Shown: piece after piece, positions 1 through 64,000 of the stretch
Layout: every line of letters begins with the position of its first letter
How positions within the stretch are numbered: the first letter of the stretch is position 1
NCBI GenBank assembly: GCA_000002445.1
Contig: CH464491.1
Coordinates: forward strand, 32,001-96,000
Origin: Trypanosoma brucei
Lineage: Eukaryota
Direction: 5' to 3'
DNA: 64,000 nucleotides
The notes under the pieces: model-generated
Database searches by the model: none
Told to the model about the DNA's origin: nothing
The model's input: the letters and a program-made list of their open reading frames with translations, nothing else
Position numbers and translations under genes: made by a program

Positions 1-3000
1 ATTCATCATTCCATTCTTCCGTATTAGTGCGAGGAAGCGGTACACGCCAACGTTCACAGTACGGCATCAATAGTTTCTCACGTTGCTGACCTTTGAATGT
101 GGCGAGTAACATTTGAAGTGAACTCATGATCATCTGAGCTGATTCACTTAATTCCACGCGTGATGAGCTATTCTCACTTGTGGAGTTGGTGGTTTCATTC
201 CCATCTTCAAAGTAATAATCATGATCCAAGCGTAGGGCTGCAAAGGTACGACCCGGTACTGCATTAAGTTGGTATAATTGTACCGGTTGGGGAACACCAC
301 GCAACTGAACGGGTCCGAGTGCGGTTACATCAAGTTGATGCCGCTGTGATTCACTTAAAGACATATAAGTTGCATGTGTTAGTAATACTTGCCCACCATT
401 GGCAACACTCTCCGTGCGAGCTGCCATATTGGTGGTGGGACCGTAGTAATCGAAACCTTTTGTAACTTCATCATGTCGAATATCACAAAGCCCAGTATGA
501 ATACCAATGCGTACACGCAAACCACTCCATAACCGACAATACACCTCAGAGTCCAGACATGCAGTAGGAGAAGTGTATTCATTATCCTCCTTCGCATTCG
601 TTTCCTCAAACTCACGGTAGAAATTATCCAATGCATCCGTACCCCAATCATTATGTAAAAACACAAGTTGGAGGTCTGCTGCAAGTTGTACAGCCTTAAA
701 TGGGTCCTGACATGCAATCATAAAAGAATCACCAATAGTTTTCACTTCATAGCAGTCGTGCTTAAGTACCAGTTGGCGAATCATACGGTGATGTGCTGCC
801 ACAGCTTCAGTCATAATATCAGGGTAAGTTGCCCACTGTGCTGTGCTGCTTTCAATATCAGTGAAAATAAGTGTCACAGGATCAGTCGGCTGCCTCGGTG
901 CTAGTTCGTTATCACGCTTGTTACTGATGGTACAGTATAGTGCTACTCCAAGGGTAACAAAAAGTAATAACGCGAAAACTAAACCAATAATGATGCCAAC
1001 TACCTGAGAGGATGACAACTGAACACGAATTTTTTTGTACACAATAGAAGGTGTCACCGGCTCCTGCATTACAGGAAGGGTGGGGTCCAATACGCGGCCG
1101 AAGGACCATACAGATATGTCTGTGGCACCATAATTCCAAACACAATTACCAGACAATTGTACACCGTTGGCAATACAATCAGCATCATTAAAGGGCCCAT
1201 ACCTCATATCATCAACAACAAAGGAAGTTTGCCAAAATATTTCATCAGACAATAGGGAAGAGCTAACCTTCTTCATGGGTAACAGAAGTGTTTGCATCAC
1301 TCGAGCGATGGCAAAGCCACGCAGTGACATTGGTGACCATTGTGACGGATCGGGAATGGCTTCATGGTAAGCAATAATGGTTTCCGATGTGGAACTATTA
1401 TCAGCCCAATGCGGCAAACTAGTGGCGAAAAGCAGGCGCTGTGCCTTGGCGTTTGCAGTCACACTGAACTCTAACTTCAGTTCCTCGTAATATAATAACA
1501 AGTCCGTGAATGTTATGAACACACGAGCTTGAGGATGGGTGTCAAGGTATTTTGATATCGTTTTCACATCGGGAGTTGTAAGTCCGAGTATGAACACGTC
1601 ACCACCATGTTTCAAGTGCTCCATATGGATATCAGAAACATGTTCATTCAAAAGAACTCTGGACCCGAGTGATGCACCAAAAGTCATAAGTGACATGGAC
1701 AGTACCTCAGCAACTTCAGCTGCTTCATCACTCCGAATTATAGTGTGAGCAATATGATTTGTTAAACGTGAGAAATACTGCGCAAGCACATACAGTTCTT
1801 GGGTGAGCGTAGGGAAAAAGTGTATGACATTCCTTTTGAATGTGCTCACCTGAGGAAAAACTACCATAGGGTCAAAGAAGATAACATCCGGTGTGGTGAG
1901 CACCTCATTGGTTACAACACCGAATACAGCAGAAACAATCCTTTCATCCAATGTATCAATAAGGTCCTTCGCAGCTCCTGAATATGAAGAATTAAGGGAA
2001 TGAAGATAAAGTCGGTCTCTACCTTCCCCGAATATTCGGAGGAATGTAGCGAATATACCTCTGTAGTACCTCAGGTTAGCGCGGTGTGCGTTTTCCATAT
2101 CGGCCATCATTATTATGCTGCTGCTCATCGGGGCATACAAAGGAACACTTAAGGTACCGCACTCAGAACCTTTTTGAAGAAAGAACCCTCTCCTCAGCGA
2201 AGCAAACTGGTATTTTTCCACCACTTCCTTCATATACACTACACTTCCTCCTTGATTGCAACGACACACGGCACCTTGAAGTTGAGCAGCACTGCCACAC
2301 TCACCTCCAAAGTCACCAATCACCATATCATCAATCAAGTAACGGCGCTGATTATAAAGTGATAATCTAAACAAGGTGCGATTTGTTAATGATATGCTGT
2401 CAACTAATGCTCGCATAAGCATCTCTCCAGCAAGCCACCCAAGAACCATCAATTCTCCACTGTTATGGTTTGTGTCAAAGTGTTCTGGTTTCGCAAAACC
2501 ACCCCAGTTCTCGTTAGTATTCAAATATTTTGTCATTTCTTCACGGAAGCGTTGAATGATTTTGTATCGTGTGTCACTCGCAAGTGGACCAGTACCAGTA
2601 ATAATAAGTTGACCAGCTTTTAATTCCGTGTTAGTTTCTTCCAAAGCTTCCTTCCAGGTATTCAGCAGAAATGTTTGCGAACTAGACGTAGTGAGTACAA
2701 AGGCATCTGCTGTATAATCCTCTCTCAATAAGTAGTGAATAAATTTTTTGGTGATGTCATGTGGAGAACCAAATAGCAACACGGCTTGTGGTCGTGTCTT
2801 CACAAATTTCTCCCACTCCTTGTCGAATGCGTCATCTCCAATACGCTCATTAACATTACCATCAATGGCAAATGTACCACACAACTTATATCCCATCATA
2901 GACATCACCTGCTCTGTAAAGGTATATGAAGAATCACCAAAGTTTGTGCCTTTCAGATACATAAAACCCACGCGTCGAAGTCGAAGAAATACGACAGCAT

Positions 3001-3487
3001 AACGAATCAGAGCAAGTAACTCAGCTTTGGGTTCAACACTTGGATAATAGAAATGAGGATTCCACCCACGAACTTCATCAGAATAAGAGAGAGGTGCAAA
3101 GGCAACTAAATCATGTTCCTCCAATTTGTCTCGAATCCAAAGTACGTTTTGGTTCCCCAGTGGTCCAACTATAACAAGAAGCTGTTCTTTACTATTCTTT
3201 ACTGCGTCATTGAAAGTTTCTTCGATTGTTTGATTGTAAGATGATGGTGTTTGTAAAGAAATTTCAAAATCAGATGCCTTTTCGACACTATTGGTTGCCA
3301 AAGATGCACTCAAACCTGCGTTGAGGGAGTTTACAATTTCGACATCCGCTTTCATATTATACATGAGATTCAGAACCTTAACAGTAACTTTGTCGGATGC
3401 TCCAACCGTGCGCATTAGCACCACAGTAGCCACTAATGCTGCGAATAATAACTTGCGGATGTGTGCGTGCCGTCGGTTATTTGCCAT
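1..3487 (-). CDS. GRESAG4: Receptor-type adenylate cyclase, GRESAG4/ESAG4 family. It is 5'-complete in the window, and the C-terminus continues past position 1.
   Basis: The minus-strand frame is open from the ATG at 3487..3485 down to the window edge, and the track shows no stop-terminated ORF in this frame. The N-terminus MANNRRHAHIRKLLFAALVATVVLMRTVGASDK looks like a signal peptide. A large extracellular domain follows, then one TM helix (VVGIIIGLVFALLLFVTLGVALY). The class III cyclase catalytic domain reads LIFTDIESSTAQWA...YEVKTIGDSFMIAC...GLRVRIGIHTGLCDIRHDEVTKGFDYYGPTTNMAARTESVANGGQVLLT. Confidence 0.85.
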   Translation of the reverse strand, partial: MANNRRHAHIRKLLFAALVATVVLMRTVGASDKVTVKVLNLMYNMKADVEIVNSLNAGLSASLATNSVEKASDFEISLQTPSSYNQTIEETFNDAVKNSKEQLLVIVGPLGNQNVLWIRDKLEEHDLVAFAPLSYSDEVRGWNPHFYYPSVEPKAELLALIRYAVVFLRLRRVGFMYLKGTNFGDSSYTFTEQVMSMMGYKLCGTFAIDGNVNERIGDDAFDKEWEKFVKTRPQAVLLFGSPHDITKKFIHYLLREDYTADAFVLTTSSSQTFLLNTWKEALEETNTELKAGQLIITGTGPLASDTRYKIIQRFREEMTKYLNTNENWGGFAKPEHFDTNHNSGELMVLGWLAGEMLMRALVDSISLTNRTLFRLSLYNQRRYLIDDMVIGDFGGECGSAAQLQGAVCRCNQGGSVVYMKEVVEKYQFASLRRGFFLQKGSECGTLSVPLYAPMSSSIIMMADMENAHRANLRYYRGIFATFLRIFGEGRDRLYLHSLNSSYSGAAKDLIDTLDERIVSAVFGVVTNEVLTTPDVIFFDPMVVFPQVSTFKRNVIHFFPTLTQELYVLAQYFSRLTNHIAHTIIRSDEAAEVAEVLSMSLMTFGASLGSRVLLNEHVSDIHMEHLKHGGDVFILGLTTPDVKTISKYLDTHPQARVFITFTDLLLYYEELKLEFSVTANAKAQRLLFATSLPHWADNSSTSETIIAYHEAIPDPSQWSPMSLRGFAIARVMQTLLLPMKKVSSSLLSDEIFWQTSFVVDDMRYGPFNDADCIANGVQLSGNCVWNYGATDISVWSFGRVLDPTLPVMQEPVTPSIVYKKIRVQLSSSQVVGIIIGLVFALLLFVTLGVALYCTISNKRDNELAPRQPTDPVTLIFTDIESSTAQWATYPDIMTEAVAAHHRMIRQLVLKHDCYEVKTIGDSFMIACQDPFKAVQLAADLQLVFLHNDWGTDALDNFYREFEETNAKEDNEYTSPTACLDSEVYCRLWSGLRVRIGIHTGLCDIRHDEVTKGFDYYGPTTNMAARTESVANGGQVLLTHATYMSLSESQRHQLDVTALGPVQLRGVPQPVQLYQLNAVPGRTFAALRLDHDYYFEDGNETTNSTSENSSSRVELSESAQMIMSSLQMLLATFKGQQREKLLMPYCERWRVPLPRTNTEEWNDE

Positions 3488-4189
3488 CAGCGGCAAACTC
3501 CTGTTGGTTGGCACTGGTGGTGAATGAAATGTTACAGCTTTTATGGTTGTAATGACGTCCCTGTAGCACATGGTTAAAGACACACTTTGAAAAATTTTGG
3601 GGCGGCGCTACGTTGTTCTAAAAAGGTAAGGAGACTGATATGTAATGAATGGGATATCTGAAGTGACGATGAGATGTTGTGTCATTCTGAGTGAAGAGCA
3701 AACGGGCCTCGTATATTAATTCTGTGAACGTGTCTACAGACGATTCTTTAGATGGTGAATATTTATTCCTTCTTGCAGTGAACCAAAGCCTAACAGAAGT
3801 GACACCTGCTATCGAATGATTCGCCTTCACATTCAACCAGTTACAGACAGTTAGTGTCTTTTTAAAATTGGCGGTAGATAACTTGGCTGACCAAGTGATA
3901 ATTAAAAGATTTGCTGTAAAACGAATATTAGCAACTACACTTCACCGCAAAAATGGGGACTTTGTGCTGCCACCCCTACGCTCATAGGGATTAGAAACCC
4001 TGCACAAAAGAATAAAAGGTCGCACGTAGTTGAAATTGTTTCTCGCCAAACGATTCGCGGCTGATCTCAACCCCCCTATTTCAGAAAAATTAACATCCGG
4101 TGTTCCGCTCAATTGCTACCGGGTGCTGTTACCAATCGTAGGTGAAGTTACAGCGGTCAAGTTATTTGTCCCTTCGGTACACCTTTAAT

Positions 4190-4320
4190 AGTGAGAAAAA
4201 GAAAAAAAAGGAATCAAAAGAGGGCACAAGTTGAGTTGGGTGAGAAGTATTAGACGAACAGGTAGTGTATATGCATTGACGGTAACAGTCAAAGAAAAAA
4301 GAGGGAAAAAGTAACAACAT
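4190..4320 (-). promoter_or_regulatory. Polypyrimidine tract(s) on the minus strand upstream of the GRESAG4 start, a candidate trans-splicing signal.
   Basis: The plus strand reads gagaaaaagaaaaaaaaggaatcaaaagaggg...aaagaaaaaagagggaaaaag. That is C/T-rich on the coding (minus) strand, 700-830 nt upstream of the ATG at 3487. Confidence 0.35.
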
Positions 4321-4566
4321 CAATACCAATTAGAATGGAGTTGTGAGAGTAACACCACCTGAGACCCTTTTCTCGTTTCTTTCTTCATTGCGTCGCGTAA
4401 AAATAAAAAAAACAAAAGTGTAAACAGTTACGATGGGCTTCACACCTGTGCCAGTTTTTATCCCGCCTGTACTGACGCCCTTTTGACACCCCAATTGACG
4501 TGCATAACTGACATTCAACAGTTTGAAAGGTTTCAGAGCCTCGGGTAATAATTTTTGACTCAATAT

Positions 4567-4830
4567 TTAGCGGCCGTCTCCACCCAAAAGAGAAGCCTCA
4601 CTTTCGGGAATGTAATCGAGAACATCGATCCCATCTTCAAAGAACTCGTCGAGGAATTCGAAGTCTGAGTCAAATAATGCACCATAATCCTCATCATCAT
4701 TCGCTGGTTTTTTTTGTCCATCACAACCATTAGTCCCACACCTCACGCTAGTGGCAAGTAGTGGCCGTGACATGCTACGCATATGGACCAAGAAATTACT
4801 TGTGATTGGGACGTGTAACCTCCGTAACAT
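4567..4830 (-). CDS. Small hypothetical protein with a strongly acidic C-terminus. The true start is probably an internal Met (MRSMSRP..., about 70 aa).
   Basis: An 87-codon minus ORF ending DYGALFDSDFEFLDEFFEDGIDVLDYIPESEASLLGGDGR. It is co-oriented with the gene array. I do not recognise a family. Confidence 0.3.
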   Translation of the reverse strand: MLRRLHVPITSNFLVHMRSMSRPLLATSVRCGTNGCDGQKKPANDDEDYGALFDSDFEFLDEFFEDGIDVLDYIPESEASLLGGDGR

Positions 4831-4904
4831 TTTCCCTGTTTCTTTTTTTAGACAATTAACTTTAAGTCATGATTTAAAGTCAAAAAAAAAATCAAAAAGG
4901 AAAA

Positions 4905-4931
4905 ATATATGTATATATATATATATATATA
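4905..4931. repeat. (TA)n microsatellite.
   Basis: The sequence tatatgtatatatatatatatatatat, read directly. Confidence 0.9.
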
Positions 4932-5085
4932 ACATGAAATTATTGGCTTTATTTGCACGACAAAATATATAATTATTTAGACATGTATCATAACACGCGT
5001 ACTTATGAGACTTCATATAATGGGAATAGTTACAAACAATGTTCCGAATGTGGGGTAAAAGATGATGATGATGATAATGGCACGA

Positions 5086-5451
5086 CTATCGCAGTAGAAC
5101 GCACCAAAAGAAGATCAAAACGAAAAACACCACAACCCCAATTAAAAGTGTGTGGCGGAATCCATAACGTTGCACCACCTCTCCGATACGACCCACAGAC
5201 CGATTGACACCACTCGATGCACGCGAGAAGGCGGAACCCACGAAAGAAAGCATTTGATTTTGTTCTTCCACCTCTTGTCGTAATGTATCTGCGGAAGTTT
5301 TCACTTTAGCTGCTGTATTACCCAAAGCGTTCAACAGAGCCTCATTCTCCTTCACGAGATCTTCTTCAAATTGCGCACGCTTCTCAGCACTTAAATCATC
5401 AGATTGTTTTTCCAAACGTTGTCCACCAAAGACGGTGGATCTCATTTCCAA
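5086..5451 (-). CDS. Bet1/SFT1-like Qc-SNARE, a tail-anchored Golgi SNARE.
   Basis: A 121-aa protein with a SNARE-like heptad region (NEALLNALGNTAAKVKTSADTLRQEVEEQNQMLSFVGSAFSRASSGVNRSVGRI). It has one C-terminal TM anchor, LLIGVVVFFVLIFFWCVLLR, at the extreme C-terminus. Size and layout match Bet1-family SNAREs. Confidence 0.55.
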   Translation of the reverse strand: MEMRSTVFGGQRLEKQSDDLSAEKRAQFEEDLVKENEALLNALGNTAAKVKTSADTLRQEVEEQNQMLSFVGSAFSRASSGVNRSVGRIGEVVQRYGFRHTLLIGVVVFFVLIFFWCVLLR

Positions 5452-6133
5452 AGTGATAGATGTAAGTATTTACCCTCAGCTTGTAAGTAAAGAATCGCAA
5501 TACACAAAAACACGCGCACACTTTTTTATTATCGTACACGAGTTCCGTGAAAAAACGTTCGCTAATTTCTATGACAGGCAAAGAGCAGCGCCCACCGGAA
5601 ATAAATTGTCTTTTCTTTCCCTTTTTAAATGTGTAGAAGCAAATATGTTTTTTTTTGTTCTTCCATTTCACAGCCCAACAACAACAACAAAAAGAGATAT
5701 ATGGTAGCAATTGCGCTCACAATAAGTAACATCATAGCAGAGGACAAGAATGATTGTAATTGTGTTTGCACATATATAAACGTAAATATATATATATTTC
5801 TTTCCCTCTTAACAGGCATTCCTCAGAATCCTTCCGTTTCGATAGCACACACAAAAAAAAAAAGCATCGGTTTGTCATCGCAGACGTTACGATTTCATCA
5901 TGCGCCGGCAGCCAATGTTGCGTCGTTTCATCCGCCGCTTTTTGTCGTGTTCCATACGTATTTCTATACGATAGGGACGTTTAACGTTATATCCCATTCC
6001 ACCAACAAATGTTCTCTTGAGAAACTGTGACCAAAGCGCCAGCGATGGAGTAAACATAAGTAACTACCCTTTTTTTTTGCTTTTGCTTTTTTCTTTTTTT
6101 TTTTCACCGCTGACGGTGCGGCTGCTTCGACTA

Positions 6134-6146
6134 TTTTTTTTTTTTT
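6134..6146. repeat. Poly(T) homopolymer of about 13 nt inside a T-rich low-complexity spacer (6060-6240).
   Basis: The sequence ctattttttttttttttgtgt, read directly. Flanking sequence has ctttttttttgcttttgcttttttctttttttttttcacc. Confidence 0.9.
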
Positions 6147-6284
6147 GTGTACGCCTCCGATACTTATTTTACATGAAATTTTTGGCAGGACAATGCGAAA
6201 TGTACCAATTTTTTTTTAAAAAAATAAAAATGCAACAAGGGGGAAAAAAGAAAACATAATGAAATAAATACGTATACTTACATA

Positions 6285-6308
6285 TTATATATATATATAT
6301 ATATATAT
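6285..6308. repeat. (TA)12 microsatellite.
   Basis: The sequence tatatatatatatatatatatatat, read directly. Confidence 0.9.
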
Positions 6309-6948
6309 TTACATATTTGTATCAACAACAACAAACATAGTTATGGCGAATGCTTTTGGTAGTGTCGTTGAGGGTGACACGACGCGTGAAGTGAAATGCA
6401 AATATATATATAATATATTAAAATAAACTGTTATTTGCATTTATATTTCCTTATAGGGAAGGGAAGGTGCAGACACATGGACAGGGATAATTCTTCCTTC
6501 AAGTGTTCGGTGCCTCATGCAAATTACGAAATATTTATCGCAGTTCTACACAACCCCAACAAATCAAACAAAAAAGCAAGCACTAACATATATCCATTTT
6601 GTTTTTCTCTAATTGTTTCTTTTTTTTTTCCGAGTAAATTAAAAAAAAAGGAAAGTGGAAATCAAGACGAAAACAATAACAACAGTAACAAAAAAAGGGG
6701 TACAATCCTTCCATCCAACCATTATGTGAACCCCTACAACTCTACCCTTCCTGTTTTCTTATCACTTTCTTTTTTTTTCAAATTTAAACATTCATTTTTC
6801 GTTCCTAATTTACTTCCGTTACGGGAGTTCCGACACGCTGCAAATTATAAAACATAACCAAAACGGAGTGAAGGCGATGAACCGGCTTTGTCATTTTCCC
6901 GTTGCTGGTCATTTGAAACGCTTCGTCAAAAAACTCCACTTCCGGAAT

Positions 6949-7179
6949 TCACTCAACCACACCGCCCCTATGGGAAGTAATGGTAAAATATATTTGAACC
7001 ACCGTTGAACCGAGAACAATAAATAAAATTGTTGCACCAAGCCAACTGGGCAATGCAGAGGCATTTTCACGCTTCTCGCGTAGTTTTTTCTTTTCCTCAT
7101 CAGAGAGTCGTGGCATGCTGATTTGGCTGTTTTGCTTCTGCGCCTTAACGCGAATCATCCTTGTAGGGCTTAAAGGCAT
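6949..7179 (-). CDS. RAMP4/SERP1/YSY6-family stress-associated ER membrane protein. The likely start is the second Met at 7158.
   Basis: A 76-codon ORF with a basic N-terminal half (RLSDEEKKKLREKRENAS) followed by the family motif ALPSWLGATILFIVLGSTVVQIYFTI. Compare yeast YSY6 ...ISKTWLGILLFLLVGGGVLQLI and human SERP1 [21 protein letters not shown]. It has one C-terminal TM. Confidence 0.55.
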   Translation of the reverse strand: MPLSPTRMIRVKAQKQNSQISMPRLSDEEKKKLREKRENASALPSWLGATILFIVLGSTVVQIYFTITSHRGGVVE

Positions 7180-7514
7180 TTTTTTTTTAAAAAAAATTTT
7201 TTGTTTTGTGTGTCGGGGTTGCTCCGGCTTAATTCGGTTCTAAAAAAAAAACTTAAAATCTACTATTGATGGAATAGGAAGCGGAAATAACCGTCGATGA
7301 TAATGACAATCAAGAAAAGAAAAAAAAAGAAGGGATCATCGAACACACACATGCGTGACAGAACACGGACAGAAAAGTAGGCATTATATGATGATGAAAT
7401 GCAACGACAAACCATGACAAAGCACTGCGGTAAAAACAAAAAAATTGTAATAAATACTTCTTCACAATAGAAGAGGATTAATAAAAATGCATTGAAGCAG
7501 GTGGCAGTGTCAGC

Positions 7515-9029
7515 CTATCGCACTCCATAACTTCGAAGGTTGAAATAATGGGCCTTCATACTCATCCGCTTCCCCAACTCTTCCGTGTAGTTTTGTACAC
7601 CACGCAAATCCTTTGAGAGATTCACACGGAAATAGAGATTGAAGGGTAATGCAAAGGGAATACGTTTGGCGTAGTCAACAATGTGACCGAGGCATCGCTG
7701 TTCATCTTCTGCATTCCACCAAAAACAAACATTAGGGTGAAGAAAACAAGTAACATCAACAACTGGTTGCAATAACTGACGCGTCACGTCCTGCGCTGAG
7801 GACCGAGTTACCTGGCGGAATGTACTTTTTACGATAATAGACGGTGCAAATGGTAAAATCACAGGAATACCACCAGAAAACAGTTGTGGAGGCGGCTCCT
7901 GAAACCATGGCACTTCGCTTCCATCTGCTCGCACAATCCGCTGCTCCACCACTTGTATCGCTTCATCACCCGCAGACGACGGCGGCACAACTTGAACGTT
8001 AAAAGCTGTTGCGTGACGGCTGGGAATGTCGGGATCACCCATTTCACCTGGTTTCAGATCGAGTGGTTGCCGGTCCCTTTCCACGGCATACATTTCTAAC
8101 ATTTCCCATATAACCTGCTTTGTGATATTTGCATGAAGTTCCCATTCCTCAGCCGCCTCCACAATTTGCGGAATCACGCGTGGATCCTCCCGGTGGACAC
8201 GAAACTCATATCCAATTGTAGTTACTTGAAAAGTTGGATTCTCCGGTGTGCTCCAAACACGCGGGCTGAGGGAATGATCAAAGCGACCAACAACAGAGAA
8301 ATCCGGCTCGGAACGGACCTCCACAAGTACACCAGACCGCTCAACACTCCTAACAGATGATCGCCTACACAACTGAAGTGCCGCGGTATTTGCTTTCGCC
8401 TTTCCCTCAAAGTAAACATCATTGGTATGTCCATTACGTCCACAACGCCATCCATGATTTGCATTTCCTCGATTCATACAAACGACGGTGGAGTGCCTTG
8501 AGTCGGTTTGCCGGAGGACGCCACACACCTTCGCTTCAATTGCGGGAAGGAGAGCCGCGCGTTCCGTGCGTGTGAGATGCAACACCTTATCGAAAAGTAC
8601 AATAAGTTCCTCACGGCTCAACCACTTGAGTTCATGCCAATCAATACCCTCATCCTTCAGTTTGTCGTAGTGCTTTTCCAAGTTACAAAGCATTTTGTAT
8701 TGTCTCCGACCGACGTGCCCACTGAGTTTTTCCAAAATGAGTTTTAGAGAAGTGTACCTGTTGTTTTCGCCCACAACATTAAAAGTATTGCTCAGGACCA
8801 TCTTTCGAGGCACCGAATATCGGGGATGATAACGGAGTGCATCCGCGGGAATAACACTACGTGTAGGAACCTTTGACACTTTACATAACACAGCAGTCCA
8901 TCTCATGCGATCAAAACAATAACGCAGCACAACTTCCCTCGAGACTTTAATATCAGAGAAGAGGTTTGTAACAACATAAAGTAGAAAGAAAAAAAGGCAA
9001 CACGGGGAGGTCAGGAAAAAGGAAAGCAC
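7515..9029 (-). CDS. Conserved hypothetical protein. The 504-codon ORF's first 40 or so codons probably read through the upstream polypyrimidine tract, so the real start is likely MRWTAVL... or later.
   Basis: A long uninterrupted minus ORF co-oriented with the array. The N-terminal stretch MLSFFLTSPCCLFFFLLYVV is what a Y-tract produces on translation. No family recognised. Confidence 0.5.
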   Translation of the reverse strand: MLSFFLTSPCCLFFFLLYVVTNLFSDIKVSREVVLRYCFDRMRWTAVLCKVSKVPTRSVIPADALRYHPRYSVPRKMVLSNTFNVVGENNRYTSLKLILEKLSGHVGRRQYKMLCNLEKHYDKLKDEGIDWHELKWLSREELIVLFDKVLHLTRTERAALLPAIEAKVCGVLRQTDSRHSTVVCMNRGNANHGWRCGRNGHTNDVYFEGKAKANTAALQLCRRSSVRSVERSGVLVEVRSEPDFSVVGRFDHSLSPRVWSTPENPTFQVTTIGYEFRVHREDPRVIPQIVEAAEEWELHANITKQVIWEMLEMYAVERDRQPLDLKPGEMGDPDIPSRHATAFNVQVVPPSSAGDEAIQVVEQRIVRADGSEVPWFQEPPPQLFSGGIPVILPFAPSIIVKSTFRQVTRSSAQDVTRQLLQPVVDVTCFLHPNVCFWWNAEDEQRCLGHIVDYAKRIPFALPFNLYFRVNLSKDLRGVQNYTEELGKRMSMKAHYFNLRSYGVR

Positions 9030-9128
9030 ATAAAGTGGGGTCAGTTGCTCACATTTGGAAAGGAATAAAAGGTGACGAAAATCGTAGAAGCATGACGAGA
9101 AGGAGAGAAATAAAAGAAAAAATAAAGA
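9030..9128 (-). promoter_or_regulatory. Polypyrimidine tract or splice-acceptor region upstream of the 7515..9029 gene.
   Basis: The plus strand is purine-rich (ggaaaaaggaaag...gagaaggagagaaataaaagaaaaaataaagaagaaatgg). This is a Y-tract on the minus strand. It explains the artefactual FFFLLYVV N-terminus of that ORF. Confidence 0.4.
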
Positions 9129-9366
9129 AGAAATGGTGTCCCCACCGGTATTTTATATAATGAACTATGTTTATGGACACTACAAAGGATCCATAGAACG
9201 ATAACACAAAAAAAGGAGGCATTCGAACGCAAATTTTCCCTCCTTGTACCTTTCATATCCCATTGCTTCCACATTTACACATGCACGAAAACACACGTGT
9301 GCACGCACCCAATTTGATTTTCCCTCACTGCCGTCAAGAAATTGGTTTCTCACCCTCCGCAGAACA

Positions 9367-10176
9367 TCAAATAACTTTAGCTTCATTGTGGAGTTTCTCG
9401 TACAATTCCTCAACTGTTTTTACCTGCATCCCAACCTGACGCACTGGTGGTTCCTTTACAGTTTCACAAATAAGACGAGGGGTCACGTCTACACCCATCT
9501 CGAGTACGTTACGCACATCAATCGGTTTTTTGCGTGACTTCATGATGTTGGGAAGTTTGGGAAGGCGCGGAGTATTGAGACGGAGGTCAGCCGATACAAC
9601 ACACGGCATTTGAAGTTCCACCATTTGATGTCCCACATCCACCTCGCGTGTAACTTTTATAACACCGTCACGGCTGATATTAATTTTGGATGCAAAAGTC
9701 CCTTGCGGTACATTCAAAAGACCTGCGAGTAGTTGTGCGGTGGTGCCGAGATCCCAATCCACTGCTTGTTTTCCTAAAATCCAAAGGTCAGGTTTAAATT
9801 CTTCGTGGAGTTTCTTGAAAAGCTTAGCCACAGCAAGAGATTCAATTTCACCATTAGCTCCATCAGGTGTAATAATGTGAATGGCCTTGTCACAACCAAG
9901 TGCCATTGCAACTCGGAGGCCTTCTTCGGCTTTTTTATTCCCAACAGTTACTGCAATTACTTCTGTTGCTATTTTCTTTTCCTTCAGCCGCACAGCCTCT
10001 TCAATGGCAATTTCATCGAAGGGATTTATACTCATCTTGAGGGATTCGGTTTGTATTTTGTTATTCCTCACGCGCACTTTGACCGTATAATCCACAACAC
10101 GTTTAACTCCAACCATTACTTTCATACGAGAGACGGAGCACCTCGCGAAGAGTCCAGGAACCGTGCGAGATAACAT
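9367..10176 (-). CDS. ETFB: Electron transfer flavoprotein beta subunit.
   Basis: It aligns near-collinearly with human ETFB. Examples are MKVMVGVKRVVDYTVKVRV against LVAVKRVIDYAVKIRV, SINPFDEIAIEEAVRLKEKK, ILGKQAVDWDLGTTAQLLAGLLNVPQGTFAS, and VVSADLRLNTPRLPKLPNIMKSRKKPI. A 17-aa Arg-rich N-terminal extension (MLSRTVPGLFARCSVSR) fits a mitochondrial presequence. An alternative start lies at 10125. Confidence 0.9.
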   Translation of the reverse strand: MLSRTVPGLFARCSVSRMKVMVGVKRVVDYTVKVRVRNNKIQTESLKMSINPFDEIAIEEAVRLKEKKIATEVIAVTVGNKKAEEGLRVAMALGCDKAIHIITPDGANGEIESLAVAKLFKKLHEEFKPDLWILGKQAVDWDLGTTAQLLAGLLNVPQGTFASKINISRDGVIKVTREVDVGHQMVELQMPCVVSADLRLNTPRLPKLPNIMKSRKKPIDVRNVLEMGVDVTPRLICETVKEPPVRQVGMQVKTVEELYEKLHNEAKVI

Positions 10177-10261
10177 AGCGCACCAACACTAATATTTATT
10201 TCTTTACTTATTTTCCCCTCACGCAACGCTCTGCCGCACAGTGTTGAGTTGTAGTCTCTGT

Positions 10262-10300
10262 GTAAAAAAAAAAAAAGAAGCGACAAAAAGAAAAAAAATA
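10262..10300 (-). promoter_or_regulatory. Polypyrimidine tract upstream of ETF-beta.
   Basis: The plus strand reads aaaaaaaaaaaaagaagcgacaaaaagaaaaaaaatagag, about 90-130 nt upstream of the ATG at 10176 on the minus strand. Confidence 0.4.
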
Positions 10301-11123
10301 GAGTAGTCAATCTTCGCTTTATTTGAACAAACACATTTGAAACTAGCAAATTCGCAGAAGGTGATAGAACAAAGGATGAAACATATTTTAAAAAATAAGA
10401 AAAAATCAAAACAGGTTGCATACCGACACGTTAAAATCATTAATGAGAAACGTAACAGTCCAGCTCAGTTTCTCCCCTTTTTTTCTTTCCCTCCTAAACC
10501 CCTTTTGTACGCCCCAAGCGCCGAACGATACACACAAACGTAACGCAGTGGAGCAAAAAAGGAAAAAAACGAAGACCACGCGGTTCCTCCATCCCCTTCA
10601 CGAAAAAAAATCTAATGAAAGGTAAGCACCAACAAAAGCAGCTTTGAAATAAACACTAATTTATCTGTCCTTCAAAACGACATATTCACAACCCCTCAAC
10701 ATATCTGTACTGCGGTAATATATATTTAACAGAGCAAAACAAATGTACACGAAATAATCGTCACATTGGCTTTTTGTTTCGACTACTTCCGTCAAGCAGT
10801 AACATTTTGTTGTTGGGATCTGCTGCATAACCACCTAGTAGATGGCGCCCCCACCTCATCATCTTCCTCCTGCTCGAAACAAAGTGTGTATTCGCTATGG
10901 CGTGTTTATACCAAAAAAAAAGGAGAAACGCGGATCCAAAATCAAACTTTGTGAAGGAAAAAAAAATATATATATATACCACCAGTTCTCACTGTTTTGT
11001 GCACCTCCTGTGATTTTAATGTGAATCATGTGATGCTAACAAATGGCTCTGCTACACATTTTTTAAACCGGCCAAAGGAAACGGGTTTCAGAAACAAAAA
11101 ATGGCAAAACAAAATTCTTTGCA

Positions 11124-13085
11124 TCATTTCCTTTTGGTAGCGTTGCGCATTGTCGTTTTACCATTAAAGTTAGGTAATCGCATCCGTATAGACTTTGGTG
11201 TGACAGTGACAAGTTCTTCATCGGTTACCCAAGCGATACACTCCTCAAATGTGGCACGTGTTGCTGCATAGGATGATTTGCGTCTACCAGCCTTATCATT
11301 GGCATTTGCCCGCATCCCACCCAACTGCTCATTGCGTTTACACACGTTTATCCCAAGATTTTGAAATAATGTCTTGGTATTCTCCCCAACGATTTGTCCA
11401 TAATAAACCGAATCACCCGGAAGCACAAAAAAGCGGCCCTGCTGAGCTTGCCCGGCTAACGACCAATCCGTTACTTCACCATCCTCAGTAGCGACTAAAG
11501 CACCCGTCTCCCGACCCGTTTCAGCGGCAGTCATTGGCTTGTATGAATCAAAACTGTGGTTTAGCACACCATCACCTGCTGTAAGTGTGTGAAAGCGAAG
11601 TGGTACATGTGATAAAAGTCGGACAGGCATGAGACATTCCATGCAAACACGACCGTCAGAGAGCTGTGTAATCTCACCAATCTCAGCCATTTTTGAGCTA
11701 AAAAACGACACCATGTCACCCACAAGATTCTCCCGAAACTCAAGTGTAACACGCTCATACGGTTCACACATTTCACCGTTAATGGTCTTTGTTACGATGC
11801 GTGGGGCCTGAACCTCAAACTCATAACCCTCACGACGCATGTCTTCGATAATAACAGAAAGATGGAGGGGTCCACGCCCCATTAACTTGATGTGCGGTGA
11901 CCCAAGGCCTACGAGTTGTAACGCCGTATTTACTAACGCCTCACGCTCCAATCGCTTTTGCAGAACAGCAATAGTCCCTAGTTGTTCATTTGCCTCTTTC
12001 TTGCGCCAACTTGCTTCACTGGCCTGCATAACGAGGCTGTAAGTTGGCTCATCGGGTTTACGATATGGGAACCTGTCAACAACGCCTTGCGAACAAACCG
12101 TCGAGCCAATCCTCACAGGAACCTTTTGTCCAATGGGTTCTTGCAAGTTTAACACACAAATGTCACCGAACGCTGCCGTCTGAACATTGATCTTCTCCAT
12201 TCCAACATATAACTGAATACTTTTGACGAGCGCATCGACCTGCTCCGCTTCAAGTGCAACAGTAACAATGTCTCCCACAGAAACGGATCCTTTGAATATA
12301 CGACCGATAGCCGTTTTGTGTCCTGTGGACTCGTCAACCTCAACCTGTGACACCAACAGTTGAAGTTTCGCGTCATCGTCTTCGGTGGGTGCGGGAACGA
12401 CGTCAAAAATCTTCTCGAAAAGAGGGCTTAGAGTTCCCTCTTTTTTTGGTGTGTCGTTCATGTACCCATTACGACCGGAACCATAAAGAAATGTCATATC
12501 CAACTGAGAGTCATCTTCAGCCGTCTCGAGGAAGAGGTCCTGAACACCATCCTCCGTTTTCTTAATATTAGTGTCATCCTTGTCAATTTTGTTCAAACAA
12601 ACAATTGGTTTCAGTCGCATTGCAAGCGACTTGCGAAGAACATAACGAGTTCCGGGTCGTACGCCTTCCTTTGCATCAACCAGGAGAATAATCCCCTCCA
12701 CCATTTGCAGAGCCCGCTCCACCTCCCCGGAAAAGTCCAAGTGACCTGGAGTATCCACAATGTTAATTCGCCTCTGGGGTTCATCTCCCTTCGATGGGAG
12801 TATTATAGCAGTATTTTTTGCAAGAATAGTAATTCCTCGTTCCTTCTCCTGGTCTTTACTATCCATCACACGGTTGCGAGCCTCCACAAGTGTTCCGGAT
12901 TGCTTCAGCATTTCATCAACCAATGTGGTTTTACCATGATCAACATGCGCGATGACAGCCACATTGCGTACGTCCTGCCGAAATTTGATGTACCGAATCA
13001 AACCAACAATCACAACGTTACGAAAAGTAATCGGTTGCACCGAGCAAGACAAACGTCGCATCGCCATCTTCACGTGTCCTGTCAT
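11124..13085 (-). CDS. typA: TypA/BipA-family translational GTPase, probably mitochondrial.
   Basis: The G-domain motifs read AHVDHGKTTLVD, ERGITI, DTPGHLDF and NKID. EF-G-like domains follow. The BipA-type C-terminal domain ends TPKSIRMRLPNFNGKTTMRNATKRK. The N-terminal extension is presequence-like. Confidence 0.85.
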   Translation of the reverse strand: MTGHVKMAMRRLSCSVQPITFRNVVIVGLIRYIKFRQDVRNVAVIAHVDHGKTTLVDEMLKQSGTLVEARNRVMDSKDQEKERGITILAKNTAIILPSKGDEPQRRINIVDTPGHLDFSGEVERALQMVEGIILLVDAKEGVRPGTRYVLRKSLAMRLKPIVCLNKIDKDDTNIKKTEDGVQDLFLETAEDDSQLDMTFLYGSGRNGYMNDTPKKEGTLSPLFEKIFDVVPAPTEDDDAKLQLLVSQVEVDESTGHKTAIGRIFKGSVSVGDIVTVALEAEQVDALVKSIQLYVGMEKINVQTAAFGDICVLNLQEPIGQKVPVRIGSTVCSQGVVDRFPYRKPDEPTYSLVMQASEASWRKKEANEQLGTIAVLQKRLEREALVNTALQLVGLGSPHIKLMGRGPLHLSVIIEDMRREGYEFEVQAPRIVTKTINGEMCEPYERVTLEFRENLVGDMVSFFSSKMAEIGEITQLSDGRVCMECLMPVRLLSHVPLRFHTLTAGDGVLNHSFDSYKPMTAAETGRETGALVATEDGEVTDWSLAGQAQQGRFFVLPGDSVYYGQIVGENTKTLFQNLGINVCKRNEQLGGMRANANDKAGRRKSSYAATRATFEECIAWVTDEELVTVTPKSIRMRLPNFNGKTTMRNATKRK

Positions 13086-13130
13086 GTAACATGAATAATA
13101 TACACCACATATACATGTTTATTTGTGAAA

Positions 13131-13192
13131 AATGGGGGGGGAAATGTTTAATAATTAAGTAGATGAAAAAAGAAAGAAAAAGAGATACGCAG
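13131..13192 (-). promoter_or_regulatory. Polypyrimidine tract upstream of the TypA/BipA gene.
   Basis: The plus strand reads aaatggggggggaaatg...gaaaaaagaaagaaaaagagatacg, just upstream of the start at 13085. Confidence 0.35.
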
Positions 13193-13383
13193 CAGATATA
13201 TTAAAAGCGGAAAACACTCAACAAGGGTGGTCATAATGCATGTGGTAACGCATGCCCAACAATGGATAATTAAGAAAAGACGGAAGAAGGAAGGCACATG
13301 TCGTAACTTTGGTTTAGTAATTACTCATTACGCGCTGACTCAAACGCACTTCAACAACATTAAGGGATACCCACAACACTCAT

Positions 13384-13779
13384 TCAGTGCTGAACGTCCA
13401 GCAGCATTTTATCCACCTTAAGTTCATTAACCGGAATATTTTCCGTCCTCCCATCTGGCCACGTGCGGCGTACAATCATGGGGATCCGCCCTTGCAACAA
13501 CTCCAACTTAGTAATATGAATAGGATCGACGGATGCCGCAAATGGGTCGGCACAACCCTCCGCCAACTCAAGTGAATTTCCCGTTCCACATCCATTTTGA
13601 CTATCCAGGAGAACAGACGTTCCATTCACAATTTGGCGTGCCCTCTCGCCAATAATACGTGCCACCTCGTATTTTGTGAGGTACACACTGCTTTTCCGAT
13701 CCTTAAGAGGAGTAATGAGCAAAGCATCGGGAACATCTCCCATTTCCCCAACATACGAAACAATATCCGACTGTATCAT
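13384..13779 (-). CDS. RPB6: DNA-directed RNA polymerase common subunit RPB6 (RPABC2).
   Basis: The RPB6/omega core reads LTKYEVARIIGERARQI...LELLQGRIPMIVRRTWPDGRTENIPVNEL. Compare the consensus TKYERARVLGTRALQI...KIPIIIRRYLPDGS. Confidence 0.8.
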   Translation of the reverse strand: MIQSDIVSYVGEMGDVPDALLITPLKDRKSSVYLTKYEVARIIGERARQIVNGTSVLLDSQNGCGTGNSLELAEGCADPFAASVDPIHITKLELLQGRIPMIVRRTWPDGRTENIPVNELKVDKMLLDVQH

Positions 13780-14015
13780 ACCTATGCTCTCACCTTCGCC
13801 GCGTACAAGACAAAAGAGATATGATCGAATGTCCCAATTGTGTCAATACTGAAGGGGGAAAAAAAAGTAAAATAAATTTTAAAATATGGTCCATCATAAT
13901 TAGTATACACACACATACACATGCACGTACTTTCTAAAAAAAAAAGAAGAATAGTGTTGTAAAACTTCAACGGTGTACGGTAGCGAGAGAAGGTAGACTT
14001 TCCGAAATGTTAAGA

Positions 14016-16304
14016 CTAGCCCCCAGATCTCTCAGGTACAAATACTTCAACTCGTTCCTCCACACCATCCAACGCGATATTAAGAGAAAAACGGTCTAAC
14101 GGCGACAATGAGCACAGCTGAACAACTCCCATCCGAGGTGTTGAGTCATCAAAAGTGTCCGCCGCCAACTTTCGCAAGTGCGATGCCACATTTTTAAAAA
14201 AATAACTGAGGTATTGCTCCCAGGAACTGCATCGTTCAACTGAAGCAGCCGCCTCAGGGATTCGAATCTTACCTTCACTACCGCTGTGGCGAAACAGTGC
14301 ATAATTTGAACTCTGACGGAAGTCTTCGGCAATGACGCAGCGAACAAAATTAACGGACTGAACCATGGGGTCGACAAAAGATGCCTCGGAAACTTGAAGT
14401 CTCCTCAACCAACTTTGCTGAGCTTGCAGCAGAAAGTATGGAAGTTTATCCCGGAGAAAGTTGGTACCACTAGACTGATCCGCTCGCCAATCACCACTAC
14501 TCCACTCATTCCGCAGGGCGTGAAGAACCAACGAACAAACCGAAGCAAAAGGCGTCAAAACCAAAAAAGAGGAATACGTCCGCAAACGAAGATCAAAGGA
14601 ACATCTCTGAATCATTAAAGTAAAAACAGCGCGGGCCATGACACGGGGTCCTTCACTTGGACACGTTGTCGAAAGGCTAATAAGAGACTTTAGGAGCTCA
14701 AATACGAGACCAAACTTTCTTGTGGAAAACTTCAACGAACCTTCCATCTCGTCTTTGTTTGCGGTGTCGGCAACCGAAGGGGGCGCAGCCGTATCCTCTC
14801 CAGATATACGCATACTGTACGGGGTAACGAAGGTTAATATAATGGACAAAAATGTCAACCCTGTCATTACCACCGTAAGCGAAGAGTTCTTCATCGCCTC
14901 CAAAATCATGGGTCCAGCAAGAAACAAGAGTGTCTGTGGTGAGTTGGAGAACAACAAACACGAACACGAGTCACCAGTAGCCATCAAATCACACAGTAAA
15001 AACATGGCGCCAACCCTTTGCAAGGACACATAAGAGTTAACAGGGGCAACGCCCTCTCCATTAAATGTTGGCTCACCCTCGTCATCCTCATCCGACAAAA
15101 TATATATGGATTCCCTCTCACGCTTAAGATCATGAACTGTGGCCACTAACCTGTTACTACGGGGATCTAAACCACGTTCACTGTCGTCATAGGACAAACT
15201 TTCCATCAAATCGCCATGAAACATATCTCCCACATGTTCCGAGAGAAATGTCACTAATTCACCCTCGGGAATTAATTGCAATAACGCCTGAGTGATAGCC
15301 TCCCGTATTGCCTTGACATCAGCTAAATCCACTGGTGCTGCGACTCCCTCCGCCCCTGAAGTTATCGGGACATCACGGCTTTTTGACCCTGTTGCGGGGC
15401 ACACTTTGAAGGACCAATCCTTTAAGTTACTAACTGACCTGTGAAGAAAAGTACTGTTCTCAGTGTATGGTTGTGCAGCCTCCACCGTTGCTCTCAGAAG
15501 CAATAGCAGAGGCACTGTCTTGCGCGTGTCTCCAACGAGGTAAACAATATCCAATACAAGATGCGATAGTGCCTCTAAGGCTTCAAACCGATAATCAGAT
15601 ACGCAGCATTCTGAATGATCGTCCTCCTCTGTACTCTCGTCACTGTTAGCAATGTCCTTCCCTTCCTTCCGGCCATCTAATGTGTTAGTTGTACGTACCA
15701 GTTCTGGTGTGGCATCCCTCAGCGTTAACGATGCGGCACAATAGCAGACATTCTTCTCTACTTCAGGGAACCATGCACCTAAAACAGTTCGCGTCATGCG
15801 CAGCTGCTCACTTATGGAACCACAACTTCTCCTCCTCCTCCTCAGTGTATCTAAAAATAACTGGCGAAGGGTTGCACGGGTAACACGCAGATAGGCAACA
15901 AGAGCACGTCCCTTTTTTATTGATCCGATGGAAAGCAACTCAGTTAAAACCTCTCGTGAGTCCAAAGTACCCTCTTCCGTCTTTTCCATGGTTACTTCCG
16001 TGGGTGACTCGGTAGCTGAAAAAAGTGAGTGCATATCAACTTTAAGCGCAGACTGAAAGAGACACGATTCCAGGAACTCCGATATGGACAGTAAGGTATT
16101 TTCACATGATACGGAGCAACTAGAAGTCTCGCGGAACACAGTAATTAGGGAGACAGCATCACCCGATTCTAACAATTTTGCCCATTCATCGCGCCTGTCA
16201 CTATCAACATCCATACCAACCTTCGCTACGGTGATAAAAGCAATTTTATTTTCGCGAACGTTACTAAACCAGCACAATAGGGGACGAGGAGGAGCAGTAA
16301 ACAA
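14016..16304 (-). CDS. Conserved hypothetical protein (762 aa).
   Basis: A long uninterrupted co-oriented ORF. No domain recognised by eye. Confidence 0.55.
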   Translation of the reverse strand: MFTAPPRPLLCWFSNVRENKIAFITVAKVGMDVDSDRRDEWAKLLESGDAVSLITVFRETSSCSVSCENTLLSISEFLESCLFQSALKVDMHSLFSATESPTEVTMEKTEEGTLDSREVLTELLSIGSIKKGRALVAYLRVTRATLRQLFLDTLRRRRRSCGSISEQLRMTRTVLGAWFPEVEKNVCYCAASLTLRDATPELVRTTNTLDGRKEGKDIANSDESTEEDDHSECCVSDYRFEALEALSHLVLDIVYLVGDTRKTVPLLLLLRATVEAAQPYTENSTFLHRSVSNLKDWSFKVCPATGSKSRDVPITSGAEGVAAPVDLADVKAIREAITQALLQLIPEGELVTFLSEHVGDMFHGDLMESLSYDDSERGLDPRSNRLVATVHDLKRERESIYILSDEDDEGEPTFNGEGVAPVNSYVSLQRVGAMFLLCDLMATGDSCSCLLFSNSPQTLLFLAGPMILEAMKNSSLTVVMTGLTFLSIILTFVTPYSMRISGEDTAAPPSVADTANKDEMEGSLKFSTRKFGLVFELLKSLISLSTTCPSEGPRVMARAVFTLMIQRCSFDLRLRTYSSFLVLTPFASVCSLVLHALRNEWSSGDWRADQSSGTNFLRDKLPYFLLQAQQSWLRRLQVSEASFVDPMVQSVNFVRCVIAEDFRQSSNYALFRHSGSEGKIRIPEAAASVERCSSWEQYLSYFFKNVASHLRKLAADTFDDSTPRMGVVQLCSLSPLDRFSLNIALDGVEERVEVFVPERSGG

Positions 16305-16522
16305 ACGGTTTTCGACTCAACAAAACGGGAAATTAAAGGTGAAAATCACATTCATTCGCCATAGATTCCCAAGGTGCATTTTTTTTAAAAAAGAAGGTTT
16401 CAAACTCCTTAACAATGACGAAGCCGTGGATACGTCCAGCGTGCTGGGTATGGGAAAGTAATACCGTACAACACCCCTTCCAATCAAAACCGTAGCTACT
16501 ACCTGTTCTGCCTCCCCAACCT

Positions 16523-17515
16523 TCACATCAACGACCTGGTGGGGGACGAATGCTTCACTTTGCAATAATAATCAACAACACTTTCAGGTTCAACGCACAT
16601 ATGAGGAAGTTGCCCATCCAAATCCAACCCCTGAAACGCCATCGCCACATCAGAAGCAGAAACTGCTCCCGGTGGTTTGATATGTGCTTTAGTTACAGCC
16701 ACTGCCTGTTCTCGCACGGACGGGAGTTGCCCATTACTTTCTATGGTAGTCGCTGCTTCCTTTACACCCACTAAACTTGACCAGGGATTAAAGGCACACT
16801 CCGCCCGTAGTGCCACGAGGGTATTTGCCATAGCGGCTTCTCTATCCAGTAAGCGACGTCGCTCTGCCTCGAGATCAGCAGTTTGTTGAAGTAATCGGCC
16901 AACTTGCTCCTCCGCCCGAGTTGCTGCCTCCTGAGTCGTCTTCAACTGACTCTCTAATTCACTACAGAGGGTTGACAACCGCGCATTCTCACCAACGAGG
17001 ACGTCACATTCCTGTTGTTTCCTGCGCAGCTGACACTCTTTCGAATCGAGAGATCTATGGTAGTCGACTTGAGATCTTTGGATATTACTAATAAACTGGT
17101 TGTAACCATCCAGCTTCATTTCCCAAGCAGCTTTAAGTGAGCGAACCTCGCGCAAACAACGTTGTGAAAGATCGTTTAACTGACTCGATTGGGCATCTCG
17201 CCGAACAGACAAATCAAGAGAGGATGCGGGGTAAAGCCGGAATAATAATTCACTCACCTCAAATAGAATATCGTCTAAATCCAAAGCAACTTCCCGCAGC
17301 ATGCCTGAATCAGTTTGAGTACCTTCCGTAATCACGAGGGTTCGGTCCATGTTGTGAAGGCCGGAATTCGCCAACTCTTCCCTAAGCCGTGCAACTTCTC
17401 TCGAGAGGTCAGCGTTGCGCGCCGCTGCTGCTTCAACTTCCATGTTCAGTCGTATGACGTCCGCTTCAATCATACCTGACACGGAGGAAGATGAGAATGG
17501 AATTTTATCTAACAA
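16523..17515 (-). CDS. Coiled-coil hypothetical protein (330 aa).
   Basis: Heptad-rich sequence such as EVARLREELANSG and LESQLKTTQEAATRAEEQVGRLLQQTADLEAERRRLLDRE. Co-oriented. Confidence 0.5.
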   Translation of the reverse strand: MLDKIPFSSSSVSGMIEADVIRLNMEVEAAAARNADLSREVARLREELANSGLHNMDRTLVITEGTQTDSGMLREVALDLDDILFEVSELLFRLYPASSLDLSVRRDAQSSQLNDLSQRCLREVRSLKAAWEMKLDGYNQFISNIQRSQVDYHRSLDSKECQLRRKQQECDVLVGENARLSTLCSELESQLKTTQEAATRAEEQVGRLLQQTADLEAERRRLLDREAAMANTLVALRAECAFNPWSSLVGVKEAATTIESNGQLPSVREQAVAVTKAHIKPPGAVSASDVAMAFQGLDLDGQLPHMCVEPESVVDYYCKVKHSSPTRSLM

Positions 17516-17773
17516 CGTAAAGCAGAGGAAAAAAAAGGATTAAAATATACGTACAACATATAGAAGGGGAAAGGCATCACGGTATACAAGGTTTGCCGAG
17601 AAACATGGAGCATTGTTCCATCATTTGTGCCCCTAGGCAACGCACTTCACGGTAACAGGAGCAGTTTCGCCACAACTTCTTATTGGCAGAAAGTACGACG
17701 AGTGACCGAGTTGTTCCCTAAACGAAAGTGGTGAATCGATGGTGGTAACACTCCCTCATCACCTTCGTCTCCG

Positions 17774-20233
17774 TCACAGAACTTGAGAAAAGTGCTTGTA
17801 AACTGTTTTCCTGAGTCCGAAGACGGAAGGTGACACCATTGAAGACAACGATACATTTCCGCTCACACTCTTGCGAAGACAAACGCCGTTGTCAAAAATG
17901 AGCATGGGAGCACTCTTGTGAAACTCACCCCTAATCCCTTGTTCATTACGAGCAGCATCACGCAACTTATGGAGGTCGGTTTCCCCAAGATAGTACAAAC
18001 CCCGCTGCAATCCCCTCATCTCACGCTCACGGGCGCATTGCTGAGCCTTGTCACTTGAAAGCGCCGTAAGCGTATAAACGCTGTCACGCATTTCGGTCGA
18101 TGTACCGCCCTCCGTCCGACGGCGCTGTGAGGGGTGCAGTTCTTCATGATCATCTTCCTCCTTCTCCTCATCCTTCTCTTTATACACAACTGCACGCACG
18201 AGTGAACCTTCCACCCAACCAACATCCCAAAACCCATTCGACCGTGTCTCCTTAACACGACGCAGCGCCGACGGAAGTGCGTTGGCAAGCTGCGGATCCA
18301 ACTGGACAACATACGAGTAAACATGTGTCGCCAGCTCCAAATGAGTCCCCAACGGACGTGGGACGAAAACGTTTTCTCCACACTTCATTACCTTCTCGGA
18401 CCGACAAAACTGGGTCATGGAATGATGATCATCAGTAGTGCCGCGTATCATCACTATTTTCTTTGCAAAGGTAAAACGAGACTTTAGCAAACTGCGTATC
18501 GTCCCAGCATCTGCAAAACCTGAGAGGTCGGTAATGAAAACACGAACATTTTTTATGCGAACTGCGTCGACGACCATTGTTTTCGATGGAATGTTCGCCT
18601 CAACTTGTGCGTCGTTGTGTAACTGCACGTTATCAGGACCTTCATCACTGTAAATACGCGCGGGTGCTTTTCGGCGCATGAGGGCCTGCATTTCGTCACC
18701 TATGGGCAAACCATAGGAGCAGTCCATCTTCTTCAAAACAGCACTGCTAAGCGAACCAACTGTTTCGAGAATAGGAAACTGAAGATGTTTAGATACGAAA
18801 CTCATGTAACTAGGAAGCACAAGTCCCGGCGTACACTGTTGTACCTTCTGCGCCCCTCCTCCACTTCCTTGTGCAGCATCTCCATTTTGCTTCTCATCGC
18901 CGTCATCACCGCTATCGCTGGCGATATCCTCAAGTGGAGCCACTTCATACGCTCCTCCATCCAAAGCCCTCCGCTGCTCTTCCAACTCCAATTCAAGTCT
19001 TAGATAATACTCCTCAAGTTCCTCTTTACTTAGTGGGATCCTTCTGGTGTACTGCACCTTAATGGCATCTCCCTTCGCTGCTGCGGCTACGGAAAACGCA
19101 GTTGTATCCCGCTTGGGTGTCCACGGAAATACAATAAGATGCTCCCGATCCTCATCACTACCTTGTAGAAAATACTCCAGGAGATCAGCCGCTACACCAT
19201 AGTCCAACGTTTCCCCATCGGCAAGACACACCTTTGGTCCCGCTACACTCATTACCTCCTGTGCCGTTTTGCACGTAATCACATTTGCAAAGAGTTGATG
19301 CTCACTTAAAATCACTTCATCTTTTAAAGACTCCGTCATCGTGCTTGCTTTCCCAATCACCTCGGCCGCTTGAACGGAAGCGAGAACAATTGAATAGTTA
19401 TCTCCTCCCTTCTCGGTAAGGAGATGCATGATTATTGTTAGCACTTCCAACCCTCTTCCAGGTACAGAGACAGGAACCAGTACATCCTTCCCATTACGAA
19501 GCGTGCTTAGCACCTCCCGGATGAACACATTAAGCTGCTCCTCGTATTTTTTTCCAGAATTACCGAGTAAATGAAACGGTGAGCCGTCTATAAACAAAAG
19601 TGTTGCCGTCGTTGGCGGTGCGAACCGATTAAGTGCGTACGAGGGCTTCAAGGAAAAGTCAGGGCAATAAAACAACTCATCAATTTGATATTTTATGAGC
19701 CATCCGCAACCGCCAAGCATCCGTCCGGAAAAAACGGGGAAACACTCCACTTCAACATCTCGATGACGGATGGTTACCTTACCACCATATGGTTCCCGTA
19801 CACTACGAAATGCACTATATATTTTGTCCACTGTCATTTCGAACTCCACTCCAGACTGAAGTTTCCATGTATTAGTGTTAGGAAAAAGATAAAGAAAGGG
19901 ATGCAGCAAGCCATGAAGTCCCATTTTCGCTGTAGCCCCAGCGGCAGCAACGTGTGTTTCCGCTGTTATATGCTCCATCACAAAAGGAAGTGCGCCGCAA
20001 CTGCTGAGTTCTGGCGTGGAAAAAAGAACTGCATGGAGATCGCCAAGGTAAGGTAAAAGGGCATCAAGGTAACTGGTTTCGAATCCATCATTCCACCCAC
20101 AGTCCATAAGAATTCGCACACCATCTATCTCCAGTAGGTATGCCATTGGTATGCTCGGGTGATACGCATCGCCAGATGGGGCCCCATATATATTTGTTAG
20201 TTTGATCGAACCAGCCGAAGCGCGCAGCATCAC
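17774..20233 (-). CDS. CPSF2: Cleavage and polyadenylation specificity factor 100 kDa subunit (CPSF2/CPSF100), metallo-beta-lactamase plus beta-CASP fold.
   Basis: The N-terminus is collinear with human CPSF2. Examples are IKLTNIYGA against IKLTTLSGV, AYLLEIDGVRILMDCGWNDGF against [21 protein letters not shown], and LHAVLFSTPELSSCGALPF against IDAVLLSHPDPLHLGALPY. An acidic insert and a C-terminal domain follow, and the length is about 800 aa. Confidence 0.8.
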   Translation of the reverse strand: MMLRASAGSIKLTNIYGAPSGDAYHPSIPMAYLLEIDGVRILMDCGWNDGFETSYLDALLPYLGDLHAVLFSTPELSSCGALPFVMEHITAETHVAAAGATAKMGLHGLLHPFLYLFPNTNTWKLQSGVEFEMTVDKIYSAFRSVREPYGGKVTIRHRDVEVECFPVFSGRMLGGCGWLIKYQIDELFYCPDFSLKPSYALNRFAPPTTATLLFIDGSPFHLLGNSGKKYEEQLNVFIREVLSTLRNGKDVLVPVSVPGRGLEVLTIIMHLLTEKGGDNYSIVLASVQAAEVIGKASTMTESLKDEVILSEHQLFANVITCKTAQEVMSVAGPKVCLADGETLDYGVAADLLEYFLQGSDEDREHLIVFPWTPKRDTTAFSVAAAAKGDAIKVQYTRRIPLSKEELEEYYLRLELELEEQRRALDGGAYEVAPLEDIASDSGDDGDEKQNGDAAQGSGGGAQKVQQCTPGLVLPSYMSFVSKHLQFPILETVGSLSSAVLKKMDCSYGLPIGDEMQALMRRKAPARIYSDEGPDNVQLHNDAQVEANIPSKTMVVDAVRIKNVRVFITDLSGFADAGTIRSLLKSRFTFAKKIVMIRGTTDDHHSMTQFCRSEKVMKCGENVFVPRPLGTHLELATHVYSYVVQLDPQLANALPSALRRVKETRSNGFWDVGWVEGSLVRAVVYKEKDEEKEEDDHEELHPSQRRRTEGGTSTEMRDSVYTLTALSSDKAQQCAREREMRGLQRGLYYLGETDLHKLRDAARNEQGIRGEFHKSAPMLIFDNGVCLRKSVSGNVSLSSMVSPSVFGLRKTVYKHFSQVL

Positions 20234-20718
20234 CTCTTAACTCAATTTCGTGATCTTTTTAAACTATTGGTATGCAAACGAGCAGTCAAATATGGAAAAA
20301 AAATGAGTGACGGAAAGGAAAAATCCGTAAGAACACATCAGCACGCCTAAAAGTCATGCGAAATAAGCAATTCCTCCTGCACATACCCTTCCTCTTTCCC
20401 CATTCTCATGGAAGAGTGAACAATAGTGCTTCAGCCGGTATTACAAAACATGAACTTAATCGATAATCACAATAACTAACCATAAAAACGCAGAGCCAGT
20501 TGTCCCTTCTCCACCTAAAAACAAAACACAAAACGTCCCAAGCAAGTAACTTTGAACTCCAGTTCAAAAAAAAAAAATGATAATTTTTTTTTTCACGACT
20601 CGTGACCCATCCACACACTGCGGTCAGATCCGTAGAAGAACTGAGTAATCTCACGCCACTGGGAAGCAACAAAAAAAAAAATAAAATAAGAGAAAATGTA
20701 AGATAAAATGAAGCATAT

Positions 20719-23700
20719 TTATTCATTACCCTTTCCTTCGTAAACGAAACCACAGTACGGATTAGACGATGACACCTCTGCATGAGACTCACCCTTCTTT
20801 AGTGGGTTCGTAACGGTCCCAAAGCAGCGGTGTATCGCCCCCGCAGCAGCTTCCTCCACCGCATCTTTCTTGCGTTTGCTGACAGCGTAGCCAATACCGT
20901 AATGTATGTTGTCCGAGAGGAGTACACTAATGTGACAGTACCATAAACTATCCTTCATTGAAGTCTCAACAATTACGGGAAACCCGTATACAAATCCGAC
21001 AAGGTTCTTCAATGCGATAAGTTGTCTAGAGTCGTCACATTTCTTCATTATTGTGTTTTTATCAATGGAGGGAAGCCCCATCTCCTTATTGATGCTCTCT
21101 GTTAACCTCAGTAAAGACATCATGAGATCCGCATCAGGGGAAATCCTCTCCAGCTCCACGGTGCGCGCCCCATCCACCACATACAACGATGCCTCGTATT
21201 TTCTTTCCGATTGAGAGAAGCAAACATCTACCTTTACAAGAACAGAAGCATCAGCTGCAACTGTTTTATTGTCAACCAATTCCTTTTTGACATCCTCTAT
21301 TCTCGATGCGAGAAGGGATCCACTGCCATGCGCACGCACTCCCACGGAACCAGAAATTTGAGGCTCCGCCCCCATCACGCCAAGAGGATGGCTGTCGGAT
21401 TGCATATGCTCAACAAAAACACGTTGACAACATGATACCGCTGCTTTGAGTAAGGAACTGCCACGCCCATGTCCCAGAAAGAACTGAGGCGCCTCCTTGA
21501 TATTGCTGTTACTTAAAGAGGTTGGACAACGACCATACAGTTGCACATTTATCGCCTTCCCGACGCCAGAAATACGCAACTCTGTTGAGAGACCATATTT
21601 GGTCATCACACATTCAGCAATTGTTTCGAGTGGGGTTGGTGTGGGAAGTTGAGGCGGAAGCGATGGAAGAGCCGCTACCCGCCTCCAAGTTTCCAAGCAG
21701 ATTTCATTGATTTGCGCATCGTCACTGGAGGCACATACAATGGGTCCTCCTTCTTCAAACAAAGATTTCATAGCGGTGAAGAGTGCTGACACCGCCGTGG
21801 CCGAATAGGCGGCTTCCCCTAAAGGACTCATCTCATGCGGAGTTTCACGAAGTTTGCTGGTGTCGTCGCCAATCCACTTGGTGTACAACTGAGCCCTGAA
21901 ATGCCCATTATCCGCAACCTGCTCAACATTTTCCACCAGACTGAGTGACCCGCTACCACGGTCACTCGCACACTTTTCACCCAGCATGTCAACATACAAT
22001 TGAATCCCACGGCGGAACACACTGAGCATCGACTGCCGTGGAGGCACAAGTATGGGTTGTGATGGTAGCAGTTGCAACTTCTGGATAAAGGGATCCGACT
22101 CTGCAGCCATCTCAAAAGCGCTTTTAGGCAACGGAGTGGCAGATGAATAAATTCCCTCACACCCAGGGACATCACCGTTTTTGTCGATGAGCCCGTGATC
22201 CATTGCGTATTGTACACCGTCTTGGCATTCCTCTTTGAAGTGCTTAAATAACGCAATCGCAATAGCCTTTTGCTCGCTCGCAGATTTCTTCTGATCGAGT
22301 GCCAAGCAAATAAACTCCCGACACCCCTCTTCATCAACCATAAAAAGCTGTGTGGCCCACAATGGTCTTGTCGTCCGGATCCCAAGTGACTCATTCTCTG
22401 AGTTTGGAAGCAGCTGCACTCCTTCCAGAACTATTTCCTTCTTCTGGCGACGTGCGGCCCACCTCAGTTGTTCAACAATCCCCTTTGATACATGAGGGCA
22501 AATTGAGTCATTCACAGTTGCCTTCGTGGTGCTCATGATTTCCCTTACTTCTGGATGAAAGGCAAGTTGTTCTTCAAAGACGCGCGGGAAGCACTCCCGA
22601 ATTGCTGACATACTGGCAAGCGCTTCAGCCGCTTTTTTGTTAACTCCTGCAGCCTTAGCGACAGTAACAACAACAGCGGGTGGTGTGGCTTTAGTCTCCA
22701 GTTCATCTGTTGCAGCACCCGCAGGCGAGGGCTTACACCAACCCAACTCCACGTCAACATTAGTGACAAAAGTCCCACCAGTGCTCCTCAGCGTCACGAA
22801 AAGTACCCGATCCTCCTCAATGCCGAAACTATGGTGAAGTAGTCGTCGAAGGATTTCCTTAGGTCTGATACCTTTCGGTGGTAAAGCAAGAATAACAGGG
22901 TGGTCCGCGATACGCTTCCTTGCTCCCTCTGTCGCCACAGCACTCACGATATCTGCCGCCTTCTCCACGCACGAAAGGGCTATCGGTAAAGCGTTTTCGT
23001 GTTTACCCGTCAGCGCGCTTATCTGGCGGCCACTAAGTGTCTGCACGCTCACGCGCACCTGGCCATCCCCTATGTTGGTAGGAACAATGTTCACCTCTTC
23101 ACACGTGGCGTTGCGGATAATATCCATGTAAACACTTAACTCACTAATGTTGTGATTACGCTCTGCGTACCGAGGGGGTTGAGGTAAGCCCGCTGACTTG
23201 AATCCTTCGAAAATAGCTCGGCGCGCTGTACTCGAGTAACTAACACCAATGGATTCACCGAAGAAAGCATTTTTGACCGCCTTTTCTTCGGAGGAAAGTT
23301 TATCAACTGAGTCACGGGCATTTAGAGACACGGTTACTGTATGGGTAGCAACTCCCTGAAGATCTGTTCCTTTGGAGTGGTCAATGTTCAGTCGCAAAGA
23401 GGGGAACTGCTCCTCCAGCATCCGTTTGGCAGTAGAAATATCCTCCCCGCGCTCACGCAGATCAAGTACCGTCGCGCTACTTTGCTTTTCAGTGTGTGAA
23501 ACTAAGCTGGCATCAACAGCCTTCACTAGCCCATCAGACATGGAGGTCGCATCCAAAACAACTAACGGTGCCCAAGCGGTCTCCCCAACAGCTGATGATT
23601 CAATGACAACTGCTGGTTCACTAGAAATACACAACCTAAAATCCCTTGTCCATTTCTTTCGTAGTGACTTAATATCCGACATCACAGCCGCCAATGATAG

Positions 23701-23943
23701 TTTCAACCCTCCGCTATTTGTCGCGTGGGAACAAGGACACGCGCAAACCACTGCCTCCGCGGCTGCCGGAGATGCGTCAGGAACAGACGAAACTGGGGGG
23801 CTCGAAACCACCACATTTCGGGTCTGCGCATGAAATAATAACAACCTGGGTCGCAGAAATAACAAACGCCACATACTATTCTGCTTCTCTATCGGCCTTC
23901 CTCTCCTCTCCTTACACCTCACACCCCCCCCACACACACACAC
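20719..23943 (-). CDS. Large hypothetical protein. The probable true start is at 23681 (MSDIKSLRKKW...), giving about 987 aa.
   Basis: The first 87 codons of the ORF are translated from a poly-C/(CA)n-rich spacer (MCVCGGGVRCK...). The Met at 23681 is the first one followed by ordinary protein sequence. No family recognised. Confidence 0.55.
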   Translation of the reverse strand: MCVCGGGVRCKERRGRPIEKQNSMWRLLFLRPRLLLFHAQTRNVVVSSPPVSSVPDASPAAAEAVVCACPCSHATNSGGLKLSLAAVMSDIKSLRKKWTRDFRLCISSEPAVVIESSAVGETAWAPLVVLDATSMSDGLVKAVDASLVSHTEKQSSATVLDLRERGEDISTAKRMLEEQFPSLRLNIDHSKGTDLQGVATHTVTVSLNARDSVDKLSSEEKAVKNAFFGESIGVSYSSTARRAIFEGFKSAGLPQPPRYAERNHNISELSVYMDIIRNATCEEVNIVPTNIGDGQVRVSVQTLSGRQISALTGKHENALPIALSCVEKAADIVSAVATEGARKRIADHPVILALPPKGIRPKEILRRLLHHSFGIEEDRVLFVTLRSTGGTFVTNVDVELGWCKPSPAGAATDELETKATPPAVVVTVAKAAGVNKKAAEALASMSAIRECFPRVFEEQLAFHPEVREIMSTTKATVNDSICPHVSKGIVEQLRWAARRQKKEIVLEGVQLLPNSENESLGIRTTRPLWATQLFMVDEEGCREFICLALDQKKSASEQKAIAIALFKHFKEECQDGVQYAMDHGLIDKNGDVPGCEGIYSSATPLPKSAFEMAAESDPFIQKLQLLPSQPILVPPRQSMLSVFRRGIQLYVDMLGEKCASDRGSGSLSLVENVEQVADNGHFRAQLYTKWIGDDTSKLRETPHEMSPLGEAAYSATAVSALFTAMKSLFEEGGPIVCASSDDAQINEICLETWRRVAALPSLPPQLPTPTPLETIAECVMTKYGLSTELRISGVGKAINVQLYGRCPTSLSNSNIKEAPQFFLGHGRGSSLLKAAVSCCQRVFVEHMQSDSHPLGVMGAEPQISGSVGVRAHGSGSLLASRIEDVKKELVDNKTVAADASVLVKVDVCFSQSERKYEASLYVVDGARTVELERISPDADLMMSLLRLTESINKEMGLPSIDKNTIMKKCDDSRQLIALKNLVGFVYGFPVIVETSMKDSLWYCHISVLLSDNIHYGIGYAVSKRKKDAVEEAAAGAIHRCFGTVTNPLKKGESHAEVSSSNPYCGFVYEGKGNE

Positions 23944-23944
23944 A
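23924..23944. repeat. C8 followed by a (CA)7 microsatellite.
   Basis: The sequence acaccccccccacacacacacacag, immediately 5' of the ORF 20719..23943. It generates the artefactual MCVCGGGV N-terminus. Confidence 0.9.
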
Positions 23945-24564
23945 GAAGATAACAGTTCTCAAATCAAGAAGCCTCGAAGCCAACGCTACAAAGAGAAGTA
24001 GAGGCTACTTGGCCTTATGCTGTCCCCCTGAAAAGCAAGAAACCGAAGAAAAAGAATATTTGAAGAAAAAACAGCAATAAGCAATTTACTGAGGTGGCTC
24101 TACTTCATGTTATTGTGTTGTTGTTGTTGTTTGTTTTTGCGTTGCTTGATGACTGGGTATGCCTCTCGCCACCAACAAACTCCCCAAAAACTGATAAATG
24201 TTAAGCCGGACACAAAAACAACAGTAATGATAGTAATAATAATGATGATCACAGGAACAACAATAAGTAACCCCCGCGATGCAACACTAACAGGAGCCAC
24301 CGTGCCAACGCCCAGCAAAATCCTTCACATGAAATAGCGCATGGGACACAATTGTGTACTAAAGAATGAATATTTATCCACGCTGAGGCCAAATCCCTCT
24401 AAGAATTTTGACAAACTCCCAACACCATCTGGACGACCCCTACGGAGGTTTGAGTAACCATCTCCACCTCTACCTTTCCATCAAACCACAGGTGCCATCA
24501 TATGCGTAGGCAACGCGGCAGACACGAACAGTGGCTCCCACCAACGCATATTTGGTTCACTGGC

Positions 24565-25275
24565 TCACTCGCGAGACTCACACAGTGCAATAATATTGAA
24601 CCGAGGAGATTGTGGGTCCCGACCCATTTTCTCCTTAATCGCATCCACGCATGACTTTACAAAACTCTCCTCGTCCACGCAATGGCCATGAAGAAGTGGA
24701 TGAGGCTTTCTTCCGTCAAGTTCCACACAGCGATCACCTATCTTTACAAAACAGGTAAAATGAAGGTCGATATCTGCGTCGAGAGGCTGATTATCGGTAA
24801 CACCTGATGCTGACGCCAATGCATGTGCCTGGTCAAGCAGGGAATCTGATTCAATTAGTTTTGCATTTTCCTCGGGGGATTTATCCTTCGTACTCCACAG
24901 AAGTGTAGCAATTGGGCTTCCCTCCAACATGTCGCCCACAACATCCGTGTTATTGAGAACAGCGTGGAGCACAGCCATGGTGCCGCAAGCATTGGAAATT
25001 GTCTGTTTGCTGTAGAAGAACTTGTTTGTCGTCATAAACTGCTCTATTTCAGATTTTTGCTTGAGACAAGCTGCAGCATCTCCAGACTCCATCCCATCTG
25101 ACAATGGATACAAAAGAATCATCGCGTAAATCGGTCGGGGGACCATGGCGAGTAATTCGGCATCCAGGCCAAACACATCGTTGAATGCCACCTTTGGGTT
25201 GGTCAACCCTAAACTCTTCAGATATTCGTTCAACACATCGGGATTGCTTTCGAGCGGTAGCCACGTTTTGGTCAT
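24565..25275 (-). CDS. UCHL: Ubiquitin C-terminal hydrolase, UCH-L family (peptidase C12).
   Basis: The N-terminus reads MTKTWLPLESNPDVLNEYLKSLG. The catalytic region shows Q...NACGT around the catalytic Cys. Length is 236 aa. Confidence 0.8.
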   Translation of the reverse strand: MTKTWLPLESNPDVLNEYLKSLGLTNPKVAFNDVFGLDAELLAMVPRPIYAMILLYPLSDGMESGDAAACLKQKSEIEQFMTTNKFFYSKQTISNACGTMAVLHAVLNNTDVVGDMLEGSPIATLLWSTKDKSPEENAKLIESDSLLDQAHALASASGVTDNQPLDADIDLHFTCFVKIGDRCVELDGRKPHPLLHGHCVDEESFVKSCVDAIKEKMGRDPQSPRFNIIALCESRE

Positions 25276-26089
25276 AGCGACAAACCTACCGAAGCAGATT
25301 ACAACTTTTGATCCTTCGAATTTTGATGCTCTCTTATTTGTTTTTTTTATCGTTTTCGGTCCCCACTTGTATCTCCTTCTTGTCTACTGAAACGGCCGGC
25401 AAAACCTTAGGTTATATCCGAGAGAAAGCAACGAAACGATGATTTGGAAAGGTGTGAGAAGCGGAGAGAGCGGGAAGGCTTAATAATTAAAGGAGGGAGC
25501 ACCACAACAAAGGGATCTATTTTCACGCGCCTATACCATGGCCAGCACTCTCGAGTATTTGTGTAGCACAGCAACAAACATAGTCATATATCAGTGTCAT
25601 TCACGACACCCGCGGCAAATAACAACACACCAGACACCAAATGAAAACAACAACAAAAATACGCGGGGGCTCTTTCACTGTTGAGCTTAGAAGTGAGTTC
25701 ACAGAAGGAAAATAAGTCCCTTGCTCCGCACTCACAATATTATGGTTCTGCAATGGCTCCACAAGATCCATAAACCTGTTCTCAACGTACACGCATATAT
25801 ACGATCACTCATTTTCCTTTCCGATAGCCACATTCCCTTCATACAGATTCCCTTACAAACAAAAACCTCATCTATGTCCTTAGTTTCCTGAATGATATAT
25901 GCATGCTTCCTTTCCAACTTTCTTTTGTTTTCAGCCCTTTTTTTCTCCTCATTCTACTTCCATCTCCTACTCTTACCTCAAAGCCTTCTTTACTCCGGTT
26001 CCACTCTCTAATTTGGCGTGTTGGCACTTGCAAAGGGCAAAAACAAAAGTGCCACAATGTCCTACCCACACTCACCACAAACAGTTTCT

Positions 26090-29000
26090 CTAAAGAAGAT
26101 GAGTCTTCAAATCAGGATCGATTTGTCTTTGCACCTGATTCAGGTCAACCATGTTCTCACACATGGGGCACACCTGAGACTGTCGCAACAGTGTAATGAA
26201 CGAAGTATACAAAGCAGGGAAGTGACACACAGGGCACTCAGAGTAGTTTTGCTTGACCATGTGTTTCCCTGTCACAATGCAAAAAGGAAGCGTATTCTTG
26301 CAGGATCCGCACTCCAATTCCGTCTCGAGCACTCCGGCATCGCAGAAGGGGCATGGAGACGTATCCTCTTGGGGATCTTCTAACTCCTCTTTACCGCGTC
26401 TGCGCACTATGGCTTCGATCTTCTTCCGGTTTTTGTCATCTAACTCAGTTCTGTACCTCTCATTTTGAATAATGATGCAGGCGTTGTCAAACGCAGACTT
26501 CTTGAAGCCGCTTTTCAGGCACTGCAATGCGGTGGATGTATATAAAGTGGAAATGTGTTGCGGAAACCTTTGGATGTTCCGTACCACGCGCAGGAGCATA
26601 CGGGAAGCCGTTTCATCATCATTCATCACCTTGATGAGGTGCTTTACGATCACGTACGAGTGTAGTAACATAAGACTCCGTCGCAGGTCGTTGGGCACAC
26701 GCATCTTTCTATCCCTGAGAATACGGAAGGCCTCCACGAGTGTCCTGTGGGCTGCCATGTAGCTCCCCACCTCCTGTTCTTTTGTAGCAATAAGCACAGA
26801 TGTTTTGGCAGCTTTTTCATAACTCCCGAGGGCCATGTACAACTTAAAAATATACGATGGTTCCTTCGGCTCCCCATCTGTCTCTCCCATAAGATAGTCA
26901 ATAAGTTTGTTAGTCAATGTATCGCTTCGAGACCTTCCGACAACCTCGATGGCCTTCTCAATATCCTCTGGTTGACCGGCCTCAAGGTAGTTCTTCAGTG
27001 CATACGGAAAATTGCCTGCAATGTGGTAGAACAATCCCGCTTGCCCTGGTTTGACATTCTGCTCGTAGTGGCGTGCTATGGCCGAAAACTCATTTTGATT
27101 AGCAGCTGGAGCCACACCATCAGTAAGCTGAACTTGTGAAAGCAATGCGCTCTCTAATGCAGTCATGCAGCCCTTTTCCTTCGCCAGCTCAAACCCCTCA
27201 AAGAAGGCCTTCGCAAGGACAAAGAACTCGACGGCGACAGAAAACTCACCACGCTTTTTGCACATGTTTGCTACAACAGACGCGGCAGCAACCGACCGCG
27301 TCTGACGGACAATATCGTACGCACCCTGCAAGTTGTTTAGTTTCTCAACTCTAATGCGTACCACATTGTCCCAGTCCTCCGCCTGTGTATACGCTTTCTC
27401 TGCCTCAGAGAATGCGCCTTCTTCCTCCTTTCCCTTAGCGAACATGCCAATGATGTTGCGAGATGTAATGCGAGGGATGATGCGACTTGCTGCTTTTAAG
27501 TTTCGTGCATCCACAATATACAGCTTCGCGGCGTGCTCAAAATTCAGCGCCTTCTCGTACAAATGCGCAGCCTCGTCGCAGTGCCGGAGGCTTTCCAAAA
27601 TTTCTGCGCATTCTGTGACAAAAGCCAAATCATTAGACTGTTCCGCCAACTTCACACCTTCTTGTACTCCGCCAGTGCGTAACAAGCATCGCGCTGATCC
27701 CTGCAAGCACTCAGCATTATGTTTCTTTACTTCACCCTGCGCAGCAGTCAGTTCAGTACTCGCATGTCCCTTCGGCATTGCCATTTCACCTGCCCTATAC
27801 ATTTCAAGGGCATTCGCATACTCCCCACGGTACTCAAGTTGTTGAGCATATTCCTTAGATAAGATGGGTAGTTTCTCTGGAGCCAACTGCTTCGCAAGAG
27901 TCAAGGCCGGTTCCCACTGCATGAGATCGTGCCGCATTTGTAAGGCACAAAGAGGCTGCGAGGAACGAAGAAAAAAGTTCTGCGCATCTTTAAAGTACCC
28001 CATAATCATAGAGACGTGTCCTATCAGGAGATTCTTTTCATTTATATGTTTAATGCTCTCAATATACATGACGAGGCTCGGTTGGGATAATTGCCGGTAG
28101 AGTCGGATGGCGAGTTCAACGTCAAGCATGTGCAGTGCCTTCACGGCCAAGTCCTCAGCCTCTTGTGGTGTACTAATATTTTGGGACGCCCACCGTAGGT
28201 GATTCAAAGAAAAGTTATTGTAGAACGCCTCCGAGTTTGGTACACGAGAAGTGGCCCGGTTATGCGAAGCCAGTGTGAGAGATTCTACAGCGTTGCATGG
28301 GCCCTGAAGCGTTACGGTACCCTTCATTACACCGAGTGGAGTGAAGCCACTTGGAATATTGGTGATAAGATTGACAGTTTTTGAATCCTTGACAACCACA
28401 GATTCGGCTGTTGGCCCATATCGGCTATGTGGTGCGTAAACGTACGTCACCATCGTGCTTGCGTTGTAAGATACCAACACACCGTAGTCACCTTGATCCC
28501 ATAAAATGTCCTTGTGCCCCTGCTCAAATCCTTCGGTTTGAGTGGAAACAAGTGTTATAGGATTAAGTATAAACATAACGTCATACTTGTCGATGAGGGC
28601 TATCCGAGTGCAGCTGAAATTAGGGAATGCTCGCTTAATTCCAGTAGTAGGTGTGTGCTCCATCACACATTGGTAGTCAGCAAGATTGACAATGAAAATT
28701 TTCTCTGGGGTTGCGTACATGAAGAGGGAGTCACTTATCCCAATAGAAATAACATCAGCGCCTCCACTCTCCGGAAGTGTAATAGAATCCGCACCGCTCC
28801 ACACTTCGTGCAGTTGAACCTTTCCGTCACAGAGCGCGGCCGCGTGGTTGTTGGACACTTTCAGAGCAGAAACATTTGAAGGGTAATTCACTGTATTTAC
28901 CAATTTGGCCTCTCCTTCCCCGGCCTTGTAGTATGCACCAGTGTTCCGAGAGCACACAGCTAAGACATCCCGTGAGGCAGCTAACAAAGTGGGATCCATG

Positions 29001-30160
29001 TCTAATGTCGCAGTGAAGACAACACGGTCATCCTTGACAGACTTCACCGTTACCGTTCGCGATCCGGTTAGTGAATAAATATTTGGTCCACACACCACAC
29101 TCGAGACAGGCACACTCCTCTTGAAACTGATTAAATGGGGTTGGTCAGTAACTACAGTTATGTTCATTCCATTCCCACTATGTTGCACGTCCTGTAGTGC
29201 ACCTAATGCCCCCTCCAGCTGAATCGAATCTGATTTTATTTCAGTTATTCGCTTGTCAGCCAAAGAAAAGAACTTGATGCTCGATCCAGCAACGGCAACG
29301 CAAGTTCCGGAGCCCCCAGAGCACGACATGCCGCACACGGCATCCTCGAACGGTCGGGTCACACCGTATACCTTGGAGTTTTGATGGTTGATTTGAACGA
29401 GGGCCATTGCACCAGAAGTAAACCCCACACATGTCAATCCTCCAGCAAGGCACCTGCACACCGTGATATTTCCAAGTTTTGCATCAAACGTCAATACGTG
29501 AGGTTGGAGAGTTTCCAAGTTGTAGTGCTCCAACACAGTGCCACAGTTAACCAAGGCAACTACGTTGGCAAGTGATGATGGATCACCGTGACCTGGAAAA
29601 TCAATCACCGAAAGGGAAGAAGGGACATTTTTTACGGTTACCCGCTGTTGAACGTTACCAGCAGCGTCAGAAACGGAAAGTACCTGATCCTCCCCAATCA
29701 CCACAAGGTTGTTGCTCGCTGTCCACACGCCATCAATAATTCGATTGTCATGGGTTCCAGTAACAGGCACTTTCTTCATTGTCTCACTATTTATTACCAT
29801 GAGGTCGCCGCCTGTGTTGCCTACTGCCAAAAGCGAAGCGACAGGAGACCATGCCATGAAACACAACCCCTGAAGGCCGGTATCTATAGAATCGGGTCCG
29901 GCCTCATTGCTCATTAGTAAAGAAACATTACTGGAGTCCTGTTGAATAAGGGCAAGTACAGCGCGTGTAGGATCCCACCCGAGCCGGGAGACATTGGGAA
30001 GAGAGAAAGTGTGAAGTCCTTTTCCTTCAGAGGATATTATTCGCACCTTCCCGTTGGGGCAATACACTGCAAGTTTTGAGCTATGGGGATCCCATGCGAA
30101 TTGCGGAACCCCCCGGTCGAGGTCCTCTGCCGTAAGCTCAAACTTTTTTTGAATGCTCAT
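26090..30160 (-). CDS. IFT144: Intraflagellar transport complex A subunit IFT144 (WDR19 orthologue).
   Basis: The N-terminal WD40 region is collinear with human WDR19. Examples are PQFAWDP against IQFAWQK, LGWDPTRAVLALI against MDWDKDGDVLAVI, and MAWSPVASLLAVGNTGGDLMVINSETMKKVPVTGTHDNRI against [40 protein letters not shown]. A long TPR/alpha-solenoid region follows. The C-terminal Cys-rich zinc-finger-like tail reads CPFCDAG...CGSCKNT...CPVCHFP...CPMCEN. Length is 1356 aa. Confidence 0.8.
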   Translation of the reverse strand: MSIQKKFELTAEDLDRGVPQFAWDPHSSKLAVYCPNGKVRIISSEGKGLHTFSLPNVSRLGWDPTRAVLALIQQDSSNVSLLMSNEAGPDSIDTGLQGLCFMAWSPVASLLAVGNTGGDLMVINSETMKKVPVTGTHDNRIIDGVWTASNNLVVIGEDQVLSVSDAAGNVQQRVTVKNVPSSLSVIDFPGHGDPSSLANVVALVNCGTVLEHYNLETLQPHVLTFDAKLGNITVCRCLAGGLTCVGFTSGAMALVQINHQNSKVYGVTRPFEDAVCGMSCSGGSGTCVAVAGSSIKFFSLADKRITEIKSDSIQLEGALGALQDVQHSGNGMNITVVTDQPHLISFKRSVPVSSVVCGPNIYSLTGSRTVTVKSVKDDRVVFTATLDMDPTLLAASRDVLAVCSRNTGAYYKAGEGEAKLVNTVNYPSNVSALKVSNNHAAALCDGKVQLHEVWSGADSITLPESGGADVISIGISDSLFMYATPEKIFIVNLADYQCVMEHTPTTGIKRAFPNFSCTRIALIDKYDVMFILNPITLVSTQTEGFEQGHKDILWDQGDYGVLVSYNASTMVTYVYAPHSRYGPTAESVVVKDSKTVNLITNIPSGFTPLGVMKGTVTLQGPCNAVESLTLASHNRATSRVPNSEAFYNNFSLNHLRWASQNISTPQEAEDLAVKALHMLDVELAIRLYRQLSQPSLVMYIESIKHINEKNLLIGHVSMIMGYFKDAQNFFLRSSQPLCALQMRHDLMQWEPALTLAKQLAPEKLPILSKEYAQQLEYRGEYANALEMYRAGEMAMPKGHASTELTAAQGEVKKHNAECLQGSARCLLRTGGVQEGVKLAEQSNDLAFVTECAEILESLRHCDEAAHLYEKALNFEHAAKLYIVDARNLKAASRIIPRITSRNIIGMFAKGKEEEGAFSEAEKAYTQAEDWDNVVRIRVEKLNNLQGAYDIVRQTRSVAAASVVANMCKKRGEFSVAVEFFVLAKAFFEGFELAKEKGCMTALESALLSQVQLTDGVAPAANQNEFSAIARHYEQNVKPGQAGLFYHIAGNFPYALKNYLEAGQPEDIEKAIEVVGRSRSDTLTNKLIDYLMGETDGEPKEPSYIFKLYMALGSYEKAAKTSVLIATKEQEVGSYMAAHRTLVEAFRILRDRKMRVPNDLRRSLMLLHSYVIVKHLIKVMNDDETASRMLLRVVRNIQRFPQHISTLYTSTALQCLKSGFKKSAFDNACIIIQNERYRTELDDKNRKKIEAIVRRRGKEELEDPQEDTSPCPFCDAGVLETELECGSCKNTLPFCIVTGKHMVKQNYSECPVCHFPALYTSFITLLRQSQVCPMCENMVDLNQVQRQIDPDLKTHLL

Positions 30161-30300
30161 TTAAAGCGGTATAAAACGTAAGCAAAAACGAAAAGGAGCA
30201 CACAAGCAAAAAGCAAGCTTCGTGTAAATGAAATGAAACTACCGAATAAAAATAAGGGGGAAAATAAAAGTAACATTTCAGCAAAAAGTGGATGGAAAGG
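30161..30300 (-). promoter_or_regulatory. Purine-rich (plus) and pyrimidine-rich (minus) region upstream of IFT144.
   Basis: The plus strand reads aagcaaaaacgaaaaggagcacacaagcaaaaagcaagc...aataaaaataagggggaaaataaaag, immediately 5' of the ATG at 30160 on the minus strand. Confidence 0.35.
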
Positions 30301-30396
30301 TGTTAATATACCCCGCGCAACAAGAAAACAGATAGGCAATCAACCTATAGGGAAGCTGAATAACAAGCAAATGGGTGGGAAACATAACTTGTCAAA

Positions 30397-30414
30397 ATAT
30401 ATATATATATATAT
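30397..30414. repeat. (AT)9 microsatellite.
   Basis: The sequence atatatatatatatatat. Confidence 0.9.
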
Positions 30415-30816
30415 GTTAATTTAATGTGTTTAACTTTACTCCGGCACCGCAATCCCTCAACAACTGACAACCTCATGAACTGTTCGTAACAAAATGAGAA
30501 AAAGAAGGAAGAGGAGGAGGGAAAAGTCACACCAAAAGTCGTATTGCTGTTTCCTGGTGCGGTACGCATTTCAGGAAACTACGTACTGAAACAACTGTAC
30601 GCTCTACGGATTTTGGTAGCTATTGGTATTCATCTTTTATGCTGGTGCTCCCTCTCACTGCTTATGCAGCGGAGCTTAAACCACAGACGACCCGACTTTT
30701 GAACAAAAGGAAACAGTGCGATGCTGCGTTCCAACCGGTCGCTCAGTGTGAAAAAAAAAAGGGGGTCAAAAGATACTCGAGTGTAGCTCACACTACCAAG
30801 ACTATTTCGCGGTACG

Positions 30817-31749
30817 TTATCCATTCAAACCGCTGCACACACAAAGAAGTTTATTAGTGGACCCTTGTGCCTCAAATATTCGATTTACTTGTTCGTAAGC
30901 AGCGATAAGTACCGCATTGCCGGGAAAAGCACGAATAGCCGTAACGCCGTAGCCACGTATGAGTCCGCGCATTCCCTCTATCTTATACAGGCGCATCAAA
31001 CCCTGAGTGATGGAAAGATTACCGTATTCACTTCTATTTGTCTGTACTTTAGTTTTAAGGACGTCAATTGGGTAAATAGACGTCCAGAAAACGACACCGG
31101 CACAACCACCCCCGAGAAAATGAACAAAAGGCGAGGCATCAGTGAAGACTTGCCCCTCCTGCAACATATTCCGAATAACCAATTGAAAGGTAGAAAAATA
31201 CATTCCACAGCCAAGTGCCTCCCGCATGATCATGGATACATGTCCCTTGAAGAGCCCCCGGATTCCGGAACTTCGATAAATGGAGGTGACACAATGTGCA
31301 GAGTTTTTATATATGCGTTTCTCCTCGGGGAGTGTGTTTTGTACTTGCATTTTACACTTAATCAACTCTGCAGGTGTTAACACGTGCGATACTACGATAC
31401 CACCAATGGCAGCTGCTGTAAAAACAGCAAGATAAGGTTCCGTGTCAGGCTCACACCGCTTTCTGTAAAAGAGATCCTGCGCCGGGCCTATGGCTTCGCG
31501 ATATGTAGCGAAGAGAGTGGCATTTTCCACAGCTGCACCAATCACGGGTAATGGAAGTCCCCTAAAAAAACCACCAAAAATGCCCTCACTGCGAGTTATC
31601 TCTATGATACAGCTCAAACTCCCACGGTAACGGTGTGGGTCGTCCTGCAGTCTCACTTTTATGGTATCCAGTGGGTATTCCACTATAGTTGCCAGTGCGC
31701 CACCAACTGAACCCGCAGTAACCTCCTTCAGAAAGTTTCCATCATGCAT
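30817..31749 (-). CDS. Mitochondrial carrier protein (SLC25 family).
   Basis: It has three tandem ~100-aa repeats with Px[DE]xx[KR]-like signatures: PLDTIKVRLQ, TPAELIKCKMQ and PIDVLKTKVQ. It is 310 aa with six predicted TM helices. Confidence 0.8.
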   Translation of the reverse strand: MHDGNFLKEVTAGSVGGALATIVEYPLDTIKVRLQDDPHRYRGSLSCIIEITRSEGIFGGFFRGLPLPVIGAAVENATLFATYREAIGPAQDLFYRKRCEPDTEPYLAVFTAAAIGGIVVSHVLTPAELIKCKMQVQNTLPEEKRIYKNSAHCVTSIYRSSGIRGLFKGHVSMIMREALGCGMYFSTFQLVIRNMLQEGQVFTDASPFVHFLGGGCAGVVFWTSIYPIDVLKTKVQTNRSEYGNLSITQGLMRLYKIEGMRGLIRGYGVTAIRAFPGNAVLIAAYEQVNRIFEAQGSTNKLLCVCSGLNG

Positions 31750-32132
31750 TCTCCCTCAAAGTTAACAAAAACAAAACGGAATAGGTTGCCCTAATTTTTT
31801 ATTAGGAAAAAACAAGTTGAGCCGGGTTGTGTGAGGTGTTTTCGGGGCTACCTTATGTATGGTGCGCAGCTATGGTGAGAATAACAGAACGAGAAAAATA
31901 TATAAGCAGAAAGGACAAAAATATATATTATCACAGCAATACAATAAAAAAAGATATAGCACGATGCAGCCAATATTAAACGATAAAGGAAAAGGATGCT
32001 GTGCCAAAAGGTGACAGGACGCTTAATAATAATGAAGCATATTCGCTTAACAGTGAATGATTCCCTTAATGTTGTTTTTCCCCCTCACTCAGGGAGTAAT
32101 GCCCACTCCTCACCGTAAGTACGCCAGCGGAT

Positions 32133-34079
32133 TCACTGAGTAGCAGAAATGTAGTTTCCAGACGCTACAACATCAGCATACATGTCCCTTTGAGTTTGTG
32201 TACGGTCTCCCTTCAGTACCCGTTGCAACACCAACGGTGGGGCTGTTCGCATCCGATGCTGCAGTCGCTTCGTGTCCCGCTCAAAACCTGCTGTCATGAG
32301 TGTCTCGGCTAAATCAACAGGAGGTGCAAACACGAAGGTCGGCGCATCATCATCGGAGAAGGCGTCCTCATCATCACTCGGTTCATCTTCATCGTCCACT
32401 TCGCTTTCACACAGCAAGAACCCCGGATATTCATTGTTTAAATTAATCCGGGGATCGGCTGGTCGGGGTGGTGGGTTGAAAGGCGGTAGCACGCCGGTGG
32501 AAAACCGACTACACATGTCAACCACGTCTCCCATATCAATCCAGGGAATAGGTAATCTGTTAACGTTACGCCCAATAACACGAAATAGATTAACAATAGC
32601 CGCATCACCAGGATTCACAACAGCGTCGGCAACTTCTGCAACACCCTTGCGCGCTAACCACCTGTTGCGTACCACACGCATTGCTTTCAAGACTGGGGCA
32701 AACTTTGCCTGTGAGGAAAGTTTAAAGCGCCTACATGCAGCCGCACGCTCTATACATTCAGCAAAATGTTCAAGGTCCCAGTCATCAAATGTATTTGCAC
32801 GGTCAATTATAGACTTCGCCACGAAAGCAAGTTCGGATATGGGGCTCCGCACCTCACCGTGAAGTCCAAGGGCAATTTGTGTCGTTACGCAAAGCCTGCA
32901 GTTAACGTGACGCGCGAGGTTCCTCCCCCGCAAAACCTTGGAACATAGCGGACATTGCATAGATTCCCACGTCGGATCAGAGTTCTCATCGCCAGCGAGA
33001 CGCACGATCCAACGGTCCTTTTCATTTGTTACACGAAAAGTGGGACGGTGGATAAGAATAAACTCACGCACGTCACCGAACTCGGCAACAACCTCTTTGC
33101 TTGCTAAAGTAGACAGACGGTTAACCAACACATCCAATTCAACCGCACCACCGCAACTTCGTATCGCCTCACGAATGAACCGCACCCCAAGTGGGAAAAA
33201 CCCGCGCTTCACGCCATGTTCGTCACGAGGAAGCTCTAAAGGCATAACAACATCAGAGTAGTCGGGAACTTTGCCATTCTCAGCTGCTACACCACGGACT
33301 GCATTAAGAAGCTCCGCCTCCTGTCGGCGGTCCATCTCCTCACGGTTCCGATCCATAATCTCTCGAAGGCGTTTTCGCCGCGCGTTTTGATAATTCTTCA
33401 GGTATTCTGCAGGAACCGCTTTCATGTAACCTTGCGGTGCATCGGCATCAGGTTGAACCTCAGGAACAGCAATTTCTTGAGGTCGTGCTGGTGCATAACT
33501 GCTCGCCATGTTCATTGCAACCTGACTATCAATAGTTTTTACTTGAAGTATGTGTTTAGCCCCCGCGGGCCTCTCTGTCATCACAGCCTTCGTCGAAAAG
33601 GCACCAGCAGTCCTCAGAGCGCAGCTGTGAAGCGCCACAACACCGCGCTCACGCTCCGATGCACTGGCATTATTACGCGCTGTTTCCTTCTGTGTTTCTG
33701 GATCAATCTCTAATAAAATCAGAGACACGAGAGGAGCACCAAACACTACTGCAATAGAATATTTGAGAAGGCTTTTGAAATCGGCCCACTCGGGACCGTC
33801 TGCTGCTGGCGCTGCTGTTGTGGCAAGGGATCGCAGGCGGGGCCGGAGGGAATCAAGAAAAATTACGTGTTGCTTTGCTAGTCGATCAATAAAGAACCAC
33901 AGTACCAGTCGCTGCCCACCGTGCGATGTACGAAGCGCATTCTCTACTGCGTCAATGATTCCTTCAACGTTTGCCAGATGGGATTCGCACTGTTGGGCAA
34001 GGCCACTTAGCTGCTCCATGCTGCAACCCTCCGCAAGTGAAGCAATGGCATCACTTAATTCTCCCAGTGTCAAACTCAT
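32133..34079 (-). CDS. Hypothetical protein with a possible CID/ENTH-like N-terminal region, a C4 zinc-finger motif and an acidic C-terminus.
   Basis: The N-terminus ...GQRLVLWFFIDRLAKQHVIFL... is CID-like, and this is a weak call. The zinc-finger motif reads CPLCSKVLRGRNLARHVNCRLC. The C-terminus is acidic: DDEDEPSDDEDAFSDDDAP. Confidence 0.5.
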   Translation of the reverse strand: MSLTLGELSDAIASLAEGCSMEQLSGLAQQCESHLANVEGIIDAVENALRTSHGGQRLVLWFFIDRLAKQHVIFLDSLRPRLRSLATTAAPAADGPEWADFKSLLKYSIAVVFGAPLVSLILLEIDPETQKETARNNASASERERGVVALHSCALRTAGAFSTKAVMTERPAGAKHILQVKTIDSQVAMNMASSYAPARPQEIAVPEVQPDADAPQGYMKAVPAEYLKNYQNARRKRLREIMDRNREEMDRRQEAELLNAVRGVAAENGKVPDYSDVVMPLELPRDEHGVKRGFFPLGVRFIREAIRSCGGAVELDVLVNRLSTLASKEVVAEFGDVREFILIHRPTFRVTNEKDRWIVRLAGDENSDPTWESMQCPLCSKVLRGRNLARHVNCRLCVTTQIALGLHGEVRSPISELAFVAKSIIDRANTFDDWDLEHFAECIERAAACRRFKLSSQAKFAPVLKAMRVVRNRWLARKGVAEVADAVVNPGDAAIVNLFRVIGRNVNRLPIPWIDMGDVVDMCSRFSTGVLPPFNPPPRPADPRINLNNEYPGFLLCESEVDDEDEPSDDEDAFSDDDAPTFVFAPPVDLAETLMTAGFERDTKRLQHRMRTAPPLVLQRVLKGDRTQTQRDMYADVVASGNYISATQ

Positions 34080-34665
34080 TAAAGCAATTCTTGAATACTA
34101 CTACAAAAAAGAAAAAAGTAAAAAAAAAAGGAAAGCTTCAAAACAACTTTAAACATCCATCTCGTTAGGCAACCAAAAAAAAAATGTTCACATAGCACCC
34201 ATCTCGTTGTAAGAAATCAGTTGCGTGGCAACGCACTTGTCCACAATCATCACTATGAGTTGGTGCGACGGGGCTGCACAAGCCACACAGTCCGTTCGTA
34301 TCTACGAAATGAAATCCATTCTCTGGAAAATGAAACATCGGTGGATTGTCCCTAAATATAAGCAGGTTACGTAAACTAGAAAGCATTCAACAACTACGGC
34401 AAGGCGTTGTTTTAATACTGTGTCAGCGATAGGCAGTGGAACCTAACAGCGCAGCGCAAGGTTCACACCCCTGTCCCGCAAATTTACCAGCAAATTACAG
34501 AAACCACATGTGAGTAAAACACATGTGTATCACAACGGTACGCCCTGCAGAAGAACGAAAAGCAGCAGGAAGTAAAGAAAAATAGAGAAAAAAATTTTAA
34601 AAATAGGATTGGAAAGACCAGGGGCGAAGCAATAACTAAACACAGAACTCACTACATCAGACATT

Positions 34666-35448
34666 TTACGACCGGGTCAAACACGAAGCCGCATTTTTGC
34701 ATGCCTTCATCCGCTGAGCGAAACACATAGCAAAGTCTCGTTGGGGTTGCGACGGACTAACCTGAGGGCGATTGGCCCGGACAAGATTCTCAGCATCCGC
34801 ATATTTCATATTCCCATACGTGGTGAGGTAGCACATGACCATCATCCAACTGCGGCCCTTGCCTGCTTTGCAATGAATATAAGCGGTCTCCTTCCTCACA
34901 TCAACACACTGATAAATCTGCTCAACTGCAGAAACAACCACATCGAAAGAGACGTCTGCTGTCGCGTCCTCCAATGGAACATGGCAGTATTCGACATCCG
35001 GATTAACATATTGGCGCCAGGCTGTCTCATCAGCGAAGGTTATCACCGGAACACCAAAACCCTGTATTTCAATTTCCTCCATGCACGCAACAACAAGTCC
35101 TAGTTCCTGATCTTTAGTCCTCAGCTGTCCGGCAAGTTGCACCAAGTGGTTTCCACTGTCTCCAAACTTTGTGACAACGGGAAGAGCTCCAAGTATGCAC
35201 CTATCCGTTATGAAGTTCCAGTGGAGAAAATCGTGCACAAGACCCATCTTTCGTCCGAAATAACCGGGTACTACTGTGGCGGTTAATGATCCCCAGAAGT
35301 AAGCCGCTTTCCGTGCAGATGTCAGCGCTTGTTGCATATAATCCACCACATCATCACTATCCCCAGCCGGAGGAGATCTCATCTCATCCAGTTTTCGGGG
35401 TTGCATATCGACAGGGCCGTCATCAGGACAACAATTAGGCGAACTCAT
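34666..35448 (-). CDS. PTPMT1: PTPMT1-like dual-specificity protein phosphatase.
   Basis: The CX5R active site reads IHCKAGKGRSWMMVMCYL. Compare PTPMT1 VHCKAGRSRS. The upstream ILGALP motif matches PTPMT1 LLGALP. Confidence 0.75.
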   Translation of the reverse strand: MSSPNCCPDDGPVDMQPRKLDEMRSPPAGDSDDVVDYMQQALTSARKAAYFWGSLTATVVPGYFGRKMGLVHDFLHWNFITDRCILGALPVVTKFGDSGNHLVQLAGQLRTKDQELGLVVACMEEIEIQGFGVPVITFADETAWRQYVNPDVEYCHVPLEDATADVSFDVVVSAVEQIYQCVDVRKETAYIHCKAGKGRSWMMVMCYLTTYGNMKYADAENLVRANRPQVSPSQPQRDFAMCFAQRMKACKNAASCLTRS

Positions 35449-35854
35449 ATCCTAAAAAAAAACAGTGCAGAAACTGACTTCTTCAAAAACGAAAACAGAA
35501 ACGAGTTTCAGAACCTCGGACGGACACATTTGTGCATCTGTTCCACCTCACGAAAACAAAGAGCAAAAAGAAAAACACTCACAAGGCACTCCTTCACTTC
35601 TGTACCCATCAACTCATAAGGTGACCACAAACCTTCCACCAAAGAGGTTGAGTGAATGAGGCATTCAACCACTACATCTGGACATGTGTTTTACATGTCA
35701 GTATTTTCATTTCTTATCGGCGCCACAAAACTGTTAATAGTGGCAATTGCAGCCTTAGAACTAAAGACCACCTCACTTGTCGGGACTGCACAGTAAGAAG
35801 AAGAGAAACTGCAGGTACAACTAACAGGAAGGAAACGCAATCGCACGGCAACTA

Positions 35855-36475
35855 TCAATTTGTGGTGCTAACGCCACGGACGACACCGTCCCATCGCCAA
35901 CCGGGTTTAATACAATATGAATTTTCCCATATCCGCTCATCCGCACGCACCACTGGGCGGAACCTTTCTTCGGAGTACGGCAAATACTGCGCAAGGAGCT
36001 TATCATCTAGTGAGTGCCCTGATTCTGCGTAACTTAAAGTTGTGAAGTACACCTGAAGTAACTCCTCCGACATCAGTCCCTTCCAGTGATCCGGAACATC
36101 TCGATCCTCACGAAGGGCGGCATGTCGCCTCCTCGTCGCTACTGCTGGAGGGCGTACGTTTGACGCGCCTTGGTATGATTCGCGCATTTGTCCATCGCAC
36201 ACATCAGTTACAAAACCCTCAACGGTCTCACCACAACCACTGCTACTTCCAGCTCCATTACTTTCGACGTCCGGTTCCTCCGTTCTTAATCCCATTGCCC
36301 ACAACATCTCATCCTTATCGTCACGAGTGTACCGAAGAAGTGGCTCCTCCACATATCCATCCGCATCATCGTCATCGCTGTCGCTATCGAAGCGGCGTAG
36401 ACGTTTCATCCCACCTTTATAATGCAAAAGCAAATGAGAGGGAAAAGGGAAGGATACTAAATTTAAGAAAAACAT
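35855..36475 (-). CDS. Hypothetical protein with a BUD13-like C-terminus, a possible RES-complex splicing factor. The likely start is at 36409 (MKRLRRFDSD...).
   Basis: The C-terminal motif is NSYCIKPGWRWDGVVRG. Compare the BUD13 signature [21 protein letters not shown]. The N-terminus is acidic/Ser-rich. The first 22 codons of the ORF are Y-tract read-through. Confidence 0.4.
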   Translation of the reverse strand: MFFLNLVSFPFPSHLLLHYKGGMKRLRRFDSDSDDDDADGYVEEPLLRYTRDDKDEMLWAMGLRTEEPDVESNGAGSSSGCGETVEGFVTDVCDGQMRESYQGASNVRPPAVATRRRHAALREDRDVPDHWKGLMSEELLQVYFTTLSYAESGHSLDDKLLAQYLPYSEERFRPVVRADERIWENSYCIKPGWRWDGVVRGVSTTN

Positions 36476-36872
36476 ATTTAAAGGAAAAAAAAAAAGAAAC
36501 GTAGTATCCCAGCGTCCTCCTGGGCATTCTTTTTTTTAGAAAGTTTCCTCTCGTTCGTGTTCCGCCTCGCTTCCACTAGGATGCACACTTAGTCAGCACA
36601 TTTCCATTAAGGCTCAGAAATGGAGGCCGCACGAATTCATCATAGTTCCAAACCGCCACCATATGCGGCTTGTACACCACATCGTGAAACATTGAGGACC
36701 ACGCAAAACATTATCGTAAATATACACGGACCTGCTCAGGCACCGGTGAAATACTCGTGATGTTATACAAATAAAGTGATGGTGCACCTCTGCCGCATCT
36801 ATTACATGTCCAACGCAGAGGTAAAAAAGGAAAAGAAAAAAGAAAAAAAGAGAAGCAGCGGCACCCCCGTAA

Positions 36873-36890
36873 ATATATATATATATATAT
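36873..36890. repeat. (AT)9 microsatellite.
   Basis: The sequence aaatatatatatatatatatagc. Confidence 0.9.
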
Positions 36891-37108
36891 AGCTGCGCTT
36901 AACTGATGTATAAGCAATAATGTTACACAAACGTAGACACACACACTAGAAAGTCTGATATCCCCTCGTTACTACATAGTTCAAAGGAGCGGAAACAAGT
37001 AAAGAAGAGGTGCATCCGTCGTGAAAGCGGTTCCGTGCAGTTGCCGCTGGCGGACAACATTTTCTGCACATAATCTCCTCTCCCCTTCCTCCTCCTTCGT
37101 TTCGGGCA

Positions 37109-39274
37109 CTAACTGGAAGACTCCACACGGGAAGATTTGCGAGACCCTCTGAGGACATTTACGTTACTCAGTGATGAATCAGAGGAAGGAGTCAACATCC
37201 AGGGAGGTTTAATTTTGCTTGGAGAAAGGACCTGCTCCACAGAAGGTGCACAATCCGTTTTCGATGCCGCTGAACCATGAGTGGACTGTTCTCTTTCAGC
37301 TTTTGGTGCATCCTCAACCGGTTGTTCCCGACATTGCACAGCCTCACACTTCTTCTGAAGTACCGAAACTAAGTCCTCCGCAGAGTGGTTATACTCCTTT
37401 GGATTGAAAGATGACAATAACTGACGCATCTTCTCTTCGTTTGCCTCACGGCGTCTCCGTTCCTCTTGTAGTTCCTCGAGAAATGTCTCAAGAGCACGCT
37501 CTGTTCTCGTATCAGACTTTTGTATCTCTCGAAACTCCTCGCGAAGGCGTTCAACCCGCTGGTCATCTTTTTCAGCTTTACACCCAGAATTTTCCTGAAG
37601 ATTATTTTCCCCTCCTTGCAGAGGGAGCTCTTGCTTGTGGTGTGCAGACTTATCCGCTGCTTCAGTGGAAGTAACCTGCCGAGAAACGAGGGCCCTTTTC
37701 AGGCTCATAACACAACGCCGATAGACGTGCTCACGCCTCGCATAACGATCTAACTCACTTTGCAAGTGAACAAATAACCTAAACCACAACGTTCCATGTG
37801 CAACTTCAAAAGGGCACCGAGGGCATCGGTGCTTTCCATGAGCAGATGAATCGATCCGACAATCATGGCACTTATTGCTACACCCTTTTATAAATTCATC
37901 GCTCTTCGAGTTAACGTCTGCAACTTCAGCACCACTTGTATCATTTCTGTGATTCACAGCCGCTGTAGCACATCCCACTTTTTCGTAAGATGCTTTGTTT
38001 GAAGCCAAGCAACTTTTCCCTCCGCCCATACCGTTTTCCCCTCCCATGTGACGTTGGATTTGTCTTTCGGGTCCCTTTACTCGCGTCGTGTAAAATACAA
38101 AATCGTCAGTCTTTTCCCCCAATTTGCTAGTTCCCACAACATGTTTATCTGCAATGTGCGTCGCTGTGCCCCCTTTGCAGGCACAGATCCATTCTTTAAG
38201 GAGGCACATGGAGCAAGAAGTACTGATGCCGTTGCGCGAAGCATACACGTGGGCTCCTGTGGCAGCTATACGATATGATTCCCTAAACGTTTCCGGGAAT
38301 TTTGTTCCAACAGGAGTGGCGGGAGCAAAACATGAAACCCACAACCCCGGACGCCGGCCAAGTAGCGCCGGTTCAACTAGAGATGAGAGCGCAGTGGTGA
38401 TTCGCACCTCATGAGGCGCACGGCATTCGAGAAGTTGAGCAGCCGTGACTATGCAGTGTCGTGTTGAACAGACGCTACGTGCCCGTTCTGAGGCAGAAAG
38501 TGATACAAACCATAACGTTGTGTTCTTTTGTCGTGAAGAAGCGGCGTATCTCAGAGACAACCCGAACAATTGACTACATCCAGAGGAAACAGATCCACGC
38601 ACACACTCCAGTACGGTTCTCATGGCATATTCGTCCTTTATTTCACAGCATGATACATCCTGGAGGAGAGCAATTGCACTCTCACTAGCATGATCATCGC
38701 TAGAACCCCCAAGGTCGGCTTTACTTTTTTTATTTGCAGCTAATGAGACACCTAAAATCAAATCCTTTACAAAACCGTCATCACCAAACTCCATGGCGGT
38801 TAATGAAACGGCCTCTAACAACGCTGCAGTTAAATCCACCGACAAGGACATAAACAACCGACAACATTGAGCTAAAAGTCCTTCCGTTGCATCAAACAAT
38901 GTACAGTTACGAGTTACTTCAGTTCCATCTACTACAATGACGGATTCTGACGAAGCAAACGGAGGCAATATTGCACGCGCTACTGGCAGAACAACGTGAT
39001 CAAAAATCTTCCTGTTTGATTGAGCGAAGAGGTCACACTTTAGCACTTGATGAGCCCTGGAGTCCGTTACATCTGCGATTGTAACTTCACTACCGGTGTT
39101 ATTAATTGTGTAACGCATTCGCGGACAACCGCCAAACACGCGGTGCGCCTCGTCGGGGCGGAACTCTCGAACTGCCACCAGCATTGCAGGAACCTGCTTT
39201 CCAGTATTACTTAATAAATTAAGAATGGTTGGTATGAAGGTATTAAACAAGTTTAAAGACACGCAAAAGTACAC
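37109..39274 (-). CDS. Hypothetical protein (721 aa) with a Cys/His cluster and a C-terminal coiled-coil.
   Basis: A long co-oriented ORF. The Cys/His cluster reads CHDCRIDSSAHGKHRCPRCPF. The coiled-coil region includes RVERLREEFREIQKSDTRTERALETFLEELQEERRRREANEEKMRQL. Confidence 0.5.
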   Translation of the reverse strand: MYFCVSLNLFNTFIPTILNLLSNTGKQVPAMLVAVREFRPDEAHRVFGGCPRMRYTINNTGSEVTIADVTDSRAHQVLKCDLFAQSNRKIFDHVVLPVARAILPPFASSESVIVVDGTEVTRNCTLFDATEGLLAQCCRLFMSLSVDLTAALLEAVSLTAMEFGDDGFVKDLILGVSLAANKKSKADLGGSSDDHASESAIALLQDVSCCEIKDEYAMRTVLECVRGSVSSGCSQLFGLSLRYAASSRQKNTTLWFVSLSASERARSVCSTRHCIVTAAQLLECRAPHEVRITTALSSLVEPALLGRRPGLWVSCFAPATPVGTKFPETFRESYRIAATGAHVYASRNGISTSCSMCLLKEWICACKGGTATHIADKHVVGTSKLGEKTDDFVFYTTRVKGPERQIQRHMGGENGMGGGKSCLASNKASYEKVGCATAAVNHRNDTSGAEVADVNSKSDEFIKGCSNKCHDCRIDSSAHGKHRCPRCPFEVAHGTLWFRLFVHLQSELDRYARREHVYRRCVMSLKRALVSRQVTSTEAADKSAHHKQELPLQGGENNLQENSGCKAEKDDQRVERLREEFREIQKSDTRTERALETFLEELQEERRRREANEEKMRQLLSSFNPKEYNHSAEDLVSVLQKKCEAVQCREQPVEDAPKAEREQSTHGSAASKTDCAPSVEQVLSPSKIKPPWMLTPSSDSSLSNVNVLRGSRKSSRVESSS

Positions 39275-41329
39275 GGTGGCACCAACATCAGTTATTAAAG
39301 CTAAACGACCGAAAGGTAGGAACTAGGGGCAAACAGAGTTAAAACGGAAAGAAAAAAAAGCGACAGGAACATCCACGCCAGTAAGCAAAAAACACTCTGT
39401 GGTGCTTCCGCTTCATTATGCATACAAATCGCCATAACTTCACGGCTTTTCATCTCTATCACTAAAGGAAAGGAAAAAAAATGAAACGTGTGAGCTTTGC
39501 GCGCAAGCACAAACACTGCTCATTCAAAGACAGTGCCACTTGAAATGCAGGGGAAGCACGGTGGGCGAACACAGGAACTCCCAAACATCACCATAAGAAA
39601 TGTACCGATCGCACAGCATGCGACTTCGTGGCCGCATAAAAAAAAAAAATAATAATAATAATCAGGTATAGAAACCAAAGAAGGAATCATTATGCAATCA
39701 GAGGTGCGAGAGCGGAGGAAAATTCGGTGACCGAGTCAGCAAAACGTTGGTGAAAAAAAAAAATAGCCACAACGCATTTATAAGACACATGAGTTGCGAA
39801 TTCACAGTTCAAAGGGGAATTTGACAATGCACATTCCTTTCAAACAAAGGCACATACACATACATATATTTATATAAGCAAGTGATTCCCCCTGCTTCTC
39901 TAAAAGCGAGACGTGTCAAGGCGAAAAAAAACAACTTTTCAGTGACAAAACAACGCCCGAAAAACGTAAGTAGCAGCACAATACGAAATATAATATTATA
40001 TAATGTAATACAATATAATATGTGAACTACACCGAATGGCATATGCAATGTGACGTTACTACCAACGCAACATCACGGGATCTTCATTCAACAGCACGGG
40101 CAGAACAAATGTGGCTTGACGTAAGGCACAAAAAATGCGGCCTAAGACGCCGCTCTCATGCAAAGGGCACTCTTCAAAAAAAAAAAACAGGCAAAAAGCC
40201 CTCTCAATCACATCCAAATGCAGAGGGACAAAAAAAACACTCCAAAAAATACTCGAGTACCCACCTCTGGAAACATTGTGCGGAAAGTTTTTCACAAATT
40301 AACATACTGATGAAGAAAAATCATTTGTTCATGAAATCATTTCAGCATTCCCCCTTGAGATGAAGCATTTATTACAGCAAAGGGAAACTGATAATCCCAA
40401 TCAAAGTTATACACACACATTGATGTGTATTCCAACTCGAATAAGAGTGTGATAAAGAATCACGAATTCTCAATCATTATCCCCTTCAGACCAAACTGAA
40501 AGCGGAATTTCTAACTGGAATATTCACAAATCCGCTCAAAGGGACAATTGCACTCCGTCTCAACTCAAGACGTAACCTAAAGCCAAATTGCCATAAAGAC
40601 TCCTATAAAAGGGTTCAATACATCACGGAAGCTTGTGAAATACTGCGTGATGAAGCGCCACCACCACGTAAATAAGGCGTTATATATAAATATATATCGA
40701 GAGAGAGAGAGCGGGAAAACAGTTTCCTCAAAAGCAAGATTACAACACATCTCGCAACACACCTTTATGGGAGCCGTCGCAAACATTAAAGCATGGGCCT
40801 TTCAATTCTTCACAGCGATTAGGGCCGTTCCCGACAGTTATTTTACAGATATGAATGTGTTCATTTGCAGTTTAACGACATCAATGTCGTTACGTGTAGG
40901 GGTTTGCCCTCGACCGTGTTGGTACGCCTGCAAGTTGATAATAGTTTCCAATAATATTGGCCATAACTTTCCTAGATGTTTAAACTATCGACAGAGGAAG
41001 AAGAAAAAGAAGAAAAGAAGAAGCAAATGCGAAAGTTTCAGTTTGGTAACGGGACCCGCAACTAAATATGGCAGGCAAGAAAGCATGACATGCTCTCATT
41101 GCCCAATTTGACATTTGTCAACCACATCGACGAATCGTCACGGGAGTCGCAGTTCAATAGTTGAGAGGGAAGTATGTATCTACATGTTTTTCCTTTTTTT
41201 CTCTCCTTTTTTTGTTTATTCTCGCAGGCAGAAACAGAGAGAGGTTGAAGAGGGGGAAAAGGACGAAAAACGAGAAAAGACGACAACTGACCTGTTTTCT
41301 AATGCCGCAACACGGGTTGTGTGGGTGCC

Positions 41330-41602
41330 TCAACCTGTTTTCCACAGGAGAATGGAAATCTGACCAACGTAGAAATAAATGAAGTGCTTGCTCTCGTGCA
41401 CGACATCAGCGCCAAAGTTTCGGCCGGCAATGCACTGCCACGTGGGATTGTGACGCTTATCAAACTCTTTTTTGATGTGCGCAGCAATATCTCGCTCAAG
41501 TTGATGTTCCTTCACGGCGCGGGCAGCTACCAGGAGTGCATCGTTTTGCATCTCTTCACTGATGTCACTCAGTTTTACATTGGTCTTGCGATCACTCATC
41601 AT
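41330..41602 (-). CDS. LC8: Dynein light chain LC8 (DYNLL).
   Basis: The 90-aa protein is near-identical to LC8 consensus over its length: [73 protein letters not shown]. Confidence 0.9.
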
Positions 41603-41966
41603 CTTTGCGTGCTGGACGGTAAAGTTCCTCTACAACTAGAAGAAAATTATATTAAAATTAAATGAACAGAGGCAAAGGGAGGGAGAGAAATTAGGATGCG
41701 CGATATCTGAAAACTATACTGCACGCGATAACGGCACCTCCAGGCGGACACCGGTTTCGGAAAATCATCGGCTTAGCAGCAGAGGGTAACAGAACAAGAC
41801 AATCACGGTAGTACTTGCACCACTATGACAATAAAATGCCAACAAACTGGAAGTTGCTCACTTTAAAAAAAAAACACGCGAGCATACGTACACGTACACG
41901 AATTGTCATACAACCTGACTAGCAGACGTAAGGCGCTACGAACCTTTACTGTGGTTCAAACAAAAA

Positions 41967-44921
41967 TCAACTGGACTGGGATTCTCCTTCAGTTCGACTG
42001 GTTTTGACTCTCTCCACAAGTTGCTTGTTGACGTGCAGTAGTCGCATCGCCTTTTCCTGAATATCGGCATTCTGTTTTTGTAACTCCTCGTGGCCCTTAC
42101 GTAGCGACTCCTCTCTACTCGCAGAAGCCGCAAGCTCTGCACGCAAACGCGCCAACTCTTCATCTCTTCCTCTAATGAGCGACTCGTGCGCACTCATTGC
42201 GGCAGCCAACTGCTCCTTCAGGGCGGCTAACTGTCCCTGCTCGCCTTCGGTTGCCGTGTCGGCGCCCTGCAATGGTTCCGTTTCCTCCGCAACATCTAAA
42301 GCCGCTGTCTCTGTTTGAAGGGAGTTTCGGAACAGCTCCGCCCGCTGCAGCGCCTGCCGCAACGTATCCGCCACCTGCCTCACGCCAGATCGAAGTAAAT
42401 GAGACTCTATGGCTTCCTTTTCTCCACTGTTCCCCGGTATTGTTTCCGACAAATACACGAGCTGCTCTTTCACAGCAGTGAATCCACTACACAGTTCCTC
42501 TAGCTGTTGTCCAAGTGGTCCCTTCATGCATTCCACACGCTCTTCGGGGTTGCTGGCTGGAGGTGACTGTTCACCGTCCGCAGCAATCTGTTGGAGTTGT
42601 CGTTGCTGACGATGCAGTTGCTCTACCAGGGTTGTCTCGCGTGTGAGATGTTCCTGCAACGACGACAAAAGGTCGCTGTTGTGGTTCTTCAGTAGCTTCA
42701 GTTGCAGAGCAGTGTGTTCGGCATCCTCGCTAATATTTTGCTTTTCTTCCCGTAATGCTGCCAATTCGGTCATGGCTGCATCTCGCACAGCCTGAAGTGA
42801 TGTAAGTTGTTCCCGCATTGCTGCTATCTGCTCGGAAGCCTCCACAGCGTCAAGCGAATTGTCTACCGGTGCTTCGTGCATCAGCACACGATCCATCGCA
42901 ACCAAACCATGCTGATCAATCAATTGCTCGCAGCGGGCAAGCCGTTCCAATGCCAAATCTCGTTCTTTAGTTACCTCACGCACCTTGTCCAGTAGCATAC
43001 TCACGTTTTGCCCGTCGTTGATGGCAGCATCCAACAAATTGGTCTCCGTCATCTGAGTTGTCTCAAGTTTATTTGATAAGAAATGTAATGTCTGCGCCAA
43101 GGTCTCCCGCAGCAAAGAGCGAATTTCGTCACGTTGGTGTCTCTCCATTGTCACATCCACAACAACGGCAGCGTTTTCCGAACGATCGTTCGCGGCGCTA
43201 GCAACCGATTGCAGTGACTCAAACGTTGCGATCAGCCGCAAAACCTGCTGCCCAAAGGCACGCAAGTCCTCCTCACGTTGCGCTGCTTTATCATTCAACA
43301 TTGCTTCAAAGGAGGTTATTGCCTTCTGAAAGTGTGCTTCACTCCGTGAAACCGCGTCCTTGACTTCAGCAGCCAGTTGACCTGACTGTACGACACCACT
43401 CCCGCCCTGATGTCTTCTCCCCTTGTCGTCAACTCGCTTGGAATCGACACGTTGCAGAGCGGATGAAACATCAGTCATTGTGCGCTCCGTTATCTTAAGT
43501 GCTTCCTCTACCTCTCTTGTTGCTCGTTGCTGCGTTTCGGCTTGCGCGACGGCCAGCGCACATTGCGTTTCTGCATTTACTGTATCATTCCGTAAACGAG
43601 AAACCTCCTCCTCATAGTACCGTCGCAGTGCAGCCACCGTGTGTACCACCTTACCTGCATCCGAATCATCTTTCAATTGCTGGACGGTTCTTTCCAACTC
43701 CGCGCACTTGGCCCTCTCGTCAGACAACTGTTCCCGCGCCATATTCAGAGATGTCGCCATCTGAACGGAGTTATCGAGAGCCCTTGTATAGTCCATGCGC
43801 AGTTGCGTCAGCTGCTGCGAAAGCGATTCACTACCACTGGGATGAATACGCTCACGCACCAAATCCGCCAACCTGTGTTCCACTACTTCCCGCCTCTGCC
43901 GCTCCTCAATGAAGTGCTCATGGACTGTCAGCGCCTCCCGTCGCAACACGGCAACTGACTCCTTAAGAGCGACATATTTCGCCTCCGCCTCCGCAATACG
44001 TGACTCCTGCCGCTGCCACGCATCGACAAGCTCAGATAACGTCACATCACGGTGCTGCAGTAGTCGTAGGGCAAAGTACTCCGGTGCGGTACGCTGCAAC
44101 GCTGGATTCGGCGGCTCCGTTCCCGGCTGTACGGGCACGAAATCTGGGGGAACTATAGCATGCACAACACCACTAAGGTCCAAATGTTTCTCAAGGAGGC
44201 GTACGTGGGCCTTTGCTTGACGAAGTTGTGAACTCACATGGTCTGCATCCTTACCCTTTGAAGCCAAAATGCGCACCATATCGATAAGAGAAAGCACCTC
44301 TTCATGATGGCGAAGGGATGCATTCTGATAAAAGGAAAGAGAACTCTGCAGACGGGCAATAGTAACGTCCTTTTTCAATGCCGAGAGGTCGGCATCTAGA
44401 GCCCTCTGCGAGTACACCTGAAGGGCCTGAAGCGCACCCCGGAGAAGATTCTGCACACGTTCCACAAGTTTTTCATTTATTTGCTGCTCACCCTCCAGTT
44501 GCGATGAAAACAAAGCAATTGTCGTCTTACTCGCTGAGTCGAAACCTTTCATCAGTTCACCCACGGCAAGGGCGGTAGAACTCTCTAACTGCTCCTTCAT
44601 AATACCTATTGAGAGGGTTTTCTGCCGAGAGTCATCCGCAATACGAGCATGTGAAAGGGCAGTAACTACACGGTTCGCTTGGCATCGCGACATCTGCTTC
44701 CATAATTCGGCATTTGAAGTGCGTGATCCCTCTAACGTGCGCTGAAGTTGCTGCGCCTTTCGCACTACAGACTGCAGTACAGCACCGTTAACGCTGCCGA
44801 CACTTTTCGTAATCTCATCCAACTCCAATGACATGTGCTGGAAAGTGGCGGAGCAGGTTTCCTGTATTGCACCTTCCCCTTCACTATTCTCTTCCCTCGA
44901 CCTTTTTGACCCAGGGAACAT
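41967..44921 (-). CDS. Large coiled-coil protein (984 aa).
   Basis: Almost entirely heptad-repeat sequence rich in E, L, Q and R. It is co-oriented and sits next to LC8. Confidence 0.55.
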   Translation of the reverse strand: MFPGSKRSREENSEGEGAIQETCSATFQHMSLELDEITKSVGSVNGAVLQSVVRKAQQLQRTLEGSRTSNAELWKQMSRCQANRVVTALSHARIADDSRQKTLSIGIMKEQLESSTALAVGELMKGFDSASKTTIALFSSQLEGEQQINEKLVERVQNLLRGALQALQVYSQRALDADLSALKKDVTIARLQSSLSFYQNASLRHHEEVLSLIDMVRILASKGKDADHVSSQLRQAKAHVRLLEKHLDLSGVVHAIVPPDFVPVQPGTEPPNPALQRTAPEYFALRLLQHRDVTLSELVDAWQRQESRIAEAEAKYVALKESVAVLRREALTVHEHFIEERQRREVVEHRLADLVRERIHPSGSESLSQQLTQLRMDYTRALDNSVQMATSLNMAREQLSDERAKCAELERTVQQLKDDSDAGKVVHTVAALRRYYEEEVSRLRNDTVNAETQCALAVAQAETQQRATREVEEALKITERTMTDVSSALQRVDSKRVDDKGRRHQGGSGVVQSGQLAAEVKDAVSRSEAHFQKAITSFEAMLNDKAAQREEDLRAFGQQVLRLIATFESLQSVASAANDRSENAAVVVDVTMERHQRDEIRSLLRETLAQTLHFLSNKLETTQMTETNLLDAAINDGQNVSMLLDKVREVTKERDLALERLARCEQLIDQHGLVAMDRVLMHEAPVDNSLDAVEASEQIAAMREQLTSLQAVRDAAMTELAALREEKQNISEDAEHTALQLKLLKNHNSDLLSSLQEHLTRETTLVEQLHRQQRQLQQIAADGEQSPPASNPEERVECMKGPLGQQLEELCSGFTAVKEQLVYLSETIPGNSGEKEAIESHLLRSGVRQVADTLRQALQRAELFRNSLQTETAALDVAEETEPLQGADTATEGEQGQLAALKEQLAAAMSAHESLIRGRDEELARLRAELAASASREESLRKGHEELQKQNADIQEKAMRLLHVNKQLVERVKTSRTEGESQSS

Positions 44922-45578
44922 GATTCCAACCTTTGCACAGTGGCGAGGTCACACTCTGCGTAAATATGGACAATAGAATTTTAAAATGGTTAATTAGTTA
45001 CACAGGAAAGGAAGTGTATTTTTCTTTTTTTTTTTTGAGGGGTGCGGAAGGAAGAAAACGGGGAAGCGCCATTCATAGATGCAGCGGAAATGGATAAGAC
45101 GCATCATGTAAACGGGGGATAAAGGGAAGCGTTTCCCAATGCATGAGGAGCAGAAGTGATTAAATGGGAGCAAAGGACGCAAAAAAATAAAAGCAGGAAA
45201 GAAACTACTAAAGCAGTAGAAACAAAACTTCAACATGTTGAAAGAAATACCAAACCCAAATGTTCCCGCTTTGAAGTTACAGCGACAACAGTAACGCAAA
45301 ATAGTCGGTTTCCACCACTACATGTGTGTCTAAGAGTGTCTCCACTATAAATGTCGACACAATCTATGGTTGCCTCTCACGACAAGATATTGGAAGGGAG
45401 GGGACACATACATTTGAAAAATTGTATATTAGCCCTTATTTCTTTGGGCCCTGTTCACTCATATTGAATCCCTTCACAACTCGACAGAACAAAGCGATAT
45501 GAGAGAAGCCAGAAAATAAGGGGAAATTTGCTTACTCCTATCGTATGAAAGAATCAAAATCCCATTACCTCGTTTGCT

Positions 45579-47741
45579 CTAAGCATCTTCTATATCATAT
45601 GGTGTTTTTCGTATAATTGACACATCCATACTAGGAACCATAAACTTACTATCGGAGCTCTCTACATCCCAATCATGAAATGCGGGTCCCGTGGAGTCCA
45701 CATAAGCACCACTACTCTCGTGCGATTGCGTTTTCTTAATGGAAACTCCACTCTCATTTCCCCCATCTGAAAGTACATTTTCGGCATTGTAATTTAAACC
45801 CCCGCCAACGCTGGAAATCGCATTGGCTCCCTCACGACTTAGACTCACTTTGGCTGGTGGCACCGTCGTCGAACACTCCGCCACAGGAGTACGGCAAAAA
45901 TCCAGCTTCTCATCGCATGGAAGAGCAGAAAGGATCATTTGCCGCGAGACAGCAGATTGGCAATGAAGAATGTCGCTGAGCTTATCGTCCATAACTTTAT
46001 TGTTGTGGGCTGTTAGCCGCCCCACCTTCACAACCGTCTCACGAAGCTGCTTCAGTTCCGTACACAGAGGCGGTGCAACTGTCGTATTCATGTCGTCCAA
46101 ACTTCGTTGAATATTACGCAAAAGGGCCGCGTGTTCACTTTTTATTTCTCCCATGGTAATTGATGGGGTTAGTTGTGGAGCATTGTATCCTGCATCCCTC
46201 ACCGCCTTCCTCAAGTCGCCGATCAACTCCTCAGAAGACGCGCGCATGGACTCTACAGATAATCTTATGGGTAAAAGGCATCCCTGAAGTTCCTTTTTTA
46301 TCACTTCCAGCACGGTGTCACCAACAATAGCGCGCATCTCCGCAACCGATGTGGTAACATCGTTGCAGCCCGGAGATGCAGCAGAGTGAACTTCAACGAG
46401 ATGTGGAGAAGTTCCAGGCGTTCGTGGCAAAACAGGTTGTTTGCTTCCCGCTGGCGTCCTCTGCGGTGTGATAAAGGGAGCCTCCTGCAAAGCGAACGCG
46501 TGTTGCTGCAGAAGCCAACGCAAAGCATATGTTAACTCCTCCATGGCCTCTGTCTCAAGGGCGTAACGCTCGCAACTGTGAGTAAGGAGAAGTTCATTTA
46601 GAAGTAAGTCATCGATTTCCGCCTGCATTTCCATCATCAATGACTCGTCGGATCCGCCAGCCCTCGGAACCTTCTGCAGTCCTTCCTCTTGGAGATTGAG
46701 CTGGTTTCGAAGCGACGCAATCACCTCTTCCTTCTCCTCTAACTCCCGTTTTAGCTGTTCGATGGTTTCATCCGCTCGCTTCTTCGACTGATGCAGCTCC
46801 GCTAAGAGAGTACTTTTCATACCAGTTGCTGGAGTTGCCCAACAATCTTCTTCTTGTTGCCCTGAGTATTGACGTGAAGTTGACGTGCAGCGCTGCGCAG
46901 GACAACTCACGGGTCGATCGGTGTACGCTTGATTCCATGTTTTTTCACTTCGACAGCCATGGCGCGCAACACCCAATTCTTCAGAGTGCCTTTCTACACT
47001 TGAGTATTGCTTATGGGCAAGAGCTGACATAGTGTTTGAGCACCTTTCTTGAATAACCGTCCTCCAACTGGCTTCCGCAAACACAAGAGCCTCTCGAGTG
47101 TTCCGTTCATTTTCTTCAAATAACAACAGTTGTTGCTCACGGTGAAACTCGGCATCACGTCTGCAAATACTCTGCACTGACGTTAGCTGATATTCGGCTC
47201 TATGTAACTTGTCCTGCAAACGGTGCATCTGATCCCCAAGTGACTGGATCTCACGCTCTTTCAAGATACTTTGCTGACGAGAACGTTCGTACGCCGCACG
47301 CATTTCTTCAGCTCGATCAACAGCCTCACTTCGCTCCTCATCAAACTGCTTGGCAAGCTGTTGCAGATGATCAATTTCCTGCAAGTAAGACTCTTCAACA
47401 CCGTGCAGAGCGCCACGATTATTACTCGTTTTAGCACGCTTACGGCGACTGGTAGATGAAACTTGTAAATCTTGCGTGCGGGCACCGGAACCAATTGATG
47501 ACCTCATCCTGACCGGTGGATCAATTCCCTTGTAAGACACACCGCGACTCGAATTTGCGAATGTTACGTGCGATGACTCCAAAATGTGACTGAAGTCACG
47601 TGGGGGCGAATGGCAGGCGCAGTCGCAACCTATTGAAAGAAGACCACCGTTGTCACGAGGCGTCACACCTTCCTTCCGCGCTGAGGAGGGTACCGTCTCG
47701 GCAGGAAACCACATAGTCATTTGGTAAAGGAGAGAGCACAA
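45579..47741 (-). CDS. Coiled-coil hypothetical protein (720 aa).
   Basis: It has a central coiled-coil region, for example LQQLAKQFDEERSEAVDRAEEMRAAYERSRQQSILKEREIQSLGDQMHRLQDKLHRAEYQL. Co-oriented. Confidence 0.5.
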   Translation of the reverse strand: MCSLLYQMTMWFPAETVPSSARKEGVTPRDNGGLLSIGCDCACHSPPRDFSHILESSHVTFANSSRGVSYKGIDPPVRMRSSIGSGARTQDLQVSSTSRRKRAKTSNNRGALHGVEESYLQEIDHLQQLAKQFDEERSEAVDRAEEMRAAYERSRQQSILKEREIQSLGDQMHRLQDKLHRAEYQLTSVQSICRRDAEFHREQQLLLFEENERNTREALVFAEASWRTVIQERCSNTMSALAHKQYSSVERHSEELGVARHGCRSEKTWNQAYTDRPVSCPAQRCTSTSRQYSGQQEEDCWATPATGMKSTLLAELHQSKKRADETIEQLKRELEEKEEVIASLRNQLNLQEEGLQKVPRAGGSDESLMMEMQAEIDDLLLNELLLTHSCERYALETEAMEELTYALRWLLQQHAFALQEAPFITPQRTPAGSKQPVLPRTPGTSPHLVEVHSAASPGCNDVTTSVAEMRAIVGDTVLEVIKKELQGCLLPIRLSVESMRASSEELIGDLRKAVRDAGYNAPQLTPSITMGEIKSEHAALLRNIQRSLDDMNTTVAPPLCTELKQLRETVVKVGRLTAHNNKVMDDKLSDILHCQSAVSRQMILSALPCDEKLDFCRTPVAECSTTVPPAKVSLSREGANAISSVGGGLNYNAENVLSDGGNESGVSIKKTQSHESSGAYVDSTGPAFHDWDVESSDSKFMVPSMDVSIIRKTPYDIEDA

Positions 47742-48376
47742 CTAAAAAAAAGAGGTAAACAAAAAATATATAACTACCTAATACAAAGATGTGGTAAAAT
47801 ACAAATATATATATATGACGTGTGGAGGCAACTGCACTGCTTGAGCAGAAGGAAACAAACAGAAATAAAGCAAGACTAACCATCTCACGAATATTTTTGA
47901 ACAGAAAAGTGCATTGATTCCGCAAATGACAATAACCAAGAAAAAATATAATAATGTGGACTACCGCCACACGCCTACAGTTACACGAAACAAAATAACA
48001 GTGTTGACAATAGCACCTTTATAAAGGAGGGCGGCTAGAAAAATGTTGCGAACACGTACGACCATCAGAAATAAATAATACAAGCACTGCGCTAAATGAA
48101 TAAACAAAGGATAGGGGAGCGTAACGTTAAGCGTACACAGTGGACCCTGAACTTTGTAAACGCATCTTCTAGGAAGTTTAGTTAGGGGGGCGTGACGTTA
48201 AACACATCCTCTCAGCACCAAGGCCATAATGAACGACAAAAACGACCCAGGTGAAAAAAAAAGACACCCTATACCAGAGGAAGAAAAGAATAAGATCTGC
48301 CACATAATACCATGGTCGTGTTTAACGTCAACCACAACAATGGCAGTTGCACGTATCGTACGAGTAAATTATGGAA

Positions 48377-49723
48377 TTAAAACTGCCGACGAGGGTTCAG
48401 GACTGCTTTACCCCCACCATAACCTCCGTTACGACCCACTGGAGGTCCCTTAACGTAATTCTGAGCAGCAATCATTTGACCCCGTGGCACCGGCAGAAGA
48501 GGTGGTCGCACCATTTGCCTCCCGCCTGTTTGGCGAGGTGTTAAACCCACCGCTGGACGCTGCCTCCCATGGCGCGCATCTCGTTTAGACATGTCCTGCA
48601 CAGCCGCTGTTGGTAAATAACCACTCGCCAAGTAACATATACCCTCCCCTATCTCCGGTTTCAATGGAATTCCATCCCGCATCTTCGAAAGTGGAACGCT
48701 CTGCGGACCCCTTAAATCAGTTTCCTCAAGGAACACGCCATGCTTCATCCACTGTATGAAACAAAGCGAATCACCGGTACCATCGTCAACGGGTGAAAGA
48801 AGTTGACCAAAACCAAATACAGCGGAGCACCGCTGCAGAACAACGATAATTATAACTGGTCCCCTGTCCATTACTTTATAAAAAGCACGCTGGTTCTCTG
48901 GCTCAGTTCGAAAAAAACCGGCTTCGACGGACCTCTCAGCATCCTCTCTCGACATCACCACAACAAAGTAATAAGCGTCCAAGTTTACAACACTCGTGTC
49001 CAGTGGTGCATGAAGAATGGGCATGGTTGCCAATCCATCACCCTTCCGCACTTCCGTGTTGTTAACGTGTTTCCCGTTCCCACACTGATCAATACACGCT
49101 TTCAACTGAGGTCCGAGGTCAGCGACTGAACTAGGCGGTTGTAACAACGATTCAGTGATTGATCGGAACATTGCGGGTGTGGGAATGATGTCACTAAGGG
49201 CGACATGTATGAAGTTGCGGGGGAAAAATTCCATGACAGGCGGTACTAAAAGCAACTTTGCGGGATCCTGTAACACGACCCAACCGCGTCCCGTGCACGC
49301 ACCTGTGGGATCCGTAAAGATGTCGGCTTCCGCTACCATGTCGAATGCTTCAAAAAAGCGCCCGAGCATTTCAGCTGTTGTGTTCGGGGGTAAATTCGAT
49401 ACATACGCGCAAACATAACCGCCGGTGACGGGGACAAGATCACCAGTTGCGGGATCGGGTACGTATGCCTCGTAATGCGCATATGGAAGTAATCTGCATG
49501 CAGTGACACCACGCTCTGTAGCATCAGTAGATAACGGTACTTCCTGTGGTGGGACGTTACCTGGATCAAAGAGGAGAGTCCCCTCAGGAAGTCTCGGATA
49601 CAAAGCTAGACGACCATCCTCGAGGAGATTAAACTTCTCACCATTGACATAAACAAACGAAGAATCACTTTCTTTCTCCTCCATTTTGTTTTTGTGTGCG
49701 TGATAGTTGGTAGTGTAATACAA
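48377..49723 (-). CDS. RNA-binding protein with an N-terminal RRM-like domain and a C-terminal YTH-like (PUA-like) domain. This is tentative.
   Basis: An RRM-like RNP2/RNP1 reads GGYVCAYVSNLPP...GRGWVVL. The C-terminal block YYFVVVMSREDAERSVEAGFFRTEPENQRAFYKVMDRGPVIIIVVLQRCSAVFGFGQLLSPV...CFIQWMKHGVF follows the YTH pattern. Compare YTHDF [22 protein letters not shown]...[21 protein letters not shown]. A Gly/Arg-rich tail follows (RNGGYGGGK). Confidence 0.45.
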   Translation of the reverse strand: MYYTTNYHAHKNKMEEKESDSSFVYVNGEKFNLLEDGRLALYPRLPEGTLLFDPGNVPPQEVPLSTDATERGVTACRLLPYAHYEAYVPDPATGDLVPVTGGYVCAYVSNLPPNTTAEMLGRFFEAFDMVAEADIFTDPTGACTGRGWVVLQDPAKLLLVPPVMEFFPRNFIHVALSDIIPTPAMFRSITESLLQPPSSVADLGPQLKACIDQCGNGKHVNNTEVRKGDGLATMPILHAPLDTSVVNLDAYYFVVVMSREDAERSVEAGFFRTEPENQRAFYKVMDRGPVIIIVVLQRCSAVFGFGQLLSPVDDGTGDSLCFIQWMKHGVFLEETDLRGPQSVPLSKMRDGIPLKPEIGEGICYLASGYLPTAAVQDMSKRDARHGRQRPAVGLTPRQTGGRQMVRPPLLPVPRGQMIAAQNYVKGPPVGRNGGYGGGKAVLNPRRQF

Positions 49724-49814
49724 GCCAGTCTCACCACAATTACCGATTCAATCCCCTTTCCCAAATCCCTCGCTCGAACTAGGCTGCTACCTTCAGAGTG
49801 TCCCTCCACCACAA

Positions 49815-49846
49815 ATATATATATATATTTATTTATTTATTTATTT
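49815..49846. repeat. Compound (AT)7-(TTTA)5 microsatellite.
   Basis: The sequence atatatatatatatttatttatttatttattt. Confidence 0.9.
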
Positions 49847-50442
49847 GTGCCTGTGTGTATGCAGGATTGTACCAACACACAAAACTGCCTGATACGTAAG
49901 AAATAAGTAACAAATTAAATATACCCGCGCTACTCCGTTACAGGTTATACAATCCGACGAAATGAGGGATACTCTTTCCCTCTTCCACTCCCTAAATCTC
50001 TCCTCGCCTGAGCCCCTGCACCTCAGTCACCTTCCCTTCACCCCCTTTCTGGCTCCTTTTTTGATTCTGTTTTAGTCCAATCAAAACTTTTTAACCTAAG
50101 CCCCGGTTCGGGAGACGTCGTAGAAAACGAAGGAAGGGAGAGATAATCAGCAGGTACGTGATGAGAAAAAAAAAAAATAAAGATCAAGAAACAAAACAAA
50201 ACACAGCGCTCGACAATGACATTAGCTTGCCGCACGAAGCCAACGGCACCGTTATTAAACCAAAATTGTTAACCGCTTAGGAAGATTCTTCTTTTATCTT
50301 TGTTTTTTCCCTCCATAAAACAGTCCACACATTTCTGTCTTTCATGTTTTATCTGGAACAAAAACACGCAAACAGGGACAGGTCCTCAGAATCACTGCGA
50401 TATAAACATATGGAATGTCACTTTCACATACTCCAACCCCAA

Positions 50443-52242
50443 TCAAGTACCTTCCCGCTCATCTGCAGTGATTCGTCTCTCAAATATGGCCTCAACGGCA
50501 GCACCACACAAAAGTCGCACCACCGGTAATACCCGACACACCACATATTTCCCAGGGACTCCACTCAAATTCGTTACCCTATAGAAAATAAGTTCTCTTC
50601 CTCCACCATGTTTCGCACTACACCAACGCCACAGCGGGCCGAGAAGAGGTGCAAATCGCATATCAGTTAGCAAAAAAGTGACATGTGTTACTTCGTTAGG
50701 TTGAATCCTAAAATACGTTAGCCCATTTACACTGTTGGCGTACATGAAGGCAAACTGTGCAATAAACTCCTTCACCGTCCCCTCGTCAGGTATCCCAATG
50801 CAATGGCAAACCTCAGAGATCGAAGTTACATTTAAATCTCCCATGTCCGCCACGGTTGCTAACTGATGAGTGGTGGAAACCAACCCAACACATCCGGACA
50901 CAATCGTGCGGCACTCGTTTGCAACTCTCAGCATATTTGAAAAGGAATATGGTCCCAACGATGGGGCGCCCCAGCAACTGGTGCTGCGAACCACCATAGT
51001 TGAACGATCGATGGAGCACTGCGGTGCAGTAAGAACTTCGAGTCGGAATGCAGAGAGGGAATTCATCTCGGCGAAAGAGCAACCGGGAGGGCACACGTCA
51101 GGAAAGGCAATCGAGAACGCAGCGCAAAAACAGTCAAAGAGATCCACATTAGGTGATAACACTAACACGAAAAATACTTCATGAGTAATTTTCGAAGCGT
51201 CTTCGATAGCCTTCCGAAGTACATCCTCAAGGATACGCTGCTGTGCTCCTCTGTCTGATGTAATACAGGCGTCGTACACCCCGCACGTACACGCCCAATA
51301 CTCCACATCTCCTTCAGACTTACGAGTTTGGAATGCTGCTTTGTTTTCATTCATTTGTAAATCCTCGAAGATAAGTTGATCAAGAGAAGGAAGGTGCTTC
51401 ATCCGATCCGATGGAAATGTAAAGAGCGACAGTTGCTGCAGTATGTGCTTATCGGCAACCTTCTCCTCATCTGTTTTTGCACGTTGAGCAACTTTAAGTA
51501 CCGCATGACCGGAAGGAGAGTAGTCATTGTTATCCACAATTACAGGGCGCAGTTCAACAACCTCCAAACGCTTCTCCCTAAAGAGAGGACAATCAAGCAC
51601 AATTGTCTCAAACTCGCCTCCTTCACCCGCTGCGTGCGCACCATACAAGCGCTGAATACTCTCTAGTTCTGGACGTGCAGCAAGAAGGGACGTGCCAAGA
51701 TGCTTTTGCGGTACAAGACCTACTGTTGCCGTCTTGACCAGTATAGCTTCCACGCGCAGAATGGTGGCGATGTCAAGGATCTCCTCAGCGGGCCGCTGCC
51801 ACAAAAATGCAAGTGAACGGAGTTTCAAGCGGCTGCACACATCTTCCACGCGGTGGCGCTGGTAATTAGACAATATGGCGCCCGAAGTGACCGCTTCCAC
51901 CTCAGGAAACTCCTCCTTCACAGAGCGAAGCAGCCTGTAGAGGGCTTCAATTTCATCGCCTTCATCCCGCTTGCTCGTGTAATGAAGATCCTGCACCTTC
52001 GCCTGGTCAGCGCGAATGTAGCCTCTGCGAAACGGCAGTTGCATGCACGCGGCGATTTCCTCCACAACCTCATGACCTACTGTTTGGAAAGAATAAGAAT
52101 CAACCTCATGCACAGTTTCCCGTCCATCGTCGCATTCGGGAGCGATGTTCGCCACAACTACTGGGTAGTGCCCATATCGCATCGAGAGGATAATGGAGAG
52201 TATACTATCCTTTCCCCCGGAGATGAGGGCAATAGTCTTCAT
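50443..52242 (-). CDS. DPH6: Diphthine-ammonia ligase (DPH6). It has an N-terminal PP-loop ATPase plus tandem YjgF/RidA-like domains.
   Basis: The N-terminus MKTIALISGGKDS carries the PP-loop SGGxDS motif, followed by EGGEFETIVLDCPLF. The ~600-aa length with a C-terminal duplicated endoribonuclease-L-PSP-like region matches fungal Dph6. Confidence 0.8.
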   Translation of the reverse strand: MKTIALISGGKDSILSIILSMRYGHYPVVVANIAPECDDGRETVHEVDSYSFQTVGHEVVEEIAACMQLPFRRGYIRADQAKVQDLHYTSKRDEGDEIEALYRLLRSVKEEFPEVEAVTSGAILSNYQRHRVEDVCSRLKLRSLAFLWQRPAEEILDIATILRVEAILVKTATVGLVPQKHLGTSLLAARPELESIQRLYGAHAAGEGGEFETIVLDCPLFREKRLEVVELRPVIVDNNDYSPSGHAVLKVAQRAKTDEEKVADKHILQQLSLFTFPSDRMKHLPSLDQLIFEDLQMNENKAAFQTRKSEGDVEYWACTCGVYDACITSDRGAQQRILEDVLRKAIEDASKITHEVFFVLVLSPNVDLFDCFCAAFSIAFPDVCPPGCSFAEMNSLSAFRLEVLTAPQCSIDRSTMVVRSTSCWGAPSLGPYSFSNMLRVANECRTIVSGCVGLVSTTHQLATVADMGDLNVTSISEVCHCIGIPDEGTVKEFIAQFAFMYANSVNGLTYFRIQPNEVTHVTFLLTDMRFAPLLGPLWRWCSAKHGGGRELIFYRVTNLSGVPGKYVVCRVLPVVRLLCGAAVEAIFERRITADEREGT

Positions 52243-53143
52243 CGCCTACGGCTGAAAAAAAATAACGTTGAAAACAGAAATAATGAGAAGAGAACGTCAG
52301 CGATCCAAACATTTCATCACACGGATGAAAATATGGACGGCACAGTTATTTACTGCTTCCTCAATCATCTACCGCCGGAGCCAATACAAGAGTTGGGAGA
52401 ACGGATATACACAACAAGGGGATAACAATAACAATATGTATGTGTATATGTGTGCGAGCACGACCGGCAGGCGAATGAAGGCTCTAAGACGAACAATGGA
52501 GCCAGTTTACAAGAAGGAAGTTGAATAGGCAGTTGCTAACGGTGATAAAAAGAGCGTTGTAACAATCCAGAGGCGTTTCACCTTATGGCTGACAACTGCG
52601 ATACCACCCAACATACTGCTTTACCGTGTATGCGGCAATGGAGCATGCAAGCAAGCCCCTGAACACGTTGCTGTCCACCTCTTGAAACAACAGGAAGCTG
52701 ATAACGATAAAACCGGCTCTCCTCTCGTCTGCCGTCAGTCCGAGAAAAGTCCCCTCCTCGGGCTCCCTGCCGTGCCCGGTTGCACACCTCTCAGTTGGAG
52801 GCAACTGCCCATCAACACTACTGCGCTCATCAGCCGCATCCGCATCGCTGCTAAGGGTCATTAGGGTAATATCTTCACAAAGAAAAAAAAAGTATATGAC
52901 AACAAATGCGAAAACGGTAAGAGATGTAGATAGAAAAGAAAAACAAACAGCACAGACACGGCGAGCGCCCGACATACAAGATGGTGTAATGGAATACAGT
53001 TTTTTTATTTTGTTCAGCATTAGGAACCGCGCTGAGTTTTGACGAGAGTTGTAACTTTTAGATGAAGCAGAAAGGGAACTCTTTGTGATCTCAACAGACG
53101 CACCATTGCATATCTTCCACACCTCTTTTATACACACTACCTA

Positions 53144-55753
53144 TTATTGTGGCGCTTTCGAAGTGGTCCCCTTTACAGCCTTTAGTTTTTCCAACATCTT
53201 AACCAAGACACCTTTTTCCTTGCGGTAAACCTTGCTTGAAAGATCCTTCTGGGCATAGTGTTCAAGTAACGGCACATTTTCAAGTGCGTATGTGTAAGTA
53301 ATACCAAGTGAAGTGAGGAGTGAGTTTTCCTCCTCCGTGAGGACAAAGGGATTCCTGTCTCCTTCTGCTTTCCACCCATTGTCTGTGCGGCTTCTTTGTG
53401 TGCGTGCGTAAGTGGCTCCCTGAATACCACGGCGGCTGAGTGCTGAGACAGCGGCTGTTTGAGGATGAACTCCTCCGGGTGACACACTTCGACGGCGCTT
53501 CCGCTCTGCCGGCGCCACGGTTTCGTTTCGTTTTTCAAACACCGGTTTAATGGGCAAAGATCGATTTAAAATCTCCACAGTGCCCTCTTCATAAAATCTC
53601 TTGGCATCAGATACGGTGGGAAACTGACAGAAGATACCGCTCTTGCTAACATTCAGTTTTATGGGGTAGTTACGAAATGGTAACTGCCGCTCAAGTTGAG
53701 TTCGGTCTAATCCTTCCCGATCACTTCCGAGGGCTTCCGTTGGAATAAAGCACTTTTCGAAGGGTTGGTCCAATGCTGCGATCTCCTCAGTCGCCTCCGC
53801 AACGTTTGCGGTGTCACCCGCGTCACCGGCCACCTGTCGACTGGTGGATTCTTTTTGATCATTACCTACCGAGTTCTCAGCTGTCGCCACACCTTCTCCG
53901 GACGGCACTGGGTCTTGTTTCAAAGGAATATCTGGCACTGCCGACGGTGGGGGGCTGCGTGGCGCCTCTACCTCTTTTGCCCATTCTGCTGGGCCCAATG
54001 CGCGCATTAGAAAAGGAAGAGCAGGGGTAGCCGATTCCTTGGAACCTTCATTCGCTGCTGCAGAGGCGGTGGTTGGTTGAGGTGCTGGCGGTGGTGGTGG
54101 TGGCGGCTGTACTGAAGGAGCCACCTCAACCTCTGTGTTCGTCCCAAAGGTTACAGTTATGGAGACGGTGGTTTGAGTGCCTGCATCACTGCCAAGAAGG
54201 GCCCGCCTACGTTGCACCGCATCTTTCCACGCCTCACAAAATCGATTCGCAACAAATGTGAGGTGCTTATCCATTTCATCACTGAAAGCCTCCGTGTAAA
54301 TATTAGTTTGCGATAGGAGGAAGTCGCCGTCCTTTTCCTCCATGCAGAGAACACCACCCCACTGCCTTTGCATAACTTCCGCCAGCCCACCCTCATCTGC
54401 TGAATTCAACTGAAGAGGTTCGAAACCGCTCCGTTCAGCAAAGGTATTAAAACTGGACAAGAGCAGAGGTTCGGCATCGGATGTGGGAAGGATTGTAGCC
54501 AGCAGCAACCCCGTGATATTCCAATCAGAACCATCCTTACTGGTGTGTGAAACCTGTGGGGGGTACATAAACAGTCCTTCCGCGCAGTCCTTCAGCCACT
54601 GGGTGGTGACCGTGGTTACGGTTTCTCCATCCGCTTCCTCTAGTCCGCCTGGAGCGTCATCCTCATCATCTTCTGAAAAGGTACCAGGAGGAATCATTGT
54701 TACAGGGTCCTCATCATCCGCATTCTCCTCGTTCCACACCCCCTCGTCTCCACATTCGACCATTGCGGTCGCAGCGTTACCCGCGCTGTAACTGAACTCG
54801 TCCTTTATGCTGTCATCGCTTTCATCAACTTCGTTCTTCACTAGTGACACGGAATCGGTATCAACCTTAGCCGACTTCGGTTCTGCAGAACGTCCCTCTG
54901 CAGAAGTAGGTAATACTGAGCATTCTTTCACTGCTTTTGCGGCACAACCCCCTGGGGGCAGATTCGAAATATCACCGGGTAAATTGGGAAGAGAACCCGA
55001 AACCACACAGTGAGTTGCGTCTTCACGCCTTGTCACAATGTAACCACCGTGCTCATTGATTGATAGCGCTACGGTGGCATCCTCGCTAACCACTGGTTCG
55101 AGAAAAAATCGACAGTGGGAAAACAAGCGTGACCGGCAAAGTGTGGCACACGAAGAAATCGGGACGTGTGGAAGCCGTACTTGCCACTCCGCCAGACGCA
55201 AACAGGAAGAAAGGGCTCTCAATAGTGCAAGCGAGTGTGGCACCTGATTTACCCCATGCTTCACCTCCACAAGCTGCGGATACATGGATGGGCTCCAGTC
55301 AGCGCGCGAAGTTGCCACAATCACTGAAGTACTGTACTCATCCGCACTGCACCCGATGCATGCAAGGTGTAGTTTGTCTCTCCCTGGTTCAGGATGAATG
55401 GACCGAATTTCGTCGAAGGCCGTCCACCCAAATAAGCTCAAAAGCTTCTTAGTCTTCGCTCGTTTCCACGGTGCAATCACAACAACAGTGCTACCAGCCA
55501 GTTTCAGGGTCTCCAAGAAGAGTGACGAGGTGGGGTAGGATGTTATTGGTCGATATTCCCCATCCACAAGGAGGTACCGCTGCTCAGGTTGACCCGGTCG
55601 TCCTTCCAGATGGCTCGAATCCACAGGTTGGAATGTCAAAAGGGTGTCGGCACAAACAAAAAAACGCAATCTCTTCCACGATGCACCGCTCCCACCGTCA
55701 ACGTCGGTCATCCTATGTATAAACTTCGCGAAGTGGCAGAGGCGGGCAACCAC
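53144..55753 (-). CDS. Hypothetical protein (869 aa) with Pro/Gly/acidic low-complexity linkers and a possible RRM-like segment near the C-terminus.
   Basis: A long co-oriented ORF. The segment PIKLNVSKSGIFCQFPTVSDAKRFYEEG is weakly RRM-like. There is a PPPPPPAPQP linker. Confidence 0.5.
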   Translation of the reverse strand: MVARLCHFAKFIHRMTDVDGGSGASWKRLRFFVCADTLLTFQPVDSSHLEGRPGQPEQRYLLVDGEYRPITSYPTSSLFLETLKLAGSTVVVIAPWKRAKTKKLLSLFGWTAFDEIRSIHPEPGRDKLHLACIGCSADEYSTSVIVATSRADWSPSMYPQLVEVKHGVNQVPHSLALLRALSSCLRLAEWQVRLPHVPISSCATLCRSRLFSHCRFFLEPVVSEDATVALSINEHGGYIVTRREDATHCVVSGSLPNLPGDISNLPPGGCAAKAVKECSVLPTSAEGRSAEPKSAKVDTDSVSLVKNEVDESDDSIKDEFSYSAGNAATAMVECGDEGVWNEENADDEDPVTMIPPGTFSEDDEDDAPGGLEEADGETVTTVTTQWLKDCAEGLFMYPPQVSHTSKDGSDWNITGLLLATILPTSDAEPLLLSSFNTFAERSGFEPLQLNSADEGGLAEVMQRQWGGVLCMEEKDGDFLLSQTNIYTEAFSDEMDKHLTFVANRFCEAWKDAVQRRRALLGSDAGTQTTVSITVTFGTNTEVEVAPSVQPPPPPPPAPQPTTASAAANEGSKESATPALPFLMRALGPAEWAKEVEAPRSPPPSAVPDIPLKQDPVPSGEGVATAENSVGNDQKESTSRQVAGDAGDTANVAEATEEIAALDQPFEKCFIPTEALGSDREGLDRTQLERQLPFRNYPIKLNVSKSGIFCQFPTVSDAKRFYEEGTVEILNRSLPIKPVFEKRNETVAPAERKRRRSVSPGGVHPQTAAVSALSRRGIQGATYARTQRSRTDNGWKAEGDRNPFVLTEEENSLLTSLGITYTYALENVPLLEHYAQKDLSSKVYRKEKGVLVKMLEKLKAVKGTTSKAPQ

Positions 55754-56127
55754 TTAATCCTACAAAAGAACTGAAAATAGAAAGAGTAAAACGTAAATTG
55801 GAATGTGGAATATGGAATGTGAAATGTACGAGAAACGAGTTGAGGCGAAATGACCCTAGGCGAAGAACTTAACAACAACCGTAAATGAACTATGAGTAGT
55901 TTCAGAAGTGTTACGCAACTTCTTCATTCGCACATTCAGAAACAGGTAGCCCGCAGTACCCTCTTTATGTCGTACCAACACACAATAGGCCCAACTATTG
56001 TAAACCTCCTAACAGCTTACGACCCACTCACATAGGAAATAGGGGGAAAAAATAACAAATGGTGATGTGCACAAGAAAAACTGAAATTTTTTCTAAAAAA
56101 TAGACGACAACGAAAGTTAGCGATCTC

Positions 56128-56682
56128 TCAAGCACAACGGACTCCTAATCGCTCCATACCGCGCGCGACAACGTTAAGGTGAAGGCGTACAGACCCACTG
56201 CTTATTGTCCGTAATTTGAACCTTTCATCGTTAGTATGAATCATCGTTTTGTCGCAGAGCACCGGTCCACCACCCATTACCGCCTCCCTTAAGTTCTCAT
56301 ACAATCGAATGAAGAAATTCGGGTTCCAAAAGCACGGTTTCCAGGTCTCTACATTTACCTCCTGCTCCTCACCACCAGGTGGTGGCACAAACGCGACACC
56401 ATAACCCGCCAGATCCTTCCTTCCATAGCCGTCTACAGACCACACTTGCATTGAAATCTTTGGCCAACCTTCAACACTGCCCATTGTGTAATGAACATCA
56501 ATGGGGAAGCACCACGCAATGCCTCCACATGAATCGCTCTCCATGATGTGCGTGCAGCCACTTGTGTGACCCTCTACTACCCTCCAGTGCTCACCAGTAA
56601 CAATCTCAAAAGCACAAAAATAAGACTTCCCACCAAAGTCTTCACCGAACGCTAAATCTCCAATAACATGAAGCTCTGCCAT
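56128..56682 (-). CDS. B9D2: B9 domain-containing protein 2 (ciliary transition-zone protein).
   Basis: MAELHVIGDLAFGEDF...YFCAF...WCFPIDVHYTMGSVEGWPKISMQVWSVDGYGRKDLAGYGVAFVP...GGGPVL is collinear with human B9D2 (MAEVHVIGQIIGASGF...[42 protein letters not shown]...GGGPQL). The ORF in the track starts 19 codons earlier, at 56739, in spacer sequence. Confidence 0.85.
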   Translation of the reverse strand: MAELHVIGDLAFGEDFGGKSYFCAFEIVTGEHWRVVEGHTSGCTHIMESDSCGGIAWCFPIDVHYTMGSVEGWPKISMQVWSVDGYGRKDLAGYGVAFVPPPGGEEQEVNVETWKPCFWNPNFFIRLYENLREAVMGGGPVLCDKTMIHTNDERFKLRTISSGSVRLHLNVVARGMERLGVRCA

Positions 56683-57216
56683 GCCCAGGAACACTAACAA
56701 CCACAAAGAGTCTGAAGTCAAATATGCGTAAACGACCAAACGAACACTTCAAAAAAAAAACACGAAAGGAAAGAAGGAAAAAAGGTGAAAATACGCAATA
56801 AAGAAATGCACAGGAGACATACAAACGACTGCATGCGTTTATTATCTTCATTTGTCTCTCCTTTACGAGATTGAATTTGAGGGAGCCGGTATTTAAACAA
56901 CTGCACGTTACCGCAGAATGTACACAACTGAATTTTCTGGATCACCCGCGCTGGCCACTGTAACGTTCCTCCGTCGCAACGACTCGTTTTCCAAACCAAC
57001 AACTATCAAATCACCAAAAGGTAAACTTTTTAGCTAAATAAACACAATAACACGTCCGTACAATGATACGATGGTAAAGAGGGAGAGTAAATAACCCAAA
57101 TACACATATACAAGGGGAAACCAAATAGATACAGGTAAAGAATTTTAAAAAAATTTAAAACATGAGCCACTTCAATCAAAAGGCTCCAGTAAAGAAGCGG
57201 TAGGAGCGGGAAATTG

Positions 57217-59814
57217 CTAAGCAATGGTTGCAGTATCGCCCTCTTCACCAAAAATGACAAGAGGGAACAGAGGTTCCGGATCCTCCACATCCAAAAACCT
57301 AAACGCCGTACCGAGGGAACGTCCATTAAGTGAGAAACTAAGTTCCTTGCAGTTAAAGTCAAGACAGACGGTAATTTGGGACCCGGAAGCGTATGAGCAA
57401 CCGTACGGCACCCCGCTCGCATCATTCACGCTTGCAGCTATTGTTCCATTAGAGCGAAAGAGATAAGCTGGTGCCAAAGCGCGGCGTAGTCCGAAATATT
57501 TTGTTGTCACCCCGACAGCAAAAGTTTTGTCTGATGCGTTAGTTAATGAACGTGAAGCGCCGACACGAACATTAAAAAGCAATTTGCCCTCCGTTACTCC
57601 AACGGCTCCGAGAGCAAACATGGGAATTGTCACCACTGGAGGGCGGGTGCCCCGACGCCTCGTTTCTGCATTTATCAACTCCCGGGCTCTCGAAGCGTCA
57701 CCTAAACAAATGTTTCCCCTATTCGACACAACGACATTGCCGCTCCGTACGGTGTCCCAGTAGTGCACAGGTTTTAGGAGCGAAGAATTTAACTCGAATT
57801 CAGGTGACTGAGGAGAGGACAACTCAAAGGGGGCCTCGCGGCTACCATGATAGGAAACAGAATTTGTAACAGATAAACCGCCGTCGCTTGATTGCTCCAC
57901 GCTTTGATCCACCTGAGCACAACCCACCATGTTATCATCCTCATCTGTTAAAGTATTGACAGGTAATCCAAACTTTCTCACTGGTACACGTGAAAGGTTT
58001 GTTTCAGCCCCACTCGCTACATGCAGTGAAGGGGGTAAGTCAGTACAGGGGAAAAGATCACGAAGCTCTGCTTGGGGGGCCGCCCACTGACAGTCGGTCG
58101 AAAGACAACCGAGATGGCCACTGAATTCGGCAGAGAAACTGCCCCGTATAGGATTAATGGGTTTTTGCTCTTTACAACTGATCTCAGAATCAATTGATGG
58201 ATCTAACGGTTCAAACTCGCAACTCCCTTGCTGAACGGTTAGTCCATGCGCATCATAAGACTTCTTCAGCACATCTGAATGCACCAGCCGAACACCGGTT
58301 TCCGCCTTCACGGTGCCTCTCATGACAGGTTCACGGGGCTTTGACTCTCCACCCCTTTCCGCTGAGGTTACTACCTTCCGGTGACGCTCCGGATATGAAC
58401 CCCTAAATTGTGGAGCGCACATCCCACGTTCCTGCAAGGAAACAACCGTAGAGGGCAAGGGATTGCAAAGTCCATCGCTGCACACACCGAGGGAAGTGAG
58501 TATCTCCTGGTATAGTGAACTTGGAAATCGCTCGCGCGTGTGGATGTCATCCAAGTTTGGCGTTATGAGATATGTATCGCAGGAAGCATTCACATCGCCT
58601 TTATCACTTTCATTTGGAGCAGGATATTCAATGCTTTCCGATAAAGATAAGGTATATTGCGTGTCCCTGGCAGATTGGTATTCAGCAGGCCTACTGGACG
58701 TACCTCGGTGGTACCATTCCGTTTCTCCCTGCGACTCCCCTGCACCCGTCACCGGTGGCACCTCACCGTCGTCACATAAGTACATGTGAAACGAAACAGA
58801 GTCGTCGGAGCATTCACTATCTTTCCTCCCACTCTCACACACTTTTAAGGCACTACCTTTGAAAGGACCTCCCGCCACCACAACAAAAGCTTCATGCGCA
58901 CTTCTGGGCTCGGCTCCTCCAAACACTGCTTCATCCAATAATAGCTGCACGGTGTCCACCAACTCTCGACGCGCAGAGTCCTGGTCATCCTCAGTATCAG
59001 ACCTGATTGCATTCTCTTGGGAAATGAGTTGAGATACGGTACCATTTTCCGGAAGCGGCACTCCGTCATCAAGCGACGCAGTACCCAACTTTAGCGATTG
59101 GGAATCTGCACGCCGTGTTGACTGGCTCAACCCTTTTACGTCTAACCCAACAGACGGGCACCGGGGTGGTGGAGTAACTGTCACTTCAGCAACCACAGTG
59201 TTCAGGAGGGCCAAACGAGGTTCGATGGGAAGCGGCTCAGCGTCGAGCAACTTAAGACCTTCATCGTCGCAGCCTTGAGAGCGGTCAACTTCCATTGCAG
59301 CGCCACGGCGCTCATCCTTCATGGGAAATTCACTGGGGGGCGATATAACATCCTCAGTTATCTTTATTGCTCTAACATCACCGCGGCCACGACTCAAAGA
59401 AAAATCGTGGACAGCAGTAAAATCCTGCCGAATAGCTCTCACTTTGGATATGTACCTGCTTTCCGGTGCTTTGTTACGAGCATCTAAACTGACCTCATTA
59501 TCACCACACTTCACAGGGAGAAAACCAGCCCTCCGGCTACTTCCATTTGCACTGCGTGAGAAAGGGGTCAGTTTGCAATAACATGTTTTCTGTTTACCTT
59601 CTTTCTTACAGTTACGGTTAATAATGCTATTAGAATGCCGACTCCGCGCAAACTTTGCCCTCATTTGATGACTCTGTCCAAACCCCTGGTCGCTCGACTC
59701 TGGTCTTTCTGCTGTTAATGGCATCGATGCGGCCCCTGATGCACGTCTTCCACCCATCTTAAGCGGAAGCGGGTCCTTTCCACCGAAGTTGGTGTCGCAG
59801 GGTAAACTACCCAT
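57217..59814 (-). CDS. SPRY domain-containing protein (865 aa).
   Basis: The C-terminal ~150 aa show a SPRY/B30.2 pattern: FAVGVTTKYF...GSQITVCLDFNCKELSFSLNGRSLGTAF...LFPLVIFGEEGDTATI. The N-terminal region is long, Ser-rich and apparently unstructured. Confidence 0.65.
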   Translation of the reverse strand: MGSLPCDTNFGGKDPLPLKMGGRRASGAASMPLTAERPESSDQGFGQSHQMRAKFARSRHSNSIINRNCKKEGKQKTCYCKLTPFSRSANGSSRRAGFLPVKCGDNEVSLDARNKAPESRYISKVRAIRQDFTAVHDFSLSRGRGDVRAIKITEDVISPPSEFPMKDERRGAAMEVDRSQGCDDEGLKLLDAEPLPIEPRLALLNTVVAEVTVTPPPRCPSVGLDVKGLSQSTRRADSQSLKLGTASLDDGVPLPENGTVSQLISQENAIRSDTEDDQDSARRELVDTVQLLLDEAVFGGAEPRSAHEAFVVVAGGPFKGSALKVCESGRKDSECSDDSVSFHMYLCDDGEVPPVTGAGESQGETEWYHRGTSSRPAEYQSARDTQYTLSLSESIEYPAPNESDKGDVNASCDTYLITPNLDDIHTRERFPSSLYQEILTSLGVCSDGLCNPLPSTVVSLQERGMCAPQFRGSYPERHRKVVTSAERGGESKPREPVMRGTVKAETGVRLVHSDVLKKSYDAHGLTVQQGSCEFEPLDPSIDSEISCKEQKPINPIRGSFSAEFSGHLGCLSTDCQWAAPQAELRDLFPCTDLPPSLHVASGAETNLSRVPVRKFGLPVNTLTDEDDNMVGCAQVDQSVEQSSDGGLSVTNSVSYHGSREAPFELSSPQSPEFELNSSLLKPVHYWDTVRSGNVVVSNRGNICLGDASRARELINAETRRRGTRPPVVTIPMFALGAVGVTEGKLLFNVRVGASRSLTNASDKTFAVGVTTKYFGLRRALAPAYLFRSNGTIAASVNDASGVPYGCSYASGSQITVCLDFNCKELSFSLNGRSLGTAFRFLDVEDPEPLFPLVIFGEEGDTATIA

Positions 59815-60201
59815 TGTAACGCACCGCCAGCAATAACAACGATAATCACTACACTGCTAGCACGGAAACAATCGCTCTTGTAATTCCCTTCGGCCTCTCC
59901 TTTCCTTCTTTTTAACTTTCGTCAAAGTTTTTCAGCAATTTTGTGGGGTCTACAAAAGTGTAAACGTAAAGAAGGGAAAAAACAAACAGTACAAAGCACT
60001 CGGAATAATAGAGATTTAACACGTCGCGTAGCTTCCCCTCCAACGTTTAGTATTGTGTGGAAACGCAAACAAGTAGAAATGGAACGATGATATCAACGTT
60101 ACTGCGTATAACTGCGTGTGGTCATTCAACAAGAACGATACGTCACGGCCCCTTTTTCTTTCTGTCAAAAATCCACAATCCACGTTGAGAGGCCTCCAGC
60201 T

Positions 60202-61836
60202 CTACACATTAACACCCGTACTAATGGGCGGGGGCGCCAGAAGTCCCTCCCGACGAGACATGCCCCGCACCTTTTGCTCAATCAGAGCTCGGGCTGGGTG
60301 TGTTGCCACCATCAACTCCACACCTTGATTGAGCGCCACGTTGAGTATCTGGCGGTTGGACGAGATAACAATAGCCCTGAGGGCATCACCAAGCCCAAAC
60401 ACAAGCAAATTGCGCTGCGACACTTTGCTCGTTGACGCCAACAACGAGACGTGAGTAATGGGGGAGTCACACAATTCTACGTATTGACTGCTCGCATGAA
60501 CAACAGAACAGCACTGCAACAACGAAAGTGCGCGGCGTAACTCCCGTGGTCCAGCGATGGTCTCCAAGATCCACCGGAACTCCGCCAATGTAACATCAGC
60601 AACAATCCAATTGAGGCAGTTGTTCTGGTCCCCTATTTCCCGTCTCTTTGCTTGATCTTCGCGCATCCTCCGAACTACCACACTTTCGCTCAACGGCTCA
60701 CGAGGTGACTCCCCATCAGCAGTTAAATCGACCAGCTTTTGGAGCCAAGAAACTTCAACGCTAACCACAGACGGATTGTCCACGGAGCACCGGCCGTTCT
60801 TTTGTATATGCCCCCGAAGCTCCTTCTCCATGACGTGTACATCGAGCCAGCGGCTGTATTGGTTGAGGATGGGTTCGATGTGTGAGCGCACGCACGGATC
60901 GCTTTTGTCGCGCCGCTGTTGCTCTGCCAAGACACGAAACCCACGAAGTGCTGCAACATTCGACTCCACCGACTCCGCAAAACACGCCTCTGAACAAAGA
61001 GCCACTAACGCCGTTGTGTCAAAACATACATACTTGGGTAACGATACACGTGGTGGAAGAAAATCATCACGCCTCCACAGAGCTTGAAGGGGTCCGCCAG
61101 CAGCTCTGACTTTCAGCTCTGCAATACTAACGGGGCGCGCGCCCATGCTGCGAACTGCATCCGCCATCGTGGCTGGAGGAATGCAGCTAAATAAAACAAC
61201 GACTTCCGGTACTTGCATGAAGGGAAGTTTACTCTCTTTCGCAGCCAAGAGCAGACGAGTAATGGGGTTTTCCCACCCACTTTTGTTCGCCTCATTCTGC
61301 AGACTGTACGTCGAGGCCGCTCGCACCTTCACCCAACGCAAACCACCACACGAAACAAGGTCCACAGGCACCGTTTCCCACCCTCCACTGCTTACTGCGA
61401 CTCGAAACGAAGCACATACCTTCGTCACATTCGGTTCGTTTTCCAGTGCCGTCACCAATGTTTCAAGATAACGCATATCAACCTGATGAGTGGCAGGATT
61501 ATTCAGCGCATTTTCGGCGTGATGTTGGGGTGTCTCCTTCAAAAACTCCTCAACCATAAGCAACCCCTTCTCAATGCGATGCCGCAGCCGTGACAAGTTA
61601 TTTACGGACGCGTATCGCTCACTATTGCCCTCCAGCCTGTCGCGAAGCTTTGTTAACTCCCTCAACAGCTTCTCGTGTGAAGAAACCCCGTCACTAACAT
61701 CACTACTGCCGCAATGAGTTCGACTGATTGAAGTACTCCCACTGCTGCTGAAGTGGCCGCTGAGGTTCAACGATGTGTGATCGCCGTCAGCGCCAAAAGC
61801 ATCCTCGTCAATTGACTGCCATTCATAAATATTCAT
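60202..61836 (-). CDS. Conserved hypothetical protein (544 aa).
   Basis: A long co-oriented ORF. No family recognised. Confidence 0.5.
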   Translation of the reverse strand: MNIYEWQSIDEDAFGADGDHTSLNLSGHFSSSGSTSISRTHCGSSDVSDGVSSHEKLLRELTKLRDRLEGNSERYASVNNLSRLRHRIEKGLLMVEEFLKETPQHHAENALNNPATHQVDMRYLETLVTALENEPNVTKVCASFRVAVSSGGWETVPVDLVSCGGLRWVKVRAASTYSLQNEANKSGWENPITRLLLAAKESKLPFMQVPEVVVLFSCIPPATMADAVRSMGARPVSIAELKVRAAGGPLQALWRRDDFLPPRVSLPKYVCFDTTALVALCSEACFAESVESNVAALRGFRVLAEQQRRDKSDPCVRSHIEPILNQYSRWLDVHVMEKELRGHIQKNGRCSVDNPSVVSVEVSWLQKLVDLTADGESPREPLSESVVVRRMREDQAKRREIGDQNNCLNWIVADVTLAEFRWILETIAGPRELRRALSLLQCCSVVHASSQYVELCDSPITHVSLLASTSKVSQRNLLVFGLGDALRAIVISSNRQILNVALNQGVELMVATHPARALIEQKVRGMSRREGLLAPPPISTGVNV

Positions 61837-62165
61837 ATTGCTTACGATACAGTTCGCCTCTCGGTGTAGTATTATATGTGTGTGACCTGCAGACGCCTTT
61901 CAAACCCCAAAGTGAGAAAGCGGCACCCACACAAATTCAAAACTTCCCAACTTTGTGAAGTGTGAAGTGAAGGGATGATACTTTTAAAACGAAAACGGCA
62001 AGGGTGCAAAGGGCAAGTAAAACGGATAAGAAGTGTCTAATGGAAGTCAATCACCCTTTGTAATCGACCGCTGTGACGAAACTATTGGCACTGCGACCTT
62101 CAGAAACTCCCAGCTTTTAAAAGACTAATGGAGAAGCGACGTGACGGATGCTCCTGAAGCGCTCA

Positions 62166-62543
62166 TCACCGCTCGTAGCGCCACCAGTTCAGTCGCTTCT
62201 CCACTGGTGACTCGCGCAACACCTCATATTCCCTCTGTGTAATATCCACCATGCGGTGATGCGTGTAATCCTTATCGTCAGCACAACGCCCCCATAATCC
62301 CACCCGTGCCGAAGGAACATTGTTAAAATTAATCGTCACTGTTGTAATACCACACTTCGTACACATGCGGTACCTACGCTCCCGGTCGAAATCATTTCGA
62401 ATGTGCTTCTGATTTTCAAGCCTAAATATGTCTTTCATGCGTTTGTTTAATGTACAATTCGTTGGAGATCTGTTGAAGGAACCAAATTTTGTGAAGGAGT
62501 ACAGCGACCCCGGCCCAAAAACTGTACTGCGCGACATCGTCAC
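62166..62543 (-). CDS. Small hypothetical protein (125 aa) with a possible zinc-ribbon.
   Basis: A co-oriented ORF in its own spacer-bounded slot. It carries the motifs NCTLNKR...RMCTKCG. It is basic, so it may be a ribosomal- or organellar-type protein. Confidence 0.4.
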   Translation of the reverse strand: MTMSRSTVFGPGSLYSFTKFGSFNRSPTNCTLNKRMKDIFRLENQKHIRNDFDRERRYRMCTKCGITTVTINFNNVPSARVGLWGRCADDKDYTHHRMVDITQREYEVLRESPVEKRLNWWRYER

Positions 62544-63137
62544 TTCACCTTGTCACAACTCGATTCGTCGACACCGCGACAAGCAGCAAATGAGTTACCG
62601 GAAAGCAACGCGAACAGCGAATCGCTACAGCATGCAGAAAGGTTAAAAAAAAACACACACAAAGAAGCTGCATAACAAAAAAGATGCGTACAAATGTGCA
62701 GGAAATCGAAAGCAATCACCAAAACAAAAGAAATACACCGAAGAAATAACGGTAAGGGAATAATAATAATAATAGTGGTAAAGGAACAGACACGGAAAGA
62801 CCAAACCATAACATTCTGTTTCAGTTTACCCTCCCCCATTCACGGTACAGCGCGGTCGTACGGTAACACATCACGATGACCTTTTATGACTCTCTTTCGT
62901 GTTTTTCTTTCACCACTGCGGCTCGCCTCTTCAAATCAATAAATCCCCGCCTCACTGCTCACCTTCAGCGTAAGCCCAACTAAAGAACAACCATAAAATT
63001 GGGACGGAGGAAATTACGACTGGCGAAATGTAAAACAGAAAAAAAAAAGTGCTTTGAGGACACCTCCATGGCGAGGCGCGGACGCTGATGGGTACGGCCC
63101 AACGTTGTTAATTCCATGTTGCACTGACGCTTACAAA

Positions 63138-63662
63138 TCAAAGCATCATATCTCTTTTCTTTAAACGTTTAGACGACTTCTTTTCCTTCTCGCGTTCAGC
63201 ATCTCTCGCAGCCTTCTTAGCCATACGCTCTTTCGCCTTGCGATTTAGTCGCACGTTTTGCTTCAACCGTCGCTGTACGATTTGCTGCACTTCAGGATTC
63301 TCCTCCATCCACTCGTCCGCAAAAGACTTCAGTCGTCGTCGCTTGTTTCTTCCAGTTCCTGCAAAGTACCCAAATTCGACAAAACCACTTGTTCCTGTGT
63401 TATTTTTGGGAGTTTTGTGCTTCAGCTCCGGGTTAATTAAGTTTCGGTACTTCAGCAGCTCAAGTTCTTGCCGTTCTTCCGCACCCAGTTTCGACTTTTT
63501 CATACCGTACCACTGAGTTAAAGTTGAGGCACTTTCTTTGCGTTCCTTTCGAATGGCCTTCTTTCGCTGCTTAACTCCTTCAACAGCATTCATGTCACTA
63601 AAAAACTTTGGCGAGGTGGTCACAGCCTTCTCCATCATGGAGTCAATAGATTTAGACGTCAT
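63138..63662 (-). CDS. FCF2: rRNA-processing protein FCF2 (Fcf2 pre-rRNA processing domain).
   Basis: TQWYGMKKSKLGAEERQELELLKYRNLINPELKHK...SGFVEFGYFAGT matches the Fcf2 C-terminal domain pattern (WFDMP...RDLQLLKLRNVLDPKRHYKK...PKYFQVGTIVEG). The protein is lysine/arginine-rich and nucleolar-type. Confidence 0.75.
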   Translation of the reverse strand: MTSKSIDSMMEKAVTTSPKFFSDMNAVEGVKQRKKAIRKERKESASTLTQWYGMKKSKLGAEERQELELLKYRNLINPELKHKTPKNNTGTSGFVEFGYFAGTGRNKRRRLKSFADEWMEENPEVQQIVQRRLKQNVRLNRKAKERMAKKAARDAEREKEKKSSKRLKKRDMML

Positions 63663-64000
63663 CCCACCACTTTTTGTAAACTACAAAACCAAACAAGAAA
63701 ACAAAATAAACGAAAAGGGGGTAGGGAAGGGAATCGTAACAACTAAACACAGCAATAATGAAGAATGGCCAAAGAACTCCCAAACGGGGGGATGAGGAAG
63801 GTGGAAAAAAAGCTACGGTAAAAAAAAAATAATAATAATAACGTTGTGTGGAACCAACCATTGAAACACACCAACCGGTGGTTGAACAAATTTTGGATTT
63901 GCTTATCAGTAAACCACCTCCGCAACTAATACTTCACCACTGCTGGCATCATTTCCTCCTCTCCCGGTACCTTCCGCCCCCCCCCCCAATAAACAAAAGA

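What the first reader, a model, noticed from the sequence alone, without database searches (positions are those of the whole stretch)
1..3487. A receptor-type adenylate cyclase (GRESAG4 family) terminates the gene array and runs off the window edge
All 1162 in-window codons of the minus-strand frame are open. The architecture reads signal peptide, large periplasmic-binding-protein-like ectodomain, one TM helix, then a class III cyclase domain. That combination is the hallmark of the African-trypanosome-expanded ESAG4/GRESAG4 family. The family is linked to innate-immune modulation and social motility. This gene is the strongest taxonomic anchor for the whole window. Family members are highly similar paralogues and are prone to recombination and mis-assembly, so which paralogue this is, and whether it is intact, is worth checking once the missing C-terminus is available.
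Basis: partly seen in the sequence, partly recalled or inferred. Interest (0 to 1): 0.5.

Follow-up and report, generated by a model that had tools for sequence, protein, structure and literature searches.

The report
Known Trypanosoma brucei receptor adenylate cyclase
This is an ordinary, already annotated receptor-type adenylate cyclase gene (GRESAG4 family) of the sleeping-sickness parasite Trypanosoma brucei, intact as far as the window shows and lacking only its last ~51 codons at the window edge.

Summary
The minus-strand frame 3487..2 is open for all 1162 codons (chance ~3e-31), while the other five frames have 48-103 stops.

The interpretation also holds. The protein has a signal peptide and two periplasmic-binding-protein/Venus-flytrap modules (PF25495, PF25493; fold match to LIV-binding proteins). 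It has one TM helix (aa 829-852) and a class III cyclase domain with every catalytic residue, aligning without gaps at E 1e-114 to the T. brucei GRESAG4.1 crystal structure.

It is the ortholog of T. b. gambiense DAL972 XP_011779150 (98.4% aa). That gene is the terminal gene of the DAL972 chromosome 11 record and supplies the missing 51 codons. It is 97.9% identical to GenBank CAA09951.

Against TREU927 XP_828107 ("ESAG4, putative") it is 97.8% identical, except for two cassettes (aa 42-101 and 424-500) that are only 30-37% identical. This is an A/B mosaic seen in several independent sequences. It fits the recombination already described for this family.

The neighbours are housekeeping genes, so this is a GRESAG4, not an expression-site ESAG4.

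Refinements:
- The architecture marks all trypanosomatids, not only the African species.
- An upstream in-frame ATG (3571) exists but evolves like non-coding DNA.

Novelty: none. Interest: low.

The parts
2..3487 (-). In-window coding sequence of the receptor-type adenylate cyclase (codons 1-1162). It runs off the window at position 1, and about 51 codons plus the stop are missing.
   Evidence: Open frame. 98.4% aa identity to DAL972 XP_011779150. The missing tail, EYCREVIHRIAAKVGRVADHYAGTHSNHSITTLSSTSVVIISDNKILLDED*, was read from L002.
3398..3487 (-). Predicted signal peptide, aa 1-30 (MANNRRHAHIRKLLFAALVATVVLMRTVGA | SDK)
   Evidence: Hydrophobic 19-mer peak of 1.94 over aa 10-31. Basic n-region and small residues at positions -3 and -1, read directly. 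No dedicated predictor was available.
3569..3571 (-). Alternative upstream in-frame ATG (+28 codons, MCYRD...), used as the start in the DAL972 annotation; probably not coding
   Evidence: The extension diverges 7% from DAL972, and 7 of 7 changed codons are nonsynonymous.
3618..3634 (-). Pyrimidine-rich tract (tctccttaccttttt) followed by AG; a candidate trans-splice acceptor upstream of both ATGs
   Evidence: Read directly. Inference only; no RNA data.
3185..3364 (-). Divergent cassette 1 (aa 42-101), 'A type': alpha1-beta2-alpha2 of the first Venus-flytrap module
   Evidence: 36.7% identical to TREU927 P0001, against 97.8% outside the patches, and 100% to DAL972 P0044. Well folded, pLDDT 76-91.
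2594..3025 (-). PF25495 Peripla_BP_A-cyclase_1 (aa 155-298), core of the first PBP/VFT module
   Evidence: E 4.9e-57. Fold match to type I PBPs.
1988..2218 (-). Divergent cassette 2 (aa 424-500), 'A type': linker hairpin plus the first beta-alpha-beta of the second VFT module
   Evidence: 29.9% identical to P0001 and 100% to P0044. Same frame, so not a frameshift. Invariant C443 and conserved G434, P453 and D463 are kept.
1034..2140 (-). PF25493 Peripla_BP_A-cyclase (aa 450-818), second PBP/VFT module
   Evidence: E 5.1e-127, full-length match 1-373 of 373.
932..1003 (-). Single transmembrane helix, aa 829-852 (VVGIIIGLVFALLLFVTLGVALYC)
   Evidence: The only strong internal hydrophobic segment; KD 19-mer maximum 2.98.
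263..895 (-). Class III cyclase homology domain (PF00211, aa 865-1075). It carries metal-binding D877 and D920, K916 and D1013, and N1020 and R1024, plus the trypanosome-specific Delta-subdomain insert.
   Evidence: Gapless 233-residue alignment to 1fx2 (GRESAG4.1), E 4.5e-114.
2..262 (-). Start of the cytosolic C-terminal tail (aa 1076-1162), truncated by the window edge

Best explanation
The feature is the chromosome 11 GRESAG4-type receptor adenylate cyclase gene of a Trypanosoma brucei-group parasite. It is the ortholog of T. b. gambiense XP_011779150 and T. b. brucei TREU927 XP_828107, and matches GenBank CAA09951. It is the last in-window gene of a minus-strand polycistronic unit of housekeeping genes, at or near the boundary between the chromosome core and the subtelomere.

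Shown here: it encodes a type I membrane protein with a cleavable signal peptide, an ectodomain of about 800 aa built from two periplasmic-binding-protein/Venus-flytrap modules, and one TM helix. A cytosolic class III cyclase domain follows, with all metal-binding, substrate-specifying and transition-state residues intact.

Inferred from the family: two cyclase domains must pair head-to-tail to form the active sites that convert ATP to cAMP. The ectodomain, whose ligand is unknown, and membrane stress control that pairing. The protein probably sits in the flagellar membrane.

The window copy is the 'A' form of a two-form mosaic. It differs from the TREU927 'B' form almost only in two cassettes, which cover the first beta-alpha-beta unit of each flytrap module. 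These most likely arose by segmental gene conversion from an unsampled paralogue.
For: - Open frame.
- Domains.
- Crystal-structure match: E 1e-114, gapless, to GRESAG4.1.
- Catalytic motifs, TM helix and signal peptide.
- Best hits are all T. brucei-group cyclases.
- Cluster mates and accessions.
- Identity to P0044 and P0046 is 98.4% and 97.9%.
- Collinear DNA: 97.5% identity to the end of DAL972 chr 11 and 98.8% to GCA_001457755.2.
- Neighbours are housekeeping genes: ETF, BipA-like GTPase, CPSF100, UCH, WDR19/IFT144 and a mitochondrial carrier. All large ORFs lie on the minus strand.
- Ectodomain model: pLDDT 86, pTM 0.85. Its best solved-structure matches are LIV-binding-protein-like type I PBPs (TM 0.7-0.77), followed by GABA-B and mGluR flytraps.
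- Mosaic: 97.8% identity outside the patches, against 36.7% and 29.9% inside them.
- The A form occurs in four independent sequences: the window, DAL972, CAA09951 and, for patch 1, L001.
- The B patches are 62-65% identical to the next paralogue and the A patches only 43-47%. The A patches are therefore the aberrant ones.
- Outside the patches, 58 of 91 pairs of informative sites fail the four-gamete test.
- Family mechanism (dimerisation requirement, stress activation, two VFT modules, Delta-subdomain) and the measured activity of the GRESAG4.4B catalytic domain: review PMC6027212.
- Mosaics in T. brucei GRESAG4 arrays, and cyclases at the subtelomeres adjoining the cores: PMC2854126.
Against: - The C-terminus and stop codon are off the window, so full intactness is not shown.
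- No expression, localisation or activity data exist for this copy.
- The signal peptide call rests on hydropathy and the -3/-1 rule, not on a trained predictor.
- No donor for the A cassettes was found among 49 family proteins, so conversion is inferred, not demonstrated.
- No B-type DNA could be retrieved, so the cassette breakpoints are known only at the protein level.
- Whether A and B are alleles of one locus or neighbouring copies is unresolved.
- The link between CAA09951/CAA09952 and the published names GRESAG4.4A/B rests on my memory and on cluster membership. The paper is not held.
Confidence: 0.93

Rival explanations
1. It is a true ESAG4: the cyclase gene carried inside a telomeric VSG bloodstream expression site and transcribed with the active VSG. 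The NCBI names of the TREU927 and DAL972 orthologs ('ESAG4, putative' and 'ESAG') would suggest this.
For: Source annotations of P0001 and P0044. The gene lies at the end of the DAL972 chromosome 11 record. A weakly VSG-like fragment follows it in L001.
Against: The 60 kb upstream on the same strand is an unbroken array of housekeeping genes, with no other ESAG, no VSG and no second cyclase fragment in the window. The protein groups with chromosome-internal GRESAG4 copies: 70% to P0048, and 49-52% to the GRESAG4.1 group. It is only 43% identical to another TREU927 protein labelled ESAG4 (P0022). ESAG4 is defined by residence in the subtelomeric VSG expression site (PMC9481589).
Confidence: 0.03
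2. The gene is a pseudogene or an assembly chimera, and the two divergent cassettes are paralogous reads collapsed into one consensus.
For: Family members are similar enough to be mis-assembled. In GCA_001457755.2 the same gene is interrupted by two runs of N and joined to unrelated sequence. The DAL972 record has a duplicated 2.7-kb block around a 100-N gap just upstream. The TREU927 model starts at M42 and lacks a signal peptide.
Against: The same A-type cassettes occur in independent sequences: the DAL972 genome, the cloned CAA09951, and patch 1 in L001. The frame is open. In the cassettes, 7 of 8 highly conserved family residues are kept, including invariant C443; the eighth is a conservative L to M change. 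The cassettes fold confidently. Substitutions against DAL972 are mostly synonymous, 35 against 19.
Confidence: 0.03
3. It is a catalytically dead receptor-like protein (a pseudo-cyclase) that only modulates other cyclases by heterodimerising with them.
For: The family is large and redundant. The GRESAG4.4B catalytic domain alone has only low activity until it is forced to dimerise (PMC6027212).
Against: D877, D920, K916, D1013, N1020 and R1024 are all present. The catalytic domain is 98.3% identical to P0045, the B-form GenBank entry. It aligns without gaps to active GRESAG4.1. Leucine-zipper dimerisation raised GRESAG4.4B activity more than 20-fold.
Confidence: 0.04

Closest known systems
T. 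b. gambiense DAL972 XP_011779150.1 / CBH16886.1 ('expression site-associated gene (ESAG)'), terminal gene of the chromosome 11 record FN554974.1
   Same: 98.4% aa and 98.4% nt identity over all 1162 codons, with identical A-type cassettes and collinear flanking DNA (97.5%).
   Different: There are 19 amino-acid differences, 13 of them in aa 164-324, and a one-codon indel (Y258 against HH). The annotated start is 28 codons further upstream.
T. b. brucei TREU927 XP_828107.1 / Q387N6 ('ESAG4 protein, putative'), chromosome 11
   Same: 97.8% identical outside the two cassettes, with the same domain order and the same C-terminal tail.
   Different: It carries B-type cassettes, 36.7% and 29.9% identical to the window's. 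Its model starts at M42 and so lacks the signal peptide. Synteny with the window could not be checked, because the locus was not retrievable.
GenBank CAA09951.1 and CAA09952.1, 'adenylate cyclase [Trypanosoma brucei]'; probably GRESAG4.4A and 4.4B of Naula et al. 2001 (Mol Biochem Parasitol 112:19)
   Same: CAA09951 is 97.9% identical and A-type. CAA09952 is B-type, with a catalytic domain 98.3% identical. The GRESAG4.4B catalytic domain dimerises and is activated more than 20-fold by a leucine zipper (PMC6027212).
   Different: Both entries start at M42 and end in a different short tail (SPSNVTQHIQRSAT). The link between these accessions and the published names is from memory and was not verified.
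GRESAG4.1 and GRESAG4.3 catalytic domains (PDB 1fx2, 1fx4)
   Same: Gapless alignment over 230-233 residues, E 1e-114 and 1e-111. Same catalytic residues and the same Delta-subdomain insert.
   Different: Full-length GRESAG4.1 (P0011) is only 49% identical, because the ectodomain is highly divergent.
ESAG4 of VSG expression sites
   Same: Same family and topology. The family's roles in TNF-alpha suppression and cytokinesis were worked out on ESAG4 (PMC6027212).
   Different: ESAG4 lies in a telomeric Pol I expression site, whereas this gene follows housekeeping genes in a core array.
Mammalian receptor guanylyl cyclases (ANP receptor NPR-A) and type I bacterial PBPs
   Same: An extracellular flytrap module, a single TM helix and an intracellular class III cyclase that must dimerise. 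The ectodomain fold matches LIV-BP-like PBPs and GABA-B/mGluR flytraps.
   Different: Two flytrap modules instead of one, no kinase-homology domain, adenylate instead of guanylate specificity (K916/D1013), and no detectable sequence match to PF01094 ANF_receptor.

Membership tests
Trypanosomatid receptor-type adenylate cyclase (ESAG4/GRESAG4 family) | Large extracellular domain (~90 kDa) with two Venus-flytrap / PBP-like modules | tested here: met
   PF25495 E 5e-57 and PF25493 E 5e-127. AlphaFold model pLDDT 86. Foldseek top hits are type I PBPs, TM 0.7-0.77. Definition from PMC6027212.
Trypanosomatid receptor-type adenylate cyclase (ESAG4/GRESAG4 family) | Single transmembrane helix between ectodomain and cytosolic domain | tested here: met
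   One internal hydrophobic segment, aa 829-852, KD 2.98.
Trypanosomatid receptor-type adenylate cyclase (ESAG4/GRESAG4 family) | N-terminal signal peptide (type I topology) | tested here: met
   Basic n-region, 13-residue h-region and VGA|S cleavage motif. This is a heuristic call with no trained predictor. It depends on ATG 3487 being the start, which favour.
Trypanosomatid receptor-type adenylate cyclase (ESAG4/GRESAG4 family) | Class III cyclase homology domain with metal-binding Asp pair, Lys/Asp adenine specificity and Asn/Arg transition-state residues | tested here: met
   PF00211 E 2e-37. D877, D920, K916, D1013, N1020 and R1024 are present.
Trypanosomatid receptor-type adenylate cyclase (ESAG4/GRESAG4 family) | Trypanosome-specific Delta-subdomain insert (~36 aa) in the alpha3-beta4 loop | tested here: met
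   Gapless alignment through this region to 1fx2 and 1fx4. Feature described in PMC6027212.
Trypanosomatid receptor-type adenylate cyclase (ESAG4/GRESAG4 family) | Variable cytosolic C-terminal tail of ~110 aa after the catalytic domain | tested here: inconclusive
   87 residues of the tail are in the window (aa 1076-1162). The remaining ~51 and the stop codon are off the edge. The DAL972 ortholog has them intact.
Trypanosomatid receptor-type adenylate cyclase (ESAG4/GRESAG4 family) | Adenylate cyclase activity dependent on catalytic-domain dimerisation | not testable with these tools
   Reported for GRESAG4.4B and GRESAG4.1 (PMC6027212). The catalytic domain here is 98.3% identical to the B-form entry P0045.
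ESAG4 proper | Located inside a telomeric VSG bloodstream expression site, co-transcribed with other ESAGs and a VSG | tested here: not met
   Upstream genes on the same strand are housekeeping genes. There is no other ESAG, VSG or cyclase fragment in the 64 kb. The downstream side is off the window.
GRESAG4 (genes related to ESAG4, outside expression sites) | Family member in a chromosomal (non-expression-site) position | tested here: met
   It is part of a core polycistronic array that is collinear with DAL972 chromosome 11.
GRESAG4.4 subfamily (Naula et al. 2001) | Near-identity to the deposited GRESAG4.4A/B sequences | tested here: inconclusive
   97.9% identical to CAA09951 and in the same 90% cluster as CAA09952. 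That these accessions are the published GRESAG4.4A/B could not be verified: the paper is not held, and no held paper mentions the accessions.

The most novel reading that the evidence does not exclude
The two A/B cassettes, which cover the first beta-alpha-beta unit of each Venus-flytrap module, may be an old polymorphism shared across subspecies. The A form is found in gambiense DAL972, the window strain, GCA_001457755.2 and one cloned copy. The B form is found in TREU927 and another clone. On this reading the cassettes were created by segmental conversion from an unsampled, possibly subtelomeric, cyclase copy and were then kept by selection, because they change ligand specificity or antigenic surface while the signalling half stays constant.
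Probability: 0.2. Interest if true: 0.35.

Novelty: already known. Interest (0 to 1): 0.12.

Why it matters
It matters little beyond annotation. The gene firmly places the window in the T. brucei group, at the end of the chromosome 11 core, and it is a well-studied kind of protein: cAMP signalling, innate-immune subversion and social motility in this family. The one modestly useful point is the clean two-cassette A/B mosaic confined to equivalent parts of the two ligand-binding modules. It is a tidy natural example of the segmental exchange already documented for trypanosome surface-gene families. It could also guide domain-swap experiments on the still unknown ligands of these receptors.

Tried and rejected
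- Compensated frameshift as the origin of the cassettes: rejected. The B-type patches match the window only in the same frame, at about 36%.
- Donor search for the A cassettes among 49 family proteins: none closer than 43-47%. Members hidden inside 90% clusters cannot be excluded.
- Retrieving the TREU927 locus, to get B-type DNA and the downstream context: P0001 is not on record. The window's 463-aa and ETF proteins have no exact match on record.
- Mapping the gene to a TriTrypDB ID or an 'ACP' name: no held paper mentions the accessions. Searches through the CPSF100 neighbour gave no gene ID. Naula et al. 2001 is not held. No ACP identity is claimed.
- Rfam scan of the whole window at gathering thresholds: nothing.
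- Second cyclase copy or fragment in the window: none.
- A regular-expression scan for pyrimidine runs of 8 or more upstream found nothing. The tract at 3620-3634 is interrupted by one A and was read by eye.
Full report
**Observation**

Translating the minus strand from 3487 to 1 gives 1162 codons without a stop. From the local base composition, a stop-free run of that length has a chance of about 3e-31. The other five frames of the same stretch contain 48-103 stops each. The frame is closed upstream by TAG at 3608-3610 and holds two in-frame ATGs, at 3571 and at 3487.

**Which start codon**

The T. b. gambiense annotation uses the upstream ATG (P0044 begins MCYRD...). The 84 nt between the two ATGs do not behave like coding sequence.
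- They differ from the DAL972 ortholog at 6 positions (7%) and from a second assembly (L001) at 2.
- All 7 changed codons are nonsynonymous. Inside the CDS the window and DAL972 differ at 55 of 3486 nt, with 35 synonymous and 19 nonsynonymous codon changes. Fisher's exact test gives p = 0.0015.

Starting at 3487, the protein opens with a textbook signal peptide: a basic n-region, a 13-residue hydrophobic core, and V-G-A before S31. A pyrimidine-rich tract followed by AG at 3634-3618 lies upstream of both ATGs, so only spliced-leader mapping can settle the question.

**What the protein is**

Pfam finds four things:
- PF25495 (Peripla_BP_A-cyclase_1) at aa 155-298, E 5e-57.
- PF25493 (Peripla_BP_A-cyclase) at aa 450-818, E 5e-127, matched end to end.
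- PF00211 (Guanylate_cyc) at aa 865-1075, E 2e-37.
- The generic Peripla_BP_6 model only below its cutoff.

The only strong internal hydrophobic segment is aa 829-852.

The catalytic domain aligns without a single gap over 233 residues to the crystal structure of T. brucei GRESAG4.1 (1fx2, E 4.5e-114), and over 230 residues to GRESAG4.3 (1fx4, E 9e-111). That span includes the trypanosome-specific Delta-subdomain insert described in the review PMC6027212. The metal-binding aspartates (D877, D920), the adenine-specifying K916 and D1013, and the transition-state N1020 and R1024 are all present.

An AlphaFold model of the ectodomain (aa 31-822), built on a 37-sequence family alignment, is confident: mean pLDDT 86.1, pTM 0.85. 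Its best matches among solved structures are bacterial leucine/isoleucine/valine-binding-protein-like type I periplasmic binding proteins (TM-score 0.7-0.77 normalised to the target). The GABA-B and mGluR Venus-flytrap domains come next.

**Which organism and which paralogue**

All significant relatives are trypanosome receptor cyclases. The best cluster holds four sequences:
- TREU927 XP_828107 ('ESAG4 protein, putative', chromosome 11).
- DAL972 XP_011779150.
- Two GenBank clones, CAA09951 and CAA09952.

The window protein is 98.4% identical to the DAL972 protein, 97.9% to CAA09951, 89.0% to CAA09952 and 89.9% to the TREU927 protein. The next paralogue (XP_828239 / P0048, also on chromosome 11) is 70% identical, and GRESAG4.1 is 49%. 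A neighbour-joining tree places the window with DAL972 and CAA09951. That group is sister to TREU927 plus CAA09952, then to the P0048 group, and then to P0003 and the GRESAG4.1 group.

At the DNA level, window 1-8875 is 97.5% identical and collinear with the DAL972 locus. Window 2796-23086 is 98.8% identical to contig CZPT02000801.1 of GCA_001457755.2. The window therefore comes from a T. brucei-group genome, but from neither of these assemblies. Exact-sequence look-ups of two window proteins found nothing on record.

From memory, CAA09951 and CAA09952 are the GRESAG4.4A and 4.4B of Naula et al. 2001. The review PMC6027212 confirms that a GRESAG4.4B exists and that its catalytic domain dimerises and is activated more than 20-fold by a leucine zipper. 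I could not verify the link between the accessions and the names.

**Intactness and the missing end**

The DAL972 ortholog continues for 51 residues after the window's last codon (EYCREVIHRIAAKVGRVADHYAGTHSNHSITTLSSTSVVIISDNKILLDED, then stop). The full protein should therefore be about 1213 aa from ATG 3487. Within the window nothing suggests decay. The frame is open, substitutions against DAL972 are mostly synonymous, and the catalytic residues are intact.

**Genomic setting**

All 22 ORFs of 200 aa or more in the window are on the minus strand, and GC skew is negative throughout. The ten large genes nearest the cyclase include an ETF subunit, a BipA-like GTPase, CPSF100, a UCH-type deubiquitinase, WDR19/IFT144 and a mitochondrial carrier. 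Between the cyclase and the next large gene lie three small minus-strand ORFs, one of them RAMP4-like.

This is a core Pol II polycistronic unit, not a VSG expression site, so the gene is a GRESAG4 and not an ESAG4, despite the database names.

- In DAL972 the ortholog's stop codon is 89 nt from coordinate 1 of the 4.53-Mb chromosome 11 record.
- In GCA_001457755.2 the broken cyclase gene is followed by sequence with a weak VSG match (PDB 8b3w, E 0.0017).
- The gambiense genome paper notes that adenylate cyclases are prominent in the subtelomeric sequence adjoining the cores (PMC2854126).

**The A/B mosaic**

The 90% identity to TREU927 is not evenly spread. Outside two patches the proteins are 97.8% identical (926 of 947). 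Inside aa 42-101 they are 36.7% identical, and inside aa 424-500 only 29.9%.

The window's 'A' version of both patches is identical in DAL972 and nearly so in CAA09951. Patch 1 is also present in L001. The 'B' version is shared by TREU927 and CAA09952. The mosaic is therefore real and not an assembly artefact of the window.

It is not a compensated frameshift, because the B patches match the window DNA only in the same frame.

The patches fall in the family's most variable segments: mean column conservation is 0.40 and 0.43, against 0.57-0.58 elsewhere. The window still keeps 7 of the 8 highly conserved residues there, including invariant C443; the eighth is a conservative L to M change. The patches are also modelled with good confidence apart from two loops. 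In the model they cover alpha1-beta2-alpha2 of the first flytrap module, and the linker hairpin plus beta1-alpha1-beta2 of the second. These are equivalent N-terminal parts of the two modules.

The B patches are 62-65% identical to the next paralogue, P0048. That is close to the 75% seen outside the patches, given how variable these segments are. The A patches are only 43-47% identical to anything outside their own cluster. My inference is that the A cassettes are the imported ones, brought in by segmental conversion from a paralogue that was not sampled.

Outside the patches, 14 informative amino-acid sites among the five sequences give 58 incompatible pairs out of 91 in a four-gamete test. 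At sites 223, 245, 251 and 254 the window groups with B-type TREU927, against the other A-type sequences. The two forms have therefore kept recombining.

Such mosaics were reported for 31 of 35 variable tandem arrays compared between T. b. brucei and T. b. gambiense, several GRESAG4 arrays among them (PMC2854126). This is an instance of a known process.

**How it most likely works**

Shown here: the domain order, the fold and the catalytic residues.

Inferred from the family (PMC6027212; PMC9481589):
- The protein is a type I membrane receptor. Its cytosolic cyclase domains must pair head-to-tail to form two active sites that make cAMP from ATP.
- Pairing is controlled from outside by the flytrap ectodomain, whose ligand is unknown, and is strongly stimulated by acid, hypotonic or proteolytic stress.
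- Family members sit in the flagellar membrane, bind CARP3 through the catalytic domain, and take part in suppressing host TNF-alpha, in cytokinesis and in social motility.

Which of these roles this particular copy has is not known.

**Rivals considered**

- True expression-site ESAG4: rejected on genomic context.
- Chimera or pseudogene: rejected on independent recurrence of the cassettes, the open frame, conserved residues and the substitution pattern.
- Dead pseudo-enzyme: rejected on intact catalytic residues and near-identity to an entry whose relative is active.

**Verdict**

The gene is already annotated in reference genomes and belongs to a thoroughly described family. The A/B cassette mosaic is neat but matches what is already documented for this family. 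Novelty: already known. Interest: about 0.12.

Noticed in passing
protein P0006 (hit list): A protein labelled 'hypothetical protein Smp_112590 [Schistosoma mansoni]', on a 17.4-kb contig, is a full-length trypanosome GRESAG4. It is 84% identical to T. brucei TREU927 chromosome 6 copies. This probably reflects T. brucei contamination in a Schistosoma record.
   Followed up: partly
L002 1-13815 (DAL972 chr 11 end); window 6213-8875: The DAL972 record carries the block equal to window 6213-8875 twice, on either side of a 100-N gap. This creates a 452-aa 'gene' that partly copies the 463-aa gene. It is likely a scaffolding overlap and not a real duplication.
   Followed up: partly
L001 20238-21962 (GCA_001457755.2, CZPT02000801.1): In this assembly the cyclase gene is interrupted by two runs of N (after about aa 230 and about aa 308) and then joined to unrelated sequence. 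An ORF there weakly matches a VSG structure (8b3w, E 0.0017).
   Followed up: partly
window 4567-4830, 5086-5451, 6949-7179 (all minus strand): The 4 kb between the cyclase and the next large gene holds three small ORFs that other assemblies also call. They are an acidic 87-aa protein, a 121-aa coiled-coil protein with a C-terminal TM anchor, and a 76-aa RAMP4-like protein (PF06624, E 1.4e-4, just below cutoff).
   Followed up: partly
window 1-64000: All 22 ORFs of 200 aa or more lie on the minus strand, and GC skew is negative in every 2-kb bin. This fits a single polycistronic transcription unit running towards position 1.
   Followed up: partly
window 42001-44000 (inside ORF 41967-44921, minus strand, 984 aa): This stretch is a compositional outlier, with GC 0.529 and AT skew -0.158 where the rest of the window is mostly positive. 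The gene was not examined.
   Followed up: no
window 2516-2998 (aa 164-324 of the cyclase): 13 of the 19 amino-acid differences from the DAL972 ortholog cluster here, in the first flytrap module. At sites 223, 245, 251 and 254 the window agrees with the B-type TREU927 protein. This is a third, smaller recombinant tract.
   Followed up: partly

What the first reader, a model, noticed from the sequence alone, without database searches (positions are those of the whole stretch)
3488..7514. An apparent 4-kb gene desert actually holds small tail-anchored membrane-protein genes (a Bet1-like SNARE and a RAMP4/SERP homolog)
A gene caller with a ≥100-150 codon cutoff would leave this interval empty. 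Two short co-oriented ORFs nevertheless have clear family signatures. ORF 5086..5451 has a Qc-SNARE heptad region plus an extreme C-terminal TM anchor. ORF 6949..7179 carries the WLGxxxLFxxxGxxVLQxI motif of RAMP4/YSY6. Both are tail-anchored ER/Golgi proteins. Their placement one after the other in a long spacer is easy to miss.
Basis: partly seen in the sequence, partly recalled or inferred. Interest (0 to 1): 0.5.

Follow-up and report, generated by a model that had tools for sequence, protein, structure and literature searches.

The report
Four small conserved genes, already known

Summary
Both ORFs exist at the stated coordinates, both on the minus strand, in the same orientation as the flanking genes. 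ORF 6949-7179 (76 aa) belongs to the RAMP4/SERP family. Its own Pfam PF06624 score is 22.2 bits against a cut-off of 24, but orthologues score 26.9-41.7 bits, and an orthologue profile finds SERP1 in PDB 8RJB. ORF 5086-5445 (119 aa from the ATG) is a short tail-anchored Qc-SNARE of the Bet1/Bet1L(GS15)/Sft1 group. It has all 16 heptad layers in register, Q62 at the 0-layer, and a transmembrane segment at 100-118. One is mt-LAF20 (5887-6057, 56 aa, 55/56 identical to PDB 6YXY chain EU), which lies between the two ORFs. The other is an acidic 87-aa protein (4567-4830). The four genes keep the same order in Trypanosoma, Phytomonas and Angomonas, and their substitutions are mainly at third codon positions. 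The SNARE is annotated in T. brucei TREU927 and T. b. gambiense DAL972, and RAMP4 in T. equiperdum and T. vivax. Several other assemblies omit RAMP4 and mt-LAF20. One point of wider interest: a 2024 paper calls RAMP4 "largely absent" from Discoba, yet it is present in all three trypanosomatid genera examined. Verdict: correct and already known. Interest is low.

The parts
3488..7514 (-). Interval between two large minus-strand genes. It holds four small conserved protein-coding genes in one transcription direction.
6949..7179 (-). RAMP4/SERP homologue, 76 aa. It has a basic N-terminal half and a C-terminal transmembrane segment at about 46-68 with invariant G57. Tail-anchored.
   Evidence: Pfam PF06624 at 22.2 bits. 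Orthologues score 26.9-41.7 bits. SERP1 in 8RJB at E=1.1e-4. Hydropathy. 100% identical to T. equiperdum SCU67777.1.
5887..6057 (-). mt-LAF20, 56 aa, very basic (pI 11.7). A protein seen in a solved T. brucei mitoribosome large-subunit assembly intermediate. It is the most conserved element in the interval.
   Evidence: 55/56 identical to PDB 6yxy chain EU. 84% aa identity to T. melophagium, T. conorhini and T. grayi, 86% to T. cruzi and 71-73% to Phytomonas and Angomonas. Codon-position differences 42/20/165.
5086..5445 (-). Qc-SNARE of the Bet1/Bet1L/Sft1 group, 119 aa. No N-terminal domain. SNARE layers -7 to +8 fall at residues 38-90, with Q62 as the 0-layer. Transmembrane segment at 100-118, with one residue after it. 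Tail-anchored.
4567..4830 (-). Conserved 87-aa acidic protein (pI 4.4). It has an MLRR... N-terminus that looks like a mitochondrial presequence and a conserved DFxFLDExF...DYIPE motif. No known family.
   Evidence: Orthologues in the same position in eight other trypanosomatid species. No Pfam or PDB match. Annotated in T. equiperdum.
1..3487 (-). Flanking gene: receptor-type adenylate cyclase (GRESAG4-like). Its ATG is at 3487 and it runs off the window start.
   Evidence: L006 annotation with PF00211 and A-cyclase periplasmic-binding domains.
7515..8906 (-). Flanking upstream gene: conserved hypothetical protein of 463 aa, with no Pfam family.
7312..7335 (-). Polypyrimidine tract upstream of RAMP4, with the first AG at 7263. 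Candidate trans-splice signal. Similar tracts lie at 6237-6254 (mt-LAF20), 5853-5864 (SNARE) and 4894-4905 (orf87).
   Evidence: and the sequence. Consistent with trans-splicing only; not tested with RNA data.

Best explanation
The interval is an ordinary stretch of a trypanosome polycistronic transcription unit near the left end of T. brucei chromosome 11. It encodes four small proteins in a row on the minus strand.

(1) A RAMP4/SERP homologue. By analogy with mammalian RAMP4, this tail-anchored ER protein would bind the ribosome through its basic N-terminal part. Its glycine-kinked transmembrane helix would sit in the lateral gate of Sec61 during co-translational translocation.
(2) mt-LAF20, a 56-residue basic protein that is part of a mitoribosomal large-subunit assembly intermediate.
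(3) A short tail-anchored Qc-SNARE of the Bet1/Bet1L(GS15)/Sft1 group. It would supply the Qc helix of a syntaxin-5-type four-helix bundle in ER-to-Golgi or intra-Golgi fusion.
(4) An acidic 87-residue protein of unknown role, probably mitochondrial.

Shown here: the ORFs, their conservation and order, the pattern of purifying selection, the family matches, and the identity of mt-LAF20 to a solved chain. Inferred: localisation, binding partners, and separate trans-splicing of each mRNA.
For: ORFs.

Conserved order: the same order RAMP4, mt-LAF20, SNARE, orf87 is found in T. equiperdum, T. melophagium, T. conorhini, T. grayi, T. cruzi, Phytomonas EM1 and Angomonas deanei. Only these four blocks are conserved in the interval. 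Substitutions are in excess at third codon positions in all four genes.

RAMP4. G57 is invariant and aligned with the SERP1 glycine. The mechanism comes from PMC11186639.

SNARE: named Qc-SNARE in T. conorhini, T. grayi and T. theileri. The Angomonas orthologue is named BET1. Profile scores are BET1L 38.7, BET1 24.0, yeast Bet1 20.7 and Sft1 8.5 bits. Qc helices top the PDB search. The layers are in register with Q62 at the 0-layer. The transmembrane segment is at the extreme C-terminus. Two Bet1 paralogues are reported in kinetoplastids (PMC3979113 and PMC5399786).

mt-LAF20.

Chromosomal position: DAL972 chromosome 11, bases 2317-8676.
Against: The T. brucei RAMP4 copy falls 1.8 bits short of the Pfam gathering score.

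The SNARE has no Pfam SNARE hit. Only 16 of 112 relatives hit PF05739, and 29 of 112 weakly hit the C-terminal part of the Use1 model instead.

No RNA, spliced-leader or ribosome-profiling data could be examined. Expression of the SNARE, RAMP4 and orf87 therefore rests on conservation alone. The one Logan contig fetched was genomic and carried no spliced leader.

They were checked only indirectly, through 42-50% identity matches to database proteins.
Confidence: 0.9

Rival explanations
1. The ORFs are chance open frames in AT-rich intergenic or UTR sequence and encode nothing.
For: Two longer plus-strand ORFs (133 and 140 aa) occur in the same interval and have no conserved block of their own, so ORF length by itself is uninformative here.
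Against: All four are intact and in the same order in eight other trypanosomatid species. Third-position substitutions dominate. One of them is a protein chain in a solved structure. There are significant family matches.
Confidence: 0.02
2. The SNARE is not a Bet1-type protein. Instead it is another Qc subfamily, or it is the functional stand-in for Use1, the Golgi-to-ER retrograde Qc-SNARE that has not been found in kinetoplastids.
For: 29 of 112 family members weakly match the C-terminal SNARE and transmembrane part of Pfam Use1, for example 16.1 bits over positions 147-234 of 243. Use1 is reported missing from kinetoplastids while Syx18, Sec20 and Sec22 are present (PMC5399786). Bet1 versus Sft1 is unresolved in published trees.
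Against: The Use1 scores are far below the 38.3-bit cut-off and cover only the generic SNARE and transmembrane part. The protein lacks the roughly 130-residue N-terminal Use1 domain. Its size and architecture match Bet1, Bet1L and Sft1. Its profile retrieves BET1 and BET1L relatives, and a source names the Angomonas orthologue BET1.
Confidence: 0.08
3. The 76-aa ORF is a generic small tail-anchored protein that resembles RAMP4 only through transmembrane composition.
For: The T. brucei copy is sub-threshold in Pfam (22.2 bits against 24). The Phytomonas copy scores only 14.7 bits. The PDB profile alignment covers mainly the transmembrane region.
Against: The Pfam alignments span nearly the whole model, including the N-terminal part (2-59 of 60 for T. 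brucei; 2-57 at 41.7 bits for T. melophagium). No other family competes. The kink glycine and the polar lumenal half (GSTVVQIYFTITS) are conserved.
Confidence: 0.05

Closest known systems
RAMP4 / SERP1 (mammals), Ysy6 (yeast); Pfam PF06624
   Same: Length of about 65-77 aa. Basic N-terminal segment. A single C-terminal transmembrane segment with a conserved mid-helix glycine and a polar lumenal half. Tail-anchored topology. Profile matches in Pfam and to SERP1 of PDB 8RJB.
   Different: The T. brucei copy is about 10 residues longer than SERP1 and sits just under the Pfam threshold. Binding to the ribosome and Sec61 is untested. It occurs in Discoba, where PMC11186639 reports the family as largely absent.
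BET1, BET1L (GS15) and Sft1: short Qc-SNAREs of the syntaxin-5 complexes
   Same: About 110-140 aa with no Habc domain. A 16-layer SNARE motif directly followed by a C-terminal transmembrane anchor. The profile retrieves BET1 and BET1L relatives. A source names the Angomonas orthologue BET1.
   Different: No match to Pfam SNARE (PF05739). It scores higher against BET1L than against BET1, so orthology within the group is open. The 0-layer is Q in the T. brucei group but H in most other trypanosomatid orthologues (49 of 112 family members).
Use1 (Qc-SNARE of the Golgi-to-ER retrograde complex)
   Same: A Qc-type SNARE motif plus a transmembrane anchor. Relatives give weak sub-threshold hits to the C-terminal part of PF09753.
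   Different: It lacks the N-terminal Use1 domain, is about half the length, and its scores are far below the cut-off.
mt-LAF20 of the T. brucei mitoribosome large-subunit assembly intermediate (PDB 6YXY chain EU)
   Same: ORF 5887-6057 is 55/56 identical, with one K44R difference.
   Different: None of substance. The gene is simply not called in several genome annotations.

Membership tests
RAMP4/SERP (PF06624) | Profile match at or above the Pfam gathering score (24 bits) | tested here: inconclusive
   The window protein scores 22.2 bits at E=1.4e-4, over 2-59 of 60. Orthologues pass: T. melophagium 41.7, T. grayi 30.3, Angomonas 29.1, T. conorhini 26.9. T. vivax scores 23.1 and Phytomonas 14.7.
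RAMP4/SERP (PF06624) | Small protein with one transmembrane segment near the C-terminus (tail anchor) | tested here: met
   76 aa. The hydrophobic maximum is at 49-67, with 9 residues after it.
RAMP4/SERP (PF06624) | Conserved mid-transmembrane glycine (the kink) followed by an amphipathic or polar lumenal half | tested here: met
   G57 is invariant in 5 species. It aligns with the glycine of SERP1 '[10 protein letters not shown]'. The feature is as described in PMC11186639.
RAMP4/SERP (PF06624) | Binds the ribosome (eL19, eL22, eL31 and 28S rRNA) and occupies the Sec61 lateral gate | not testable with these tools
   This needs co-purification, cryo-EM or cryo-ET, or multimer prediction with TbSec61.
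Qc-SNARE, Bet1/Bet1L/Sft1 group | SNARE motif of 16 heptad layers with a central polar 0-layer | tested here: met
   The layers fall at residues 38, 41, 45, 48, 52, 55, 59, 62, 66, 69, 73, 76, 80, 83, 87 and 90, with Q62 at the 0-layer. The family column is Q in 54 and H in 49 of 112 sequences.
Qc-SNARE, Bet1/Bet1L/Sft1 group | Qc rather than Qa, Qb or R helix type | tested here: met
   The best PDB matches of the family profile are all Qc-position chains: syntaxin 8 at 4.1e-10, syntaxin 6 at 4.4e-9, SNAP-29 C-terminal at 2e-7 and SNAP-25 C-terminal at about 1e-5. Qa syntaxins score at 3.6e-4 or weaker.
Qc-SNARE, Bet1/Bet1L/Sft1 group | Match to the Pfam SNARE domain (PF05739) | tested here: not met
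   There is no hit for the window protein or its trypanosome orthologues. 16 of 112 relatives hit. UniRef names the protein 't-SNARE coiled-coil homology domain-containing'.
Qc-SNARE, Bet1/Bet1L/Sft1 group | Short protein with no N-terminal Habc domain, and a C-terminal transmembrane segment directly after the motif | tested here: met
   119 aa. The motif runs from 38 to 90 and the transmembrane segment from 100 to 118. Retrieved relatives are mostly 100-150 aa.
Qc-SNARE, Bet1/Bet1L/Sft1 group | Specific orthology to Bet1 as opposed to Bet1L/GS15/Sft1 | tested here: inconclusive
Close relatives mostly score higher against BET1L. The Angomonas orthologue is named BET1. Published trees do not resolve Bet1 from Sft1.
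Qc-SNARE, Bet1/Bet1L/Sft1 group | Forms a complex with Syx5 plus Bos1 or Gos1 plus Sec22 or Ykt6; ER or Golgi localisation | not testable with these tools
   This needs tagging and immunoisolation.
mt-LAF20 | Sequence identity to the chain modelled in the solved assembly intermediate | tested here: met
   55/56 identical to 6yxy_EU, E=6.7e-35.

The most novel reading that the evidence does not exclude
Two readings remain open.

(a) RAMP4 is an ancestral component of the trypanosomatid (Discoba) Sec61 translocon. On this reading, its reported near-absence from Discoba, which was used to argue for an origin after the last eukaryotic common ancestor, is partly an artefact of genes under 80 codons being missed by annotation. 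This locus shows such omissions in DAL972, T. cruzi, T. conorhini and T. grayi, and a wrong gene model in T. melophagium.

(b) More speculatively, this BET1L-like paralogue supplies the Qc helix of the Golgi-to-ER retrograde complex, standing in for the Use1 that has not been found in kinetoplastids.
Probability: 0.3. Interest if true: 0.4.

Novelty: already known. Interest (0 to 1): 0.2.

Why it matters
As a discovery it matters little, because three of the four genes are already named in public databases (SNARE, RAMP4, mt-LAF20). It is a clean worked example of how genes under 120 codons are annotated inconsistently across trypanosome assemblies. The same four-gene block is fully called in Angomonas and Phytomonas, three-quarters called in T. 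equiperdum, one-quarter called in T. b. gambiense and T. cruzi, and mis-spliced in T. melophagium. That inconsistency can distort presence/absence surveys based on predicted proteomes. The likely case here is RAMP4, which a 2024 structural paper describes as largely absent from Discoba, yet which is present and under purifying selection in all three trypanosomatid genera examined.

Tried and rejected
1. mt-LAF20 as a divergent bL34m. By eye I saw a KRTF...RM...RR..G.RR resemblance. Profile-profile comparison with recalled bacterial bL34 sequences gave a probability of 0.6% over 3 columns. A PDB profile search at E<=10 found only 6YXY and no bL34 chain. Rejected.

2. A non-coding RNA explanation for the highly conserved 5888-6039 block (78% nucleotide identity to T. 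melophagium). Rfam found nothing in the window and there are no tRNAs. Codon-position differences of 42/20/165 and the PDB match show that the block is coding. Rejected.

3. Direct evidence of trans-splicing from an assembled read contig (Logan ERR7929163). The contig is collinear with the genome and carries no spliced leader. Uninformative.

4. Gene identifiers and localisation from the SNARE inventories. The Bet1 gene IDs are not in the held text or supplements.

5. mt-LAF20 in the held mitoribosome papers. It is not mentioned in the main texts, and the paper I believe describes 6YXY (Jaskolowski 2020, from my own recollection) is not held.

6. Pfam and PDB searches for orf87 and its orthologues. 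Nothing was found beyond a chance-level resemblance to acidic activation peptides.

7. Further conserved elements in 3400-7600. tblastx found none beyond the four genes.


Full report
**What is at the coordinates.** The ORF listing confirms ORF 5086..5451 (121 aa from TTG) and ORF 6949..7179 (76 aa from ATG). Both are on the minus strand. The interval 3488-7514 is bounded on one side by the ATG at 3487 of a minus-strand receptor-type adenylate cyclase, which runs off the window start (annotated as such in T. b. gambiense). On the other side is the stop at 7515 of a conserved 463-aa gene. Every gene here reads in the same direction, as expected for a trypanosome polycistron. The window is about 97% identical to T. 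equiperdum, T. b. equiperdum and T. b. gambiense DNA. In DAL972 the locus lies at bases 2317-8676 of chromosome 11, at the very left end.

**Is it more than chance?** ORF length alone is not. The same interval holds plus-strand ORFs of 133 and 140 aa that have no conserved block of their own. Conservation is what separates the real genes. I fetched syntenic loci from T. melophagium, T. equiperdum, T. conorhini, T. grayi, T. cruzi, Phytomonas EM1 and Angomonas deanei. tblastn and tblastx show exactly four conserved blocks in the interval, always in the same order on the coding strand:
- RAMP4-like, 6949-7179
- a 56-aa ORF, 5887-6057
- the SNARE, 5086-5445
- an 87-aa ORF, 4567-4830

All four are intact ORFs in T. 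equiperdum, T. melophagium, T. conorhini and T. grayi. The Angomonas and Phytomonas copies are also complete ORFs, and T. cruzi matches all four by tblastn. Among four species, substitutions at codon positions 1/2/3 are 103/70/274, 42/20/165, 204/179/427 and 196/139/268 respectively. That is the pattern of purifying selection on proteins.

**RAMP4.**
- The window protein matches Pfam PF06624 across nearly the whole model (2-59 of 60) at E=1.4e-4. It scores 22.2 bits against a cut-off of 24.
- All five aligned orthologues match, best E=1.1e-10. T. melophagium (41.7 bits), T. grayi (30.3), Angomonas (29.1) and T. conorhini (26.9) pass the cut-off.
- A profile of the orthologues finds SERP1 in the ribosome-translocon structures 8RJB/C/D at E=1.1e-4. 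The invariant G57 aligns with the SERP1 mid-helix glycine.
- The hydrophobic segment lies at about 46-68 of 76, so the protein is tail-anchored.
- According to PMC11186639, mammalian RAMP4 binds the ribosome through its N-terminal domain and places a glycine-kinked transmembrane helix in the Sec61 lateral gate. I infer the same role here but did not test it.
- The same paper says RAMP4 is 'largely absent' from Discoba and infers an origin after the last eukaryotic common ancestor. Its presence in Trypanosoma, Phytomonas and Angomonas qualifies that statement.

**The SNARE.**
- The real start is the ATG at 5445, giving 119 aa. This sequence is identical to EAN78996.1 (TREU927) and CBH16887.1 (DAL972). 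Both are labelled 'hypothetical protein, conserved', and UniRef calls it a t-SNARE coiled-coil homology domain protein. Orthologues in T. conorhini, T. grayi and T. theileri are named 'putative Qc-SNARE'.
- Pfam gives no SNARE hit.
- A profile of seven trypanosome sequences, run against 1.84 billion representative proteins, retrieved 253 proteins at E<=0.001, most of them 100-150 aa.
- One of these, from Angomonas, is named 'blocked early in transport 1'. Others are 42-50% identical to human BET1 and BET1L as I recalled those sequences.
- The trypanosome profile scores BET1L at 38.7 bits, BET1 at 24.0, yeast Bet1 at 20.7 and Sft1 at 8.5.
- A 112-sequence family profile matches the Qc-position helices of solved SNARE complexes best (syntaxin 8, syntaxin 6, SNAP-29 C-terminal, SNAP-25 C-terminal). 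Qa syntaxins score well behind.
- The sixteen layers fall at residues 38-90 with regular 3/4 spacing and Q62 at the centre. That column is Q in 54 and H in 49 of 112 relatives. The other Trypanosoma species examined carry H (and the per-sequence listing).
- The transmembrane segment is 100-118 of 119.
- Published inventories report two Bet1 paralogues in kinetoplastids, do not resolve Bet1 from Sft1, and find no Use1.
- 'Bet1-like Qc-SNARE, tail-anchored' is therefore correct at the group level. Weak sub-threshold hits of relatives to the C-terminal part of the Use1 model keep a low-probability alternative alive.

- Between the two ORFs lies a 56-aa gene, 5887-6057. It is 55/56 identical to chain EU of PDB 6YXY, named mt-LAF20, a component of a T. 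brucei mitoribosomal large-subunit assembly intermediate. It is the most conserved element in the interval: 84% aa identity to T. melophagium, T. conorhini and T. grayi, and 78% nucleotide identity to T. melophagium.
- Downstream of the SNARE is a conserved acidic 87-aa protein with an MLRR... N-terminus and a DFxFLDExF...DYIPE motif. It has no family or structure match.

**Annotation status.**
- Angomonas and Phytomonas call all four genes.
- T. equiperdum and T. b. equiperdum call three and omit mt-LAF20.
- DAL972 and one T. cruzi assembly call only the SNARE.
- T. conorhini calls neither RAMP4 nor mt-LAF20.
- T. melophagium joins RAMP4 to mt-LAF20 through a spurious intron, although an intact 77-aa RAMP4 ORF is present.
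- The exact mt-LAF20 and orf87 sequences of this window are not in the 15-billion-protein collection.

**Limits.** No RNA or ribosome-profiling data could be consulted. Polypyrimidine tracts followed by AG lie upstream of each ORF, but such motifs are common in this sequence and are only consistent with trans-splicing. The reference BET1, BET1L, Bet1 and Sft1 sequences came from memory.

**Verdict.** The observation and the interpretation are both right but incomplete, and the genes are already known. Interest is low. There are two modest side points: inconsistent annotation of very small genes, and the bearing on the reported absence of RAMP4 from Discoba.

Noticed in passing
window 5887-6057 (-): A third small gene lies between the two reported ORFs. 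It is 56 aa, very basic, and 55/56 identical to PDB 6YXY chain EU (mt-LAF20). It is the most conserved element of the interval and is not called in five of the eight annotated genomes examined; T. melophagium splices it onto RAMP4.
   Followed up: yes
window 4567-4830 (-): A fourth conserved small gene of 87 aa. It is acidic (pI 4.4), has an MLRR... N-terminus that looks like a mitochondrial presequence, and carries a conserved DFxFLDExF...DYIPExEA motif. Orthologues sit in the same position in Trypanosoma, Phytomonas and Angomonas. It matches no Pfam family and no solved structure.
   Followed up: partly
L001 8001-8652 (T. melophagium): The deposited gene model ('Stress-associated endoplasmic reticulum protein', 105 aa) joins the N-terminal part of RAMP4 to the mt-LAF20 ORF through an intron. 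An intact 77-aa RAMP4 ORF (8001-8234) and a separate 56-aa ORF (8482-8652) are both present, so the intron is almost certainly an annotation artefact.
   Followed up: yes
window 1-4566 versus L001, L004, L010: Synteny breaks just downstream of the 87-aa gene. T. grayi, T. melophagium and Phytomonas continue with a poly(A)-binding protein (RRM + MLLE). The T. brucei group instead continues with a receptor-type adenylate cyclase at the extreme left end of chromosome 11.
   Followed up: partly
SNARE residue 62 (window 5260-5262, -): The 0-layer residue is Q in the T. brucei group but H in T. cruzi, T. grayi, T. conorhini, T. theileri, T. melophagium and Angomonas. Across 112 family members it is Q in 54, H in 49, D in 4 and S in 4.
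   Followed up: partly
window 5443-5451 (-): Other Trypanosoma species start the SNARE with MKMRSS. In this window the first codon is TTG (TTG GAA ATG), so translation must begin at the third codon, giving 119 aa.
   Followed up: yes
window 5629-6030 (+) and 6435-6857 (+): Two plus-strand ORFs of 133 and 140 aa are longer than any of the four real genes. They are low-complexity and have no conserved block of their own. The first partly overlaps mt-LAF20 on the opposite strand.
   Followed up: yes
window about 6285-6320 and 4905-4935: (TA)n and (TATA)-type microsatellites, together with long A and T runs, fill the spacers between the small genes. GC content falls to 0.31-0.37 there.
   Followed up: no
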